Shown here: positions 1 through 64,000 of the stretch, one piece after another
Position numbering within the stretch: the first letter of the stretch is position 1
Layout of the letters: every line of letters starts with the position of its first letter
Source of the DNA: Eledone cirrhosa
Lineage: Eukaryota
Length of the DNA stretch: 64,000 nucleotides
Direction: 5' to 3'
Assembly (NCBI GenBank): GCA_964016885.1
Contig: OZ024742.1
Location: 48,546,001-48,610,000, forward strand
Translations under genes and position numbers: made by a program
The notes under the pieces: model-generated
Told to the model about the DNA's origin: nothing
The model's input: only the letters and a program-made list of their open reading frames with translations
The model's database searches: none

Positions 1-69
1 TGCTTCGGTCCATATCGTTCTCTACTATAAAGAAGAAACGTAGCCCTCAGAAATAGGGTGGCAAAGAGT

Positions 70-165
70 ATCGCCATCTTCGAAAGCAGAGGCCTGAGGA
101 CTATGAAAATCATCAGCTGGGACCAACACGTTTCCAACAAAGTGTTGTGTGCGAGAACACATTAA
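70..165 (+). mobile_element. LINE (RTE/L2-like) C-terminal fragment
   Basis: Translates IAIFESRGLRTMKIISWDQHVSNKVLCART, resembling the F..rcLR.I..IsW.d.vsN.ev post-RT motif. Confidence 0.55.
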
Positions 166-229
166 CCAAAGTATATTTTATGACCATTACCCTCTTTTAA
201 GATTCAAAGCTGAAACAACCCACACCAAA

Positions 230-1130
230 ATGAAAATAGACCCTGTTTTCCTCTATTCAATTACATAGTTTAATATTAATATTATACGCATTTCATTTAC
301 TGTAATTGGTGTGATTATCTTCTGCAAATCTGAGATTGTTGGTATTCTCTCTTTTAACATATCCCATCAATTCACTTCGCTGTTTTTATTGCTTTCAAAA
401 ATTATGTTTCTAATATTTGTAATTCATCTGTATATACACAAATATTGAATTTGTAATATGATTTGATTCGATTTGTATAAACGTTTGTACATATTTTCTG
501 TATATTATTTCAATAGTTAACTTTCATAAAAAAATGTTATCGTTGTATTCAACAGCTGCACTTGCTTTATTAATTTTAGATTATAAAAATCTGATTCAAT
601 TTCATGATATTTTGGGAATAGACACCTTTATATTTTTTCTTGATTTTCTTTAATGATCAACGTTTAAATGCTTCAGTCTGTGTTTCCAGTTTCTTTGGAA
701 ATTCTATAGATTTTATCTCCTTTCGTTTGCAATTGAAATTGATTTTTGTTATATCCAATTAGATTTTTCATTGTTTCTAAGGCTTTTTACGGATTTGTTT
801 TTTGCATTTTCCTCTTGCATAATTTGTTTTCTTGAATTCCAAATAATTTGAAGCTCATCAGTGAAAAGTTATTAACTAAAATCAATGCAGAATTTTCAAT
901 GAATTAGTATTTTGCTTACGTCTTTGGTTTCTTTTAACATTTTAATAGCAAATTTAATCTTACTAAGTTCAGCATAAAGACAAATTTCCGGTATATATGG
1001 AATGATGTATGATACCTGAGCCATAGGTAGTCCTTTTTACATTGAACCTACAATCTATAAAATTAGGTTTTGATTAGATAAAATATAAATTGCGTGATAT
1101 GCATTTTAAAGTCGTTTTTCATTACTAGAT
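230..1130 (-). pseudogene. Heavily decayed AT-rich coding relic, possibly a LINE linker region
   Basis: Minus strand gives DLQKIITPITVNEMR, like the pre-RT pit..Ei motif; many stops and frameshifts. Confidence 0.25.
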
Positions 1131-1969
1131 CTTTTTAATTTCGTATTCTATAGTAAAGGTACGAGATGTGTCCTCTTAAAATGTATGTGTACCGATAGCT
1201 ACATAAAAACATACACACAAGTGCGTGTGTGCACACGCACGTATACATGCACATATATGCTATATGAAAGGTGTTACAATCAGTTGATTCCACAAATTTC
1301 CCTTCACTTATATGATGTTTGCAACAAAAAAAATGAAAGTAAAGATAAGGGAGAAGGAGAGGGACCGAGAGATAATGCACTAGGCTCTAAGCTGTTTTTT
1401 CAGAAGCCCACACGGATACAATAGTGAAGGAATAACCGTAGAGAACGTATATCTTTTCATCAGATAATTATAAAATAAAGTGAATGATTGAATAGGTATT
1501 TAGCTCAAAAAATTATTTTATATCTGCATTAAACGAATAGGCAAATGACAGCCACATAATACAAATATAAAATAAACCATAGTATTCGGTTAAACCTACC
1601 ACATCTATTGTACACATTGTTGCATTACAAAACAACTGTATTTAATATCCCGATGAGCTCAGCTTGAAGTTATATTACCGACGGTCTTTTAACCAGAAGA
1701 ATAACAACATTTTTTCCTAACATTTTTCATCCAGAATTTCGTTATTCTACACACTCTTGTTTTCTTTTGTAAATTCACAGATTAACATATACAGATAAGA
1801 CTCCTATTTCTAGAATATCTGATGAGCACATAGAGATGCATTTAAACGTGTTGTCGATGCTGATTGTGATGTCAATATGGTTGTAGTTGCTAAAGTCTTG
1901 AAAGGGAAGGAAAGAGCTGGGTTTGAGTCATCATTGAGAGAGCAGGAAAGAGAGGCTGTCATATATATA

Positions 1970-2146
1970 CGAGAGGTGCTGAACATTTCCGGGCTTGTTC
2001 GCTGCTAACGAGGCCTGTTTAGAGGTCCAATCTTCCGAGTTATTTTTAAAAGGCTTAGACAAACTGAAGGAGCGCTGCAATAAGAGTGTACCTACTCTAC
2101 TGCATTTTCTTTTACTCCAAACCAGGAACCTTTCCTCATCCCCTCG
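1970..2146 (+). mobile_element. Internally deleted mariner element
   Basis: TA-flanked imperfect TIRs (cgagaggtgctgaacatttccggg / ccaggaacctttcctcatcccctcg); internal AANEACLEVQSSELFLKGLDKLKERCNK matches a mariner transposase C-terminus. Confidence 0.7.
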
Positions 2147-2155
2147 TATATATAG

Positions 2156-2245
<90 letters not shown>

Positions 2246-2297
2246 GATCCCGTTAAGGATGAAAGCAGCGATTCTTTGCTTAAACATTAATCTGTTA

Positions 2298-2341
<44 letters not shown>

Positions 2342-2460
2342 TACATACACGCACACACACACATATATATATGTATATATGTGTTTGTGTGTGCGTGTGT
2401 ATGTATAGATAGATAGATATGGATATAAATAGAGAGATACATATATAGATGGATAAATAC

Positions 2461-2493
<33 letters not shown>

Positions 2494-3361
2494 GAGGGAG
2501 AGGGGGGAGAAAAAGGGATCAGAGAGAGTGAGAGAGTGATATTTACACATAGATAAAACTTTATCATCGTCAGTGGAGTGTGACGCAACACTAAGTTATT
2601 CGATGAACCAAGTTCATTTCAAAGGTCTATGTATCCCCTTGTGAAAAACATACATTTCACGATTTCCTATCATCATGCTTCTAGAAGAAAAAGTAAATAA
2701 AATAAAATAAAATAAAATGATGATATAATTTTTTTTTCTTATTGAAATTGCAATTAATATTTACTTTGACCTTTCTTTTTTTCTTTCTTTTTTCTTTCTT
2801 TTTTTTTCTTTCTTTCTCTTTTTCTTTCTTTCTTTTTTTCTTTCTTTACTAGTATGTTATTCTTGAGACTGTTGCTTCTTGTATTTTCTGTGTTTGATGT
2901 TCACTTTTATATATATTTTTCATGTAGTTGTTGACTTTTGTTCGTTCTTATATGTTTGTTATTAATTTGCTTCCTGATGTTCTTAAAAAAAAAAAAACAA
3001 ATAAAAAACTATTTTAATATAAGACATGATATTCAGCCCAGTATCATTAAAGACTAAAGAAGAGAAATTATTTAATAAAATCACTGACTTGCGACGAAGT
3101 TTTTAATATATACGCGGTCGGTTAGTGATATTTTATTACAAAACATAAAAAAGGAAAATGAGATACGAAAAATATTGCAGGCAACATTCTCAAAAATTTA
3201 TTGGATTTAACGATACGCTACTTCCGGAAATTTATTAAACCCTTGTTTAAAATCGGTATCTTTATGTCCGTCTCAGTCTGTCTCTCACTTGCTTATCTAT
3301 TTCTCTCCTTCTTACTATCTGTCTATCTAACTATATATCTTTCTCTCTCTCTCTCTCTCTG

Positions 3362-3396
<35 letters not shown>

Positions 3397-3491
3397 CTGC
3401 GTGCGCGCGTTTGTGCGTGTGTATCTTTGTGTGTGAATTGCTAAATTTCGCGCCAAGCGTAACATTATTTTCACAAAATTGTACTCGAGCC

Positions 3492-3527
<36 letters not shown>

Positions 3528-4029
3528 ATATATATATATATATATATATAATTTTTTAGTATAATGACTTGCTGTTTACATTGGTATGCACCATTATCAC
3601 CTGTATAGAAACGAACGTAGATATTAAAAAATGGATTTAATTTGATAACATTGGCACTTTTCATTAAAAACACACACACACACAGACACACTCATATATA
3701 TATACATGTGCAAGTGTGGTGTGTGTGAGCATGCTTTTGCGTATTAATATAGAATAAGCACTTATGTATATAATTCTAAATATATGTATTATATTTATTA
3801 TATCATATTAATTGATGTCATCGTCTAACATCCTAATGCACGATGGGAAACATTAACCTACAAACTACCAGATTATCGCTCTCATTTAAATATTAGGAAA
3901 TGGAGCAAATCTTTCTTACGTAAACACCTCACTTTCTATCTTAACTATCTTCACCTTCCTTCCAGAGTCAACTTCATAATAATCATTCGACCTGTTAGAT
4001 ATGAATTCAGAGCTTATTGGCATAGATTA

Positions 4030-4232
4030 TTACATTCCCTGTAAATGAGAAATAACAGCAATTTAATGGAATGTCTACGTCGTTTCTTAACTGGTATTAT
4101 GTTTTATCGACTGTAGTAGGGTGAAAAGCCAATTTGAACTCGACTAGATTTGAGCTAAAAGCGTAAAGTGTTAGAACAAATGAAGCAGAAATCTTTGTCC
4201 GGTAGCTCTAACAATGCTGCAACTATACCGCT
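4030..4232 (-). mobile_element. Decayed tRNA-derived SINE (second partial copy about 4300-4400)
   Basis: Reverse complement of the gagttcaaat...ctttcatcc...gtcgataaaa...taccag core. Confidence 0.55.
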
Positions 4233-5159
4233 CTTATGACGATAAAAATATCGATATCTAATTCATACACAAGGACAGCAAAAGGTAAGGGCAAACTTAA
4301 TTTCATCAAATCTAGTATTTAATTTGCCCCCTCCCCATGGAATGATGAAAAGCAAAGTTGACCTTGGCGGGATATGAACTTATATTATAAGGAGCCAAAA
4401 CAAATACAACAATGTCATTTTATTAGACGATCTACTTTTGAATATAATAGAACTGTGTTAGACCAGACCTGAGAGTAATTACAAGAGTAATAGTTGATTT
4501 GGTTTAGTATCGCAATCGGTATTACTTTTTCTTTCATTCTGTGTATCTATATGTCTCCCCCACACACACCCTCTCTCCCTCTTCTCCTCATCGTCCTTCT
4601 CCTCCTCGTCCTTCTCCCCCTCTGTTTCTCTCACTGCCCTTGAAGTAGATTTCGGCAACGCATGAGATCGAGTAATGCGAAAAGACTATTCAACACATGC
4701 TGCTTTCAGTTTTAACTTTCTTTCTTGCGGGTTCATTACATATTAGAGAAGTAGTACGAACTTCGATTAGAGAAAATGTCACTGTTAATATTATTAGCGT
4801 CTAACAAAATTATATAGTATGAAGGCAATTATAGTTCAGTATAAGTGTGTATGACAGTGTGTAGCCTACTAATCATACACAGTGAGTTCCGGGAAGCATA
4901 ACTATATTCTGAAAAGTAAAATTATTTAGTCTAAAGTAAACGCCTACAATACACCTTTGTTTTTACTATGAAAAATAGTCCTTTCCAGGGGCTTATATGC
5001 CTTACTTATTTGACTATTTTTCTAAGTCAAACAATCAGCGTTCGTTGTTTTCTTAATTTACAAAACGTTCGTAAGTCAGTAAGCGCCTAATAAACTAGAT
5101 TGTTTATAAATAAATAATATACACATACATACATGATGGTTGCCCCCTTGTTATCGAGT

Positions 5160-5672
5160 ATGGCCATTGCACGATATACTATTATTAATAATTATTAATT
5201 AATTCTATCGGGCAATGCCTGTGAGTGAAGATTTTTTTTTTAACTGAGGAAAGCCTGTGCACTGAGCCAATCCTACTCTCTGAGCGACAGTAGCTATAAC
5301 CCGAAAATAAGAAAAGATCAACATCATCGGTAACTACTGAGCCGCAGGTTTTATGTTGGAGTTGTCCCAGTTTCCTGAGTTGCCTTCTCCTAGGAGAATG
5401 CCCTGACAAAGGTTAGGGGTCCTTCACTCCCAGTGGTTTAACCGCGCGGTACATGTGTATATACATATTTACACACCTTCGGATGGACGTTGACTCTTAT
5501 GAGTTCTTCCACTCTTTGTCAGGTTTTGTTTTTCGTCCTGCAGGGTGTCCAAAATCACCCTCCTCACCAAGTAAACTTGGAGGGATTGCCGGTTTAGTCA
5601 CCGACAACCCGACCATGCGGCAGGTTGTACTGGGTTACATGCTACCAGCAGCACTCAAGAGTGGCCCGACAT
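5160..5672 (-). mobile_element. RTE-type LINE 5'UTR fragment
   Basis: GC-rich; minus strand has ...ctaggagaaggcaactc, a motif typical of RTE 5'UTRs; abuts (TACA)n/(TA)n; similar motif at about 12610-12670 (+). Confidence 0.45.
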
Positions 5673-5756
5673 AAATACATACATATATACATACATACAT
5701 ACATACATACATACATACATACATACATACATACATACATACATACATACATACAT

Positions 5757-5787
<31 letters not shown>

Positions 5788-5808
5788 AATAGATATGTAT
5801 ATATATAT

Positions 5809-5889
<81 letters not shown>

Positions 5890-5894
5890 TATAT

Positions 5895-6193
5895 ATATAA
5901 AGAAAAAGAGATGAAATCGAAAATGCAACTGAAGTCTTATTTTTTTTTAAATATATATATTTATTTGGTTTCTTTACCGGTTTCGCAGTTCAGATGTGAG
6001 AAAAACCACAGACCCTCCATCTCAACTCACCTTTTGAAAAGCAGAAGAACTGCGAAACCGGTAAAGGAACCAAATAAATATATATATTTTTTTAAAAAAT
6101 AAGACTTGCATTTTCGATTTCATCTCTTTTTCTTTATACTTCCACTCGTGTAGGACACCTCGGTTATTTTTCATTTTGTAAAAAACACCTCAC

Positions 6194-6200
<7 letters not shown>
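5895..6200 (+). mobile_element. Fold-back PLE terminal fragment with HHR, inside (TA)n
   Basis: 5895-5990 is the inverted copy of 6047-6137; same family at 24448-24717 (-) and 26113-26250 (+), diverged copy at 27390-27700 (-). Confidence 0.8.
6030..6067 (+). ncRNA. Minimal type I hammerhead ribozyme, U3-A8 core variant
   Basis: cctt UUGAAAA gcag-aagaa-ctgc GAAAC cg GUA aagg; stems I and II pair, stem III is the palindrome accggt. Confidence 0.75.
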
Positions 6201-6224
<24 letters not shown>

Positions 6225-6826
6225 CCTATATGACCACGCAGAATTAGCGTGGTGGGGTCAATCAAATACTATATCTTCTCCCTGTCGACAACTGCAACAG
6301 TAATTACTTGTGTGAAGTGGTAGAAGCGACGCATTAATATCAAAACCAAGAGGATATTAGACTCAATAGCTAGTGTTTGTAATCTTCATTACAGATTATG
6401 AAGATCTGTACTTCTGGTAAACAGTTTCTCTTTGAACTGTATTTCACTTTTACTAATATTACTTTTCATTTCTTTTGTCTTTATCTAGAATGCGTTTCCT
6501 GCTAACATTTCCAGACTCATTTTTTATGTTCTCTCATACAAACTCACAAATATGTTATATAAAATATGTTGCTTTTTCAATGCTTTTCGTCTCATGTCGT
6601 TATTTTCGTCACACGTCAAAGAACTGCCGAAGAGATGATGTAATTCACATGGTTACAAAATCTATTCAATGAAAAACACATGGGAATTTGAAGCTGATAT
6701 CACCAATCTGAAAAACTTTGCTCTCTACTTACACAAACACTCATACATTCCTATATATGCTCTGGTATATATGTGAGACAAATAAATGAATACATGCATA
6801 CATACACACATACACACACACACATT

Positions 6827-6871
<45 letters not shown>

Positions 6872-6897
6872 ATATGTATACATATATGTGTGTGCGT

Positions 6898-6955
<58 letters not shown>

Positions 6956-7139
6956 GCTGTGTGTGTGCGTGTGCATGTATGCATACATGCATGTTTGTAT
7001 GTATGCATGTATGTATGTATAAGCTGCGAGTTAACAAATGAAGCATTGGCAACATTTGAAATTAGAAATTTAGTTGTCCCAATGTAGATTACTTTAATAT
7101 ACGGTCTTTTAATTTAAATATTAACCCCAACTCACCGGC

Positions 7140-7750
7140 GTTTGTTTGTTTACAAACAAACAAACCGAGCATTATAATAAATGTTCGGTAAACCGATACG
7201 TGCATGTATATATGTGTGCATGTATGTATATATATATACACACTACTGTACGTCTGTATACATATATATATGTATGTACGTATACATGCATATATACTTA
7301 CATTTAAGTAAGTGTCGTACTAAGAGTGAGAAATGAAATTTCGTTTCATTCTATTCCATATATCGTTTTCGGTGCGCCCGGCCGACTGAACTCACTCGAT
7401 ATGCAAATTAGGCTGCTCAGCCGTTAATATGCATAAGGAGAGTATATACTTTCAGACGTTCAACCATCTGGCAGGAAGGTATACGATGCTGACGATAGCT
7501 AATAAGCTTGAACACTAGTACATCGTTCCTGTGTCAGTGTTGAACAAAAAGGTGACGTGGTTGCTTAAACACTGTACGGCGTAATTGGGCTGTTTGTTTG
7601 TTTACAAACAAACAAACCGATTATAATAAATCTTCGGTAAACCGATACGTGCATGTATATATGTGTGTATGTATGTATATATATACATACTACTGTACGT
7701 CTGTATACATATATATATGTATGTACGTATACATGCATATATATATATAT
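7140..7750 (+). repeat. Non-coding 452-bp HHR-containing repeat, about 1.35 tandem units (family A)
   Basis: Unit restarts at 7592; HHR 7484-7525 (cgatg CUGACGA t agct-aata-agct t GAA[c]AC ta GUA catcg); octamer 7401-7408. Confidence 0.8.
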
Positions 7751-8158
7751 GCATATATTCAAAATAGGGAGCGCACAGGACAAAGGCAAAGGCTAAAAGA
7801 AACGTCAGTGAACACCTCAAAATAACTAAGGTGTCGGTGATTAAGGTTGATAGCGTTCATCCCAGAGCACAGTGGGACATAACAAAACAGGTAGAGAAAT
7901 GTCATGCTATTAGGCAAATTACATAATTATAGAGTGCACAAGGAGTTACCCAAAGGAGGAAGTTATAGAAACGAGAGAAATAGTAAAACAGAAGAGAATA
8001 AGGACTGTTTTCCAACGTGCAGACAAATTCACCGAGGCGTAAAATAAGTAAAAAGGGAGATAGAAGACAACATGCATGGTGGTGTGATGTCTATTATATG
8101 ATAGTTTCAAGAAAAGCCCACATGGCTAATATTTTAGAATATAAATACAATATAGGGT

Positions 8159-8236
<78 letters not shown>

Positions 8237-8304
8237 ATATATATATATACATATATATATATAGTTTTGCGAGGTTTTTTATATGAAATCGTGTGTCGAA
8301 ACAA

Positions 8305-11300
8305 ATATTGTTATACTTGGGGAGGGTCATATTTGTGTAATATTGCCAGAATTAATAACAGAACACACTCACTGTTTGGTTGGTTTTAGCTTCTATGTCT
8401 TTTATATCGGTAATCTAATATACTCGGTCCTCAATGTTGCCATTGACTGACCGACGGTAGTAGTAATATAACGGTAGTAGTAATATAAACAATAACTCTG
8501 AGTATAGAAATAACAGCCATAACAATAACAATAGCAGGAAAGTGAGAAATAGTAATAATGGTAATAATACTAACGATAGACAGAACAACAACAACCACAA
8601 TAATAATAATAATAGAAACATTAACCACAGACACAGCAGCAGCGACCACAGTAGTAATAACGGTAACAATACGAACAACAACAAAAATAACCACAGTGGT
8701 AATAATGGAAATAATACATGTAGCAACATTAATGATAGACACAACAAAAACAAGAAACATAATAAAAGTAACAACCGCAATGGTAGAAATAACAGTAACA
8801 ACAACAATAACGGTGAAGTAAACAACAATACAGCTAGCAATCATAACAATAATAATAATGCTAATGATAGGAATAACAACAACCACCATCATAACAATAA
8901 TAGCAACACACAACTATGACGATAGATATAATGACAACCCCTTAGAGAAACTATTTTTCAACCCAGCTGACAAAACATATAAGATGGGTAATATCTATCC
9001 TACGAGGTTACCCTTTAATAAAAGCGTTTGCATACCACAACAAATAGATAACGAGACAGAGGCACAGTTCACCATAGCTAGAAATAAGATTAGACAAATA
9101 GTAGACAGGTATACTGAGAGACAGAGCAGACCAGATGCCCAACAACTTGGGAGGAAACCTGTAGACGGCTTGGTTAGCCTCAAGCAGCGCACAAGGGATG
9201 GTGAGGTAGTATGTCTACCCATGGATAAGTCTGGTAGGATGTCAATAGATAGCATGCCGAACTACATCAAGGCTATGCAACCTCACATCACCAACACGAG
9301 CGAAATTGCACAACAAACACACGATGGGAGAGAGAAAATCCTCAACGCTCACATGATGATGTGGACTGACATCCTAAAGCCAAGCAGACGCACTGCCAAC
9401 AACTTCCAGGCGTCTAACAATGGCATACCACCCTTGTATGTGCTCCGCAAAGACCACAAGACAGTCGACGACCCGACAACGGGACCACCAACAAGACCCG
9501 TGTGCGGAGCTAATATAGCTAGTAACTACAGGATCTCCTACTTCCTCTCAATGGTTATACGCCCCATAATCAAGATGTCCCCGGATGTATGTGACAGTAC
9601 AGAGGACCTCCTCAGCAGAATCAGTGAGTGCAACAAAACAGGAACCTATCCAACTGCATAATAGGCAGCATGGATGTGGTATCACTGTACCCATCCATTA
9701 ACATTGATTTTACTGTGAAAAAATGTGTGGAGATGATCATTGAGAGTGAGGTGGAGTTCGGCGACGTCGACACAGACGAACTGGGCCTCTCTCTTAGACT
9801 TACCTACGACACTGACTACCTAGACAGTCATGACCTTAGACGTTTCTGCCCTAGTAGACCCATAAGAGTTAGACCCCCCACCATAACCTCAATGGCAAAA
9901 AAGACTCCCATGGGAAGGTGGATTGGGTGGACCAAAGCTATACAGACCACCCAAAACAATGATCAGGTAAGAAAAATGATCGCACATGCAATAGGGGCTA
10001 GTATCAAAACTACCCTCAAGGGCCACATATTCAAGTTCACCCAAAATGAAGGAGCAGCCATTGGCGTCAGCATAGCTGGTGATGTTGCCAACCTTTTCAT
10101 GGTATGGTGGGAAAGGAGACTTAAAGATCTCCTTAATGAGAGCTCCATAGACCTCATCATGTACTCTCGTTATGTAGACGATATCAATATAGTTATAAGA
10201 ACATCCCCACTAGAGAGCACTAACAAGTTTGATTTAGAACGTAGCACAATGGAAAGCATCCAGCAGATAGCTAATTCCATACACCAGAGTATAACTGTAA
10301 CTATCGACTTCCCTTCCAAACACCCTAACAATAGACTAGCTGTATTAGACACTGAGCTCTGGATTAACACTATAGACGAGAGAGCCCAAATCTCCACTCA
10401 CACTATGCTAAACCCATGGCCTCCAAATACCTGATACTCAAAAACTCAGCAATGTCCAGTAGTGCTAAGTTTAATATTCTGATCGCAGATTTGGTACGAG
10501 TGATGAAGAATGTGTCCCGCATGTGCGACCCAACAGAAATGGAAAGACATCCAACACTTCATCAACCGCATGCAGTTCTCTGGCTACAACCAAAGAGACA
10601 GATTCAGAGTATACGAAGGAGCCATGGAGAAGTATAAGACCCTCATAGAACTGGACATGAAAGGAATTTGCCCATTATACAGGAGCAAATCATGGAATAG
10701 CTTAGATAGGGCTAGACATAAGATAGGGAAAGCCACCTCATGGTACGACAACCAGAGATACCAGAGTATCATGTTTGTGGACGCTACCCCTGGAGGGAAA
10801 TTAGCTAACCAGTGTAGAAAGACCCTGAGAAAGACCCACTTAAAAATTAAGGTCGTAGAAAAGCCAGGAACCACCATACAATCCCTGATCAGCAAAACCT
10901 ACCCTTTTAAGAAAACCCACTGTACCAATAGGAAGGTAAACCCCCGGATAAACTGTAAGACTAGAAACGTGTGTCTATAGCATAAGGTGTACAGAGGGTA
11001 CCTGCAGAAACATGACAACAACATACATCGGTGAGACAGCTCATAGCATAGGTGAAAGGATAGACCAACACTGGGGGGAACTAAAAGGACGAAAAAACGG
11101 GTCAGTACTATACGAACATGCCAGACAACATGACGGTAACATAGGCAAGATAGAAATTAGAATAATATCTAAAGATAGAAATGACCCAGCAGATAGGCAA
11201 ATCAGAGAGGCCAGTGAAATAGAACATAGAAGACCAAGACTAAAAAGAAAGAATGAATGGAATAACAACAACACCCAAACAAACAACACTGACCTAAGAG

Positions 11301-11822
11301 AAGTATAAATAAGTAAATAAAATAAAATAAAATAAAATAAAATAAATAAAAAAATAAATAAATACATACACAAGCACAATAACAACAAACACATAAACAC
11401 ACATTAGTCACCCAATCACGAACACACATCAGACATCAAACAAAACACTATACACACACGCAAACGCATGCGCAAAGAAGACAAAATAAAATAAACAAAC
11501 AAGCAAATAAATAAATATATAGACAGACTGAATAAAAATGGCGTAGCCATACAATTCTACAGGAGGAAACAACAAGCACCACTGACGATGTTGCAGATGT
11601 GCAACGAAAGATTTATGATAAACTATATATATGTGTTTGTGTCTATATTGTATCTGTGTTATATTTTTGACCGTCGGTCAGTCAATGGCAAAATTGAGGA
11701 CCGAGTATATTAGATTACCGATATAAAAGACACAGAAGCGAAAACCAACCAAACAGTGAGTGTGTTCTGTTATTAATTCTGGCAATATTACACAAATATG
11801 ACCCTCCCCAAGTATAACAATA
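8305..11822 (+). mobile_element. Penelope-like retroelement, 5'-truncated, with inverted terminal segment
   Basis: 8305-8458 is the inverse of 11670-11822; frameshifted RT plus GIY-YIG; decayed HHR 11577-11620; (TA)n nearby on both sides. Confidence 0.9.
8858..11308 (+). pseudogene. Frameshifted PLE reverse transcriptase / GIY-YIG endonuclease ORF
   Basis: DKSG, LYVLRKDHK...TRPV, SMDVVSLYPSI, GAAIG..IAG..ANLFM, RYVDD, YIGETAHSIGERIDQH, RQIREA spread over five frameshifted ORFs. Confidence 0.9.
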
Positions 11823-11839
11823 TATATATATATATATTG

Positions 11840-12290
<451 letters not shown>

Positions 12291-12742
12291 ATACGGTATA
12301 TTGCCAAATATACTATACATACATTCATGTATACATCTCTATTTCAGAGCACCAATACTAATACCATATGGGGAGAGGTGTTGTTAAAATTATCTGCACA
12401 CACCACATGCACCTACATGTATCAAAAGCGCTCACACACTCTTGTACAAGCTACATTAATACACCCATACAAGAATCAGATGAAGAGCTGGTAAGACTAT
12501 TTGCACAAATACTTATTGGAAGTATAGTATACAAAAAGGAAGTTACGAGGTGTGTAGTGGTTGGTTGATGGCACAACGTAGGTGATAAGTAGATATGCTA
12601 GGTGAGATGTGGGGTGTGAGCCCAGGATCTCTGCATTTGGTTTTCCAGGAGAAGGCAGATTTGGGAGCAGGAGTGCAGGATGGAGCTTACTAAATGTATG
12701 GGTCGCTGACCCGATTCTTTCTCCCCCCACCCCTATCATTCT

Positions 12743-12791
<49 letters not shown>

Positions 12792-15479
12792 CATCTCTTC
12801 ACATTTTGTAATCTAAGCATGGAAACAACTCTCTCCCCACTACCACTGTTCATATTTCTCGTACGAATATATCAAGAAAGTTAGTGGTTGTTCTCCCACG
12901 GTTTATCCACATATATAAGTATATAATCAAACAGACATACTAATTTCGATATAATTAGCAATTTGCTTTTCGATATACATGGAAATAGGTGTATTTGGCA
13001 TGTTCACATCTTTATATAATATATATATGTTTACATTTATTTCAATCTTCATGCCATCTCGTATGTTTCTCATCTCTCTATATACAGATAAAACTTTACT
13101 ATATACTTAGGCTGTTTAGCGCAAAAATAAAATAAATGAGATCTGAAATATGTAAATGTATTCATGCTTGAAGATTTGTGAACCTAATTTTCAAAATATT
13201 TGTGTCTTTGGGAGAATGAGAGATCGAGGTGTGATATGAAAACGTGTGAGAGAGTGTACGTGAGAGAATGGGATTGGATTTACATCAATTTGGAAACAGA
13301 TAAAGTCCCAAGATTCTCGGCTATAAGATTCCATAGGTACTTGCACCTTAAAATAGGATCGTCGTGACACATTCTTCAACAGAGCTGGACGTCTGAATTG
13401 AATGTTTAATGAAGCTGGCATACACAATTACTTTTTACTGAATCGCACTAATAAATCATAGGTCGTCATTTTATAGAAACATGATATCAAGCTACATATG
13501 AGATTCTGCACCAATCTCATGTTTGACGAACGAAAATCGTAACAGCATTTGTAGTGTTTTACATATATTATATCTTATATCTAGTATCCCATAAAATCGT
13601 ATTAGAAGGACGTTCTTGACGAAACGCACAAAACAGCACTGTGATTACAACACGTGGAAAAGTTAAAGTCCTTTAATCTCTCCAATATTAAAAATGCTAT
13701 AATCATTTGAATTAACATTTAACGTTTATAGATATTTTGTGTTTTTATCATTACAGTAGGTTAGCATGAAGGAAAGCTAAAGGTGTAACACAATACAAAG
13801 ACACTGGTTTAACAATTGTAAAACACTCAAGTGCAAACGATTCACTTAGAAGTGAGAAGCCGGCATCTAGTTAGGATCAGCACACCAAATGAATCCGGAA
13901 GTCTATTATCTCAACTGAAAACAGCATTTCCTGAATTCAGAACCGAGCATATATGACTGAAGCTTAATATTTCCTAAATCCCCAGAGGAGTACTTCAGTA
14001 AATTTATGCAAACTAGCAACATTTTAGGGTTCATGATATTCGTCCTCTATCTTCTCTCATATCAAAAAATAATTTCTTACTATCTTTCTTCTTATGCTGC
14101 TTATCACTGGGCTCTTGTAATTCATTCGTAAAACCTGAATAACCACATTCCTAACTAAACGGATTTGTCCACAGAAAATTTAAAATAACTAAAATAAAAA
14201 CACAAATAAATGAGTAATTATTAAAATAATAATGTGAAATGTCAGGCAGAATAAAGCAATATGATACGGAAAACGGTTCCATTTACATCAACAATAACAT
14301 CAATATTTGAATTATAGACATTCTAGCAATTAAAAAGTGATAAGTATGAAGTTGCTCTAGTATCAGGTCCTATACACTTCAGAAGAATAAAGAATGCTAT
14401 TAAAATACACAGGAAACTAACATAATATTTAATTTTAAAATGTTAGATACTAAGCAAAAAGATTCCTTTTTAATGTCCCCTGGCCATGACTGGAAATGGT
14501 GTATTATCTCCATTTATTTTTTAATGTAAATTTTGTAGGCGATTGACCTCCTACTTCTGGGTGAGTTATTTCAGAATTTTTGGCGACTAAACATTCAGTA
14601 AATTGACTCTTAATATGGGAATATGATTATATACATATATATGGATGCAAGTTCTTTTTAGTAGCATTCACACACACAAACACTAATTCATTCATGTAAA
14701 CAAGCATAGACTAACAGACTCATATTTTCTAATATATATACAAAAATATATGTATACAAAAAGAAAACCCTTATGCTTACTCACCGTTATATATACACAA
14801 CACCATTACATGTAAAATATTAAAAACGAAAAATACTGACATTCACACACATACTGCTTAATTTACACATTTTAAACTATAAATTTACGTTGGTTGGTAC
14901 ACACATATATCAAGCATGAGGACAATGGTGGTGTAATTATCGTAAAGTATATTCAACCACGAACCATAATTCGGACTGTTCCGCGCAACCAACATATATT
15001 TTGCACCACGAGATACATCAATGTTATTGAAATATTGCGTAGTCCCATGGTCTCTTTTTATTATTAATTCTTAACTCTGACTAAGTCATAAGAATTAATA
15101 ATTTCTAATTTAATTTCTTGAGAATCGGCAGACATAATCTTCTACTGTCTGTCGCGTTTCAACAAATTAAAATTGAAATTATTTATTCTTATGACTTTGT
15201 CAGGGTAAGATGGACAACGTCCATTACAGTTATGCAGGGAATCTAATGTTAATTATTTTTTTTTATTTGCTTATATCAACTTTGATAGACTGGAAATAAA
15301 GAACCAGAAATTTGATCGAATTAGTGGGATTTGAGTTCAAGAGAGACTGTGCAAAATTCATCACCACAGTGCCATGTTGTTTCAAAAAAAACACACGATG
15401 TTCATAGAGATGTATTTGAGAGGGGGAAACGATATATCGTAGCATTCGGGCCTTTCTAAAAGCATTATTTCACAGATAG

Positions 15480-15577
15480 ATTAACTTTGCCTTTCATCCT
15501 CACGAGGTCGATGAAATAAAGTACCAGTAATGCACTGGATAATTGCTGGCCTTATGCCAAAAGTAGAAACAATTATT
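15480..15577 (+). mobile_element. SINE 3' half
   Basis: ttaactttgcctttcatcc...gtcgatgaaataaagtaccag...agtagaaacaattatt. Confidence 0.75.
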
Positions 15578-18224
15578 TCACAGAGAGATTCGAGTTGCAG
15601 TGCCCTTTCTGAACACCTCTCGATCATCAGTGTCTTCCATATAGTACCGAATAGTGAAGCATAACAACATCATGAAACTATACCGAAGTTGAATTGAGCT
15701 TAGTGTAATATTTTGTATGATAATTAATTTAATGAATTTTCAGTGACCATTCTCTTGAGAAACATTTCTCATGTTTTATTTGAAACACTCGGAAATGAAA
15801 CGAGATATTTTCTGTTCATAACTAATTAATGTCCATGAGTATTGAAGATTCAAATTCATGAAAGTAAATTGTGAATAACACCATTAAATATATTCGAAAA
15901 TCGGCCTTTCAAAGAAAATCGGTTTTATCTGTAGATTGTAATATTTGAACTAATTGAGAGTTGTTCGCCAGTTACATTGAAATCGAAGTGAAGTACAGCC
16001 GTATAGAATAATATATTATTTCCAAAATTGGAGAGTAACTTTGACCAAAGTGATTTCTTTCTGGTTAACTAAATATTTTATACGGGTTGAAATTTATGGT
16101 ATTGGTGTACTTCATTCCTTTTAATTGAAGACAAGGTCAGTGGCCAAATGTGTTGAAATTATGAAAGTTTTGTTCTGTTATTACATACTTATAATGTTGA
16201 CAGAGTTCAGACGATCAAGTTTTTTGCCAAATAAATGCGTTTAATCAACCATATTTTCAATGCTTAAATAATCAAGGAGCTCTGAAGTTTGTATTGTCTA
16301 GAAAATACATTCACTTCATATTTCAATTCATAGCCACGATCTAAGTATCTACGTATTCATTTCCTTTTCGGTTATAATATAACTTACTCTTAAAATAAAA
16401 TCTATAGATTTGTGAAGAGACGAATTTTCGTTTCATAAAATTAATATATTCTGAGCAAAGACAGATGTTAGTTCCGGCCATATCTATGAAAATAATATTG
16501 TGATACAGTATTCAGATTGCGTGTTGACAAGGAAACATTAAAACACTGAACGAAATTTATGGCAGCTGAAGTTCATCTGTCTAAATACTACTGCACACAT
16601 GATACACTCTCGTATGACCTGCTAAAATTGCAGCTAAATCCCTCTTCGTTGTTTACCAAAATGATGATTATTGCATAGTGTCGACGTACATAAAATATAT
16701 CTAAAAAAATCCCTGTTTATTTAGAGCTGGAATGCTTGTTGACATAGATGCACACATATATTTTAACACGTCTTAATAATAAATATAACACTAAAAGTAA
16801 AGTACCAGTAAAGTATTGGTGTCGATATGATCAACTTTTCTCTCCTCACAAACTTCTGCCCTTAAGACTAAATGAGAAATCCCTATTAGTTTAGATTGGT
16901 AAAGTGCCGAATAAACTGTCCCAACATTATTACTTTTGGCCCTTTGCATTTCGAGTTCATATCCCACCGAAGTCAAGCTTGCATTTTATGTCGATAAAAT
17001 AAAATACCCGTGATGTAATTTTGTTTTTAAAATCAGCATTGCCCTGAACCCACATCTTATAGCATTGCGCTGATATAAGAAATCGGTATTAAACATTACA
17101 CCCCATCTACCCCAAATCTTTAAAACCTAAATCAATCTAACCCTAATATTTATACTTTCCTTAACAAAAACCGAAGTGGTTTACAGCAAGTTTTCTAAAA
17201 TGTATATAACGTAGTCCATTATTTAGTTCTATGAGTATGCTTACTGTTAATATAGCCTGACTCAACAATTTGAAAAGATAAATTCGATTTCTTTATTCCA
17301 ACTGAAATCTCGTTCTCGATGTCAGACGTCATTTCAATTATCCTTCCTTGTAAGGTTATTTTATCTACAGCTTCATTACCAAATATTGTTCTGACACTCA
17401 GGAATTATGCTGGTAAAAGCTGTAGCTCGCTTGTATTTTAACTTTCGTTTACTTTGAAACTTATTTCTGCTCGTTCATAAGAAGCACCCAAATTTTATTA
17501 TAACATTATTTTTATATTTCGTTTTATTAACAAAATATGCCGATTGCTTGATATACACAAAAACTAACTCTTAGAAATGTGATATTTGTACAAACCGGTA
17601 TTTTCATGTATTTGTTTGAAAATAGGTTTCTATTTTTTGTGTCCAGGGACCTAATATCATTAAGGATATGATGTTGGTGATATCAAGGGCGATGTTGATG
17701 ATGGTGACACTGATGAAGATGATGGGAGTGAAGATGTCAAAATAATGAAGATGGTTGGGGTATATTATGATTATTCTTGTTGTTTTTATTGTTTTCAATA
17801 ATACTACTGTTAACAGAATAAACAAGTGGAGAAATCAGGTGAAATAAGTCAACCATTATGAGTCTTAGTAAAAGCCTGAGTAGAATGATTTGTGATTTGC
17901 TTGCTGAATTCTTAATTCTTCAGAGTTGCTAATTATAGAATGAATAACATTCAGAGAATTTGAATTACGACAGCTACCACACCATTAGAATTGTACAAAG
18001 GACGATGGCCATGATAACCACAATCTCCTCCACTATCCAAAACACAGCTACAACCAACACCAATATTATCAAAACCATGCAGCCACCCTTATCTTAACAG
18101 ACATATGTTCAACATATTGCTATGTTGTGGGGAGTAGCTTATCCATAAAGAAAGAAAACGGTAACTTACAAATAGACAGAAAGATAGACGGGTGAATGTA
18201 TATATATATATATATATATATGTG

Positions 18225-18660
18225 TCTATATATGTATATATATGTACATATATATATATAAGTATGTATACGTACATACATATATGTATACAGACGTACA
18301 GTAGTATGTATATATATATACATACATGCACACATATATATATGTACGTATGGATTTTACCGAACAGCCATTAATATGCATAAGGAAATTATATACTTTC
18401 AGACGTTCAATCATCTGACAGGAAGGTATACGTTGCTGACGATAGATAATAAGCTTGAAACTAGTACATCGTTCCTTTGCCAGTGTTGAACAAAAGGGCA
18501 ACGATGGTTGCTAAACACGGTACGGCTTAATTCGGGATGTTTGTTTACGAACAAACCGAACATTATAATAAATGTTCGGTAAATCCATACGTACATATAT
18601 ATATATGTGTGCATGTATGTATATATATATATACATACTAGTGTACGTCTGTATACATAT
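18225..18660 (+). repeat. Family A HHR repeat copy, internally deleted
   Basis: HHR 18431-18471 with intact CUGACGA/GAAAC/GUA core; homologous to 7200-7750. Confidence 0.75.
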
Positions 18661-18767
18661 ATTATATACATATATTATATATATTTGCTCTACGGTTCAT
18701 ATATATTTGATATATATTCATCCTTATCGAGCTCTCTTTGGATTTTAGTCTTCAAATTTATTATTAT

Positions 18768-18807
<40 letters not shown>

Positions 18808-19441
18808 GAAGAAGAAGTTTATGAAACGGAAATGCGGGTATAAAGAATTTACTAGGTAACAATTGTTTCTATAGTGTCTAGGTTGCCTATACCTCGCTAT
18901 TTGTATAAATAAAAATATTATCATAGATCGTAGGTACACTGTAAGAGAACACACCAGTGAGACCTTTCAGATCTGACGACGTGGTGTGTGAAAAGATTGT
19001 TTTGTCTAAAGTACAAATCAACTAATGGAAATATGTTTGTCACATTTACATACAAACTAATGCCGTCGTCAAAAACCTGATGAACTTTTCAACGTCTTCC
19101 AAGTAATTTGGCAATGTGTCCTCCTGTAATTTGACAATTTGTCGCGAATTCTGTCTAACTTGCAGCGAACATAATGTGTTCTCTGAGTTCAAAATTGTAT
19201 TATTCTGATACTAAAATATTTAGACAATGAAAGATCGCGACAAGGAATAAAAACAATGAGAGTAAATAAAAGAAAAATAATGTGATAGAGCAAATTAGAA
19301 AGTAAGAGAAGAAGAAATTAGAGTTGTGGGAGGGTATAGAGCTTTTCGGGAGCAATGGAAGGTAGTTAGCGAACGATGATATAGCGAAACTGGGTGACTG
19401 GGATTCTTAGACAAATATATATGTAAGTATGTATGTATGTA

Positions 19442-19509
<68 letters not shown>

Positions 19510-19572
19510 TACATACATACATACTTACATATATGTGTGTGAGTGTGTGTGTGTTAATATATATATATATAT

Positions 19573-19752
19573 GGGGAAAGGTTCAGGACCCTGACGGCAG
19601 AGCTCAAGCCGTTTCGACAGCTATATCTGGACGTCCAGATATATCTATCGAAAGGGTCGGGGTCCTTTTCCTATTATCCATTCTACTACCCAAAGTATCG
19701 AGTACTCTGGTGAGTTATGGTCCACCTGGTTCCTTACCTCACTTCCTTCGTT
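19573..19752 (+). mobile_element. Fold-back mini-element in (TA)n, same family as 39401-39820
   Basis: Palindrome centred on tctggacgtccaga and the same 3' tail. Confidence 0.75.
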
Positions 19753-20060
19753 ATATATATATATATTAATTTCAACAATGTCAGTATTCCGTGCGTCATA
19801 ATTCTCGATTATCATTGGTTCATAGGTTTCAAACGATTCCGCCCACCTCAACGACGCCAAACTTAAATTAATATGCATAATGCCAATGAGGGAGTGAGAG
19901 TGCGGAGTGGAGAGTAAGAAACATAGAGCAAAGTGAACGCTGTAACTATTACCATATGTGCGTGTGTATGTACGTGCGCGTATGTTTATGTGTGTGTGCG
20001 TGCGTGCAGCGTTCCACAGAAAGTAAAAGCAATTCGACTTTATAAAACAGTGAACTATAG

Positions 20061-20246
20061 CGGCGACGGCGTGCAGCCAGGAATGAAGAAAAACGGGCCG
20101 AACAGCGCCATCGGAACGCCGAACTTCAGAGGCGAAAACGTGCCGCCATAAATGAAGAGGAGCTGGCTGAACAACGCCAACGAAACACTGGAGCCAAACA
20201 GCGACGGCGTGCTGCGATGGTTGAAGACGAACTGGCTGAGCATCAT
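20061..20246 (+). pseudogene. STPR-like 23-aa repeat coding fragment, probably a Helitron Rep/Hel N-terminus
   Basis: RRRRAARNEEKRAEQRHRNAELQRRKRAAINEEELAEQRQRNTGAKQRRRAAMVEDELAE with 23-residue periodicity. Confidence 0.6.
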
Positions 20247-20261
20247 CTTTTATATTAATCA

Positions 20262-20623
20262 TCTATATCTATATTTACATATAATATAAAAGATTGGAAC
20301 TTCCATCATCCTTTTGGAAAACGAGGAACAACCACGTCTATGCAATGATACGCGTTTTACAGTCAGGAAGAAGATGAACCAACACCTAGAGATCACACTA
20401 TTCTAGGTGGGAGCACCTAGAATTGTTCATATACTATGCACAAAGGGTACAACGAATAATCTGGTATATCTGGAAGATTTTTTTCACTGTTTTTTGTATC
20501 TCACAGACACGACGGACTCGCCTCATAATGTAACCCAGACAAACATCCAATACAGTCATTTTCTCTTTTACCTGTCTTTTCTTATCATCTGTTTACCCGG
20601 GCGAAGCGGGCTACGTCAGCTAG
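20262..20623 (+). mobile_element. Non-autonomous Helitron
   Basis: A|TCTATATC start; subterminal GC hairpin cccgggcgaagcggg followed by CTAG|T. Confidence 0.65.
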
Positions 20624-20822
20624 TAGTAATAATAATAAATTGGAAGACTAAAATCAAAGAGGGCTCGATAAGGATGAATATATATAACCCCTCCAAATAA
20701 TTACGTTTTTTTACGTTCTTTGCCAGGGAACGTTTCCACGAATCAAAGTATCGCTTGCTGTCTTACTTCAGTTGCAGTATTTTTCGAAATAGTTACTTCT
20801 GCGTTCACAGATTGATTTTTTT

Positions 20823-20873
20823 AGTTTCAGAAGATCCCGTTAAGAGTGAAAGCAGCGATTCTTTGCTTAAACT
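20823..20873 (+). ncRNA. HHR-like motif with U4A core (second copy 2241-2285)
   Basis: agttt CAGAAGA t ccc-gttaa-gag t GAAA gcag-cgattct-ttgc UU aaact. Confidence 0.6.
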
Positions 20874-20959
20874 TTAATCTGTTATATTAATAAATATATA
20901 TATATTAAATGTATATTTCTATATATATATATATGTATATGAAATATATGAAATATATG

Positions 20960-21125
20960 AAATATATGAAATATAAGAATCAAAGAACTGTTCAAAACAT
21001 TATTGTGCTTACAGCTGTTTCCTCCAAACCGAGGTTTGGATTCTTCGGAGCAATTTATTAATGCATGGACAGTTGTAAGCACAATAATGTTTTGAACAGT
21101 TCTTTGATTCTTATATTTCATATAA
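20960..21125. mobile_element. Fold-back PLE terminus with HHR (21006-21052, minus strand)
   Basis: Minus: tgct CCGAAGA a tccaaac-ctcg-gtttgga g GAAAC agct GUA agca; arms of about 55 bp are inverted. Confidence 0.7.
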
Positions 21126-21342
21126 CTGCTCTGTAAATCATCTGATGTTTTTACATTGAGCTACTTAACTTACTGGTAATAAGGTAGTAATACATTACTG
21201 CCTACCACTATTTAGGGTGTGTGTAAAATACTTACAACTGCTTAAGGTTTTGTGTTTACATAACCATAAATAGTATAACTAATACTATATATGTATATAT
21301 ATATAGAGAGAGAGAGTGGGACAGAGAGAGAAAGATAGAGAG

Positions 21343-21381
<39 letters not shown>

Positions 21382-21576
21382 GGAAGAGAGATAGGGGATA
21401 AAAGAAACAGAAAATAACAGAAGGGAGATAGCAGGGAAAATAGGTAATAACAATTACTTCTAAGTTATTAAAGATATGTGAAATGGAAAGCAATATTCGA
21501 ATGTTCGGTTTGATGTGAGAGGGATATTGTACATACACACGCATACACACACACACACACGCATCTATGTATATAT

Positions 21577-21647
<71 letters not shown>

Positions 21648-22044
21648 ACTGTGCGCATTATTCATGCGTTCTATTTCGTTCTCTGGGACTGTTTATCTAT
21701 TGCATGATCCACAACGTGTATGAGGAGAGGACATCTGTGTGTTGATGGGTGCATGGTTATAGAAGATTTCAGGCATGTTTCAACATCAATAATAAGTAAG
21801 TCATCCATGAATTCATAGTTCGTTTATGGCAAAATCACTGACTGGCCTTGTACTACATAGGCGCCACTATGGTCGAAAGCATAGCAGGCTGTGGTTTCCC
21901 TACTGTGAATTCTCTACAGTTAATTCACTGGAACAACATAGGCGGTTTGAACCTGTCGACACATTCGCAAGTCAATATTTATATTTACACACAAAGGCAC
22001 ACACACACACAGACACACACACACTCTCATACATATATGTGTGC

Positions 22045-22079
<35 letters not shown>

Positions 22080-22127
22080 TTCACATGACAGGATAGAGAT
22101 CATTTTATACATATGTGCACATACCAA

Positions 22128-22161
<34 letters not shown>

Positions 22162-22189
22162 CCTATATATATATATAATCTGCAACATC

Positions 22190-23090
22190 ATTTACCTCCG
22201 TTGTACTACGTGTACATGGGTTACACGGGTCATGTCAGTACAACATCTCTCCACTTTGACATCTCCGTTATCTCCAACGAGGTGATATCATCTCTCACCA
22301 CATACATCCAGGTCATCGTTGAATTTCTTCTACTCTAGCTTCCTTTCACTGGGATTATTTGACACTTCATATGTCTATACCAATGCAGTCTTTTCTCCTG
22401 CACACTACTTCTGATCCCTCTTATACCTAGCCTCTCCCTCAGATCACGCAGGCTTTGTCGTTCTTACACATTAACTCTGCATATGCATCGAAGCATGCTT
22501 GCCCCATTTCTCTCCAAACTTCGCATGTTCTCGGTGTAACTGCACATGTCTTACTCCCATGCATCATGGTACATCGCACACAGGCATCGTACAGCACAAC
22601 CTTTCATTCGTAGGGAGAAGCCGTTTGTGTAAACAGTTCCCTAAACGTCTTCCATCCTGCCCTTATTCTAGCTTCTATGCTATTTGAGCATGATCCTTCA
22701 CTGTTAAGTTTATCGTCTATGTAGGATAAATTCTCAACCACGTCTATGTGACCGTCCAGGGAAAGGAAAAGATTCATATTTTATTTCTATTTTGGGCATT
22801 TTTACTATCACTTTACACAGAATATCTGCTACATACAAAATCTTCCTTTCCCGTTAATCTGCCACTAATACATGTAAGCACGATTTTCCTTGTGTACACC
22901 ATATAGAGTTTATACATACTCCCTTTCTACATATCGAGCAAGGTCACTCCCTGGGGAGATTGGCGCCGTATCTTTTTTCTTAGTATTAACATTTCGGTTT
23001 TTGATAAATTTACTCTAAGTCCTTTTGATTCTAGGTTGTGTATCAACAGTCGGAATTCATTCTCTATTTCTTCTTTAAGGACCATCACAT
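22190..23090 (-). mobile_element. Decayed RTE-type LINE 3' part
   Basis: LESKGLRVNLSKTE; LYDACVRCTMMHGS; SMLRCIC; LRERLGIRGI..VQEKRLHWY. Confidence 0.75.
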
Positions 23091-23249
23091 GACCAATGAG
23101 GAGTGGGATGTTGCACATTGCAAGGAGGTGTCTCAGTGTAATTCAGGACATTGTTGGGGAAAGGTTTGTTTGAAATGACACTGGTGCACTTAGCATCATT
23201 CACACTGACAAGATAGATGCCTGGAAAGTTGAGAATGAATGATAGGAAG

Positions 23250-23446
23250 ATAAACACGGCGAAACATTTTTGAGGGGTAAACAAAATCTATTAAATCAAT
23301 CCCAATGTATTTCTGATGCTTTATTTTATCGATAGAAAGATGAAAGGTAACTTCGGCGGGATTTGAACTCAGCCGGTAAAGTACCGTAACTCTATGCTGC
23401 AGAGCATAGTATCCTGTGCTCTACCCACACTGCCAATCCACCGCCC
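23250..23446 (-). mobile_element. tRNA-derived SINE
   Basis: Reverse complement of A-box tggcagtgtggg, B-box gagttcaaatc and the core. Confidence 0.7.
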
Positions 23447-25069
23447 ACTACTGCCCTATAATATTAAATATATGAGTCATTAAGGAATGTAAAACATGTA
23501 TATTAGTCTAACACGTGTTTCACCAAATCAAAATTGAAGAAGGTTTTAGATGCAACAAGTTCCTTAAGCTGCGTTATAGTAGAAGAAACCACATTTATTT
23601 CCATTTTGTATCCTCAGAGGCATTAGAAATATACAAGAATTATTGGAGGAGTGTATCTGCAAAGCTAAAACACAATTTTAGTAGTCTAATATTTAGTGGG
23701 GTTTTAAAAGTCTTTGACGTTTGATGTGAAGAAAGCCCATAATAGAAAAAATATGTCATGAGTGGGTGGAATATTCAATTGACATTGAGTGTTGAGATCG
23801 TTTACACTAAATTAATTTATTGTAATATAGTCAAATGATAGAGATTCTCAGATCAAATCGGCATTTTTGAAACTTGAGGTGATTCTATATATCACGAATT
23901 GTTACATTGTTATCTTCTTTATAATTTATATGTGGAGGTTTAGTATATTTTTGTTACACTTTGCCGTGTACTATAACCAACGTTTGTAAACCAATACGCC
24001 CATCAAGATACCAGGAATATATATTATAAGAGAAGATCAAAACATGTGTATCTATCGCATAGTATGTTCTTCAAACACGAAAGCAGATGTAATTCTTTCA
24101 AGTAATATAATTTATACTTTTATACTAGGCTTTCCATTTGAGGTTTTATCAATAAAAAACTTTTCAGCCCAAACCTTCATCACATATTTTCTTTGATACT
24201 CAGAGAAAACCGCCTAAAGAAACATGAGACTAACCTGTTTTACTTGTTTTCTAGAGATATTACCCCCCTCTCTTACTTTTTGCTTCCAGGTATGAAAACG
24301 AATCTCTTTAAACTAGTATTCATAAGCAACGCAGTATTACTTATTTGGCTCAACAGCATGATATTAATTAAAAGTTGCTGGCGTTGTTTCGTACCATTGA
24401 TAGCCACTCAAATATTTGTCTTGATGGATATATATATATATATATATGAAGAAAAAAATGATGAAATCGAAAATGCAACTGGAGTCTTATTTTTAAAAAA
24501 ATATATATATTTATTTGGTTCCTTTACCGGTTTCGCAGTTCTTCTGCTTTTCAAAAGTAGAGTTGAGATGGAGCGTCTGTGGTTTTTCTCACATCTGGTT
24601 GGTCTTTGAATGTTACTTGTATTATAGGGAAAAAAGTGGCTCGAACGTCAGGTTTTTAGAGAAGTAATTTGATTGGTTGGTCAATAAGTATAATACATTT
24701 CGCGTGCCGTGTGCACAAATTACAGAAATTATATATATATATATAATTTCTGTAAGTATCTGGGTTACTGGATGTGGTAACAACATTATTCTCAATGCTT
24801 AGGCAGGGTGTATAAATGAAATATAACAAGACAAGGTGATTCCAGTTCCTCCGAGGAATAACAACACAACCAGGAGCTGGACATATCGATGTATTGACGG
24901 AATAAAATAGACTTCAACAACATGTGGATGTCTTTTCCACACAAATTCCGACTTCCTGAATAGTTCACAGCCAATGATGGCTGTCACCGAAATATATATA
25001 GAAGTATATCTATAATTTATAATAAACGAAGCCAAACTTTACATATTTGACTTAATTATTATATTTTAT

Positions 25070-25386
<317 letters not shown>

Positions 25387-26245
25387 CTGTAATTTTCTGG
25401 GTTACTGGATGTGGTAACAACATTAATCTCAATGCTTAGGCAGGGTGTATAAATGAAATATATCAAGACAAGATGTCCAAGATGGTTGGACCAAGGACCA
25501 TTCTTCTCTTATCGACCCAACATGCAGATGGAAGTTTGTCATTTATTAGGTAGCATGTTTTACGAAACCATTGATGCAAGAGTTTACTTTATAACATATT
25601 TTTGCCATTGAGCCAATCATCTGTGAAACATACGTAATTTGCCGTCAATCAATATCAAATTTCAGGATGAAGCCCATCTTTCTATCCTTAATACACACAC
25701 ACACATACCCCCCCCCCCCCACATATATATATATATATATATGTAGATAAATCTACCATATATATCTGTATATATATATATATGGGGGGGGGGATATGTG
25801 TGTGTTCGTGGGTGTATGTATTTGTGTGTATGTGTGTATGTGTGTGTGTGCAAATTACTGGTGGTGCGAAAACGAGCACTCAATGCGCAGGAAGAATGTA
25901 TATATTAAGAGAACGGATGAAGCTTCCTTTACATATGTCTAGGTGTTCTTTGTTTTGTATAGATCACTTACTTGTGTTTCGCAGTGTGTTTCAGGTTATG
26001 AATCCGACTCCATTATAGGTCTGCTCCTCAGACTGTTGATTCAACAATCCTCTGCGAAACGCACATAACAGATGTAAATGAAACTTCATTGTTTTTCTTT
26101 ATATATAGATATATGAAAAACCACAAACCCTCCATCTCAATTCTACTTTCGAAAAGCAGAAGAACTGCGAAACCGGTAAAGGAACCAAATAAATATATAT
26201 TTAAAAAAAGAAAAGACCCCAGTTGCATTTTCGATTTCATCTTTT

Positions 26246-26289
<44 letters not shown>

Positions 26290-26291
<2 letters not shown>

Positions 26292-26540
26292 GGTGTGGGA
26301 TGTTTAAAGCGTCCGTAAGCGGTAGGCCGTTTGAGCACTTGATGCTCTTACAGAGCAGAGTATGATATCCCATAAGAAACGGAGAATCAGTGTTGCGACG
26401 AATAAAATTTATTAGACATATTACAATCGTTTCTCTGGCGACCAGCTCGAGGCACGATCAAAGAAATGATCGAACCTGACTCTGAAATCGCGTGGTCCCC
26501 AGATACGTCTCGATTCTACGAAGCAGTGTTTCCAAGGAGC
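26290..26540 (-). mobile_element. Solo pseudo-LTR fragment related to the 28411-33818 element, with long-stem-II HHR relic (26414-26510)
   Basis: Homologous to 33265-33510; 8-bp stem I agacgtat/atatgtct, CUGggGA, GAAAC gatt GUA. Confidence 0.7.
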
Positions 26541-26616
26541 TAGACATAAACGAATTGGAATAAACGAAGCCAACTTTAACATGTTTGACTTACACTTATT
26601 ATTTATATATATATAT

Positions 26617-26737
<121 letters not shown>

Positions 26738-27344
26738 TATGTGTGTGTGTGTGTATGTGTGTGTGTGTGTATGTGTGTGTGTATAAATATAGAGGAAACA
26801 ATGAGAGAGTTTTGAAGATGCACGGACTATTTTTACATATGCATGCAAATTGACAGTAGACATGGGAAACAATTTAGGTATTACGAACTAATCATATTTT
26901 TGTTATTATGAATGAAGCTGCGTTAGCAGAAATAGTCATGATTATCTATTTCTGTAAACACACCTTTGTTTTAAAAAATGTAGTATAAAAAGTATAAAAT
27001 ATTTGGCGCCTACAAACATGCACACATGCAGAAAATGCATTTCCTTCTTCAGTCGTGTTACTACAATATAAAATTTTCCTTTGGAATGAAAGGTTCTTGT
27101 GTTCTAACTCTACATTTCTTCCCGGAAATAGATATTACTATTAAATTAGTAGTACTTTTACGTCACAATAATCTGGGTATGTACGAACTCCCAACATTGA
27201 ACAGGTTCAACTATATTGCTGTCATAATTGACAGCAGAGATCTACTATTTTATAGATATGTTACAAAAGGTTCGAGATGGAAGCATTTAAGATAGTATTT
27301 CACTTTAATCTAGGATTATGAGACAGTTCATTTTTCTCTAAGAC

Positions 27345-27393
<49 letters not shown>

Positions 27394-27759
27394 AAAAATA
27401 GAGGTGTCACACGAGTAACAAGGAAAAGAAAATGCTGACAAATCTTTCCCAGTGAAAAATAGTTTAATTAGGAATAAGTATAAATTAGTAATAAGTATTA
27501 GATAGTATTCAGTTTTAGTTTTGAGTTTTTACCGGTTGCGCATTTCTAATGCTTTTCAAGAATAATTTTGAGATAGTACGCTCGTGATTTTTGCTCTAAT
27601 CTGATCAGTTTTGGAAATTTTTCCTGTCTTATGTGAAAAAAGTGGCCTCAGATGTATTAAGATTTGGGTGGTTGTTGAATGTCACGTGAATAAGCACTAT
27701 TTCTCTCTTACTCTTTCTTTTCTTTTGTTTTTCTTTCGTTCTTTCTTTTTCCTTTTCTT

Positions 27760-28131
27760 TTTTCCCTATTCCAACGGCTTAATTTAAATGTATGGGATTT
27801 AAACTTTTCCGACACTAATTTGCATAATAGACCAATAATAAAATTAGTAACCCCACTATCCGGGAGATTCCAACCGACATGGTTGCATTCTTTAAGTGTT
27901 TGTCAAAATTTGTTTATAAAACTGATTTATATTATATTTTCTCTGATGAAAGCGCACCATATTTTGCTTTGGTATCCTTGAAATATGTATAATGAAATAA
28001 ATATGGTTTTATAAATATAGTTTCCATTTGTTAATATATTGTATTTTTACTCCAAAAATTTGTTGAGTGCTTTATATCAGTTATAAAAATATTTGCTTGT
28101 TGTATCCCAACAAATTAAATATAACTTCTAC

Positions 28132-28135
<4 letters not shown>
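27760..28135 (+). mobile_element. Decayed PLE 3' end with HHR-like motif
   Basis: NGLN-like ORF end, CUGAUGA at 27943, GAAA at 27980, tail ends in (TA)n. Confidence 0.45.
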
Positions 28136-28162
<27 letters not shown>

Positions 28163-28359
28163 AGATCAACAGATGGTTAAAAGAGTTCCAAGTATTTTAT
28201 TTTGGGCATTTCAAAAACAAAAATCATCATGGGATGATATCTGCGTTCTCATCAAATAAAATACGGATACATGATATGAAGCTTAAAAAACACTTACCGA
28301 CATGCACGACACGCAACTCCCTCCACACACAAACACACACATATATATATATATATATA

Positions 28360-28410
<51 letters not shown>

Positions 28411-31400
28411 TATCACAGAAAAAAGTGAATCAGTGTTGCGACGAAAGGAATTTATTGGACATATTACAAATGTCTCGAGGCACGATCGATATGTTGATCA
28501 TACCTGACTCTGAAATCTCTCGGTCATCGGGTACGTCTCGATTCTACGAAGCAGATTTTCCTACGTTCCTTTAACATCGAATGTCTTCGTTTGTTGATTC
28601 CACGAGTGGTCAAAAATTGTAAACGTCACCGGTATTTCTAGCCAAACATGGTTGCCCACTTCTTGCTTCTTCTCGTTCTCAACCTGTCAATGAAAATTAC
28701 TTCATGTATCAGAATTTGTACTGAAGTGGTAGAGGGGCTGTAATCTTGAACGGCTGGCATCACTTTGACATCTTCATTGCCCCTAGGTGCCTTAGTCTAC
28801 ATCGGTCAGGTACACACCTGCAATTATGCTGTATGCGGCATTCATCATAAATAATGTTTTGCGGGAATTAAAAAAAAAACCAGATCATAGGTATATTTAG
28901 CGTTACATTTGTAGAACACAGCTGTTGTATACAGTCCGTCATACATATTTGAAAAAGAAAAAGAAAAAGAAAAAGAAAAAGAAAAAGAAAAAGAAAAAGA
29001 AAAAAACCTATATCAGAACATTTTTTTAAAAAACGTTTTTAAAAGAAAGATTTCAACAGCCATTCAAACGGAAGGGGTATATCAAATGTGTTTTCAGAAA
29101 ATAGACACCATTCTACACTCAGACACTAGGCTCAGGGGAGCGTGCATAGCCAAGACGCCGCATATATATATATAGGCAGATGAGAAAAAAAAGAAAAATC
29201 CATGGAAAGTCATCCGTACCTCCACGCATACATGCTCAGAAAAATACATCGACCTATGCATGCGCACACCCGTGCTCATGGATGTCTGTATGGGCACATA
29301 TACATACATACATGCACCCATGTGCTCCCACAGCGGATGCAAATACTCGATGAGTAACCCTCCATCCGTCTACGAACGTGACCTTGACCCAACCTGATCA
29401 CGTGGCGGTGAGTCCGAGGGTGCCTGCACAATATGCCAAAATGTTACGGCAGCACAATATCCCTGGACTAATCGCATATAACGTGGGTGGTACATATATT
29501 AAAAAACCCTGTACGTACATAACGTAAAATAATGAAATAATATACAATAATAATATAAATTAAGATAAAATACAATAAAATAAAATGCAGGAAAAAGAGA
29601 ATGCATACATGACAAGGATGCAGAGGGGGACCGGTCATTATCGAGATGTTCGTAAAGTTTCATACAATAGTTGGGGGCTGTGGTGCAAATGTTTATATGA
29701 TATACATGGGGGATGGTGAGCTAAGGCACTGGGTGGGAGCCTGCGCGTGATGCAGGTCTCGTTGCTTGTGGATGGATACGTGCACAAACAAGTTATATAT
29801 ATTGAGTTTATGTGCAACAATCATTTCATAAAAGTATGTGTGAGATGTGCATGGGTTTGATGTATACATGGATTATAAAGAGTACGTGCTTCATAACGAT
29901 ATATATGGAATGAACGTGGAGTGTATGTATGATGAAATGTGACATTGGCATGCGTTGTGTGCGTATGTATATCAACGGCATGGAACGACAAAATTAAAAC
30001 GTGAAATAAAACCAAAATTAAAATTAAAATTAACACCAACATTACAATTAGCTGCGACATTAACCTTAAGAGCAGCACCATGTCTATCATGCAAGTCGCG
30101 GATTAAACACCGCGAATCGCATATCGGAAATCGATAATTTAAAAATGTTAAAGTTTGAATATTTAGAAATTTGAAAATTTAAAACGACACATATGTTTGT
30201 ATATCCAATCGTACTTGTAATGAGTCGGCGTCCGCAAATTGGTGTGGTGGTTCTATAAAGGTATTCTACGAGGTGTGCAACTTTGGAACTGTCATTGCTG
30301 TCAACATGTGCTGTCATGCATTCAAAGTTGTGTAGTGTTCTATTGTGGTCGGCTGTACGCGCTCCACCTGGTGTTGCGGTGCCGGTGGTGCGCTATGTAG
30401 ATCCACCCGGTATCACTATGGCGGAGATTGTGCATTTACGTTTATGTCTGCATGCCATGATTATTTCAGACTTGAGGTTGACTGCGTCACTCTTAAGTTT
30501 TATTATCTCCATAGACTCGGACAGGCATAACTTGCACTTCCTCTCTCCGGCCGAGTACGCATTCGCATGCTGAACAATACCCCATATGGGGTCATATTCT
30601 ATGCCACTGTCTTTGAGTCTCCATACTAAGTCCGCCAATCTGGTGGAGTACCTTTTGTTCCTGTCCTTGAACGAGCTCTTGTGGTTGTACATCCTCGACT
30701 TAAAAGTCGTGGATGTAGCTCCGATGAATGTGTGCCTATCGTTGTGCGTGGTAACCATACATCTATAGACAATGCCCTTAGTCAGGCACATTCCCTGCAG
30801 GGGGCACTCTTCACGGCCACGGCAGTTACATGTCCGTCCATCATTTTTCCAACACCCGTTACGTGGTCCTGGCATCTTATTTGTGTTCTCATCGCTCCTC
30901 GAGTGGTGCTCCGCGGAGTGGTCGACTCAATGTTCACCACCAGCTGGTCTCTGCTGGCAGGTCTGGGGCCCTCCGCATCCGCGGCACTGCACCCAAGCAC
31001 GTCCCCAGAAACTTCTGCCGCAACCGCGTGCCCTCCCCGCAACCCCCGGCGAGCCTGGTGCCTGATCGTTGCGCCCATGAGGTGTCCTCAATTTCAACGC
31101 GTTGGTCTTGGCCATGTAGTCTGCCATGTTGGGTGCGTGGAAAATGAGAACTTCACGGTGTGCCGATTGAAAATTTTGAGGTACCTGTGTGAAGCCGGGA
31201 AACACTCGTCGAATGCCCTGAGGAAGAGACCTGGCATGTTAGTGCGTACATGCTTCGAGTATGGCGCATTAAACATTTTACGTTTCTATATCTATTTCTA
31301 TTTCCAGTCTGCTACTAGTGGTGTTTGCATTATCAAGCTGCTCTCTCGGGTTAAGCCCTACTCCTAATTGACCCCCCCCCCCCCTCATTATATCCCTATG

Positions 31401-33818
31401 CATAGAACTGTTACTTAAGTCTGTGGAATGGCCTTCCCTGGCTAAGTTGTTCTGGGCTGTTGCTAGCCCTATTTTCCGTCTCTGTCCTTACCCGAGTCTC
31501 CTGTTGTATCATTGCTGGTATTCTTAGTCTTGGTATTACCCCTAGTGCACCGGGCTGTGTTATCTACTTCACCCTCTATGGATTGCGCGTCCTGGTCCGT
31601 GGAGTTACTATTGTTCCCTTCGTATGCGTTGTGGTCCCTATGGTTCCCGAGCTCCCTCAACTGTCTATGCGCTGTGAGGCCATCACTGTCGTGTTTAATA
31701 CTCCTATCTATACTGTTGGGTGTTTGCTTACGGGTAGGCTGTCTGCCTAAGTTATTACTAGCGGTATCCGGGTGTTTGTGTTCCCCGCAATGCGGCCTGC
31801 CCTTGTCCGGGATATACACTATGGATTATGTGTACCCTGCCCTGCCCAGTGCCTCATTGTAGTAGTCGGCTTGCTGATAGAACACATCCACATGTGTATA
31901 CTCGGGTGGAAACCCCCTTGCCTATGGCGTCAATAACCGACCTGGGGTGGTTTGAGTGCCTGTTTACATACTGCAGGTTCTCGTTGGGCTTGTGATATGG
32001 TCGGTATAAGGCTGTATCTAGTTCTAGTCTAGGAAAGTTACTGTCTTTTACTGTCTTAGTACTATTTTCTACAAGCCCGGATAAGCCGTGCTGCTTAAAG
32101 AAATGTGAGATGCGCTTCCGTATGCGCTCCAGCTGGATAGAGTTTAATGAGTGGAAGGTAAATAGGGCATCGTTCCTATATATCAATCCGCCTATCCCTG
32201 GAATCTCCTCTGCTAACCTAGTGCGTAGATAACTTCCCATCAAGTCCGTCACATGTGTGGATCGCTCGAGCACATAGTGATGTCGAAACTGTCGGTCTGT
32301 CTCTCCTTTCCCACAGTCTACCGTCAAACCTAATGAGTGCCTTTCTAGCAGCTATAATGATGTCCACTTTCCTCTACTTAAGTTGGACCTTGCCCTAGGG
32401 TCTTGTTTACAATTACTGGTGAGATAGACTCGTAGTAATCTGCTATATCCAGCTGCACAAAGTTCACTTGCTGTTTGGTGGGCAGCGCTGTAAACCAGTC
32501 TATAACCTCCTTAGTGGAAGTCCATATGCTAAGTCAATTTCTATTCATAAGTGTGGGCAGTATCCTATCCATAATATTCTTACTGGCCGTACCTAGGTCC
32601 GACTTGGAGGGTGCTATTTTCTAACCGGGAGGTTGGTCTTAAGTTCTAATTTATGGTCCTTGATGGAAATCCGCGGTTTTATAGGTACGTATTGTTCTGT
32701 TCTGTCTGCTACTTCCAGTCCTGTCATTAAGTTTTTGGTCGTGTAGTTGATTCTGTCAAGGTTGTCCTGGCCCGTAATCCTATCAATCTTCATAATCTAT
32801 TTCTCCATGCATTTTCTGTAGGTTCCGTGGTTCATCCTGTAAATGTTACCCCTCTTATCCGAAGGTACAAGTAAGTCCGGGCAACTCTCCATGCTTTTAA
32901 TCTTGGAGCTGATTTCTTTCAGGTACTGGTTTCCGCGTGCTGCATTCCTGTTGAATGTTATGTTCCTTACGATGTTTACTATGCCGTTTTCGAAAGTTTC
33001 TAGTGCCCCGTTGTGCGGGTGGTGTCGTCTGGACATTAAAATCCTCCTAAGTCGGACGCGGGTGATGTCCTGAGTCTGTTGTGTATTCCCGTGGTCGTAG
33101 TGGAAGGCGCGCCATCTCATGCTCCTGACAAATGAGTTGGTGTGGTGGCTGAGTAGGCGAAAGTGGGTGTTTTCCGAAGGTATCGGGATGTCTTTCGACG
33201 CGGAAGAGTACTGGAATCGCTCCATGGCAATTCGCTTCAAGCGCTCGACTTGTGGAGGAGCAAAATAATTGGTATTGGATGCTTAAAGCGTCAAGTTGCG
33301 GTAGGCCATATGAGCACTAGATGCCCTCGTGGAGCAAAGTATGGTATCACAGAAAAAAGAGAATGAGTGCTGCGACGAAAGGAATTTATTGGACATATTA
33401 AAAATGTTTCTCGGGCGACCAGTTCGAAGCACGATCGATATGTTGAACATACCTGACTCTGAAATCTCTCGGTCATCGGGTACGTCTCGATTCTACGAAG
33501 CAGATTTTCCTACGGTCCTTTAACATCGAATTTCTTCGTTTGTTGATTTAGATCCTGTTGTTGTCATTCCATGAGTGATCAAGAACTGTAAACGTCACCG
33601 GTATTTCTAGCCACTTATGGTTGCCCACTTCTTGCTTCTTCTCGTTCTCAATCTACCAATGAAAATTTCTTCATGTATCAGAATTAGTACTGAAGTGGTA
33701 GAGGGGCTGTAATCTTGAACGGCTGGCATCACTTCGAAGTGTTCATTGCCCCTAGGCGCCTTAGTCGGTCAGGTACAAACCCGCAATTATGCTGTATGCG
33801 GCATTCATCATAAATAAT
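28411..33818 (-). mobile_element. Near full-length Naiad-like Penelope element with direct pseudo-LTRs
   Basis: Direct repeats 28411-28855 and 33345-33818 carrying HHR relics flank a decayed RT+EN ORF. Confidence 0.85.
30393..33240 (-). pseudogene. Disrupted PLE RT plus GIY-YIG endonuclease
   Basis: SKDIPIP..MRWRAFHY, SDKRGN, QLDIADYYESI, GLIYRND, YHKPN..LQYV..SNHP, FNAPY, CxCx5Cx5C, IVY..FIG.T.TTFKSR..H, CKLC, CRH. Confidence 0.9.
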
Positions 33819-34642
33819 ATAAGTATGTATATGTACATACATATATGTATACAGACGCACAGTAGTATGTATATACATACATGCATACATGCACACATAT
33901 ATACATATTAACGTATGGGTTTACCGAACATTTATCATAATGCTCGGTTTGTTTGTAAACAAACAGGCAGAATTAATAGCCGTACAGTGTTCGGCAACCA
34001 TCGTTGGCATCTTGTTTAATACGGACAAAGGAACGATTAACTAGTTTCTAGATTATTAGCTGTCATCAGCACCGTATACCTTCCCGTCAATCAATTGAAC
34101 GTTTGAAAGTATATACTTTCCATATGCATATTAACTGTGAGCAGCCTAATTTGCATATCGAGTGATTTAGTGCGCCGGGCGTACCGAAAACGATATTTGG
34201 AAAAAATGTAATTTCATTTCTCACTCTTAGTACGGCTGGTACTTAAATATAAGTATGTATACGTACATACATATAGGTATACAGACGTAAAGCAGTATGT
34301 ATATACCTACATACATGCACACATATATATATATATGTACGTATCGGTTTACCGAACATTTATTATAATGTTCGGTTTGCTTGTAACCAAACAGCCCGAA
34401 TTATTAGCCGTACAGTGTTCGGCAACCATCGTTGACATTTTGTTCAACACTGACAAAGGGACGATGAATTAGTTTCTAGCTTATTAGCTGTCATCGGCAC
34501 CGTAAACCCATACATACATATATATATGTGTGCATGTATGTATGTATTTACATACTACTGTACGTCTGTATACATATATGTGTGTACGTATACATACTTA
34601 TATTTAAGTATCAGCCATACTAAGAGTGAGAAATGAAATTTC
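33818..34642 (-). repeat. Family A HHR repeat, about 1.6 tandem units plus an inverted end piece
   Basis: Decayed HHRs at 34034-34074 and 34462-34502, 428 nt apart; atttgcat 34149-34156; inverted segment about 34510-34642. Confidence 0.8.
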
Positions 34643-34696
34643 TATCATAAATAAGGTTTTACGGGAATTTGTTTAGAAAGGGAAATAATCAATTAT

Positions 34697-34748
<52 letters not shown>

Positions 34749-34795
34749 AATAAGGTTTTTCGGGAATTTGTTTAGAAAGGGAAATAATCAATTAT

Positions 34796-34900
<105 letters not shown>

Positions 34901-34971
34901 GTATATACATATATATATATGTATATACATATATATATGTACATATATATATATGTATATACATATATATA

Positions 34972-35020
<49 letters not shown>

Positions 35021-35238
35021 AATTAAGTTAAAAATGTACATCCACATATGTATACTGAAATACTAGTATGCATATGAATACACACATGTGTACATATGTA
35101 GATGTACCGAGTTTTTCACTGGACACTTTACTGTGAGTGTTCAGCTATTATGTATGTAAACACAGACAAACCGGTTTTTAGAGTCATTCTGGTTTTCGAG
35201 GAAACACCTTTCCTCTATTCTCCAGAAAGCCAGACAGG

Positions 35239-35283
35239 AATATTGGACTAGTTTCGATGTTGTTACATCTCATCAGCAATATT
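35239..35283 (-). ncRNA. Intact type I hammerhead ribozyme
   Basis: aatattg CUGAUGA gatgt-aaca-acatc GAAAC ta GUC caatatt. Confidence 0.92.
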
Positions 35284-35703
35284 TACCTATCCTCCGGCCT
35301 TTCTAGAAAATCGTAAAAGCACATATCGTTATATGCTTTTTCAATGAAAATTAGTAGTGGGCAGACTAATTTGCATAGAGCGTGAGTACGTACCGGTTCA
35401 GCGGAGACGATAAAAACAAATAACGAAACGAAATTAAATTTCGTTTCGTTTGTAACTCACTTTTGTATGACTGACGCTTAAACAATTAAGTTAAAAATGT
35501 ACATCCACATATGTATACTGAAATACTAGTATGCATATGAATACACACACGTGTACATATGTAGATGTACCGAGTTTTTCACTGGACACTTTACTGTGAG
35601 TGTTCAGTTATTCTGTATGTAAACACACAGACAAACCGGTTTTTAGAGTCATACTGGTTTTCGAGGAAACACCTTTCCTCTATTCTCCAGAAAGCCAGAC
35701 AGG

Positions 35704-35748
35704 AATATTGGACTAGTTTCGATGTTGTTACATCTCATCAGCAATATT
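35704..35748 (-). ncRNA. Intact type I hammerhead ribozyme, second unit
   Basis: Identical to 35239-35283. Confidence 0.92.
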
Positions 35749-36488
35749 TACCTATCCTCCGGCCTTTCTAGAGAATCGTAAAAGCACATATCGTTATATG
35801 CTTTTTCTATGAAAATTAGTAGTGGGCAGACTAATTTGCATAGAGCGTGAGTACGTACCGGTTCAGCGGAGACGATAAAAACAAATAACGAAACGAAATT
35901 AAATTTCGTTTCGTTTGTAACTTACTTTTGTATGACTGACGCTTAAACAATTAAGTTAAAAATGTACATCCACATATGTATACTGAAATACTAGTATGCA
36001 TATGAATACACACACGTGTACATATGTAGATGTACCGAGTTTTTCACTGGACAAATTTAATTTCGTTTCGTTATTTGTTTTTATCGTCTCCGCTGAACCG
36101 GTACGTACTCACGCTCTATGCAAATTAGTATATATATATATATGTATATATCTATGTACATATATATATGTATATACATATATATGTATATATATATGTA
36201 CATATATATGTATATATGTATATATATATGTATATATGTATATATATATGTACATATATATATATATATGTACATATATATGTATATATATATGTATATA
36301 TATATATGTACATATATATATGTATATACATATATATATGTACATATATATATGTATATACATATATATATGTATATACATATATATATATACATATATA
36401 TATGTATATACATATATATATGTACATATATATATATGTATATACATATATATATGTACATATATATATATGTATATACATATATATA

Positions 36489-36562
<74 letters not shown>

Positions 36563-36657
36563 GAGAGAGATATATGTACATATATATATGTATATACATA
36601 TATATGTATATATATATATATGTATATACATATATATATGTATATATATATATATAT

Positions 36658-36796
36658 AATAGGATATGTGTTCCTACACGCACAAAGCGCTAAGGGACAC
36701 ATGTATTGTCCAACCATATACCAACCACATTGGCATATGGTTGGACAATACATGTGTCCCTTAGCGCTTTGTGCGTGTAGGAACACATATCCTATT
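36658..36796. repeat. Near-perfect palindrome of about 139 bp
   Basis: aataggatatgtgttcc...ccatataccaa ccaca ttggcatatgg...ggaacacatatcctatt. Confidence 0.9.
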
Positions 36797-37169
36797 ATTA
36801 CTATCCTCCTCTATGTATAGAAAAAAATTTGGTCGTTTCGACTGCTGTTAGTGATAGTGGTGGCCGATTGACCTACCTCCCTCTGCCTCTATCTTTACTT
36901 TCGGCCCTTGAAAAAATTGATTCCACTTCATTTACTCTCATCTCGGGAACAGTTTTGGATAGTGCTAGGTCGTAATTTAAATTCAAGAATTTTATATTCT
37001 TCGAATAAAAAGAACCTTCTGACCAGAATCTTTCTTTGCAACGAAGGCCGTATGGTCTCCGTTTATTTTTGAGATTCGAAACCGATTCGGTAAAGGTAAC
37101 TATAGTAAGTAAAGTCAATTTTTTTTAAATTTATTTTGAAACTTTTTCATTATTTGCTAAACCTGATTA

Positions 37170-37303
<134 letters not shown>

Positions 37304-37369
37304 GAATATTTGTATGAAATATATATACACATACCATATAATTTCAACAGACCAAAATATTAATGTATA

Positions 37370-37567
37370 CTGGAGAAAGTTTCATTCAGTTTTGCAAGTT
37401 AGCTATTATGGAGATCAGTTTGGGGCTTATTGAAATTGTTGTTGTTATTGCTTTCTAGAGAAATGTCTGTAATGAAATTTGACAGTAAATTCAAAGTTAG
37501 CAACGTAGCTTTGACACCTGCATTAGAGAAAATTTCCTGCTGCAGACAAGCAGACAGATCTCATTAA
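37370..37567 (+). mobile_element. hAT (Charlie-like) transposase C-terminal relic
   Basis: Ends ALTPALEKISCCRQADRSH*, like the P..e.l...Q.h.SH* terminus. Confidence 0.4.
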
Positions 37568-39009
37568 ACTGAGAATTCCTTGACATTATGGCTGACTAAA
37601 ACAATTTCTTCATAAAGACAGATATTCAGTCTTGCTTTGACGAGATGACAAGCCTGTGTCCATTTCGTATTGGAAACGCCAGCTTATTGTTCAACACACT
37701 ACGACTGGCATCACCAGGTCTGGTTTTTAATGAGTTTAAAGAACGTTTAGAAAGGGAAATAATCAAGATATTTCCGAGAGCAGCAGGTTAACTTTCTAAA
37801 GGAAAAATGCACTAGATTTGATGTGATTTTTCATGTGAATGCGATAGTACATAAAATCAAAGTTATCCAAATTATATATTATATTTTCAATAAGTATCCC
37901 ATCGTTATATGTTTTATTTCCTCTTTTCATTTTACCAATCATGATTGAAAAACTTTTCTCTACCTTTCTGACAACTAAATACTCACACTTTTGAAGGAGA
38001 ATTTAGCAAATTCCTAAATTTATTAACAGCTGAATTATTCTGACCACAACTTTTGAGCGATAATTCAAACAATAATTGCAATTAGAGAAACGGAAAATAA
38101 TTCAAGTAGATCACATTTTAGTGTTGTTTAAAATTGTTTAAACCAGTGTAATTGGCATGTCTGATTTCAGAATGTGATTAACAGTCAATCTGTACCATTT
38201 AATCATGCTATTTATTTATCAGCAACTGATTAATGAGGGCATATTAAATTATACCTCAAAATTCATACTCTATCAGTATGTGCATGTTGAAATGTGAATA
38301 TGTACTAAACACACGGGAGATTCTTTGTATGCAGAAAATACTAAGATATTTAGAAACAAAATAATTGTTTCTGAGTTAGTTAAATCGTGAAAATTCCAGA
38401 GACCAATTGCATTATGAAATATTGAGACAGACGACGAGATAATGAGATAGAATTCCATAATTACTTGCCAGAGGAAATGTATCGAAATTCTTCATATACT
38501 TTTAAGAAAATATTTCTGAAGAAGTGTTTCCTTAACGAAGAGTTCTTTCTCGTGACTGTTGTGAACTGCATTTTGAGAAGTAACCAAAGACGGATAAGTT
38601 AATGAAGTAGATCCTCCAAATGCTCTTGAATTGCTGAATGAAACTGATATATTAACATCCAAGAAGTACACCATATTCACTTACATATTAGAAGAATTAC
38701 CACTGTATTCTCAAATACCAAATTTTTAATACTTCGTAATGTAGTGGAAATATCAATATCACGCTAATTTCTTTTTTCAGTCAAATCATGGCCAGAATTG
38801 GTGTTGAGTGGGGCTTTGGAATTATGGAAAATTGTGTTTCAATTGCATAAGAGAGATGCATAGTTTGGATCCTCGGATGAGTCTGTATCCGTTTGGTCCG
38901 TCATCATGGATACGTTTCTCGATTTATTCAGCTATTCATATTTATCAAACGTTGTAGATATCTGCATTGCACTTACGGATGTATATGTATATATATATAT
39001 ATATATATA

Positions 39010-39390
39010 TGTAGATAAATCTACCAAGAGTTTACGGTAGTGTCCAATCCGTATGAAGAACTCAATGTAATCCGGATATCATGGAAAGAAGAGATGCAAT
39101 GAAAAATCACTTTCGGTGAAAGATAAACGGAATACAGAGTCAAGATAAAATATTAAAAAAATAATGAATAAAACAATTTCTGAAGACGGCATATATATGT
39201 GTTGGTATGTATATTTAATTTTGATAGTTTGTATAATTTTGTATAATTTTGTACATAGATCTGTTGAATATGCATGCCAATTCTAACACATATATATCCT
39301 AGAAACGATCGTTAAATAATGAACTTTTTTTGTTTAATATAAGGAACTGTTTCATTGTTTTATTCATTATTTTTTTAATATTTTATATAT
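39010..39390 (+). mobile_element. PLE terminal fragment with long-stem-II HHR (39176-39317) and inverted flanks
   Basis: attt CUGAAGA [115 nt hairpin] GAAAC gatc GUU aaat; 39145-39177 is the inverse of 39353-39386. Confidence 0.7.
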
Positions 39391-39400
39391 ATATATATAT

Positions 39401-39817
39401 ATAGGAGAAAGTATGACCCCGACGACAGAGCTCAAGCCATTATGACGGCTGTTTCTGGACTGTCTAGAAATAGCCGTCGAAACGGCTTGGGCTCTGCCGT
39501 CGGCGTCATACTTTCTCCTATTACCCACTCTACTACCCTAAGTATTGAGTACTATGGTGCGTTATGGTCCATTTGGTTCCTTACCACAACTCCTTCGTTA
39601 TATATATATATATATATATATATAGGAACGAGTAGGACCCCGACGGCTGAGCTCAAGCCGTTTCGACGGCTAATTCTGGACGTCCAGAATTAGCCGTCGA
39701 AACGGCTTGAGCTCAGCCGTCGGGGTCCTACTCGTTCCTATTACCCACTCTACTACCCTAAGTATTGAGTACTTTGGTGCGTTATGGTCCACCTGGTTCC
39801 TTACCACATTTCCTTCG

Positions 39818-39820
<3 letters not shown>
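39401..39820 (+). mobile_element. Two adjacent fold-back mini-elements separated by (TA)n
   Basis: 39622-39741 is a 120-bp palindrome centred at 39681/39682; GAAAC ggct-tgagctc-agcc GUC; shared tail of about 80 nt. Confidence 0.85.
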
Positions 39821-39915
<95 letters not shown>

Positions 39916-40699
39916 GACCAAGAAATAAATCCCGCTGACAGGCATACACAGTACATAATCCCTGAAATTATTATTTTGCTTGCGTCAGCAAGCTGTTGAC
40001 ACAGTAATCACTCGTCCTGAACCACCGAGCTGTTGTCTAAATGATCCCTCAACCTGATTCAACGTGCGGTTGTCTAAGTAGTCACTTGATCTAAGATGAT
40101 GAGCTGTTATATAAGTGTTCGATTGAACTCAGCAAACGTGTGTTTTTCTAGCTGATCACTTGAGTTACTAGAAAGATGAGCGATGATTCTTCAAACACTA
40201 ACTCAGAATATAACACATTGGATAATATATTACTTCGGCTTGTAAATGGACACGGTCAGACTGCACCGTCAGGTTTGACCTGAGTTAAACAGTAGCATTT
40301 TTATTCATTTTTTCAACAACCGAGCTACTGTACTGTCGTTCGGTCAGCTAAAAGGGCACAAGACAAACACACTCACCCTGTTCTATATATTAGACTTATA
40401 GAGATAAACTGCGTTTTAATAAAAGTTTAATAATTTATGGTCAAAATATTTTCGGTTATATTATAAGAACATTTAGATTTCAAATCCAACCGAGGGTAAC
40501 TTTACCTTTTATCCTTACGGGTCGATAAAATAATATATCGATAACGCACTGGGATCAATTTAATCGATTTTTCCCTCTCCCAAATGTGTATCGTTGTGTC
40601 TAAACCACCATGAGATAAGAGAGCTGAAACAGTGATGACGTAATGCGTAAAAGGCATTATCAAAACAATAATACATATATTGTTACTCTAATATTGGTT

Positions 40700-40900
40700 T
40701 CTACATTTGGTACAAAGCCAGCAATTTTTTTTTGGTGGTCGTGGTCGTTGTGGGGTTATAGAAAGTCGACATTATGGACCCTAGTATTTAACCTGTAATT
40801 TATTTTATCGACCTTGGATTGCTGAATGGAAAATTTGAACTCGGTGGAATTTGAACTCATAACAAATATGCTGAGCGTTTGCTCGATGCACTAGCAATTC
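40700..40900 (-). mobile_element. Decayed SINE (a further + strand copy at about 40470-40600)
   Basis: ttttatcgacc...ggaatttgaactca reverse core. Confidence 0.6.
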
Positions 40901-41266
40901 AACCAATACACAACCATGTACTAATTGTGTAATATTAATAATTTAAAGGAAAGAATTTCTAAAAATATTAAATAAGACACGAATATGTATTACTTGCTAT
41001 GTTATAAAGTAATTGAACTTCCAATGTTATCATGTTACTGCATGTTGAGATGTTTGGCAGAGGTCAGACTGAGATCACATTCTCACTAATGTGACTTACA
41101 TCACGATCTTCCCTTATATAGATAGTTCCATTTCCGATTTCGTGGTACCATCATATATATACATATGTGTGTGCTTGTGTTTAGTGTGTGTATATGCATA
41201 TAAATATATATTATATATATGTGTATATATATATGTATACACGCACACACACATACACCCCCCTCC

Positions 41267-41301
<35 letters not shown>

Positions 41302-41413
41302 CAGAATAAACAAATACAATAGATTGAGCTATATTTATATTTATCTAATTTCGTTGATTTGTGTTTGAGTATTATTGTATGTCTCTCTATATATATATAT
41401 GTGTGTGTGTGTG

Positions 41414-41473
<60 letters not shown>

Positions 41474-56296: not shown

Positions 56297-58266
56297 GAAA
56301 AAATGATATTATTGAAAAAATGATTGGGACAATTCTTTTAAACAAATGTTTTATAATGTATATGAAATATATCAAGTATTACCGGTTTCGATGTATCATT
56401 AAAATTCATGAGGAACCTCCTTGCATTACTACAAAAATACCGCAGTAGCCTAACCACAAAAGATCGTGAATACAAGTATAATACAAGTGTTTTCTACAGC
56501 TTACCGAAGATACATAAATGTAAACTCATAAGCAATGCCTGTGGCACTTCGACTAACAAATACATACAATTAACACCACCAGAAGACTTAAAACTGAGAC
56601 CAATTATAGCAGGCCCTGCATGTGAAACCCACAGACCTAGAAACTTCCTGGACATCCTAATAAAGCCCTTACTAACACATATACAGAGCGACATAGGGAT
56701 GACTTTGATATGCTGAACCATCTACCCAAAACAGTAACTGAAAACACAATTATTGTCTCCCTTGGCGTAGTAAACCTCTACATAACATACCCCATAACCA
56801 TGGAATAACAGCAATCCAGTATTGACTAGACACTCACCAATTTGAAATACCAACACGCATCAACAAAATCTTCCTTATTGATGGACTCCGATTTATCTTA
56901 CAGAATAATTTCTTTACTTCCATTGACTCAACATCCCGACAAATCTCAGGGACTGCAATGGGCACAAAGGTAGCCCCCACATACACCAACTTAGTCATGG
57001 GATTCCACGAATAACAAATCTACAACCAATTCCTTCTATTATTCGGAGACTCTCTCCTTACACATCTCGAAAATAATTGGAAGAAATACCTAAAAGATTG
57101 CTTCATACTATGGCAAGAAGATATGATTACACTCACTCTTTTCAAAAATATGATTAACTACATTAACAATAATATACAATTCACAATGGAATCCAAGTCC
57201 AAGGAATTAGCCTTCTTGTATCATCTCATTCTAAAAACAGATGGGAAAATAGAAACAGACATCTTTTATAAACCCACGGACTCCAAACCACGGACTCAAA
57301 TATCCCAAAAACATACAAAACTTAACATTCCTTTAAATTTAGCCAAATGTATGTGCACCATAGTATCAGACCCAGCTAAACGGGAACGAAGACTAAATGA
57401 ACTCAAAAACACACATACCTTAAAAGCCTTCCCACTTGACATAATTAATAACGGAATTGACAAAGCAAAACACGCAAATTTGCATCAACCCAACAGCCCA
57501 AAGCGCAGAACCACAAACAATATCTTACCATATGTATCCACGTTTAACCCCAGATACACCGAAATGTTCCACCTCCTACACAAAACCCCCCATTCTATTT
57601 AAAGATGGGAAAATGAAAACATTCTAGAAACACACAATATCATCAAAAGCAAAAGACAACCAAAATCACTAAAACACTTTCTCACTGGAACAAATATACA
57701 AAAACGTATCTCCAGCCTTATGGTAACAAAATGAGGAAGAACAAACTGTGAAAGATTCCTATACTTAACTGAAGGACATAAATACACGTTTAAAGATAGC
57801 CAAACTTTCACAGTGAAAAACAACTTCATCTATGTGATAACATGCGGCAGCTCTCGACATAACTATATAGGACAAACAGGGTGACATTACGCAAAAGAAT
57901 GACCATCCATTGCCAAAACATCCGGGACGTAAACACAAGGAAAATCCCCTTAAGTAGCCACATTGCAGATTGTGCAAGAATGATTCTACCCAACTTTAAA
58001 ATCTTCCTTCTTTACAAGTAATCCGATTCTTTCACTCAACAACAAAGAATAAACAAGAAAAAACTATTTATTAACAAATTTAAACCAAAATTAAATATAT
58101 AATCAGCCCCATTAGATCCCCCCCCCCCTCCCACACACACAACAAAATAATTTTTAGTTTTTGACATTTTTCTGAATTTTGAGGAAAAAAATTTAAAATT
58201 TCCCACCACAAAGGGACCTGTGAGAGACAAGCTGGAGCGCCCCCCCCTCCCACATATGTGCATTGT

Positions 58267-58305
<39 letters not shown>

Positions 58306-59063
58306 CACAAAACAAGAGAGAAAAAATTACTCATTCCAGAAGTTACTCTAATCTGGCTTATTTATTATTTTTTTTTATTATTTTTAGATTTCGAGAAACC
58401 TTTGGATTTTGAAAATAACTTTTGAAGATTTTTTTTAATTTCCCATCACAAAAGGACTTGTGTGACAGACAAACTGAAAACACACACACATACACACACA
58501 CGCGCCAACACCCGAGGCCTCAATTTTGAAGAAAACTTTTTTTATTTCCCACTATAGAGGGATCTGTGACAGACAGGCTGAAACACACACACACACATAC
58601 ACATGTGTGTATTGTTATATATACACCCTCACATTATATATATATATATACACACACTCCCTAAAACCATATTCCAATAATAGAATTTCTCTTACACTCC
58701 TGTTGCTGCCATAGAACATACATCTAGCTTACAATTCCCCATCCCCTTTTGAACTATTGACCAGTCAAATAACACAGTCAGATATATACACACATATTTA
58801 CAGGATGTTTCCTTTGCCCCCCGAAAACAACTTTGTTCTGTGAAGAAACATAGCTGCTGCTATCTCCACTACCACCTCTCTATTAACAACAACTCATTCT
58901 CCAGCCAAATTTAGAGCAAGAAAGATGGGGAAACTTACTCCAACATTTGATTTTAATTTTAAATCTTTAATTTTTAGTTTTTAACTCCTATTAATTCTTT
59001 TTTATTTTTATTTCAATACTCAACATTTGATAAGATGAATTTTAATTGTACATCGAAACCGAT

Positions 59064-59252
59064 AATAATTGTTTCTACTTTTGGCACAAGGCCAGCAATT
59101 ACGCAGTGCATTATTGGTACTTTATTTCATCGACCCCGTGAGGATGAAGGCAAAGTTAACCTCGGCGGGATTTGAACTCAGAATGGCAAGGGACGTAACT
59201 CTATGCGCCAAAGCATGCGTCCGACCCTCTACCGATACAGGCCATCCACCGC
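59064..59252 (-). mobile_element. tRNA-derived SINE with 18-bp flanking direct repeat
   Basis: atcgaaaccgataataat at 59052-59069 and 59273-59290. Confidence 0.88.
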
Positions 59253-59574
59253 CCTTATATATATACATTATTATCGAAACCGATAATAATGTATATACAT
59301 TATATACGTTATATACGTTTCACTAAAAGAATTGTCGCTCACATTCTTTAAGTAACGTCATTTTTTCAATAATGTCATCTTTTCTATAATGTCACTTTGA
59401 CAAATCAAAGAAAGGATAAAAAAAGAAAGTCAGACCCTTAAATACATTTTCCATGCTATTTCCAACTTCACCTTTTCTCTAAATCCACTGTCTTGTATAG
59501 AACCTTACTTACCTTTTTTAATATATATAAGTTAAAACAATGAAATTGAAAATCAAGTCATTAGAAATATACTT

Positions 59575-59713
59575 CACTGCTTTACGATCGTTTCTAGGTG
59601 ATAATACATCGTAAATATACTTTGTTTTCGATCTATGTAAGGTTAGTTACAAAATATCAAATAGGGAGAATATGTACTGACATGCATATCACCAGCTGTT
59701 GTCAAAAGCAATG
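59575..59713 (-). ncRNA. HHR with U3-A8 core and long stem II (second copy 62751-62882 +)
   Basis: cattgctt UUGACAA [long hairpin] GAAAC gatc GUA aagcagtg; 8-bp stem I. Confidence 0.72.
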
Positions 59714-60484
59714 AGAATTTTATTCAAAATTTGTAGTAAATTAGTAGTAAATTAAGTTCTATGACCTCATTTGGAGGTAGCTGAAGAACAAACCAAACAG
59801 ATTGTTTTTTTCCATATGATATTAAGATGAAAAATAATTCACTTTAGTTGAGGTCATGACCCTTTGAAAGGAATGGTTGAATGGTGTTAACAGTAGAATT
59901 GCTATAAAGAATGTATTAGGAAAAGGGGGATTGTCAAATTGATAGTTGAATGTATATGGTATAGTAAAGTTTAAAAGGAATGTAAAAATTAAATGTTGTG
60001 TTGTGTTGTATGGAGTTTTTAGGAGAATATAAATTAAGTTCATGACTAGGAAAGATAGTATATTAAAAGATGAAAATTATAAGATAATGAAATACAGTAA
60101 TACAATAATATAATACGGTGTGGTAAATTGTACATAGTATAATACAGCGTATGATACGTCTTAAAATACTTGTCCATATATAAATAATCAAACTCAGATA
60201 ACTGTATGTTGACATATTCAAAACGATATGAATTTCATAGATCACAAAATGCATATACCCACATTATAGATAGGGGAATAGTTATATTGATACACAATGA
60301 AAAAACATACATACGTATAAATAGATGTAAACATATACATACATCTATATATGTGCACACAATCATATACATATATATATTTATATATATATATTCACAT
60401 ATACACACCTATACACACATATATATATGTATATGTACACACCCACATAAACACTCATACACATATAGACGCATATACACACAT

Positions 60485-60595
<111 letters not shown>

Positions 60596-60678
60596 GTAGG
60601 AGGTGAGTTTTATTGTAGTACAATAAAGCAATGCAGATATCGGATAAAAAGCACTCTACAATTTGTAGGACTGGAGTA

Positions 60679-61012
60679 TATATAATATATAAGAACAAAA
60701 GATGGTTAAAAGAGTTCCATGTATTTTATTATACGCATTTCAAAAACAAATATCATCATGCAATAATATTTGTGTTTTCATCAGATAAAACAGGAAGACA
60801 TGATATGAAGGTTAAAAAACACTTGTGGATAGTGCAGTTATGTTGATTTAAAACTGCACTACCCACAAGTGTTTTTTAACCTTCATATCATGTCTTCCTG
60901 TTTTATCTGATGAAAACACAAATATTATTGCATGATGATATTTGTTTTTGAAATGCGCATAATAAAATACATGGAACTCTTTTAACCGTCTTTTGTTCTT
61001 ATATATTATATA
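60679..61012. mobile_element. Head-to-head palindrome of about 330 bp with an HHR on each strand
   Basis: + HHR 60901-60967: ttttat CUGAUGA [stem II] GAA atgcgcat A ataaaa; - copy 60724-60790; decayed family copy at 28161-28300. Confidence 0.85.
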
Positions 61013-64000
61013 TATATATATATTCACATATCATACATAGATACATATATACTCATGCAATTACGGGTGGTTGTGTAACTTGTTGCATAAATCTAAGGAA
61101 GCTAAAACATTAAAAGGTAAGATAGTTAGTGATACGGTTGTATTGTGATTTTGTGTTATGTTGTTTTTGTGTTGGTGATTTGGGTGGTTGTGTTTTCCAG
61201 GTTGAAGGATTGTATTATTTGTTCTTTTAAAAGGTGCAGTCCTATTTAAATTATGTTGTGGTGGTGTGGTCATATTATTTTTAAATTTATAAATGTTGTA
61301 GTTGCTTATTTTTTGCTGGAGTTTGTTTGATGTAGAGTATGAGAATTTAACAGTATACCTGTTAAATATTTGGTGGTATCTGTGGTTTGGTGGAAAATGT
61401 TAATGTAGAATTTCGAAGAATTTTTTGGGGATTTTCCAATAGTATGCAAGTTGAAGGGTGCGTTGTACCATGTTATGTTTCTTTTGCGGTTTTTAGTTAA
61501 GTTTGTATTACCATTTATATTAATGTGCTGTGTTATAGAAGAATTCCTATGGTTAGTATCTGTATTTGTGGAATTTGGTAAATTGCAGTGGTTGTATTTG
61601 GTGTTATTATTGGGTAGATTATGAGAGGTTGAATGCTTGATATTCATATGTGAGTTGATAACATTAGTCATAGAGCGTGTAGTAATAGTTGTGGTTTTTC
61701 GGTTGTTTGGTGTGATGGGAATGACCCCATTAGGTATTTGTTTCGATGGTATTTTTTGGTGTTTGTAGTTTTTGCTAGGTTTTATATTTTGGTCCATAGT
61801 AGTGTTGGGGATATATGAAATGTTTTCTTTATATCCACTTCTAGTTAAGGCCTCGTTGTAGCAGGGTGCATTATTATAAAATATATCTCCATTGGAAGAT
61901 AATTTAAAAAGTCTAAGAGATATGTTATATACTAATTTTTTGAGTATAGAGCCAGGGTGGTTAGAGCGTGAATGTACATAGTGTAGATTCTGGTTGGGTT
62001 TGAGGTAAGGTTGATAAATATTCGTATAGAGGTCTAAGGTAACATCAATGCAATTAGGTACTTTTGAAGTGTTTTCAAAGGTGATGTTATGGTTGTAATA
62101 GTCCTTGAGGAATTTTCTAATTTGTTTTTTTGTTTTTCTCTATATTAGAATTGCTAAGATTGTTAGATAACAATAGACAATCATCCCGATAAAGACCACC
62201 TTTGAGGTGGGGAAATGTATTTTAAGACGTATCATACGCTGTATTATACTATGTACAATTTACCACACCGTACGGGGCCGATAAAATAAAGTTCCAATAA
62301 TGTACTGGGTAATTGCTGGCCTTGTGCTTAAAGTAGAAACAATTATATTATATTATTGTAATACTCTATTTCATTATCTTATTATAATTTTCATCTTGTA
62401 ATATACTTTCTTTCCTAGTCATGACCTTAATTTATATTCACCTAAATTCTCCATACAACACAACTCAACATTTGATTTTTACATTCCTTTTAAACTTCAC
62501 TCTACCATATACATTCAAATATCAATTTGACAATCCCCTTTTTCCTAATACATTCTTTATAGCAATTCTATTGTTAACACCATTTAACCATTCCTTTCAA
62601 AGGGTCATGACCTCAACTAAAGTGAATTATTTTTCATCTTAATATCATATAGAAAAAAACAATCTCTTTGGTTTTTTCTTCAGCTACCTTCAAATAATGT
62701 CATAGAACTCAATTTACTACTAATTTACTACTAATTTTGAAAAAAATTCTCATTGCTTTTGACAACAGCTGGTGATATGCATGTAAGTACATATTCTCCC
62801 TATGTAACTAACCTTACATAGATCGAAAACGAAGTATAGTTACGATGTATTATCATCACCTACAAACGATCGTAAAGCAGTGAAGTATATTTCTAGTGAC
62901 TTGATTTTTTATTTCATTGTTTTAACTTATATCATGACTCTGTTTTCCTTTTAATGTTTTGTTTTCCGGGATTTATTTTAACCTACAACATTTTCAACAT
63001 ATTGATTACATTGAGTTCTTCATGCAGACTGGACTCCACAACTTACCGTGGATATCTCTGTGTATTTTGCTCCTTCAATATATTTTTTCATAATTTTTTC
63101 CACTTCTGTGATTATAATATTTAGTTGAGCTCTTTTTTTTTTTATCTAATTCCTGCATCACAATGGAAAAACAATATTTGGGTACCTCGTTGAAGAATAT
63201 TCCAATTCCACCTAAAGATGAATATCTACTCTTGCTCATACAAAAGACTAACCAATTTATTAGGAGAATGTGATGAAGGGCCTATCATTTTGACAACAAA
63301 ACCAATACAGATGAAATGAAGTACCGCTATGGATTCAAAACATACGCAAATCCCCCTCATAATATTCAACTTGAAAATTTTGAGAGCGCCCTACTGAACA
63401 TGATTAAAAACATAAAGTTCAGAAAACAGAAATCTGAATTCCAAAAGGGATTAGACTCTACTCTTCGACCACTGAACAATTCAAACAAGGTCGATGTTCA
63501 TTCTGACGAAACTGGTACTTTGTACCATATGGATATCGATAAATATAACCAGGTCATATATAAAGAACCTAGAAAAAACTATAAGAAAGCAAGCACCACC
63601 GCACTGACATCCTTGAACAACATATCATGTGATATAGTAAAATAAACTCCATATTGAAGATAGAACTGAGCCTTTCACAACCTAAGAGCCCGCACTTCAA
63701 CCTGAAGGACTATAAATCTTACTTTAATTCGAACCCATCTATTAGACTGATATGCCCATCAAAATCTGATATTGATAATATCAACAAGAGAATTATTGAT
63801 CGTATCATTCCACACATTAGTAAATGTGTAACACTTCCATTATGGGATAAAACTTCCCAAGTTACTGAATGGTTCACTAGCATAGAGAATAAAAACTCAG
63901 CTTCATTCATTGAATTCGACATTGATTCTTACTATTCTTCGATTTCTTCAATTCTTTTAAACAAAGCACTGATCTTCGCCAGAAATAGATCGGATTTATG

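What the first reader, a model, noticed from the sequence alone, without database searches (positions are those of the whole stretch)
6030..6067. Family-wide compensatory U3-A8 hammerhead core (UUGAAAA)
The canonical C3-G8 tertiary pair is replaced by U3-A8 in all four copies (6030 +, 24521 -, 26146 + with U4C, and diverged 27526 - whose stem II differs: gcatt/aatgc versus gcag/ctgc). It is therefore a family trait, not decay. U3-A8 is a known tolerated but uncommon variant, and CUGANGA descriptors would miss these motifs.
Basis: partly seen in the sequence, partly recalled or inferred. Interest (0 to 1): 0.78.

Follow-up and report, generated by a model that had tools for sequence, protein, structure and literature searches.

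The report
Penelope hammerhead with known U-A core
The motif is one of more than 11,000 genomic copies of a small hammerhead RNA motif carried by a Penelope-like jumping gene; its U-A core pair is shared by four sister families and is already in print, and the motif likely cuts itself only weakly while this particular copy is likely inert.

Summary
Confirmed but largely known. Window 6030-6067 is a minimal type I hammerhead motif with a palindromic stem III, at the 3' end of the pseudo-LTR of a Penelope-like retroelement (RT, Zn-finger linker, GIY-YIG). U3-A8 is the family state: 11,625 exact copies in the genome, none with CUGANGA. Four sister families (RT 53-57% identical) share U3-A8 while stems I and II covary, so it is a clade trait kept by selection. 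U3-A8 hammerheads in Penelope-like elements were published in 2014 (about 1,300 in Schistosoma), and this scan has noted them in other genomes. Corrections: the 27526 copy belongs to a separate family (about 4,300 copies) that also carries C at invariant position 13; three families have A17, which can pair with U3 and is predicted to damp cleavage. Copies run 79 or about 152 bases past the predicted cut, so uncut RNA was the usual template; a weak excess of 5' ends at the cut hints at occasional cleavage. The 6030 copy lies behind an inverted fragment that is predicted to sequester it. No cleavage was measured.

The parts
6030..6067 (+). Minimal type I hammerhead motif, family A: stem I 4 bp, core U3-U4-G5-A6-A7-A8-A9, stem II 4 bp, G12-A13-A14, palindromic stem III, A17; predicted cut between 6063 and 6064
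5991..6211 (+). 5'-truncated 3' end of the pseudo-LTR of family A, from 73 nt before the predicted cut to 152 nt after it (with tail), ending in a (TA)n tract
5896..5991 (-). Inverted, shorter, tail-less copy of the same pseudo-LTR end (-17 to +79); complementary to 6047-6143, predicted to sequester the 3' half of the hammerhead in a read-through RNA
24445..24704 (-). Family A pseudo-LTR fragment (-180 to +79); hammerhead 24558-24521, U3-A8, 3-bp stem I
26107..26256 (+). Family A pseudo-LTR fragment (-72 to +79); core 26149-26155 with U4C
27422..27663 (-). Family B pseudo-LTR fragment; core 27559-27553, U3-A8 plus C13; this copy has lost the stem I closing pair
56402..58100 (+). Broken ORF of sister family D (RT, linker, GIY-YIG; 46-67% amino-acid identity to family A over the matched pieces)
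59024..59067 (+). Family D hammerhead motif, core UUGAUAA at 59027-59033, stem III palindrome broken in this copy; tied to the ORF at 56402-58100 by adjacency in this one copy

Best explanation
The motif is the hammerhead of a Penelope-like retroelement clade in which U3-A8 replaced C3-G8 before four sister families split, and it likely works as a slow, dimer- or protein-assisted self-cutter that is not required for each insertion, while the 6030 copy itself is likely an inert truncated fragment. Shown: hammerhead anatomy; position in the pseudo-LTR on both sides of an RT + GIY-YIG ORF; U3-A8 fixed in families A, B, D, E; paired changes in stems I and II between families; copies end 79 or about 152 nt beyond the predicted cut. 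Inferred: two motifs of a tandem transcript pair through the ACCGGU palindromes and cut after position 17; reverse transcription starts downstream of the motif, mostly on uncut RNA; A17 competes for U3 and damps the rate; family B (C13) is probably weaker still or dead.
For: 11,625 exact copies, 0 with CUGANGA; 99 of 100 listed anchored copies U3, 100 of 100 A8 (by eye). RT and GIY-YIG ORFs upstream of the motif in L031, L033, L035; CX4CX2C linker as described for Neptune/Nematis clades; direct motif-ORF-motif layout in family E, L121 and L123. Families A, B, E are 53-57% identical in RT; 3-8 pair is U-A in 77 of 77 A, 30 of 30 B, 22 of 22 D, 23 of 23 E distinct fetched copies (several fetched by patterns that demand U3-A8), with stem II pairs 2-4 and stem I pairs 2-3 changed on both sides between families and position 17 A, C or U. 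3,569 further U3-A8 matches against 21 for the reversed control; 18 matches for the C3-G8 version. Same variant and low dimer activity in PMC4209133; protein-assisted, insertion-dispensable hammerhead and tail signature in PMC11167929. Stems of the 6030 motif have probability near zero in the read-through context.
Against: No cleavage or expression data. Stem I is only 2-4 bp next to the core and the hammerhead fold is not the minimum-energy monomer fold for the major A variant, B, D or E. Family B spread to about 4,300 copies with C13, so amplification does not need a canonical core. U3-A17 is predicted at probability 0.61 in the 6030 monomer and worth 1.4 kcal/mol in the dimer. No direct tandem motif-ORF-motif copy of family A itself was found among the loci fetched.
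Confidence: 0.65

Rival explanations
1. The motif is a catalytically dead or nearly dead hammerhead-shaped element kept for another job (RNA dimerisation through the palindrome, protein binding, positioning the start of reverse transcription); U3 mostly pairs with A17 and simply extends stem I.
For: U3 with A17 in A (76 of 77), B (30 of 30), D (18 of 22), analogous to the inhibitory C3-G17 pair (8- to 300-fold loss, PMC3884650); C13 is the founder state of family B (99 of 100 listed; only 74 non-C copies, spread over A, G and T); copies extend past the cut; core mutants do not affect insertion in vitro in the anole element.
Against: U4, G5, A6, A8, A9, G12, A14, A15.1, U16.1 stay fixed across four families while loops and stems turn over, family E has the canonical C17, and 5' ends are somewhat enriched at the predicted cut.
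Confidence: 0.22
2. U3-A8 is fully compensatory and the ribozyme cleaves efficiently, as an obligatory step that cuts tandem transcripts to unit length.
For: U3-A8 was reported active in vitro (stated in PMC3088659; the kinetic paper itself was not available); excess of 5' ends at the cut, 32 of 67.
Against: Nearly all copies contain the motif plus 79-152 nt beyond it; only 156 copies fit the cut-site-start pattern against about 12,000 intact ones; family B lacks A13; PLE hammerheads are slow in vitro.
Confidence: 0.1
3. The motif is a chance look-alike inside the terminal inverted repeat of a foldback/MITE-type DNA element.
For: The locus looks like a 96-bp inverted repeat; the core is A/U-rich.
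Against: The inverted arms are variably truncated copies of a retroelement 3' end; 0 hits in 300 shuffles; covariation across families; link to RT + GIY-YIG ORFs.
Confidence: 0.03

Closest known systems
U3-A8 minimal hammerheads of Cercyon Penelope-like elements in Schistosoma mansoni (Cervera and De la Pena 2014, PMC4209133)
   Same: Type I, in pseudo-LTRs of Penelope-like elements, U3-A8 core, G10.1-C11.1, short stem I, mostly single or inverted copies; one listed example even reads UUGAAAA.
   Different: Here there is no extra base between A9 and G10.1, stem III is a 6-nt palindrome, stem II is 4-5 bp, position 17 is mostly A (G and U in the two listed Schistosoma examples), and the variant covers a whole clade of at least four families and over 19,000 pattern matches.
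Palindromic-stem-III hammerheads of Drosophila virilis, D. willistoni, rotifer, shrimp and mosquito Penelope-like elements (PMC4209133)
   Same: Small palindromic stem III implying dimers; stem I as short as 2 bp.
   Different: Those listed have C3-G8 and GAAA; these have U3-A8, and family B has GCAA.
Hammerhead of the anole Poseidon element PAc (Frangieh et al. 2024, PMC11167929)
   Same: Motif near the pseudo-LTR/ORF junction, two discrete 3' ends (tail) downstream of the cut site, AT-rich targets.
   Different: PAc has C3-G8 and its ORF starts inside the motif; in family E the ATG lies about 180 nt after the cut; these elements have a Zn-finger linker (Neptune/Nematis type).
Natural U3-A8 core variants (Perreault et al. 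2011, PMC3088659)
   Same: Same covarying 3-8 pair.
   Different: Described there as rare examples; A13 is listed as consensus core and no A13C variant is named in the section read.

Membership tests
Type I hammerhead ribozyme | Core N3-U4-G5-A6-N7-N8-A9 with 3-8 Watson-Crick pair, G12-A13-A14, A15.1-U16.1, H17 | tested here: met
   Met for 6030 and families A, D, E; 3-8 pair is U-A.
Type I hammerhead ribozyme | Invariant A13 (family B, 27526) | tested here: not met
   C13 in 99 of 100 listed copies; 74 non-C copies genome-wide.
Type I hammerhead ribozyme | Stems I, II, III with covariation | tested here: met
   Both-side changes between families at stem II pairs 2, 3, 4 and stem I pairs 2, 3; stem I only 2-4 bp; four related families, so few independent events.
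Type I hammerhead ribozyme | Rfam hammerhead model above gathering score | tested here: not met
   No hammerhead row at 6030 among the 150 of 282 rows shown; only sub-threshold HH9 hits at 35224 and 35689.
Type I hammerhead ribozyme | Site-specific self-cleavage after H17 | not testable with these tools
   Indirect genomic signal only.
Minimal hammerheads of Penelope-like elements | Located in pseudo-LTRs flanking an RT + GIY-YIG ORF | tested here: met
   3' of the ORF in A (L031, L033, L035) and B (L049); on both sides in E (L121, L123).
Minimal hammerheads of Penelope-like elements | Palindromic, unstable stem III implying dimers | tested here: met
   ACCGGU in 143 of 152 distinct fetched copies of the four families; duplex -8.3 kcal/mol.
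Minimal hammerheads of Penelope-like elements | Unpaired base between A9 and G10.1 | tested here: not met
   Absent in all four families; also absent in a few published examples such as the shrimp one.
Penelope-like elements, Neptune/Nematis type | CX2-5CxxC linker between RT and C-terminal GIY-YIG; 5'-truncated, inverted copies; tail; microsatellite targets | tested here: met
Penelope-like elements, Neptune/Nematis type | Placement in an RT tree with reference clades | not tested
   No reference sequences were on hand; Neptune versus Nematis is left open.

The most novel reading that the evidence does not exclude
A whole Penelope clade has tuned its hammerhead down in steps: U3-A8 combined with A17 creates a built-in off state (U3-A17), and one successful family went on to lose A13, giving a natural series from active (family E, C17) through self-damped (A, D) to dead (B); the small pile-up of insertion 5' ends at the cut would be a genomic record of cleavage in vivo. 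That would make the open question of what hammerheads do for Penelope-like elements directly testable in one genome.
Probability: 0.2. Interest if true: 0.58.

Novelty: new member of a known kind. Interest (0 to 1): 0.3.

Why it matters
The headline variant is in print, so the finding mainly adds a large new example and confirms that CUGANGA-only scans miss whole element clades (over 19,000 pattern matches here). The side results matter more: a family that amplified with C at position 13, a U3/A17 clash in three families and a weak pile-up of 5' ends at the cut bear on whether Penelope-like elements need their hammerhead to cut at all, which the papers read leave open.

Tried and rejected
Rfam scan: no hammerhead call at 6030 in the rows shown; microRNA hits are repeat artefacts. 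MITE/foldback reading rejected. A C3-G8 subfamily was sought three ways and not found: 0, 0 and 18 scattered matches (the reversed control gave 180 and is not comparable because it lacks the CpG). An A13 subfamily of B was sought and not found: 24 A, 11 G, 39 T among 74, counted by eye. An alternative register for family B using the GAAA in loop II leaves no stem II and no U16.1 (read from the sequence). Sequencing runs: no RNA holder listed; two runs of unknown kind, contigs only, were laid and show no change of 10% or more at U3 or A8 but may come from the same source and say nothing on expression. MAFFT alignment A1 misregistered stem II between families, so pairs were counted by script instead (one search lumped B with A and was redone). 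A direct tandem of family A around an ORF was sought in three more regions and not found. The breakpoint list for family B was flooded by (TA)n hits and cut; only rows with 5' ends up to 0 were used. Not in print by my searches: hammerhead + C3U + G8A 0 papers, hammerhead + A13C + ribozyme 0, hammerhead + U3-A17 0, hammerhead + cephalopod + Penelope-like 1 paper on another clade; the library lacks Lunse et al. 2017 on variant PLE hammerheads, Przybilski and Hammann 2007, Nelson and Uhlenbeck 2008 and Martick and Scott 2006, and supplementary file 1 of PMC4209133 could not be searched, so A13 or U3/A17 variants may be described there.

Full report
Observation. Window 6030-6067 has the full anatomy of a minimal type I hammerhead: 4-bp stem I, core UUGAAAA (6034-6040), 4-bp stem II opened by G10.1-C11.1, GAA, the palindrome ACCGGU as stem III and A17, with the predicted cut between 6063 and 6064. 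U3 and A8 are present at all four places named. A strict descriptor finds 4 motifs in the window and none in any of 300 block-wise dinucleotide shuffles. Rfam lists no hammerhead there among the 150 of 282 rows shown.

What carries it. The window lies in a 3.0-Gb, microsatellite-rich animal genome (cephalopod-like is my guess from composition, not a tool result). Longer copies show the motif about 1 kb downstream of an ORF with RT (Pfam RVT_1, E 7.7e-07, just under the curated cut-off for family A and above it for B) and GIY-YIG (E 1.1e-06), joined by a CX4CX2C linker. Passages of Craig et al. 2021 (PMC8557442) give that linker for Neptune and Nematis Penelope-like elements and describe 5'-truncated, inverted copies with an optional tail. 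The 6030 locus is such a pair: a forward fragment 5991-6211 (-73 to +152 relative to the cut) joined head to head with a tail-less inverted fragment 5991-5896 (-17 to +79), in a (TA)n tract. In a read-through RNA the inverted arm pairs with 6047-6143, and stems I and II have probability near zero. With no ORF and no same-strand partner nearby, this copy is likely inert (inference).

Family or decay. The exact 29-mer with UUGAAAA occurs 11,625 times, the CUGANGA version 0 times. Of 12,184 copies anchored on stems II-III, the 100 listed have U3 in 99 and A8 in 100, none C3 or G8 (counted by eye). So U3-A8 is the founder state. Shared descent alone shows no selection, so I looked for sister families. 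B (the 27526 type, 4,308 matches) has its own ORF (L049), and its pseudo-LTR is 73% identical to A up to the cut and unalignable after it. D (ORF remnants at 56402-58100, motif at 59027; 155 exact matches, 96 of 100 listed A8, 4 G8, 0 C3) is tied to its ORF by adjacency in one copy. E flanks its ORF in direct orientation in L121 and L123. RT identities among A, B, E are 53-57%. A general U3-A8 pattern excluding A and B gives 3,569 matches against 21 for the reversed control, 7 of the 100 listed being mutated A copies (by eye); the C3-G8 counterpart gives 18 scattered matches. Across 152 distinct fetched copies (77 A, 30 B, 22 D, 23 E; many fetched by patterns that demand U3-A8, and B deliberately enriched for non-C13 copies) the 3-8 pair is U-A in all, while stem II pairs 2-4 and stem I pairs 2-3 change on both sides between families, N7 is A or U and position 17 is A, C or U in all but one. 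That pattern is what selection on a hammerhead fold predicts, though it rests on four related families. Other repeat families in the same window keep CUGAUGA.

Signs of weak catalysis. Stem I is 2-4 bp next to the core, and for the major A variant, B, D and E the hammerhead fold is not the predicted monomer minimum. A, B and most D copies have A17, which can pair with U3: probability 0.61 in the 6030 monomer, 1.4 kcal/mol in a dimer model. By analogy, the C3-G17 pair is the proposed cause of an 8- to 300-fold loss (PMC3884650, Discussion read); the transfer to U3-A17 is my inference. Family B has C13 in 99 of 100 listed copies, and the 74 exceptions are spread over A, G and T like neutral decay; A13 is consensus core in Perreault et al. 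2011 (PMC3088659, passages and section 8). Copies end at +79 or about +152 to +173 in A and +112 or +154 in E, beyond the cut, so the template was normally uncut at that motif. Frangieh et al. 2024 (PMC11167929, parts 1-2 of 4) found the same in an anole element: protein-assisted cleavage, not needed for insertion in vitro, no RNA ends at the cut.

A weak trace of cleavage. 156 places show the family A sequence starting near the cut without the upstream core. Of the 100 listed I dropped 33 (no tail match, same-strand family sequence upstream, or duplicate flank); of the 67 left, 32 begin exactly at the cut or one base after, 26 and 9 fall in the classes that include starts one or two bases before it (p 0.0006-0.01 against three null models of my own). 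Among 29 inverted partners, 8 end at -3 to +2, 13 at +8 to +75, 7 at -63 to -73 and 1 at -28. This fits a small pool of cut templates, about 1% of copies, but RT stalling at a folded motif or junction bias toward A/T-rich sequence could give the same, and no control offset could be run. A stronger 5' hot spot near -73 (A) and -71 to -79 (B) may be the transcription start (partly biased by my query).

Mechanism. Most likely (0.65): the clade's hammerhead pairs with a second copy through ACCGGU in tandem transcripts, probably with the element's protein, and cuts slowly after position 17; insertion proceeds mostly from uncut RNA. Anatomy, location, fixation and covariation are shown; dimerisation, cleavage and damping are inferred. 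Rivals: dead motif kept for a structural role (0.22), efficient obligatory cleavage (0.10), chance motif in a DNA element (0.03).

Comparison and novelty. Cervera and De la Pena 2014 (PMC4209133, parts 1-2 of 4 and parts 1-2 of 3 of supplementary file 2) report U3-A8 in Penelope-like hammerheads of Schistosoma mansoni, about 1,300 hits with a dedicated descriptor, and low dimer activity for PLE motifs; Perreault et al. report the natural covariation and state that it was shown active in vitro. Seven earlier notes of this scan describe U3-A8 Penelope hammerheads in other genomes. I also saw passages or single sections of PMC6765202, PMC3907566, PMC6257768 and part 1 of 5 of bioRxiv 10.64898/2026.07.22.740005; none changed the reading. 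Differences from the published cases: no base between A9 and G10.1, 6-nt palindrome, A17, clade-wide fixation, and C13 in family B, which is not among the cores in the extracted text of the 56-motif alignment and was not found by my searches; Lunse et al. 2017 was not available and may cover it. Verdict: real, a new member of a known kind; interest 0.30, carried mainly by the side findings.

Noticed in passing
window 27422-27663 (-); L049, L048: Sister family B amplified to about 4,300 copies with C at hammerhead position 13; it has its own RT + GIY-YIG ORF. A possible natural case of a successful Penelope family with a dead hammerhead.
   Followed up: yes
window 6034 and 6063; families A, B, D: U3 together with A17 allows a U3-A17 pair that extends stem I, analogous to the inhibitory C3-G17 pair; family E has C17.
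   Followed up: partly
window 5991, 26107; many loci: 5' truncation hot spot about 73 nt before the predicted cut in A and 71-79 nt in B; candidate transcription start inside the pseudo-LTR.
   Followed up: partly
L127-L226: Small excess of family A copies whose 5' end lies at the predicted cut; also several local tandem duplications that begin at the cut.
   Followed up: partly
window 35016-36053 (-): Two 98%-identical tandem units of about 465 bp, each with a canonical CUGAUGA type I hammerhead (35741, 35276; 7-bp stem I, ACUAGU palindrome; sub-threshold Rfam HH9 hits); retrozyme-like or pseudo-LTR tandem.
   Followed up: no
window 59525-63645: Penelope-like ORF remnants on the minus strand, a 92% inverted repeat (59525-60115 / 62346-62932), and a head-to-head pair of canonical CUGAUGA hammerheads with a long stem II and an 8-nt palindrome (60784 -, 60907 +).
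   Followed up: no
window 8822-10980 (+) and 11582: Another Penelope-like RT remnant (weak RVT_1 hit) followed by a CUGACGA core with a 6-bp stem II and a non-palindromic stem III.
   Followed up: no
window 30393-33282 (-): Broken Penelope-like ORF with a weak GIY-YIG hit; its hammerhead was not identified.
   Followed up: no
just upstream of stem I in families A, B, D, E: A short TCAA word recurs 3-8 nt before the core in all four families; role unknown (tertiary contact or intron signal are untested guesses).
   Followed up: no
window 6030; L027:1540: Family A has two variants at stem I pair 4: paired (36 of 77 fetched copies, as at 6030) and mismatched (37 of 77); about 30% paired in run X1.
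   Followed up: partly
window 53484-55297: LINE-like RT fragments by eye (no Pfam hit for 54686-55294), repeated in L021 and L029.
   Followed up: no

What the first reader, a model, noticed from the sequence alone, without database searches (positions are those of the whole stretch)
7140..7750. Second, older dispersed HHR repeat family (430-450 bp) related to the 465-bp repeat
Four loci (7140-7750, 18225-18660, 33818-34642, 51890-52327) start at different points of the same unit, form partial tandems, and two have inverted ends. This fits copying from a circular or multimeric RNA. Stem I covaries (gatg/catc at 7485 versus gttg/caac at 52012). It shares with family B the order aaatttcgtttc...atcgt..cg...ctcac..tatgcaaattag, then an HHR with actagt stem III, suggesting a superfamily. 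One copy lies within about 400 bp of the family B array.
Basis: partly seen in the sequence, partly recalled or inferred. Interest (0 to 1): 0.75.

Follow-up and report, generated by a model that had tools for sequence, protein, structure and literature searches.

The report
Penelope-type hammerhead retrozyme family, dead copies
These four loci are crippled copies of a very abundant, non-coding repeat that carries a hammerhead ribozyme motif (an animal "retrozyme"); the copies bear the insertion marks of Penelope-like retrotransposons, whose enzyme likely wrote them into (TA)n tracts, so this is a known kind of element that this scan has already met many times in this genome.

Summary
Four loci (7140-7743, 18255-18667, 33817-34642, 51882-52327) are copies of one ORF-less unit of about 430-453 bp with a type I hammerhead motif. 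The unit is homologous to the 465-bp family B.

Two details need correcting:
- Three of the four loci, not two, have an inverted arm.
- "Older" fits only one subfamily. Best non-self identity in the genome is 99%, 98% and 92% for three A subfamilies, against 99% for B.

In 62 loci (110 runs) the copies follow strict rules:
- 5' ends vary.
- 3' ends fall at two sites 60 nt apart (unit positions about 164 and 224), mostly joined to (TA)n.
- There are 41 head-to-head pairs and no tail-to-tail pair. A pair usually has one short and one long end.

These are the published marks of Penelope-like elements (PLEs): both strands cut and extended, two internal reverse-transcription start sites that produce the "tail", and AT-rich targets. 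So the varied start points and inverted ends come from PLE-type insertion, not from random opening of a circle. A multi-unit or circular RNA template remains likely.

Hammerhead stems I and II covary between subfamilies and family B. All four window copies look inactive.

A and B also share a block identical to the upstream element of this genome's U6 genes, followed by a TATA-like box.

This is a new member of a known kind. The scan found the same thing before on other DNA of this genome.

The parts
7140..7743 (+). Family A locus 7 (subfamily A1). A solo run of 1.35 units: u1-435, an 18-nt linker, then u1-157. The 3' end is of the short (S) type, on a short TA tract.
   Evidence: blastn. It is 99% identical to other genomic copies over 7420-7574.
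7458..7545 (+). Hammerhead domain of locus 7. Long stem I: 7458-7484 with 7521-7545. Core CTGACGA: 7489-7495. Stem II: 7496-7509. GAA(C)A plus the ACTAGT palindrome: 7510-7519. The predicted cut lies between 7520 and 7521. The extra C at 7513 is private to this copy and disrupts the core.
   Evidence: Read from the sequence. Alignment of 49 copies. The C is left out in 113251.5 of 114943.1 summed contig depth in run X1.
7400..7449 (+). Promoter-like block: TATGCAAATTAG (7400-7411), then TATATAC (7443-7449) 42 nt after the A of ATGC. It is the best-conserved stretch between A and B outside the hammerhead.
   Evidence: Alignment. The 12-mer occurs 6 times in the window against 0.01 expected. The same element sits at -76 to -78, with TATA at -30, in 6 of 9 distinct U6 upstream regions of this genome.
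7300..7364 (+). The two recurrent 3'-end sites. S lies after 7303 (u164, ...ACTTACAT|TTAAGT). L lies after 7363 (u224, ...CCATATAT|CGTTTTCGG). They flank the conserved hairpin GAAATGAAATTTCGTTTC (7331-7348).
   Evidence: Of 105 run ends, 52 lie in u201-225 (37 exactly at u224) and 36 lie in u151-175.
18255..18379 (-). Locus 18, inverted arm: u30-157, S-type outer end on a TA-rich tract.
18365..18667 (+). Locus 18, direct arm: u279-433 then u4-132, head-to-head with the arm above. Its hammerhead has a C-to-A change in stem II and a U.U in stem I.
33817..34508 (-). Locus 33/34, minus run of 1.5 units (subfamily A3, diverged): u339-435, u17-435, u4-156. Both hammerheads are degenerate (CCGATGA in one, a broken stem II in the other). 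The S-type end abuts the 5' end of a PLE at 33816.
   Evidence: The best genomic relative is at 92%.
34502..34642 (+). Locus 33/34, direct arm: u49-203, head-to-head with the minus run. It ends 10-20 nt short of the L site.
51882..51975 (-). Locus 52, inverted arm: u150-245. It runs about 21 nt past the L site.
51992..52327 (+). Locus 52, direct run (subfamily A2): u326-435 then u8-224. The L end ...CCGTTTAT joins (AT)n. The core reads CTAACGA (G5 to A), predicted inactive.
   Evidence: It is 98% identical to other genomic copies. CTAACGA occurs in 4 of 48 parsed A2 copies.
35016..36053 (-). Family B array: 2.24 units of 465 bp with the hammerhead on the minus strand. The 3' end at 35016 is the S site of B and sits on (TA)n.
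   Evidence: TRF. Rfam Hammerhead_HH9 scores 34.2 bits (gathering 52), E 3e-6, at 35224-35294 and 35689-35759.
36053..36129 (+). Family B inverted arm (b40-116), head-to-head with the array. Its outer end sits on a TA-rich microsatellite.

Best explanation
Family A is an abundant, ORF-less repeat of about 430-453 bp with a type I hammerhead motif. It is likely mobilised in trans by the reverse transcriptase-endonuclease of Penelope-like elements (PLEs). That enzyme would cut both strands of a (TA)n tract and start cDNA on each strand at one of two internal sites of a multi-unit RNA.

Shown directly:
- Copy number is high, with at least four subfamilies.
- The family is homologous to family B.
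- The hammerhead core is conserved and stems I and II covary.
- 5' ends vary and runs reach 6 units.
- There are two fixed 3' ends 60 nt apart that flank a conserved hairpin.
- Outer ends commonly sit on (TA)n.
- Pairs are strictly head-to-head, with no target DNA between the arms, and usually have one short and one long end.
- RT/GIY-YIG-type elements with the same end architecture lie in the same window.

Inferred:
- A PLE enzyme does the copying.
- The two arms are made in one event, one from each DNA strand.
- The template is an uncut multimer or a re-ligated circle, not a cut linear monomer.

Predicted only:
- The motif self-cleaves, probably as a dimer through the ACUAGU palindrome of helix III.
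- The block identical to the U6 upstream element, with its TATA-like box, drives transcription of each unit.

The four window copies are dead relics. Each hammerhead carries a core or stem defect, and no locus has two intact ribozymes.
For: Abundance. First-look candidates number 340 (A1), 1077 (A2), 1383 (A3) and 887 (B). In each search only 40 were scored, so these are lower bounds. In run X1, 7284 contigs were laid on the unit.

Architecture in 62 loci and 110 runs:
- 41 adjacent (-,+) head-to-head pairs and 0 (+,-) pairs; binomial p 9e-13.
- The apparent gaps between arms are element sequence, not (TA)n.
- Of 105 run ends, 52 lie at u201-225 (37 exactly at u224) and 36 at u151-175.
- Of the 30 pairs with both ends classed S or L, 25 are S+L, 4 L+L and 1 S+S; p 1.3e-4.
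- 33 of 92 S or L flanks are pure TA tracts, against 181 of 3100 random 20-mers in the same loci.
- The junction ...CCATTTAT|(AT)n is seen copy by copy.

Family B obeys the same rules. 13 of 15 loci have a (-,+) pair and none has a (+,-) pair. In 8 pairs both outer ends lie at the two B sites (b about 460 and b71), and all 8 are mixed. The L site of B aligns with the L site of A.

Literature:
- PLE insertions show 5' truncation, partial tandems, an inverted 5'-truncated copy upstream, a tail at one end and a (TA)n bias (PMC8557442, passages).
- A purified PLE protein cuts and extends both strands and prefers AT-rich DNA. It starts reverse transcription at two adjacent internal sites, which delimit the tail, and uses unprocessed multi-copy RNA (PMC11167929, main text).
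- Animal retrozymes have been proposed to be non-autonomous PLE derivatives (PMC7229834, passages; preprint 10.64898/2026.07.22.740005, abstract, one section and passages).

Hammerhead:
- The core CTGA[CT]GA...GAAAC-TAGT-H is kept in 35 of 39, 41 of 48 and 11 of 11 parsed copies of A1, A2 and A3.
- On 13 sequences, 91.2% of cells are paired against 30-42% for slid partners. 11 of 29 pairs changed on both sides, and 0 of 500 shuffles reached this.

No coding capacity: the longest stop-to-stop frame in a unit dimer is 85 aa, and GC is 37.7%.

RT/EN elements in the window:
- 8265-11830 (+) holds an RT ORF 67% identical to an 803-aa RT-domain protein, and a VYSIRC..YIGET motif that matches that protein's C-terminus (E 2e-7).
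- It also has an inverted 5' arm with a tail of about 45 nt, and both of its ends sit on (TA)n.
- 28411-33816 (-) has pseudo-LTRs and a weak GIY-YIG match.
Against: - No autonomous PLE sharing sequence with A or B was found. The two RT/EN elements in the window show no blastn similarity to the unit.
- Their Pfam support is below the curated cut-offs: RVT_1 E 2e-4, GIY-YIG E 0.0097.
- No RNA evidence is available. No RNA run is listed, so transcription, cleavage and circles are unshown.
- No Rfam hammerhead model matches family A at E<=1.
- The 10.1-11.1 pair at the base of helix II is a mismatch in all parsed family A copies: U.U in 39 of 39 and 48 of 48, C.A in 11 of 11. Helix III has only 2 bp. 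Activity may therefore be weak or need a dimer or a protein.
- In 4-5 of 18 head-to-head pairs the arms belong to different subfamilies. This fits two template RNAs per event, but also successive insertions.
- 11 of 41 pairs have an end at neither site.
- The loci were picked with hammerhead-region queries, so run lengths are biased and the sample is not a census.
- The TATA-like box lies 42-43 nt from the U6-type element, against 47 nt in U6 genes.
Confidence: 0.85

Rival explanations
1. Self-cleaved monomers are ligated into circles, and a reverse transcriptase runs round one circle (rolling circle). This would give tandem copies that start anywhere in the unit. It concerns the template only and can be combined with PLE-type integration.
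For: - Runs cross the predicted cleavage site (u381/382) without a break and reach 2-6 units.
- 5' ends are not piled at the cleavage site: 3 of 105 lie in u376-400, against about 6 expected if uniform. Cut linear monomers were therefore not the template.
- Circles are documented for retrozymes of coral, mussel and axolotl (PMC7229834, abstract and passages).
Against:
- A PLE uses unprocessed multi-copy RNA with internal initiation in vitro, and hammerhead mutants insert equally well (PMC11167929, main text). Circles are therefore not required.
- Units inside one array are not near-identical: mean 94.7%, range 90-99%, 31 pairs, against 89.6% between loci of mixed subfamilies. A recent rolling-circle copy of one circle would give near-identical units. 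Age could explain the difference.
- No RNA data are available.
Confidence: 0.35
2. The copies are not an independent non-autonomous family. They would be 5'-truncated ends (pseudo-LTRs) of an autonomous PLE whose body was not sampled.
For: - PLE insertions are mostly 5'-truncated and often retain only terminal repeats (preprint 10.64898/2026.07.22.740005, Discussion passage).
- In Xenopus, retrozymes match PLE pseudo-LTRs (same preprint, section 14).
Against: - In all multi-unit runs, unit end joins unit start directly (u435, an 18-nt linker, then u1), for up to 6 units, with no room for an ORF.
- The longest open frame in a unit dimer is 85 aa.
- None of the 62 loci shows the unit continuing into other element sequence at its 5' side. 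The partner found there is another arm of the same family.
Confidence: 0.07
3. DNA-level origin. The loci would be a satellite spread by segmental duplication, or a foldback/MITE-type DNA transposon with terminal inverted repeats.
For: Inverted arms and tandem units are superficially like foldback elements and satellites.
Against: - Hundreds to thousands of dispersed loci on many chromosomes have unrelated flanks.
- The inner breakpoints of the arms vary and are asymmetric, while the outer ends are fixed. This is the opposite of cut-and-paste terminal repeats.
- The arms can belong to different subfamilies, which excludes simple snap-back.
- There are no tail-to-tail pairs.
Confidence: 0.03

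Closest known systems
Metazoan non-LTR retrozymes (Cervera and de la Pena 2020, PMC7229834; abstract and passages read)
   Same: - Type I hammerhead in short tandem repeats of 150-450 bp.
- Low GC, no ORF, no LTR/PBS/PPT.
- Many dispersed copies that co-exist with PLEs.
- A weak helix III with a palindromic loop. The axolotl HHR_Amex2 type has a U.U mismatch at the base of helix II, as in A1 and A2.
   Different: - Circular RNA and self-cleavage are shown there and untested here.
- The main text of that paper does not contain the words 'inverted' or 'microsatellite'.
- In this family the head-to-head rule, the two fixed 3' ends and the (TA)n target are explicit.
Penelope-like element insertion architecture (Craig et al. 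2021, PMC8557442, passages) and its in vitro basis (Frangieh et al. 2024, PMC11167929, main text)
   Same: - 5' truncation and partial tandems.
- An inverted 5'-truncated copy joined at the 5' side.
- An extension ('tail') at one end only, which corresponds to two internal RT start sites.
- Both target strands extended, and a preference for AT-rich or (TA)n targets.
   Different: - Family A has no RT/EN ORF, so it must borrow the enzyme.
- The distance between the two sites is 60 nt in A and about 71-79 nt in B, against 30-40 bp reported for PLE tails.
- The hammerhead is a full type I motif with a long stem I, not the minimal PLE variant.
- Both ends stop at TAT-like letters, so microhomology with (TA)n cannot be excluded. 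The anole PLE starts at a site not homologous to the target.
Newt satellite 2 (hammerhead repeat with an snRNA-type promoter; Coats, Zhang and Epstein 1994, seen only as cited in a passage of PMC2220036)
   Same: A hammerhead-bearing tandem repeat that carries promoter elements of small-nuclear-RNA genes inside each unit.
   Different: - The newt promoter is reported there as a Pol II snRNA type.
- Here the block matches the upstream element of U6 (Pol III) genes and is followed by a TATA-like box. The sampled U1 genes lack the element.
- Function is untested here. The original paper was not held.
Plant LTR retrozymes (Cervera et al. 2016, PMC4918200; search listing and abstract only)
   Same: Non-autonomous retroelements with hammerheads, thought to spread through circular RNA.
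   Different: Plant elements have type III hammerheads in LTRs, a PBS and PPT, 4-bp target duplications and high GC, and are thought to use LTR-retrotransposon enzymes. None of this applies here.

Membership tests
Hammerhead ribozyme, type I | Conserved catalytic core C3-U4-G5-A6-N7-G8-A9 ... G12-A13-A14, an A15.1-U16.1 pair, and a cleavage-site base H17 that is not G | tested here: met
   CTGACGA or CTGATGA ... GAAAC-TAGT-(A/T/C) is found in 35 of 39 (A1), 41 of 48 (A2) and 11 of 11 (A3) parsed copies. H17 is A, A and T respectively. Family B has CTGATGA...GAAACTAGTC. The core numbering is recalled from textbook knowledge.
Hammerhead ribozyme, type I | Three helices around the core, with helix I open (type I), supported by covariation | tested here: met
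   91.2% of cells are paired, against 30-42% for slid partners. 11 of 29 pairs changed on both sides, and 0 of 500 shuffles reached this. Most double changes come from the single family B row. The pair at alignment columns 34-70 varies within A (GU 4, AU 3, UA 3, UG 1). Helix III is invariant: 2 bp inside the ACUAGU palindrome.
Hammerhead ribozyme, type I | Watson-Crick pair 10.1-11.1 at the base of helix II | tested here: not met
   U.U in 39 of 39 and 48 of 48 parsed A1 and A2 copies, and C.A in 11 of 11 A3 copies. G-C occurs only in family B. A U.U at this place is reported for the axolotl HHR_Amex2 (PMC7229834, passage).
Hammerhead ribozyme, type I | Match to a curated covariance model (Rfam clan CL00010) | tested here: not met
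   - Family A: no match at the gathering score in the window, and none at E<=1 on modal copies L003, L046 and L044.
- Family B: Hammerhead_HH9 at 34.2 bits, below the gathering score of 52, E 3e-6.
Hammerhead ribozyme, type I | Self-cleavage | not testable with these tools
   This needs in vitro transcription of natural monomer and dimer constructs.
Metazoan non-LTR retrozyme | Type I hammerhead inside tandem repeats of about 150-450 bp, low GC, no ORF, dispersed multi-copy | tested here: met
   The unit is 428-453 bp, GC is 37.7% and the longest frame is 85 aa. Runs hold 0.1-6.2 units at dispersed loci on many contigs.
Metazoan non-LTR retrozyme | Expressed as linear and circular monomer RNA | not testable with these tools
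   No RNA holder is listed, and only contigs of runs of unknown kind could be laid.
PLE-type insertion (non-autonomous passenger) | Variable 5' truncation with partial tandems | tested here: met
   The 105 run 5' ends are spread over the unit, with excesses at u1-25 (22) and u51-75 (12). Typical runs hold 1.0-1.6 units.
PLE-type insertion (non-autonomous passenger) | Inverted 5'-truncated copy joined at the 5' side | tested here: met
   41 head-to-head pairs and 0 tail-to-tail pairs among 110 runs. In family B, 13 of 15 loci have such a pair.
PLE-type insertion (non-autonomous passenger) | Two alternative 3' ends (the tail), with the extension at one end only | tested here: met
   Ends fall at u164 and u224. 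25 of the 30 pairs with both ends classed S or L are mixed (p 1.3e-4). In family B, 8 of 8 are mixed.
PLE-type insertion (non-autonomous passenger) | AT-rich or (TA)n target | tested here: met
   33 of 92 S or L flanks are pure TA tracts, against 5.8% of random 20-mers in the same loci. The junctions are listed.
Penelope-like element (autonomous) | ORF encoding RT plus a GIY-YIG endonuclease | tested here: not met
   The unit has no ORF, so family A is not itself a PLE.

The most novel reading that the evidence does not exclude
Each unit would be a complete three-module parasite of a parasite:
- a host U6-type (Pol III) upstream element plus a TATA box, which makes every inserted unit self-transcribing;
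- a hammerhead that trims the transcript;
- a hairpin flanked by the two entry sites of a Penelope-like reverse transcriptase.

The near-obligate pairing of one short and one long end in head-to-head insertions would mean that a dimeric PLE complex copies two RNAs at once. There would be one RNA per DNA strand, each started at a different site. The in vitro work did not resolve such an asymmetry.
Probability: 0.3. Interest if true: 0.6.

Novelty: new member of a known kind. Interest (0 to 1): 0.4.

Why it matters
The link between animal retrozymes and Penelope-like elements rests, in the papers read here, on co-occurrence and on sequence similarity to pseudo-LTRs. This family, with its sister family B, gives mechanistic footprints at the sequence level: two fixed start sites, both strands extended, (TA)n targets and one tail per pair. 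These footprints match what a purified PLE protein does in vitro.

That makes the proposed trans-mobilisation directly testable with natural sequences. The block identical to the U6 upstream element suggests how such ORF-less repeats stay transcribed after each jump.

For annotation, it explains clusters of inverted, partly tandem repeats in (TA)n tracts. Such clusters would otherwise be read as satellites or foldback elements.

Tried and rejected
- RNA evidence. The look-up of sequencing runs listed no RNA holder. The second laid only contigs of runs of unknown kind, which cannot show RNA ends or circles.
- Rfam. There were no hammerhead hits for family A. The sub-threshold mir-297, mir-466 and mir-3149 hits on the TA/TG-rich hairpin (u57-175) are low-complexity look-alikes. 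There was no hit at E<=1 on the hammerhead-like motif of the RT/EN element at 11450-11800.
- Pfam on the window's RT and EN frames gave only sub-threshold RVT_1 and GIY-YIG matches. The two EN-like frames do not align to each other. The protein atlas gave only unnamed RT-like clusters.
- The autonomous partner was not identified. The unit shows no blastn similarity to either RT/EN element of the window.
- Test for a rolling circle by unit identity within arrays: 94.7% within arrays against 89.6% between loci of mixed subfamilies. This is inconclusive.
- Minimum-energy folds of the hammerhead domain reproduce stems I and II. They do not decide between monomer and dimer.
- Snap-back (a single cDNA folding on itself) was rejected as the origin of the inverted arms. 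Arm breakpoints are asymmetric, and 4-5 of 18 pairs mix subfamilies.
- U1 genes lack the ATGCAAAT-type element. They share another motif (AAATCAGT-like, near -55), so the element is U6-type and not a general snRNA element.
- Look-up of earlier scan notes by sequence found nothing.
- The newt promoter paper (PMC308520) is not held.
Full report
**What is there.**
The window is AT-rich (34.7% GC) and full of microsatellites. It lies in a 3.0-Gb eukaryote genome.

I took window 7140-7574 as the reference unit (positions u1-435). An 18-nt linker follows, so the period is 453 bp.
- Locus 7 is + u1-435 followed by + u1-157.
- Locus 18 is - u30-157 joined to + u279-433 and + u4-132.
- Locus 33/34 is - u339-435, - u17-435 and - u4-156, joined to + u49-203.
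- Locus 52 is - u150-245 joined to + u326-435 and + u8-224.

All four loci are partial tandems. Three of them, not two, carry an inverted arm. The gap between locus 33/34 and the family B array (35016-36053, period 465, 2.2 copies) is 374 bp.

**Abundance and age.**
Searches of the window's own genome with the ribozyme region gave these results:

| Query copy | Subfamily | First-look candidates | Identity of best matches |
|---|---|---|---|
| copy 7 | A1 | 340 | 95-99% |
| copy 52 | A2 | 1077 | 96-98% |
| copy 34 | A3 | 1383 | best non-self 92% |
| family B | B | 887 | 99% |

Only 40 candidates were scored in each search, so these counts are lower bounds. In one public run of the same organism, 7284 contigs were laid on the unit. 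Two other organisms hold contigs 90-95% alike.

"Older" therefore fits only the A3 copy. The 80-90% identity among the window copies reflects subfamilies.

**Architecture.**
I mapped the unit on 62 loci: 58 genomic loci of about 3.1 kb and the four window loci. This gave 110 runs.
- *5' ends.* The 105 ends not cut by a locus border are spread over the whole unit. There are excesses at the u1-26 palindrome (22 ends) and at u51-75 (12 ends). Only 3 lie at u376-400, where the predicted ribozyme cut is.
- *3' ends.* These are concentrated at two places. 52 of 105 lie in u201-225, with 37 exactly at u224. 36 of 105 lie in u151-175. Read copy by copy, the long end is ...CCATTTAT followed by (AT)n, where internal copies continue with CGTTTTCGG. 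The short end is ...ACTTA(C/T)AT followed by (TA)n, where internal copies continue with TTAAGTAA. The two sites are 60 nt apart (u164 and u224) and flank the hairpin GAAATGAAATTTCGTTTC.
- *Flanks.* 33 of 92 such ends are followed by a pure TA tract of 20 nt, against 181 of 3100 random 20-mers in the same loci. Several other ends sit on (TC)n(TA)n or on interrupted TA tracts.
- *Pairs.* Neighbouring runs form 41 head-to-head pairs and no tail-to-tail pair (p 9e-13). The apparent gaps between arms are element sequence, so no target DNA lies between the two 5' ends.
- *Ends within pairs.* In 30 pairs both outer ends fall at the two sites. Of these, 25 combine one short and one long end, 4 are long+long and 1 is short+short (p 1.3e-4). 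The other 11 pairs have an end elsewhere.

Family B behaves the same way. 13 of 15 loci have a head-to-head pair and none has a tail-to-tail pair. The ends fall at b about 460 and at b71. All 8 pairs with both ends at these sites are mixed. The long site of B (GTTTTTAT|CG) aligns with the long site of A.

**What the architecture means.**
These are the published hallmarks of Penelope-like elements. They comprise strong 5' truncation, partial tandems and an inverted 5'-truncated copy at the 5' side. A tail is present at one end only, and insertion favours (TA)n (PMC8557442, passages).

The in vitro work on a purified PLE protein (PMC11167929, main text) explains them:
- The protein cuts and extends both target strands.
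- It prefers AT-rich DNA.
- It starts reverse transcription at two adjacent sites inside the template RNA. The stretch between these sites is the tail.
- It uses unprocessed multi-copy RNA, and hammerhead mutants insert as well as the wild type.

Animal retrozymes were proposed to borrow PLE enzymes (PMC7229834, Discussion passages). A 2026 preprint argues this from co-occurrence and from similarity to pseudo-LTRs.

Family A has no ORF: the longest frame in a unit dimer is 85 aa. I therefore read it as a non-autonomous passenger of PLE machinery.

This removes the idea that start points mark random opening of a circle.

The template question stays open. Runs cross the cleavage site and reach 6 units, and 5' ends do not pile at the cut, so cut linear monomers were not copied. 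Both uncut multimers and re-closed circles fit. Units within arrays are 90-99% alike (mean 94.7%, 31 pairs), which does not decide between them.

Arms of different subfamilies occur in 4-5 of 18 pairs. This argues against snap-back of one cDNA and for two template molecules. Successive insertions cannot be excluded.

**The ribozyme.**
The common form in natural copies reads as follows: stem I 5' strand, CUGACGA, U-AGCU-AAUA-AGCU-U, GAAAC-UAGU-A, then the cut, then stem I 3' strand.
- *Core.* It is kept in 35 of 39 (A1), 41 of 48 (A2) and 11 of 11 (A3) parsed copies.
The forms are CGAUG/CAUCG in A1, CGUUG/CAGCG or CGUUG/CAACG in A2, CGGUG/CAUCG in A3 and AUAUUG/CAAUAU in B.
- *Pair counts.* On 13 natural sequences, 91.2% of cells pair, against 30-42% with slid partners. 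11 of 29 pairs changed on both sides, and 0 of 500 shuffles reached this. Two cautions apply: most double changes come from the single B row, and the structure was drawn from these sequences.
- *Departures from the textbook motif.* There is a mismatch at 10.1-11.1 in every parsed family A copy: U.U in A1 and A2, C.A in A3. B has G-C. Helix III is only 2 bp inside the palindrome ACUAGU, which suggests action as a dimer. Both features are described for amphibian retrozymes (PMC7229834, passage).
- *Rfam.* It reports B only below threshold (HH9, 34.2 against 52 bits). It does not report A at all.
- Cleavage is therefore predicted, not shown.

**State of the window copies.**
- Copy 7 has a private extra C between GAA and helix III. 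This C is absent from 113251.5 of 114943.1 summed contig depth.
- Copy 18 has a broken stem II pair and a U.U in stem I.
- Copy 52 has G5 changed to A.
- Both ribozymes of locus 33/34 are degenerate.
- No locus holds two intact ribozymes, so none could release a unit-length RNA.

**Relation to family B.**
A and B align over about 250 nt. The shared parts are the hairpin region AAATTTCGTTTC, the long 3' site, a block ACTCAC-N4-TATGCAAATTAG followed by a TATA-like box, and the ribozyme. The superfamily idea is supported.

Their closeness in the window is best explained by a shared target. Five insertions of this end type sit between 28.4 and 36.7 kb, in or beside TA tracts: the two arms of A, the RT/EN element at 28411-33816, and the B array with its inverted arm.

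**The promoter-like block.**
The 12-mer TATGCAAATTAG occurs 6 times in the window, against 0.01 expected. Five of these lie in A or B copies.

I fetched U6 genes of the same genome. 6 of 9 distinct upstream regions, on three contigs, carry ATGC[AT]AAT[TG]AG at -76 to -78 and a TATA box at -30. One carries the exact 12-mer. The 10 sampled U1 upstream regions lack the element.

In the repeat, the TATA-like box follows 42-43 nt after the element, against 47 nt in U6 genes. A start about 30 nt further on would fall in the 5' strand of stem I. This is a prediction.

An snRNA-type promoter in a hammerhead repeat is on record for newt satellite 2. I saw this only as cited in PMC2220036. My searches for retrozyme together with snRNA or promoter terms found no paper describing such an element in an invertebrate retrozyme.

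**RT/EN elements in the window.**
- *8265-11830 (+).* It holds an RT-like frame (RVT_1, E 2e-4) that is 67% identical to an 803-aa RT-domain protein. A VYSIRC..YIGET motif aligns to that protein's C-terminus (E 2e-7). It also has an inverted 5' arm (8265-8460) that runs about 45 nt past the element's normal end. Both of its ends are on (TA)n.
- *28411-33816 (-).* It has two pseudo-LTR copies (85.6% identical) and a weak GIY-YIG match. It ends on (TA)n.
- Neither element shares sequence with A or B, so the actual helper is not identified.

**Earlier notes of this scan.**
After I had reached this reading, look-ups showed that other agents had described 310-, 422- and 467-nt hammerhead repeats of this same genome in the same terms. 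One family was noted with two ends 59 bases apart. These are unchecked AI notes and not independent evidence. They do mean that the scan has found this before on other DNA.

**Verdict.**
The element is a new member (family and subfamilies) of a known kind, the PLE-type animal retrozyme. The window copies are dead.

Noticed in passing
window 8265-11830 (+): A degenerate RT/GIY-YIG-type retroelement, likely Penelope-like. The RT frame is at 9628-10434 and the EN motif at about 10970-11060. A CTGACGA...GAAAG hammerhead-like motif lies near 11583-11612, with no Rfam hit. An inverted 5' arm at 8265-8460 has a tail of about 45 nt. Both ends sit on (TA)n.
   Followed up: partly
window 28411-33816 (-): A second degenerate RT/EN element, with pseudo-LTR copies at 33818-33345 and 28855-28411 (85.6% identical) and a weak GIY-YIG frame at 30393-30926. 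Its 3' end ...CTGTGAT joins (AT)n. Its 5' end abuts the short end of the family A run at 33817. A related pseudo-LTR fragment lies at 26286-26533.
   Followed up: partly
window 27815-27826 (-): An isolated exact copy of the U6-type element TATGCAAATTAG outside any A or B copy, with a TTTAAAT-like stretch about 43 nt downstream. No known RNA gene was recognised after it.
   Followed up: no
window 39384-39844 and 19615-19777: A 220-bp tandem repeat (2.1 copies, 89% matches) with a related copy at 19615-19777 (67%). It contains CCGACGA...CGAAAC-like strings and long self-complementary stretches. It may be another ribozyme-like repeat family.
   Followed up: no
window 15502-15576, 42537-42611, 48443-48517, 56222-56296, 62272-62346: Five dispersed copies of a repeat of at least 75 nt (...GATAAAATAAAGTACCAGTAATGTACTGG...GGCCTTGTGCC...), 61-87% alike. 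It may be a SINE-like family.
   Followed up: no
window 34646-34851: A 99-bp unit repeated 2.1 times (97% matches), each unit ending in (TA)n. It lies between the family A arm and the family B array.
   Followed up: no
L095-L112 (G000 contig C19, about 31.78-31.84 Mb) and L113-L128 (contig C2): U6 genes form a tandem cluster with a period of about 1.8 kb. U1 genes form clusters with a period of about 2.7 kb. The U1 upstream regions share an AAATCAGT-like motif near -55 and, in some copies, a TATA-like box near -30.
   Followed up: partly
unit positions u57-175 (window 7196-7315 and the equivalent stretch in every copy): A long imperfect TA/TG-rich hairpin inside every unit scores 40-55 bits against the mir-297, mir-466 and mir-3149 models. 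All scores are far below the gathering scores. These are most likely low-complexity look-alikes, but the hairpin is a conserved part of the element.
   Followed up: partly
L sites of A1, A2 and B (window 7364-7372; 52328 region; B unit b60-71): Runs of 4-6 T on the sense strand sit at or next to the long 3' site in all families (CGTTTTCGG; CATTTTTTCC; GTTTTTAT). If the units are read by Pol III these would be terminators. A few copies end inside them (u229).
   Followed up: no

Follow-up and report, generated by a model that had tools for sequence, protein, structure and literature searches.

Family A of the Penelope-like elements (PLEs) in the genome of Eledone cirrhosa carries in its pseudo-LTRs a type I hammerhead motif in which a U3-A8 core pair is fixed and helix II is extended into an arm of about 100 nt. 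Three sister families share the arm and have C3-G8 in the core, and the U3-A8 pair of family A is most likely one derived compensatory switch. The element described here is a decayed retrotransposon which, by its motifs and its by-eye likeness to the published alignment, belongs to the Hydra clade. We consider it probable that the motif, with its fixed U3-A8 pair and rod-like helix II, is a dimer-dependent processing site that is likely assisted by protein. The stretch of DNA analysed, hereafter the window, comprises 64,000 nt (G000:C3:48546001-48610000) of the 3.0-Gb genome.

Hammerhead copies and host element

A descriptor scan of both strands of the window located a type I hammerhead with an intact core at positions 59574-59714 of the minus strand (copy A). 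The core, UUGACAA, occupies 59699-59705 (minus strand) with U3 at 59705 and A8 at 59700, and cleavage is predicted after GUA, between 59583 and 59582. Helix I consists of 9 bp (59706-59714 with 59574-59582) and not of the 8 bp given in the initial annotation, whose description of the U3-A8 core, a stem II of about 100 nt and a palindromic stem III agrees with our analysis. The helix II insert of 104 nt (59595-59698, minus strand) is predicted to form an irregular rod (z -3.0), and GAA followed by the palindromic helix III ACGAUCGU was matched by the descriptor at 59584-59594 (minus strand), with A17 next. In family A, helix III comprises 2 bp in the monomer or is dimeric through this palindrome. 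Helix II is not closed by a Watson-Crick pair beside the core, where a C.A mismatch is followed by 2 bp. The 10.1-11.1 pair is C.A in all four families (A-D); a Watson-Crick pair at this position is usual, not universal, and U.U is found there in active natural hammerheads and frequently among Hydra hammerheads (PMC8557442, file S2). The whole copy A motif folds at -35.8 kcal/mol, below 200/200 dinucleotide shuffles (z -3.9).

A second motif, copy B, is located at 62750-62883 of the plus strand. It has the same UUGACAA core with U3-A8, as the initial annotation had noted for both pseudo-LTR copies, and a 97-nt insert. G12-A13-A14, A15.1-U16.1 and H17 are present in copy A and in family A; copy B has C at 62863 (G12C), where the other aligned copies have G, and is predicted to be inactive. 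In its arm 10 nt are deleted, and with them the 5' arm of the tip module described below is lost. A third hammerhead copy lies 4.16 kb past copy B, outside the window. An alternative core, CUGGUGA, a few bases downstream was rejected for want of a helix I partner. Rfam gave nothing at gathering level within the window and, for one sister copy, two chance miRNA matches only (E 4.9 and 8.9). The type I hammerhead motif at this locus is real.

Self-alignment places the hammerhead in the pseudo-LTR of a PLE, in line with the initial annotation, and gives the order of the element as an inverted truncated copy, a pseudo-LTR, an ORF and a second pseudo-LTR ending in (TA)n, a layout reported for PLEs (PMC8557442). 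The inverted, 5'-truncated copy (59525-62215, minus strand) contains the 3' part of the RT and the 3' pseudo-LTR; most of its endonuclease region is absent and another hammerhead family is inserted. This family is seen at 60677-61014 as an inverted pair with C3-G8, a 36-nt helix II and helix III AUGCGCAU. The 5' pseudo-LTR of the direct copy (62342-63065, plus strand) shares 91% identity with its 3' counterpart, which lies outside the window (L031:4502-5241) and runs into (TA)n. Loose ends at 62932 likewise continue as (TA)n, in 16-23 contigs per sequencing run. Near the pseudo-LTR end, at about 63003-63060, a block GGA.TACATTGAGTTCTTCAT and a small hairpin are conserved across families, the hairpin reading CCAC/GTGG in family A and CTACC/GGTAG in C and D.

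The Hydra-type RT-endonuclease ORF starts at 63163 (63163-64000 in the window, plus strand) and continues to about L031:3790, beyond the window. It is broken by two stops at codons 37-38 (63271-63276), which fall at the RW motif in this copy, and by frameshifts; the description of the host as a coding PLE therefore holds for family A and fails for this copy. The hammerhead said to lie about 280 nt upstream of the ORF start is copy B, while copy A, to which the initial annotation was attached, is ~3.45 kb from the start and on the opposite strand. The domain order is RT first and endonuclease region last, the linker of this copy reads CNCRNRSIC (CxCX5C), and SDKTG is found in family A (L070) and family D (L062) with SDETG in this copy. 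An intact 813-aa sister ORF contains RWR, DKT, CNCRNKANC, CRLC and CNH (CxCX5C, CxxC and CxH, compared by eye with the published Hydra features, in which the last two flank the conserved E and N and CCHH is absent) and gives a weak Pfam GIY-YIG match near residues 700-733 (E 0.0019, below the cut-off). RT followed by endonuclease, DKT, RW[K/R], CxCX5C and (TA)n targets are the features described for the Hydra clade, while the endonuclease of Naiads is N-terminal to the RT (Craig et al., 2021; PMC8557442). Membership in the Naiads, to which the pseudo-LTR had been likened, was rejected on the RT-then-endonuclease order and on DKT instead of DKA; with CxCX5C, these features point to the Hydra clade.

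Pfam assigned none of the six ORF fragments of this copy to a family, and a homologue search with a 110-aa RT piece, limited to longer proteins, gave 131 candidates, none significant. Metagenome contigs contained no match to the arm pattern and 103 pattern matches to the sister RT, none of them confirmed, and the comparison is thus confined to one species. Two further PLE remnants are found in the window: a distant decayed Hydra-type element at 30426-33225 (minus strand, ~36% identity to the sister RT), beside which a hammerhead was not found, and decayed RT fragments of a non-Hydra PLE at 56366-57602 (plus strand).

Core type in family A and its relatives

U3-A8 is fixed in family A. We aligned 34 rows, two of them loci taken twice, and in the 32 distinct copies, the best-matching of 1,420 candidates, both C3 and G8 are absent (32/32). 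Genome-wide, exact patterns for family A yielded 966 U3-A8, 6 C3-A8, 4 U3-G8 and 0 C3-G8 copies, with reversed-pattern controls at 0, and so C3-G8 or uncorrelated variation at the two positions, which the initial annotation had set against its own reading, was not what other copies displayed. The 10 single mismatches have the appearance of post-insertion decay. Upstream of one family A ORF, that of the chimeric L052, lies a C3-G8 repeat. Mixed tandems were observed at L052, L064 and L070, where an ORF immediately follows the pseudo-LTR or the ORF of a different Hydra family.

A search for sister elements by protein, in which 150 of 11,836 candidates were scored and 20 regions taken, identified three groups (B, C and D) with 60-70% identity to the N-terminal piece of this copy. 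Their hammerheads have the same helix III, a 92-115-nt arm and the core CUGAAGA, that is C3-G8. The long-arm motif pattern has 6,534 matches in the genome (control 1), and among the first 100 listed 96 are C3-G8, mostly from the young family D. Among 15 selected copies, nine have CG and six have UA as the 3-8 pair, and 99.3% of 300 cells are paired. Two helix I pairs are also swapped between family A and its C3-G8 sisters (AU/GC and UA/CG), giving three double changes that separate the two; these fall on one branch and consequently represent one lineage contrast, which the covariation shuffle control overstates. Pairs with a change on both sides were not in excess over shuffles (256/500). Within the helix I context of the sisters, A8 was seen in 21 copies; each of these is a single mutant with C3-A8, and U3-A8 does not occur. 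Family D is young and may still be active. It has numerous intact, nearly identical ORFs (open frames of about 830 aa, e.g. L062:2387-4828) and tandem copies ~6.6 kb apart; one of its long-arm hammerheads, with C3-G8 and a 115-nt arm, lies in the window at 39168-39325 (plus strand).

An RT tree was built from 57 stitched rows, all from the Eledone cirrhosa genome, and repeated on 23 representatives that exclude duplicates, fragments and the chimeric L052. Family A is separated from the rest with a UFBoot support of 99 and the long-arm lineage from four outgroup families with 100, and B groups with C+D (81). On this tree, U3-A8 stands in family A and C3-G8 in B-D. The surroundings of the four in-genome outgroup ORFs yielded no intact hammerhead and only one partial motif, which is C3-G8 and has a short helix II. 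The polarity of the 3-8 change is based on published Hydra hammerheads, 26/26 rows of which (25 families) are C3-G8 with loops II of 3-10 nt (Craig et al., file S2; PMC8557442). By parsimony, the arm would have arisen on the stem of A-D and U3-A8 once, on the stem of family A. The long arm does not depend on U3-A8 and predates the divergence of families A-D. An ancestral U3-A8 was rejected, both the sister families and the published Hydra motifs being C3-G8.

A short U3-A8 family is also present in the window, at about 5970-6070 and 24520-24560 (minus strand) and 26140-26185 (plus strand). Its helix II (GCAG/CUGC) and helix III (ACCGGU), as in the motifs at 6030-6066 and 24523-24559, are unlike those of family A, helix I has only 3-4 bp, and position 4 is C in 5/32 copies. 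In longer copies an endonuclease precedes the motif; its linker is CX4CxxC and its GIY-YIG match is clear, an arrangement that in Craig's description would be of Neptune or Nematis type. Since this family belongs to another Penelope clade, U3-A8 is recurrent rather than ancestral and most likely arose at least twice in this genome; of the recurrent or ancestral use proposed in the initial annotation, recurrence is thus retained and ancestry, at odds with the C3-G8 sisters, is not. Lengthened helices II are also found in other hammerhead families among the loci analysed (about 36, 51 and 95 nt). The 95-nt helix II, of an unrelated C3-G8 family at L155:1574-1690 (plus strand), L066 and L167, looks branched into two hairpins. 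Short C3-G8 hammerheads occur in tandem at 35239-35283 and 35704-35748 (minus strand, 465 nt apart), and a further one at 25174-25226 (minus strand).

The helix II arm and the probable function of the hammerhead

The arm is predicted to fold into one irregular rod (z <= -2.5 in 21/26 inserts) with the same tip fold also in the sister families. The tip module, GAU-ANUU-UGUA / UACA-UAG-AUC (59630-59659, minus strand), is invariant at 21/22 positions in six subfamily majority sequences. In these sequences GTA.GT is invariant at 5/6, TGATA.TTTGTA at 11/12 and TACATAGATC at 10/10 positions, as against 12/68 in six other anchored arm segments, a proportion that ungapped anchoring may understate, and the flanking helices vary in sequence between families. 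TGATA.TTTGTA and TACATAGATC are predicted to form the pairings GAU/AUC and UGUA/UACA on either side of a 4-by-3 internal loop, topped by a variable loop. RNAalifold on the alignment recovered helix I and the tip, and neither helix III nor the mid-rod. That both strands are invariant suggests a module that is recognised as such rather than plain pairing. A kink-turn was rejected by eye, as no canonical stem is in register. The rod would hold its tip too far from the core for the usual contact between loop I and loop II, and the invariant tip is therefore most likely a binding site, here considered putative.

In the processing model we favour, cleavage after GUA would require two copies to pair via the palindrome ACGAUCGU and would likely be helped by the element's own protein. 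A single copy would stay off by virtue of its helix III of only 2 bp and of U3 pairing with A17. The role of the double hammerhead would be to trim transcripts that are tandem or arise by read-through. By secondary-structure energies, which leave out the tertiary core, the monomeric hammerhead fold lies 1.7-6.6 kcal/mol above the minimum and the forced double hammerhead 0.8-5.7 kcal/mol per copy below two free monomers (7/7 sequences). U3 is predicted to pair with A17 with a probability of 0.86-0.90 in 4/4 family A copies, extending helix I over the cut site, and this pairing may parallel the C3-G17 trap discussed in PMC3884650. Dimeric PLE hammerheads with low activity have been described (Cervera and De la Pena; PMC4209133) and protein-assisted cleavage was reported for a Poseidon element, where insertion in vitro did not depend on the cut and RNA ends at the cut site were not seen (Frangieh et al.; PMC11167929).

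The arm also contains candidate splice signals. A donor-like hexamer, GTAAGT in the family, is located in helix II at 62783-62788 of copy B (plus strand) and mutated to GTCAGT in copy A (59676-59681, minus strand), and the conserved block TAGTTGAGCTCT (63122-63133, plus strand) has an acceptor-like AG at 63123-63124, 38 nt before the ATG. GTA[A/G/T]GT resembles the splice donor consensus. A 5'-UTR intron could run from this donor to a TAG acceptor 34-41 nt ahead of the start codon. Splicing would then take out GAAA and helix III along with the cut site and the upstream AUGs, so that the mRNA could no longer be cut; in a folded rod the donor would be concealed, and the ribozyme-bearing template would stay unspliced. 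We regard such an intron as unlikely. The hexamer varies only at +4 among the majority sequences and stays constant while its partner strand changes, with G+5 kept even opposite G, but the donor is predicted to be paired (P mostly >0.95), GT and AG are frequent in AT-rich DNA, and the 95-nt branched helix II of the unrelated family shows no such donor by eye. TAG|TTGAG is conserved 34-41 nt before the ATG and in all nine readable leaders (11 tried) the putative intron would measure 335-434 nt and contain 5-10 ATGs, with no ATG past the acceptor; however, 35 nt free of ATG are common by chance and the leaders are related to one another. The 5'-UTR introns of Penelope and Chlamys-3 begin in the pseudo-LTR (PMC8557442) and that of D. 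virilis ends at helix I (PMC4209133). The junction was not found in genomic copies of the sister families, which counts weakly because PLE copies keep introns, and contigs of three sequencing runs (kind unrecorded) from one sample contained no intron-like joint over 62600-63400.

It is rather doubtful that the long helix II acts as a switch between splicing and self-cleavage with the 5' splice site hidden in the ribozyme. Spliced RNA would lose the cut site and upstream AUGs and be translated, folded unspliced RNA would retain the hammerhead and serve as template, and the element's protein would lock the unspliced fold by acting at the invariant tip. If true, the switch would explain why introns are kept in genomic copies of PLEs, and use of the helix II donor would link two unexplained PLE traits, retained introns and weak ribozymes.

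A competing account of the U3-A8 ribozyme itself, that it is a weakened or dead relic in a family that spread regardless and in which only RNA shape or DNA sequence matters, appears improbable. The predicted U3-A17 trap and the C.A at 10.1-11.1 are compatible with it, as are the age of family A (94% mean identity between copies, ORFs mostly broken) next to the young C3-G8 family D and the spread of Naiads without canonical hammerheads (PMC8557442). However, both bases of the 3-8 pair changed and neither lineage contains an expanded mismatch state, as would be expected under selection on the catalytic fold, and core, GAAA and palindrome are retained in three family A subfamilies. Finally, a short intron of 42-54 nt (GT...TACATAG) wholly within helix II, whose splicing would shorten the arm, is very improbable and fits less well than the longer 5'-UTR intron: GT, TAG and a branch-like TGAT that precedes the AG by 23-34 nt are the same in every subfamily, but a donor-to-branch distance of only about 19-25 nt is short for animal introns, the tip is invariant on both strands and paired beyond the needs of splice signals, and no junction copy was found in family A and 0/12 shortened sister copies fit.

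Comparison with known hammerheads and elements

U3-A8 in PLEs is already published and is not new. What the lineage adds is the conserved 92-115-nt arm, common to thousands of C3-G8 sister copies and without a counterpart in the literature searched, together with the contrast between sister families. The sister ribozymes provide a natural, clean swap of C3-G8 to U3-A8 in one scaffold, to which the likely second origin of U3-A8 in the same genome adds a comparison and the young sister family with intact 813-aa ORFs adds material; combined, they allow a direct test of the role of the hammerhead in PLEs. About 6,500 motifs of this kind in the genome would escape descriptors that assume a short helix II. 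Luense et al. (2017) are said to treat dimeric PLE hammerheads, and their work may list U3-A8 or long-arm variants. A search of the mainly open-access literature returned no report of a helix II of ~100 nt in PLE hammerheads or of a splice donor inside it, and the supplements of Cervera 2014 may show longer arms. The 'long helix II' of PMC13725137 measures 6-8 bp. A recent preprint (bioRxiv 10.64898/2026.07.22.740005) forms part of the known background.

The Cercyon PLEs of Schistosoma mansoni share with the present system a type I hammerhead in the pseudo-LTR, U3-A8 (about 1,300 matches in S. mansoni), a palindromic helix III and the dimer model (Cervera and De la Pena, 2014; PMC4209133). In contrast, helix II of Cercyon is 7-8 bp long with a conserved G10.1-C11.1, whereas here a 92-115-nt rod stands behind a C.A mismatch, and family A further differs in a helix I of 9 bp or more and in belonging to the Hydra clade. 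Among natural hammerheads C3-G8 likewise covaries to U3-A8 (Perreault et al., 2011; PMC3088659). The same work cites in vitro activity of C3-G8/U3-A8 swaps, and its section on these motifs neither links the U3-A8 hammerheads to a retroelement nor presents a long helix II. Drosophila virilis Penelope and Chlamys-3_cRei have an intron in the pseudo-LTR leader, which in Penelope abuts the hammerhead; the intron considered here is hypothetical, has its donor within helix II and would remove the cut site. With C-terminal EN+ PLEs of the Hydra clade such as Hydra-1_Obim, the element shares the RT-endonuclease order, DKT, RW[K/R], CxCX5C and (TA)n (PMC8557442), as well as the inverted truncated 5' copy, the palindromic helix III and, often, the mismatch beside the core. 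Compared with the published Hydra rows, with C3-G8 and loops II of 3-10 nt, the lineage described here has a long arm, one U3-A8 family and units >3 kb, and the hammerhead of Hydra-1_Obim itself differs from that of the long-arm lineage.
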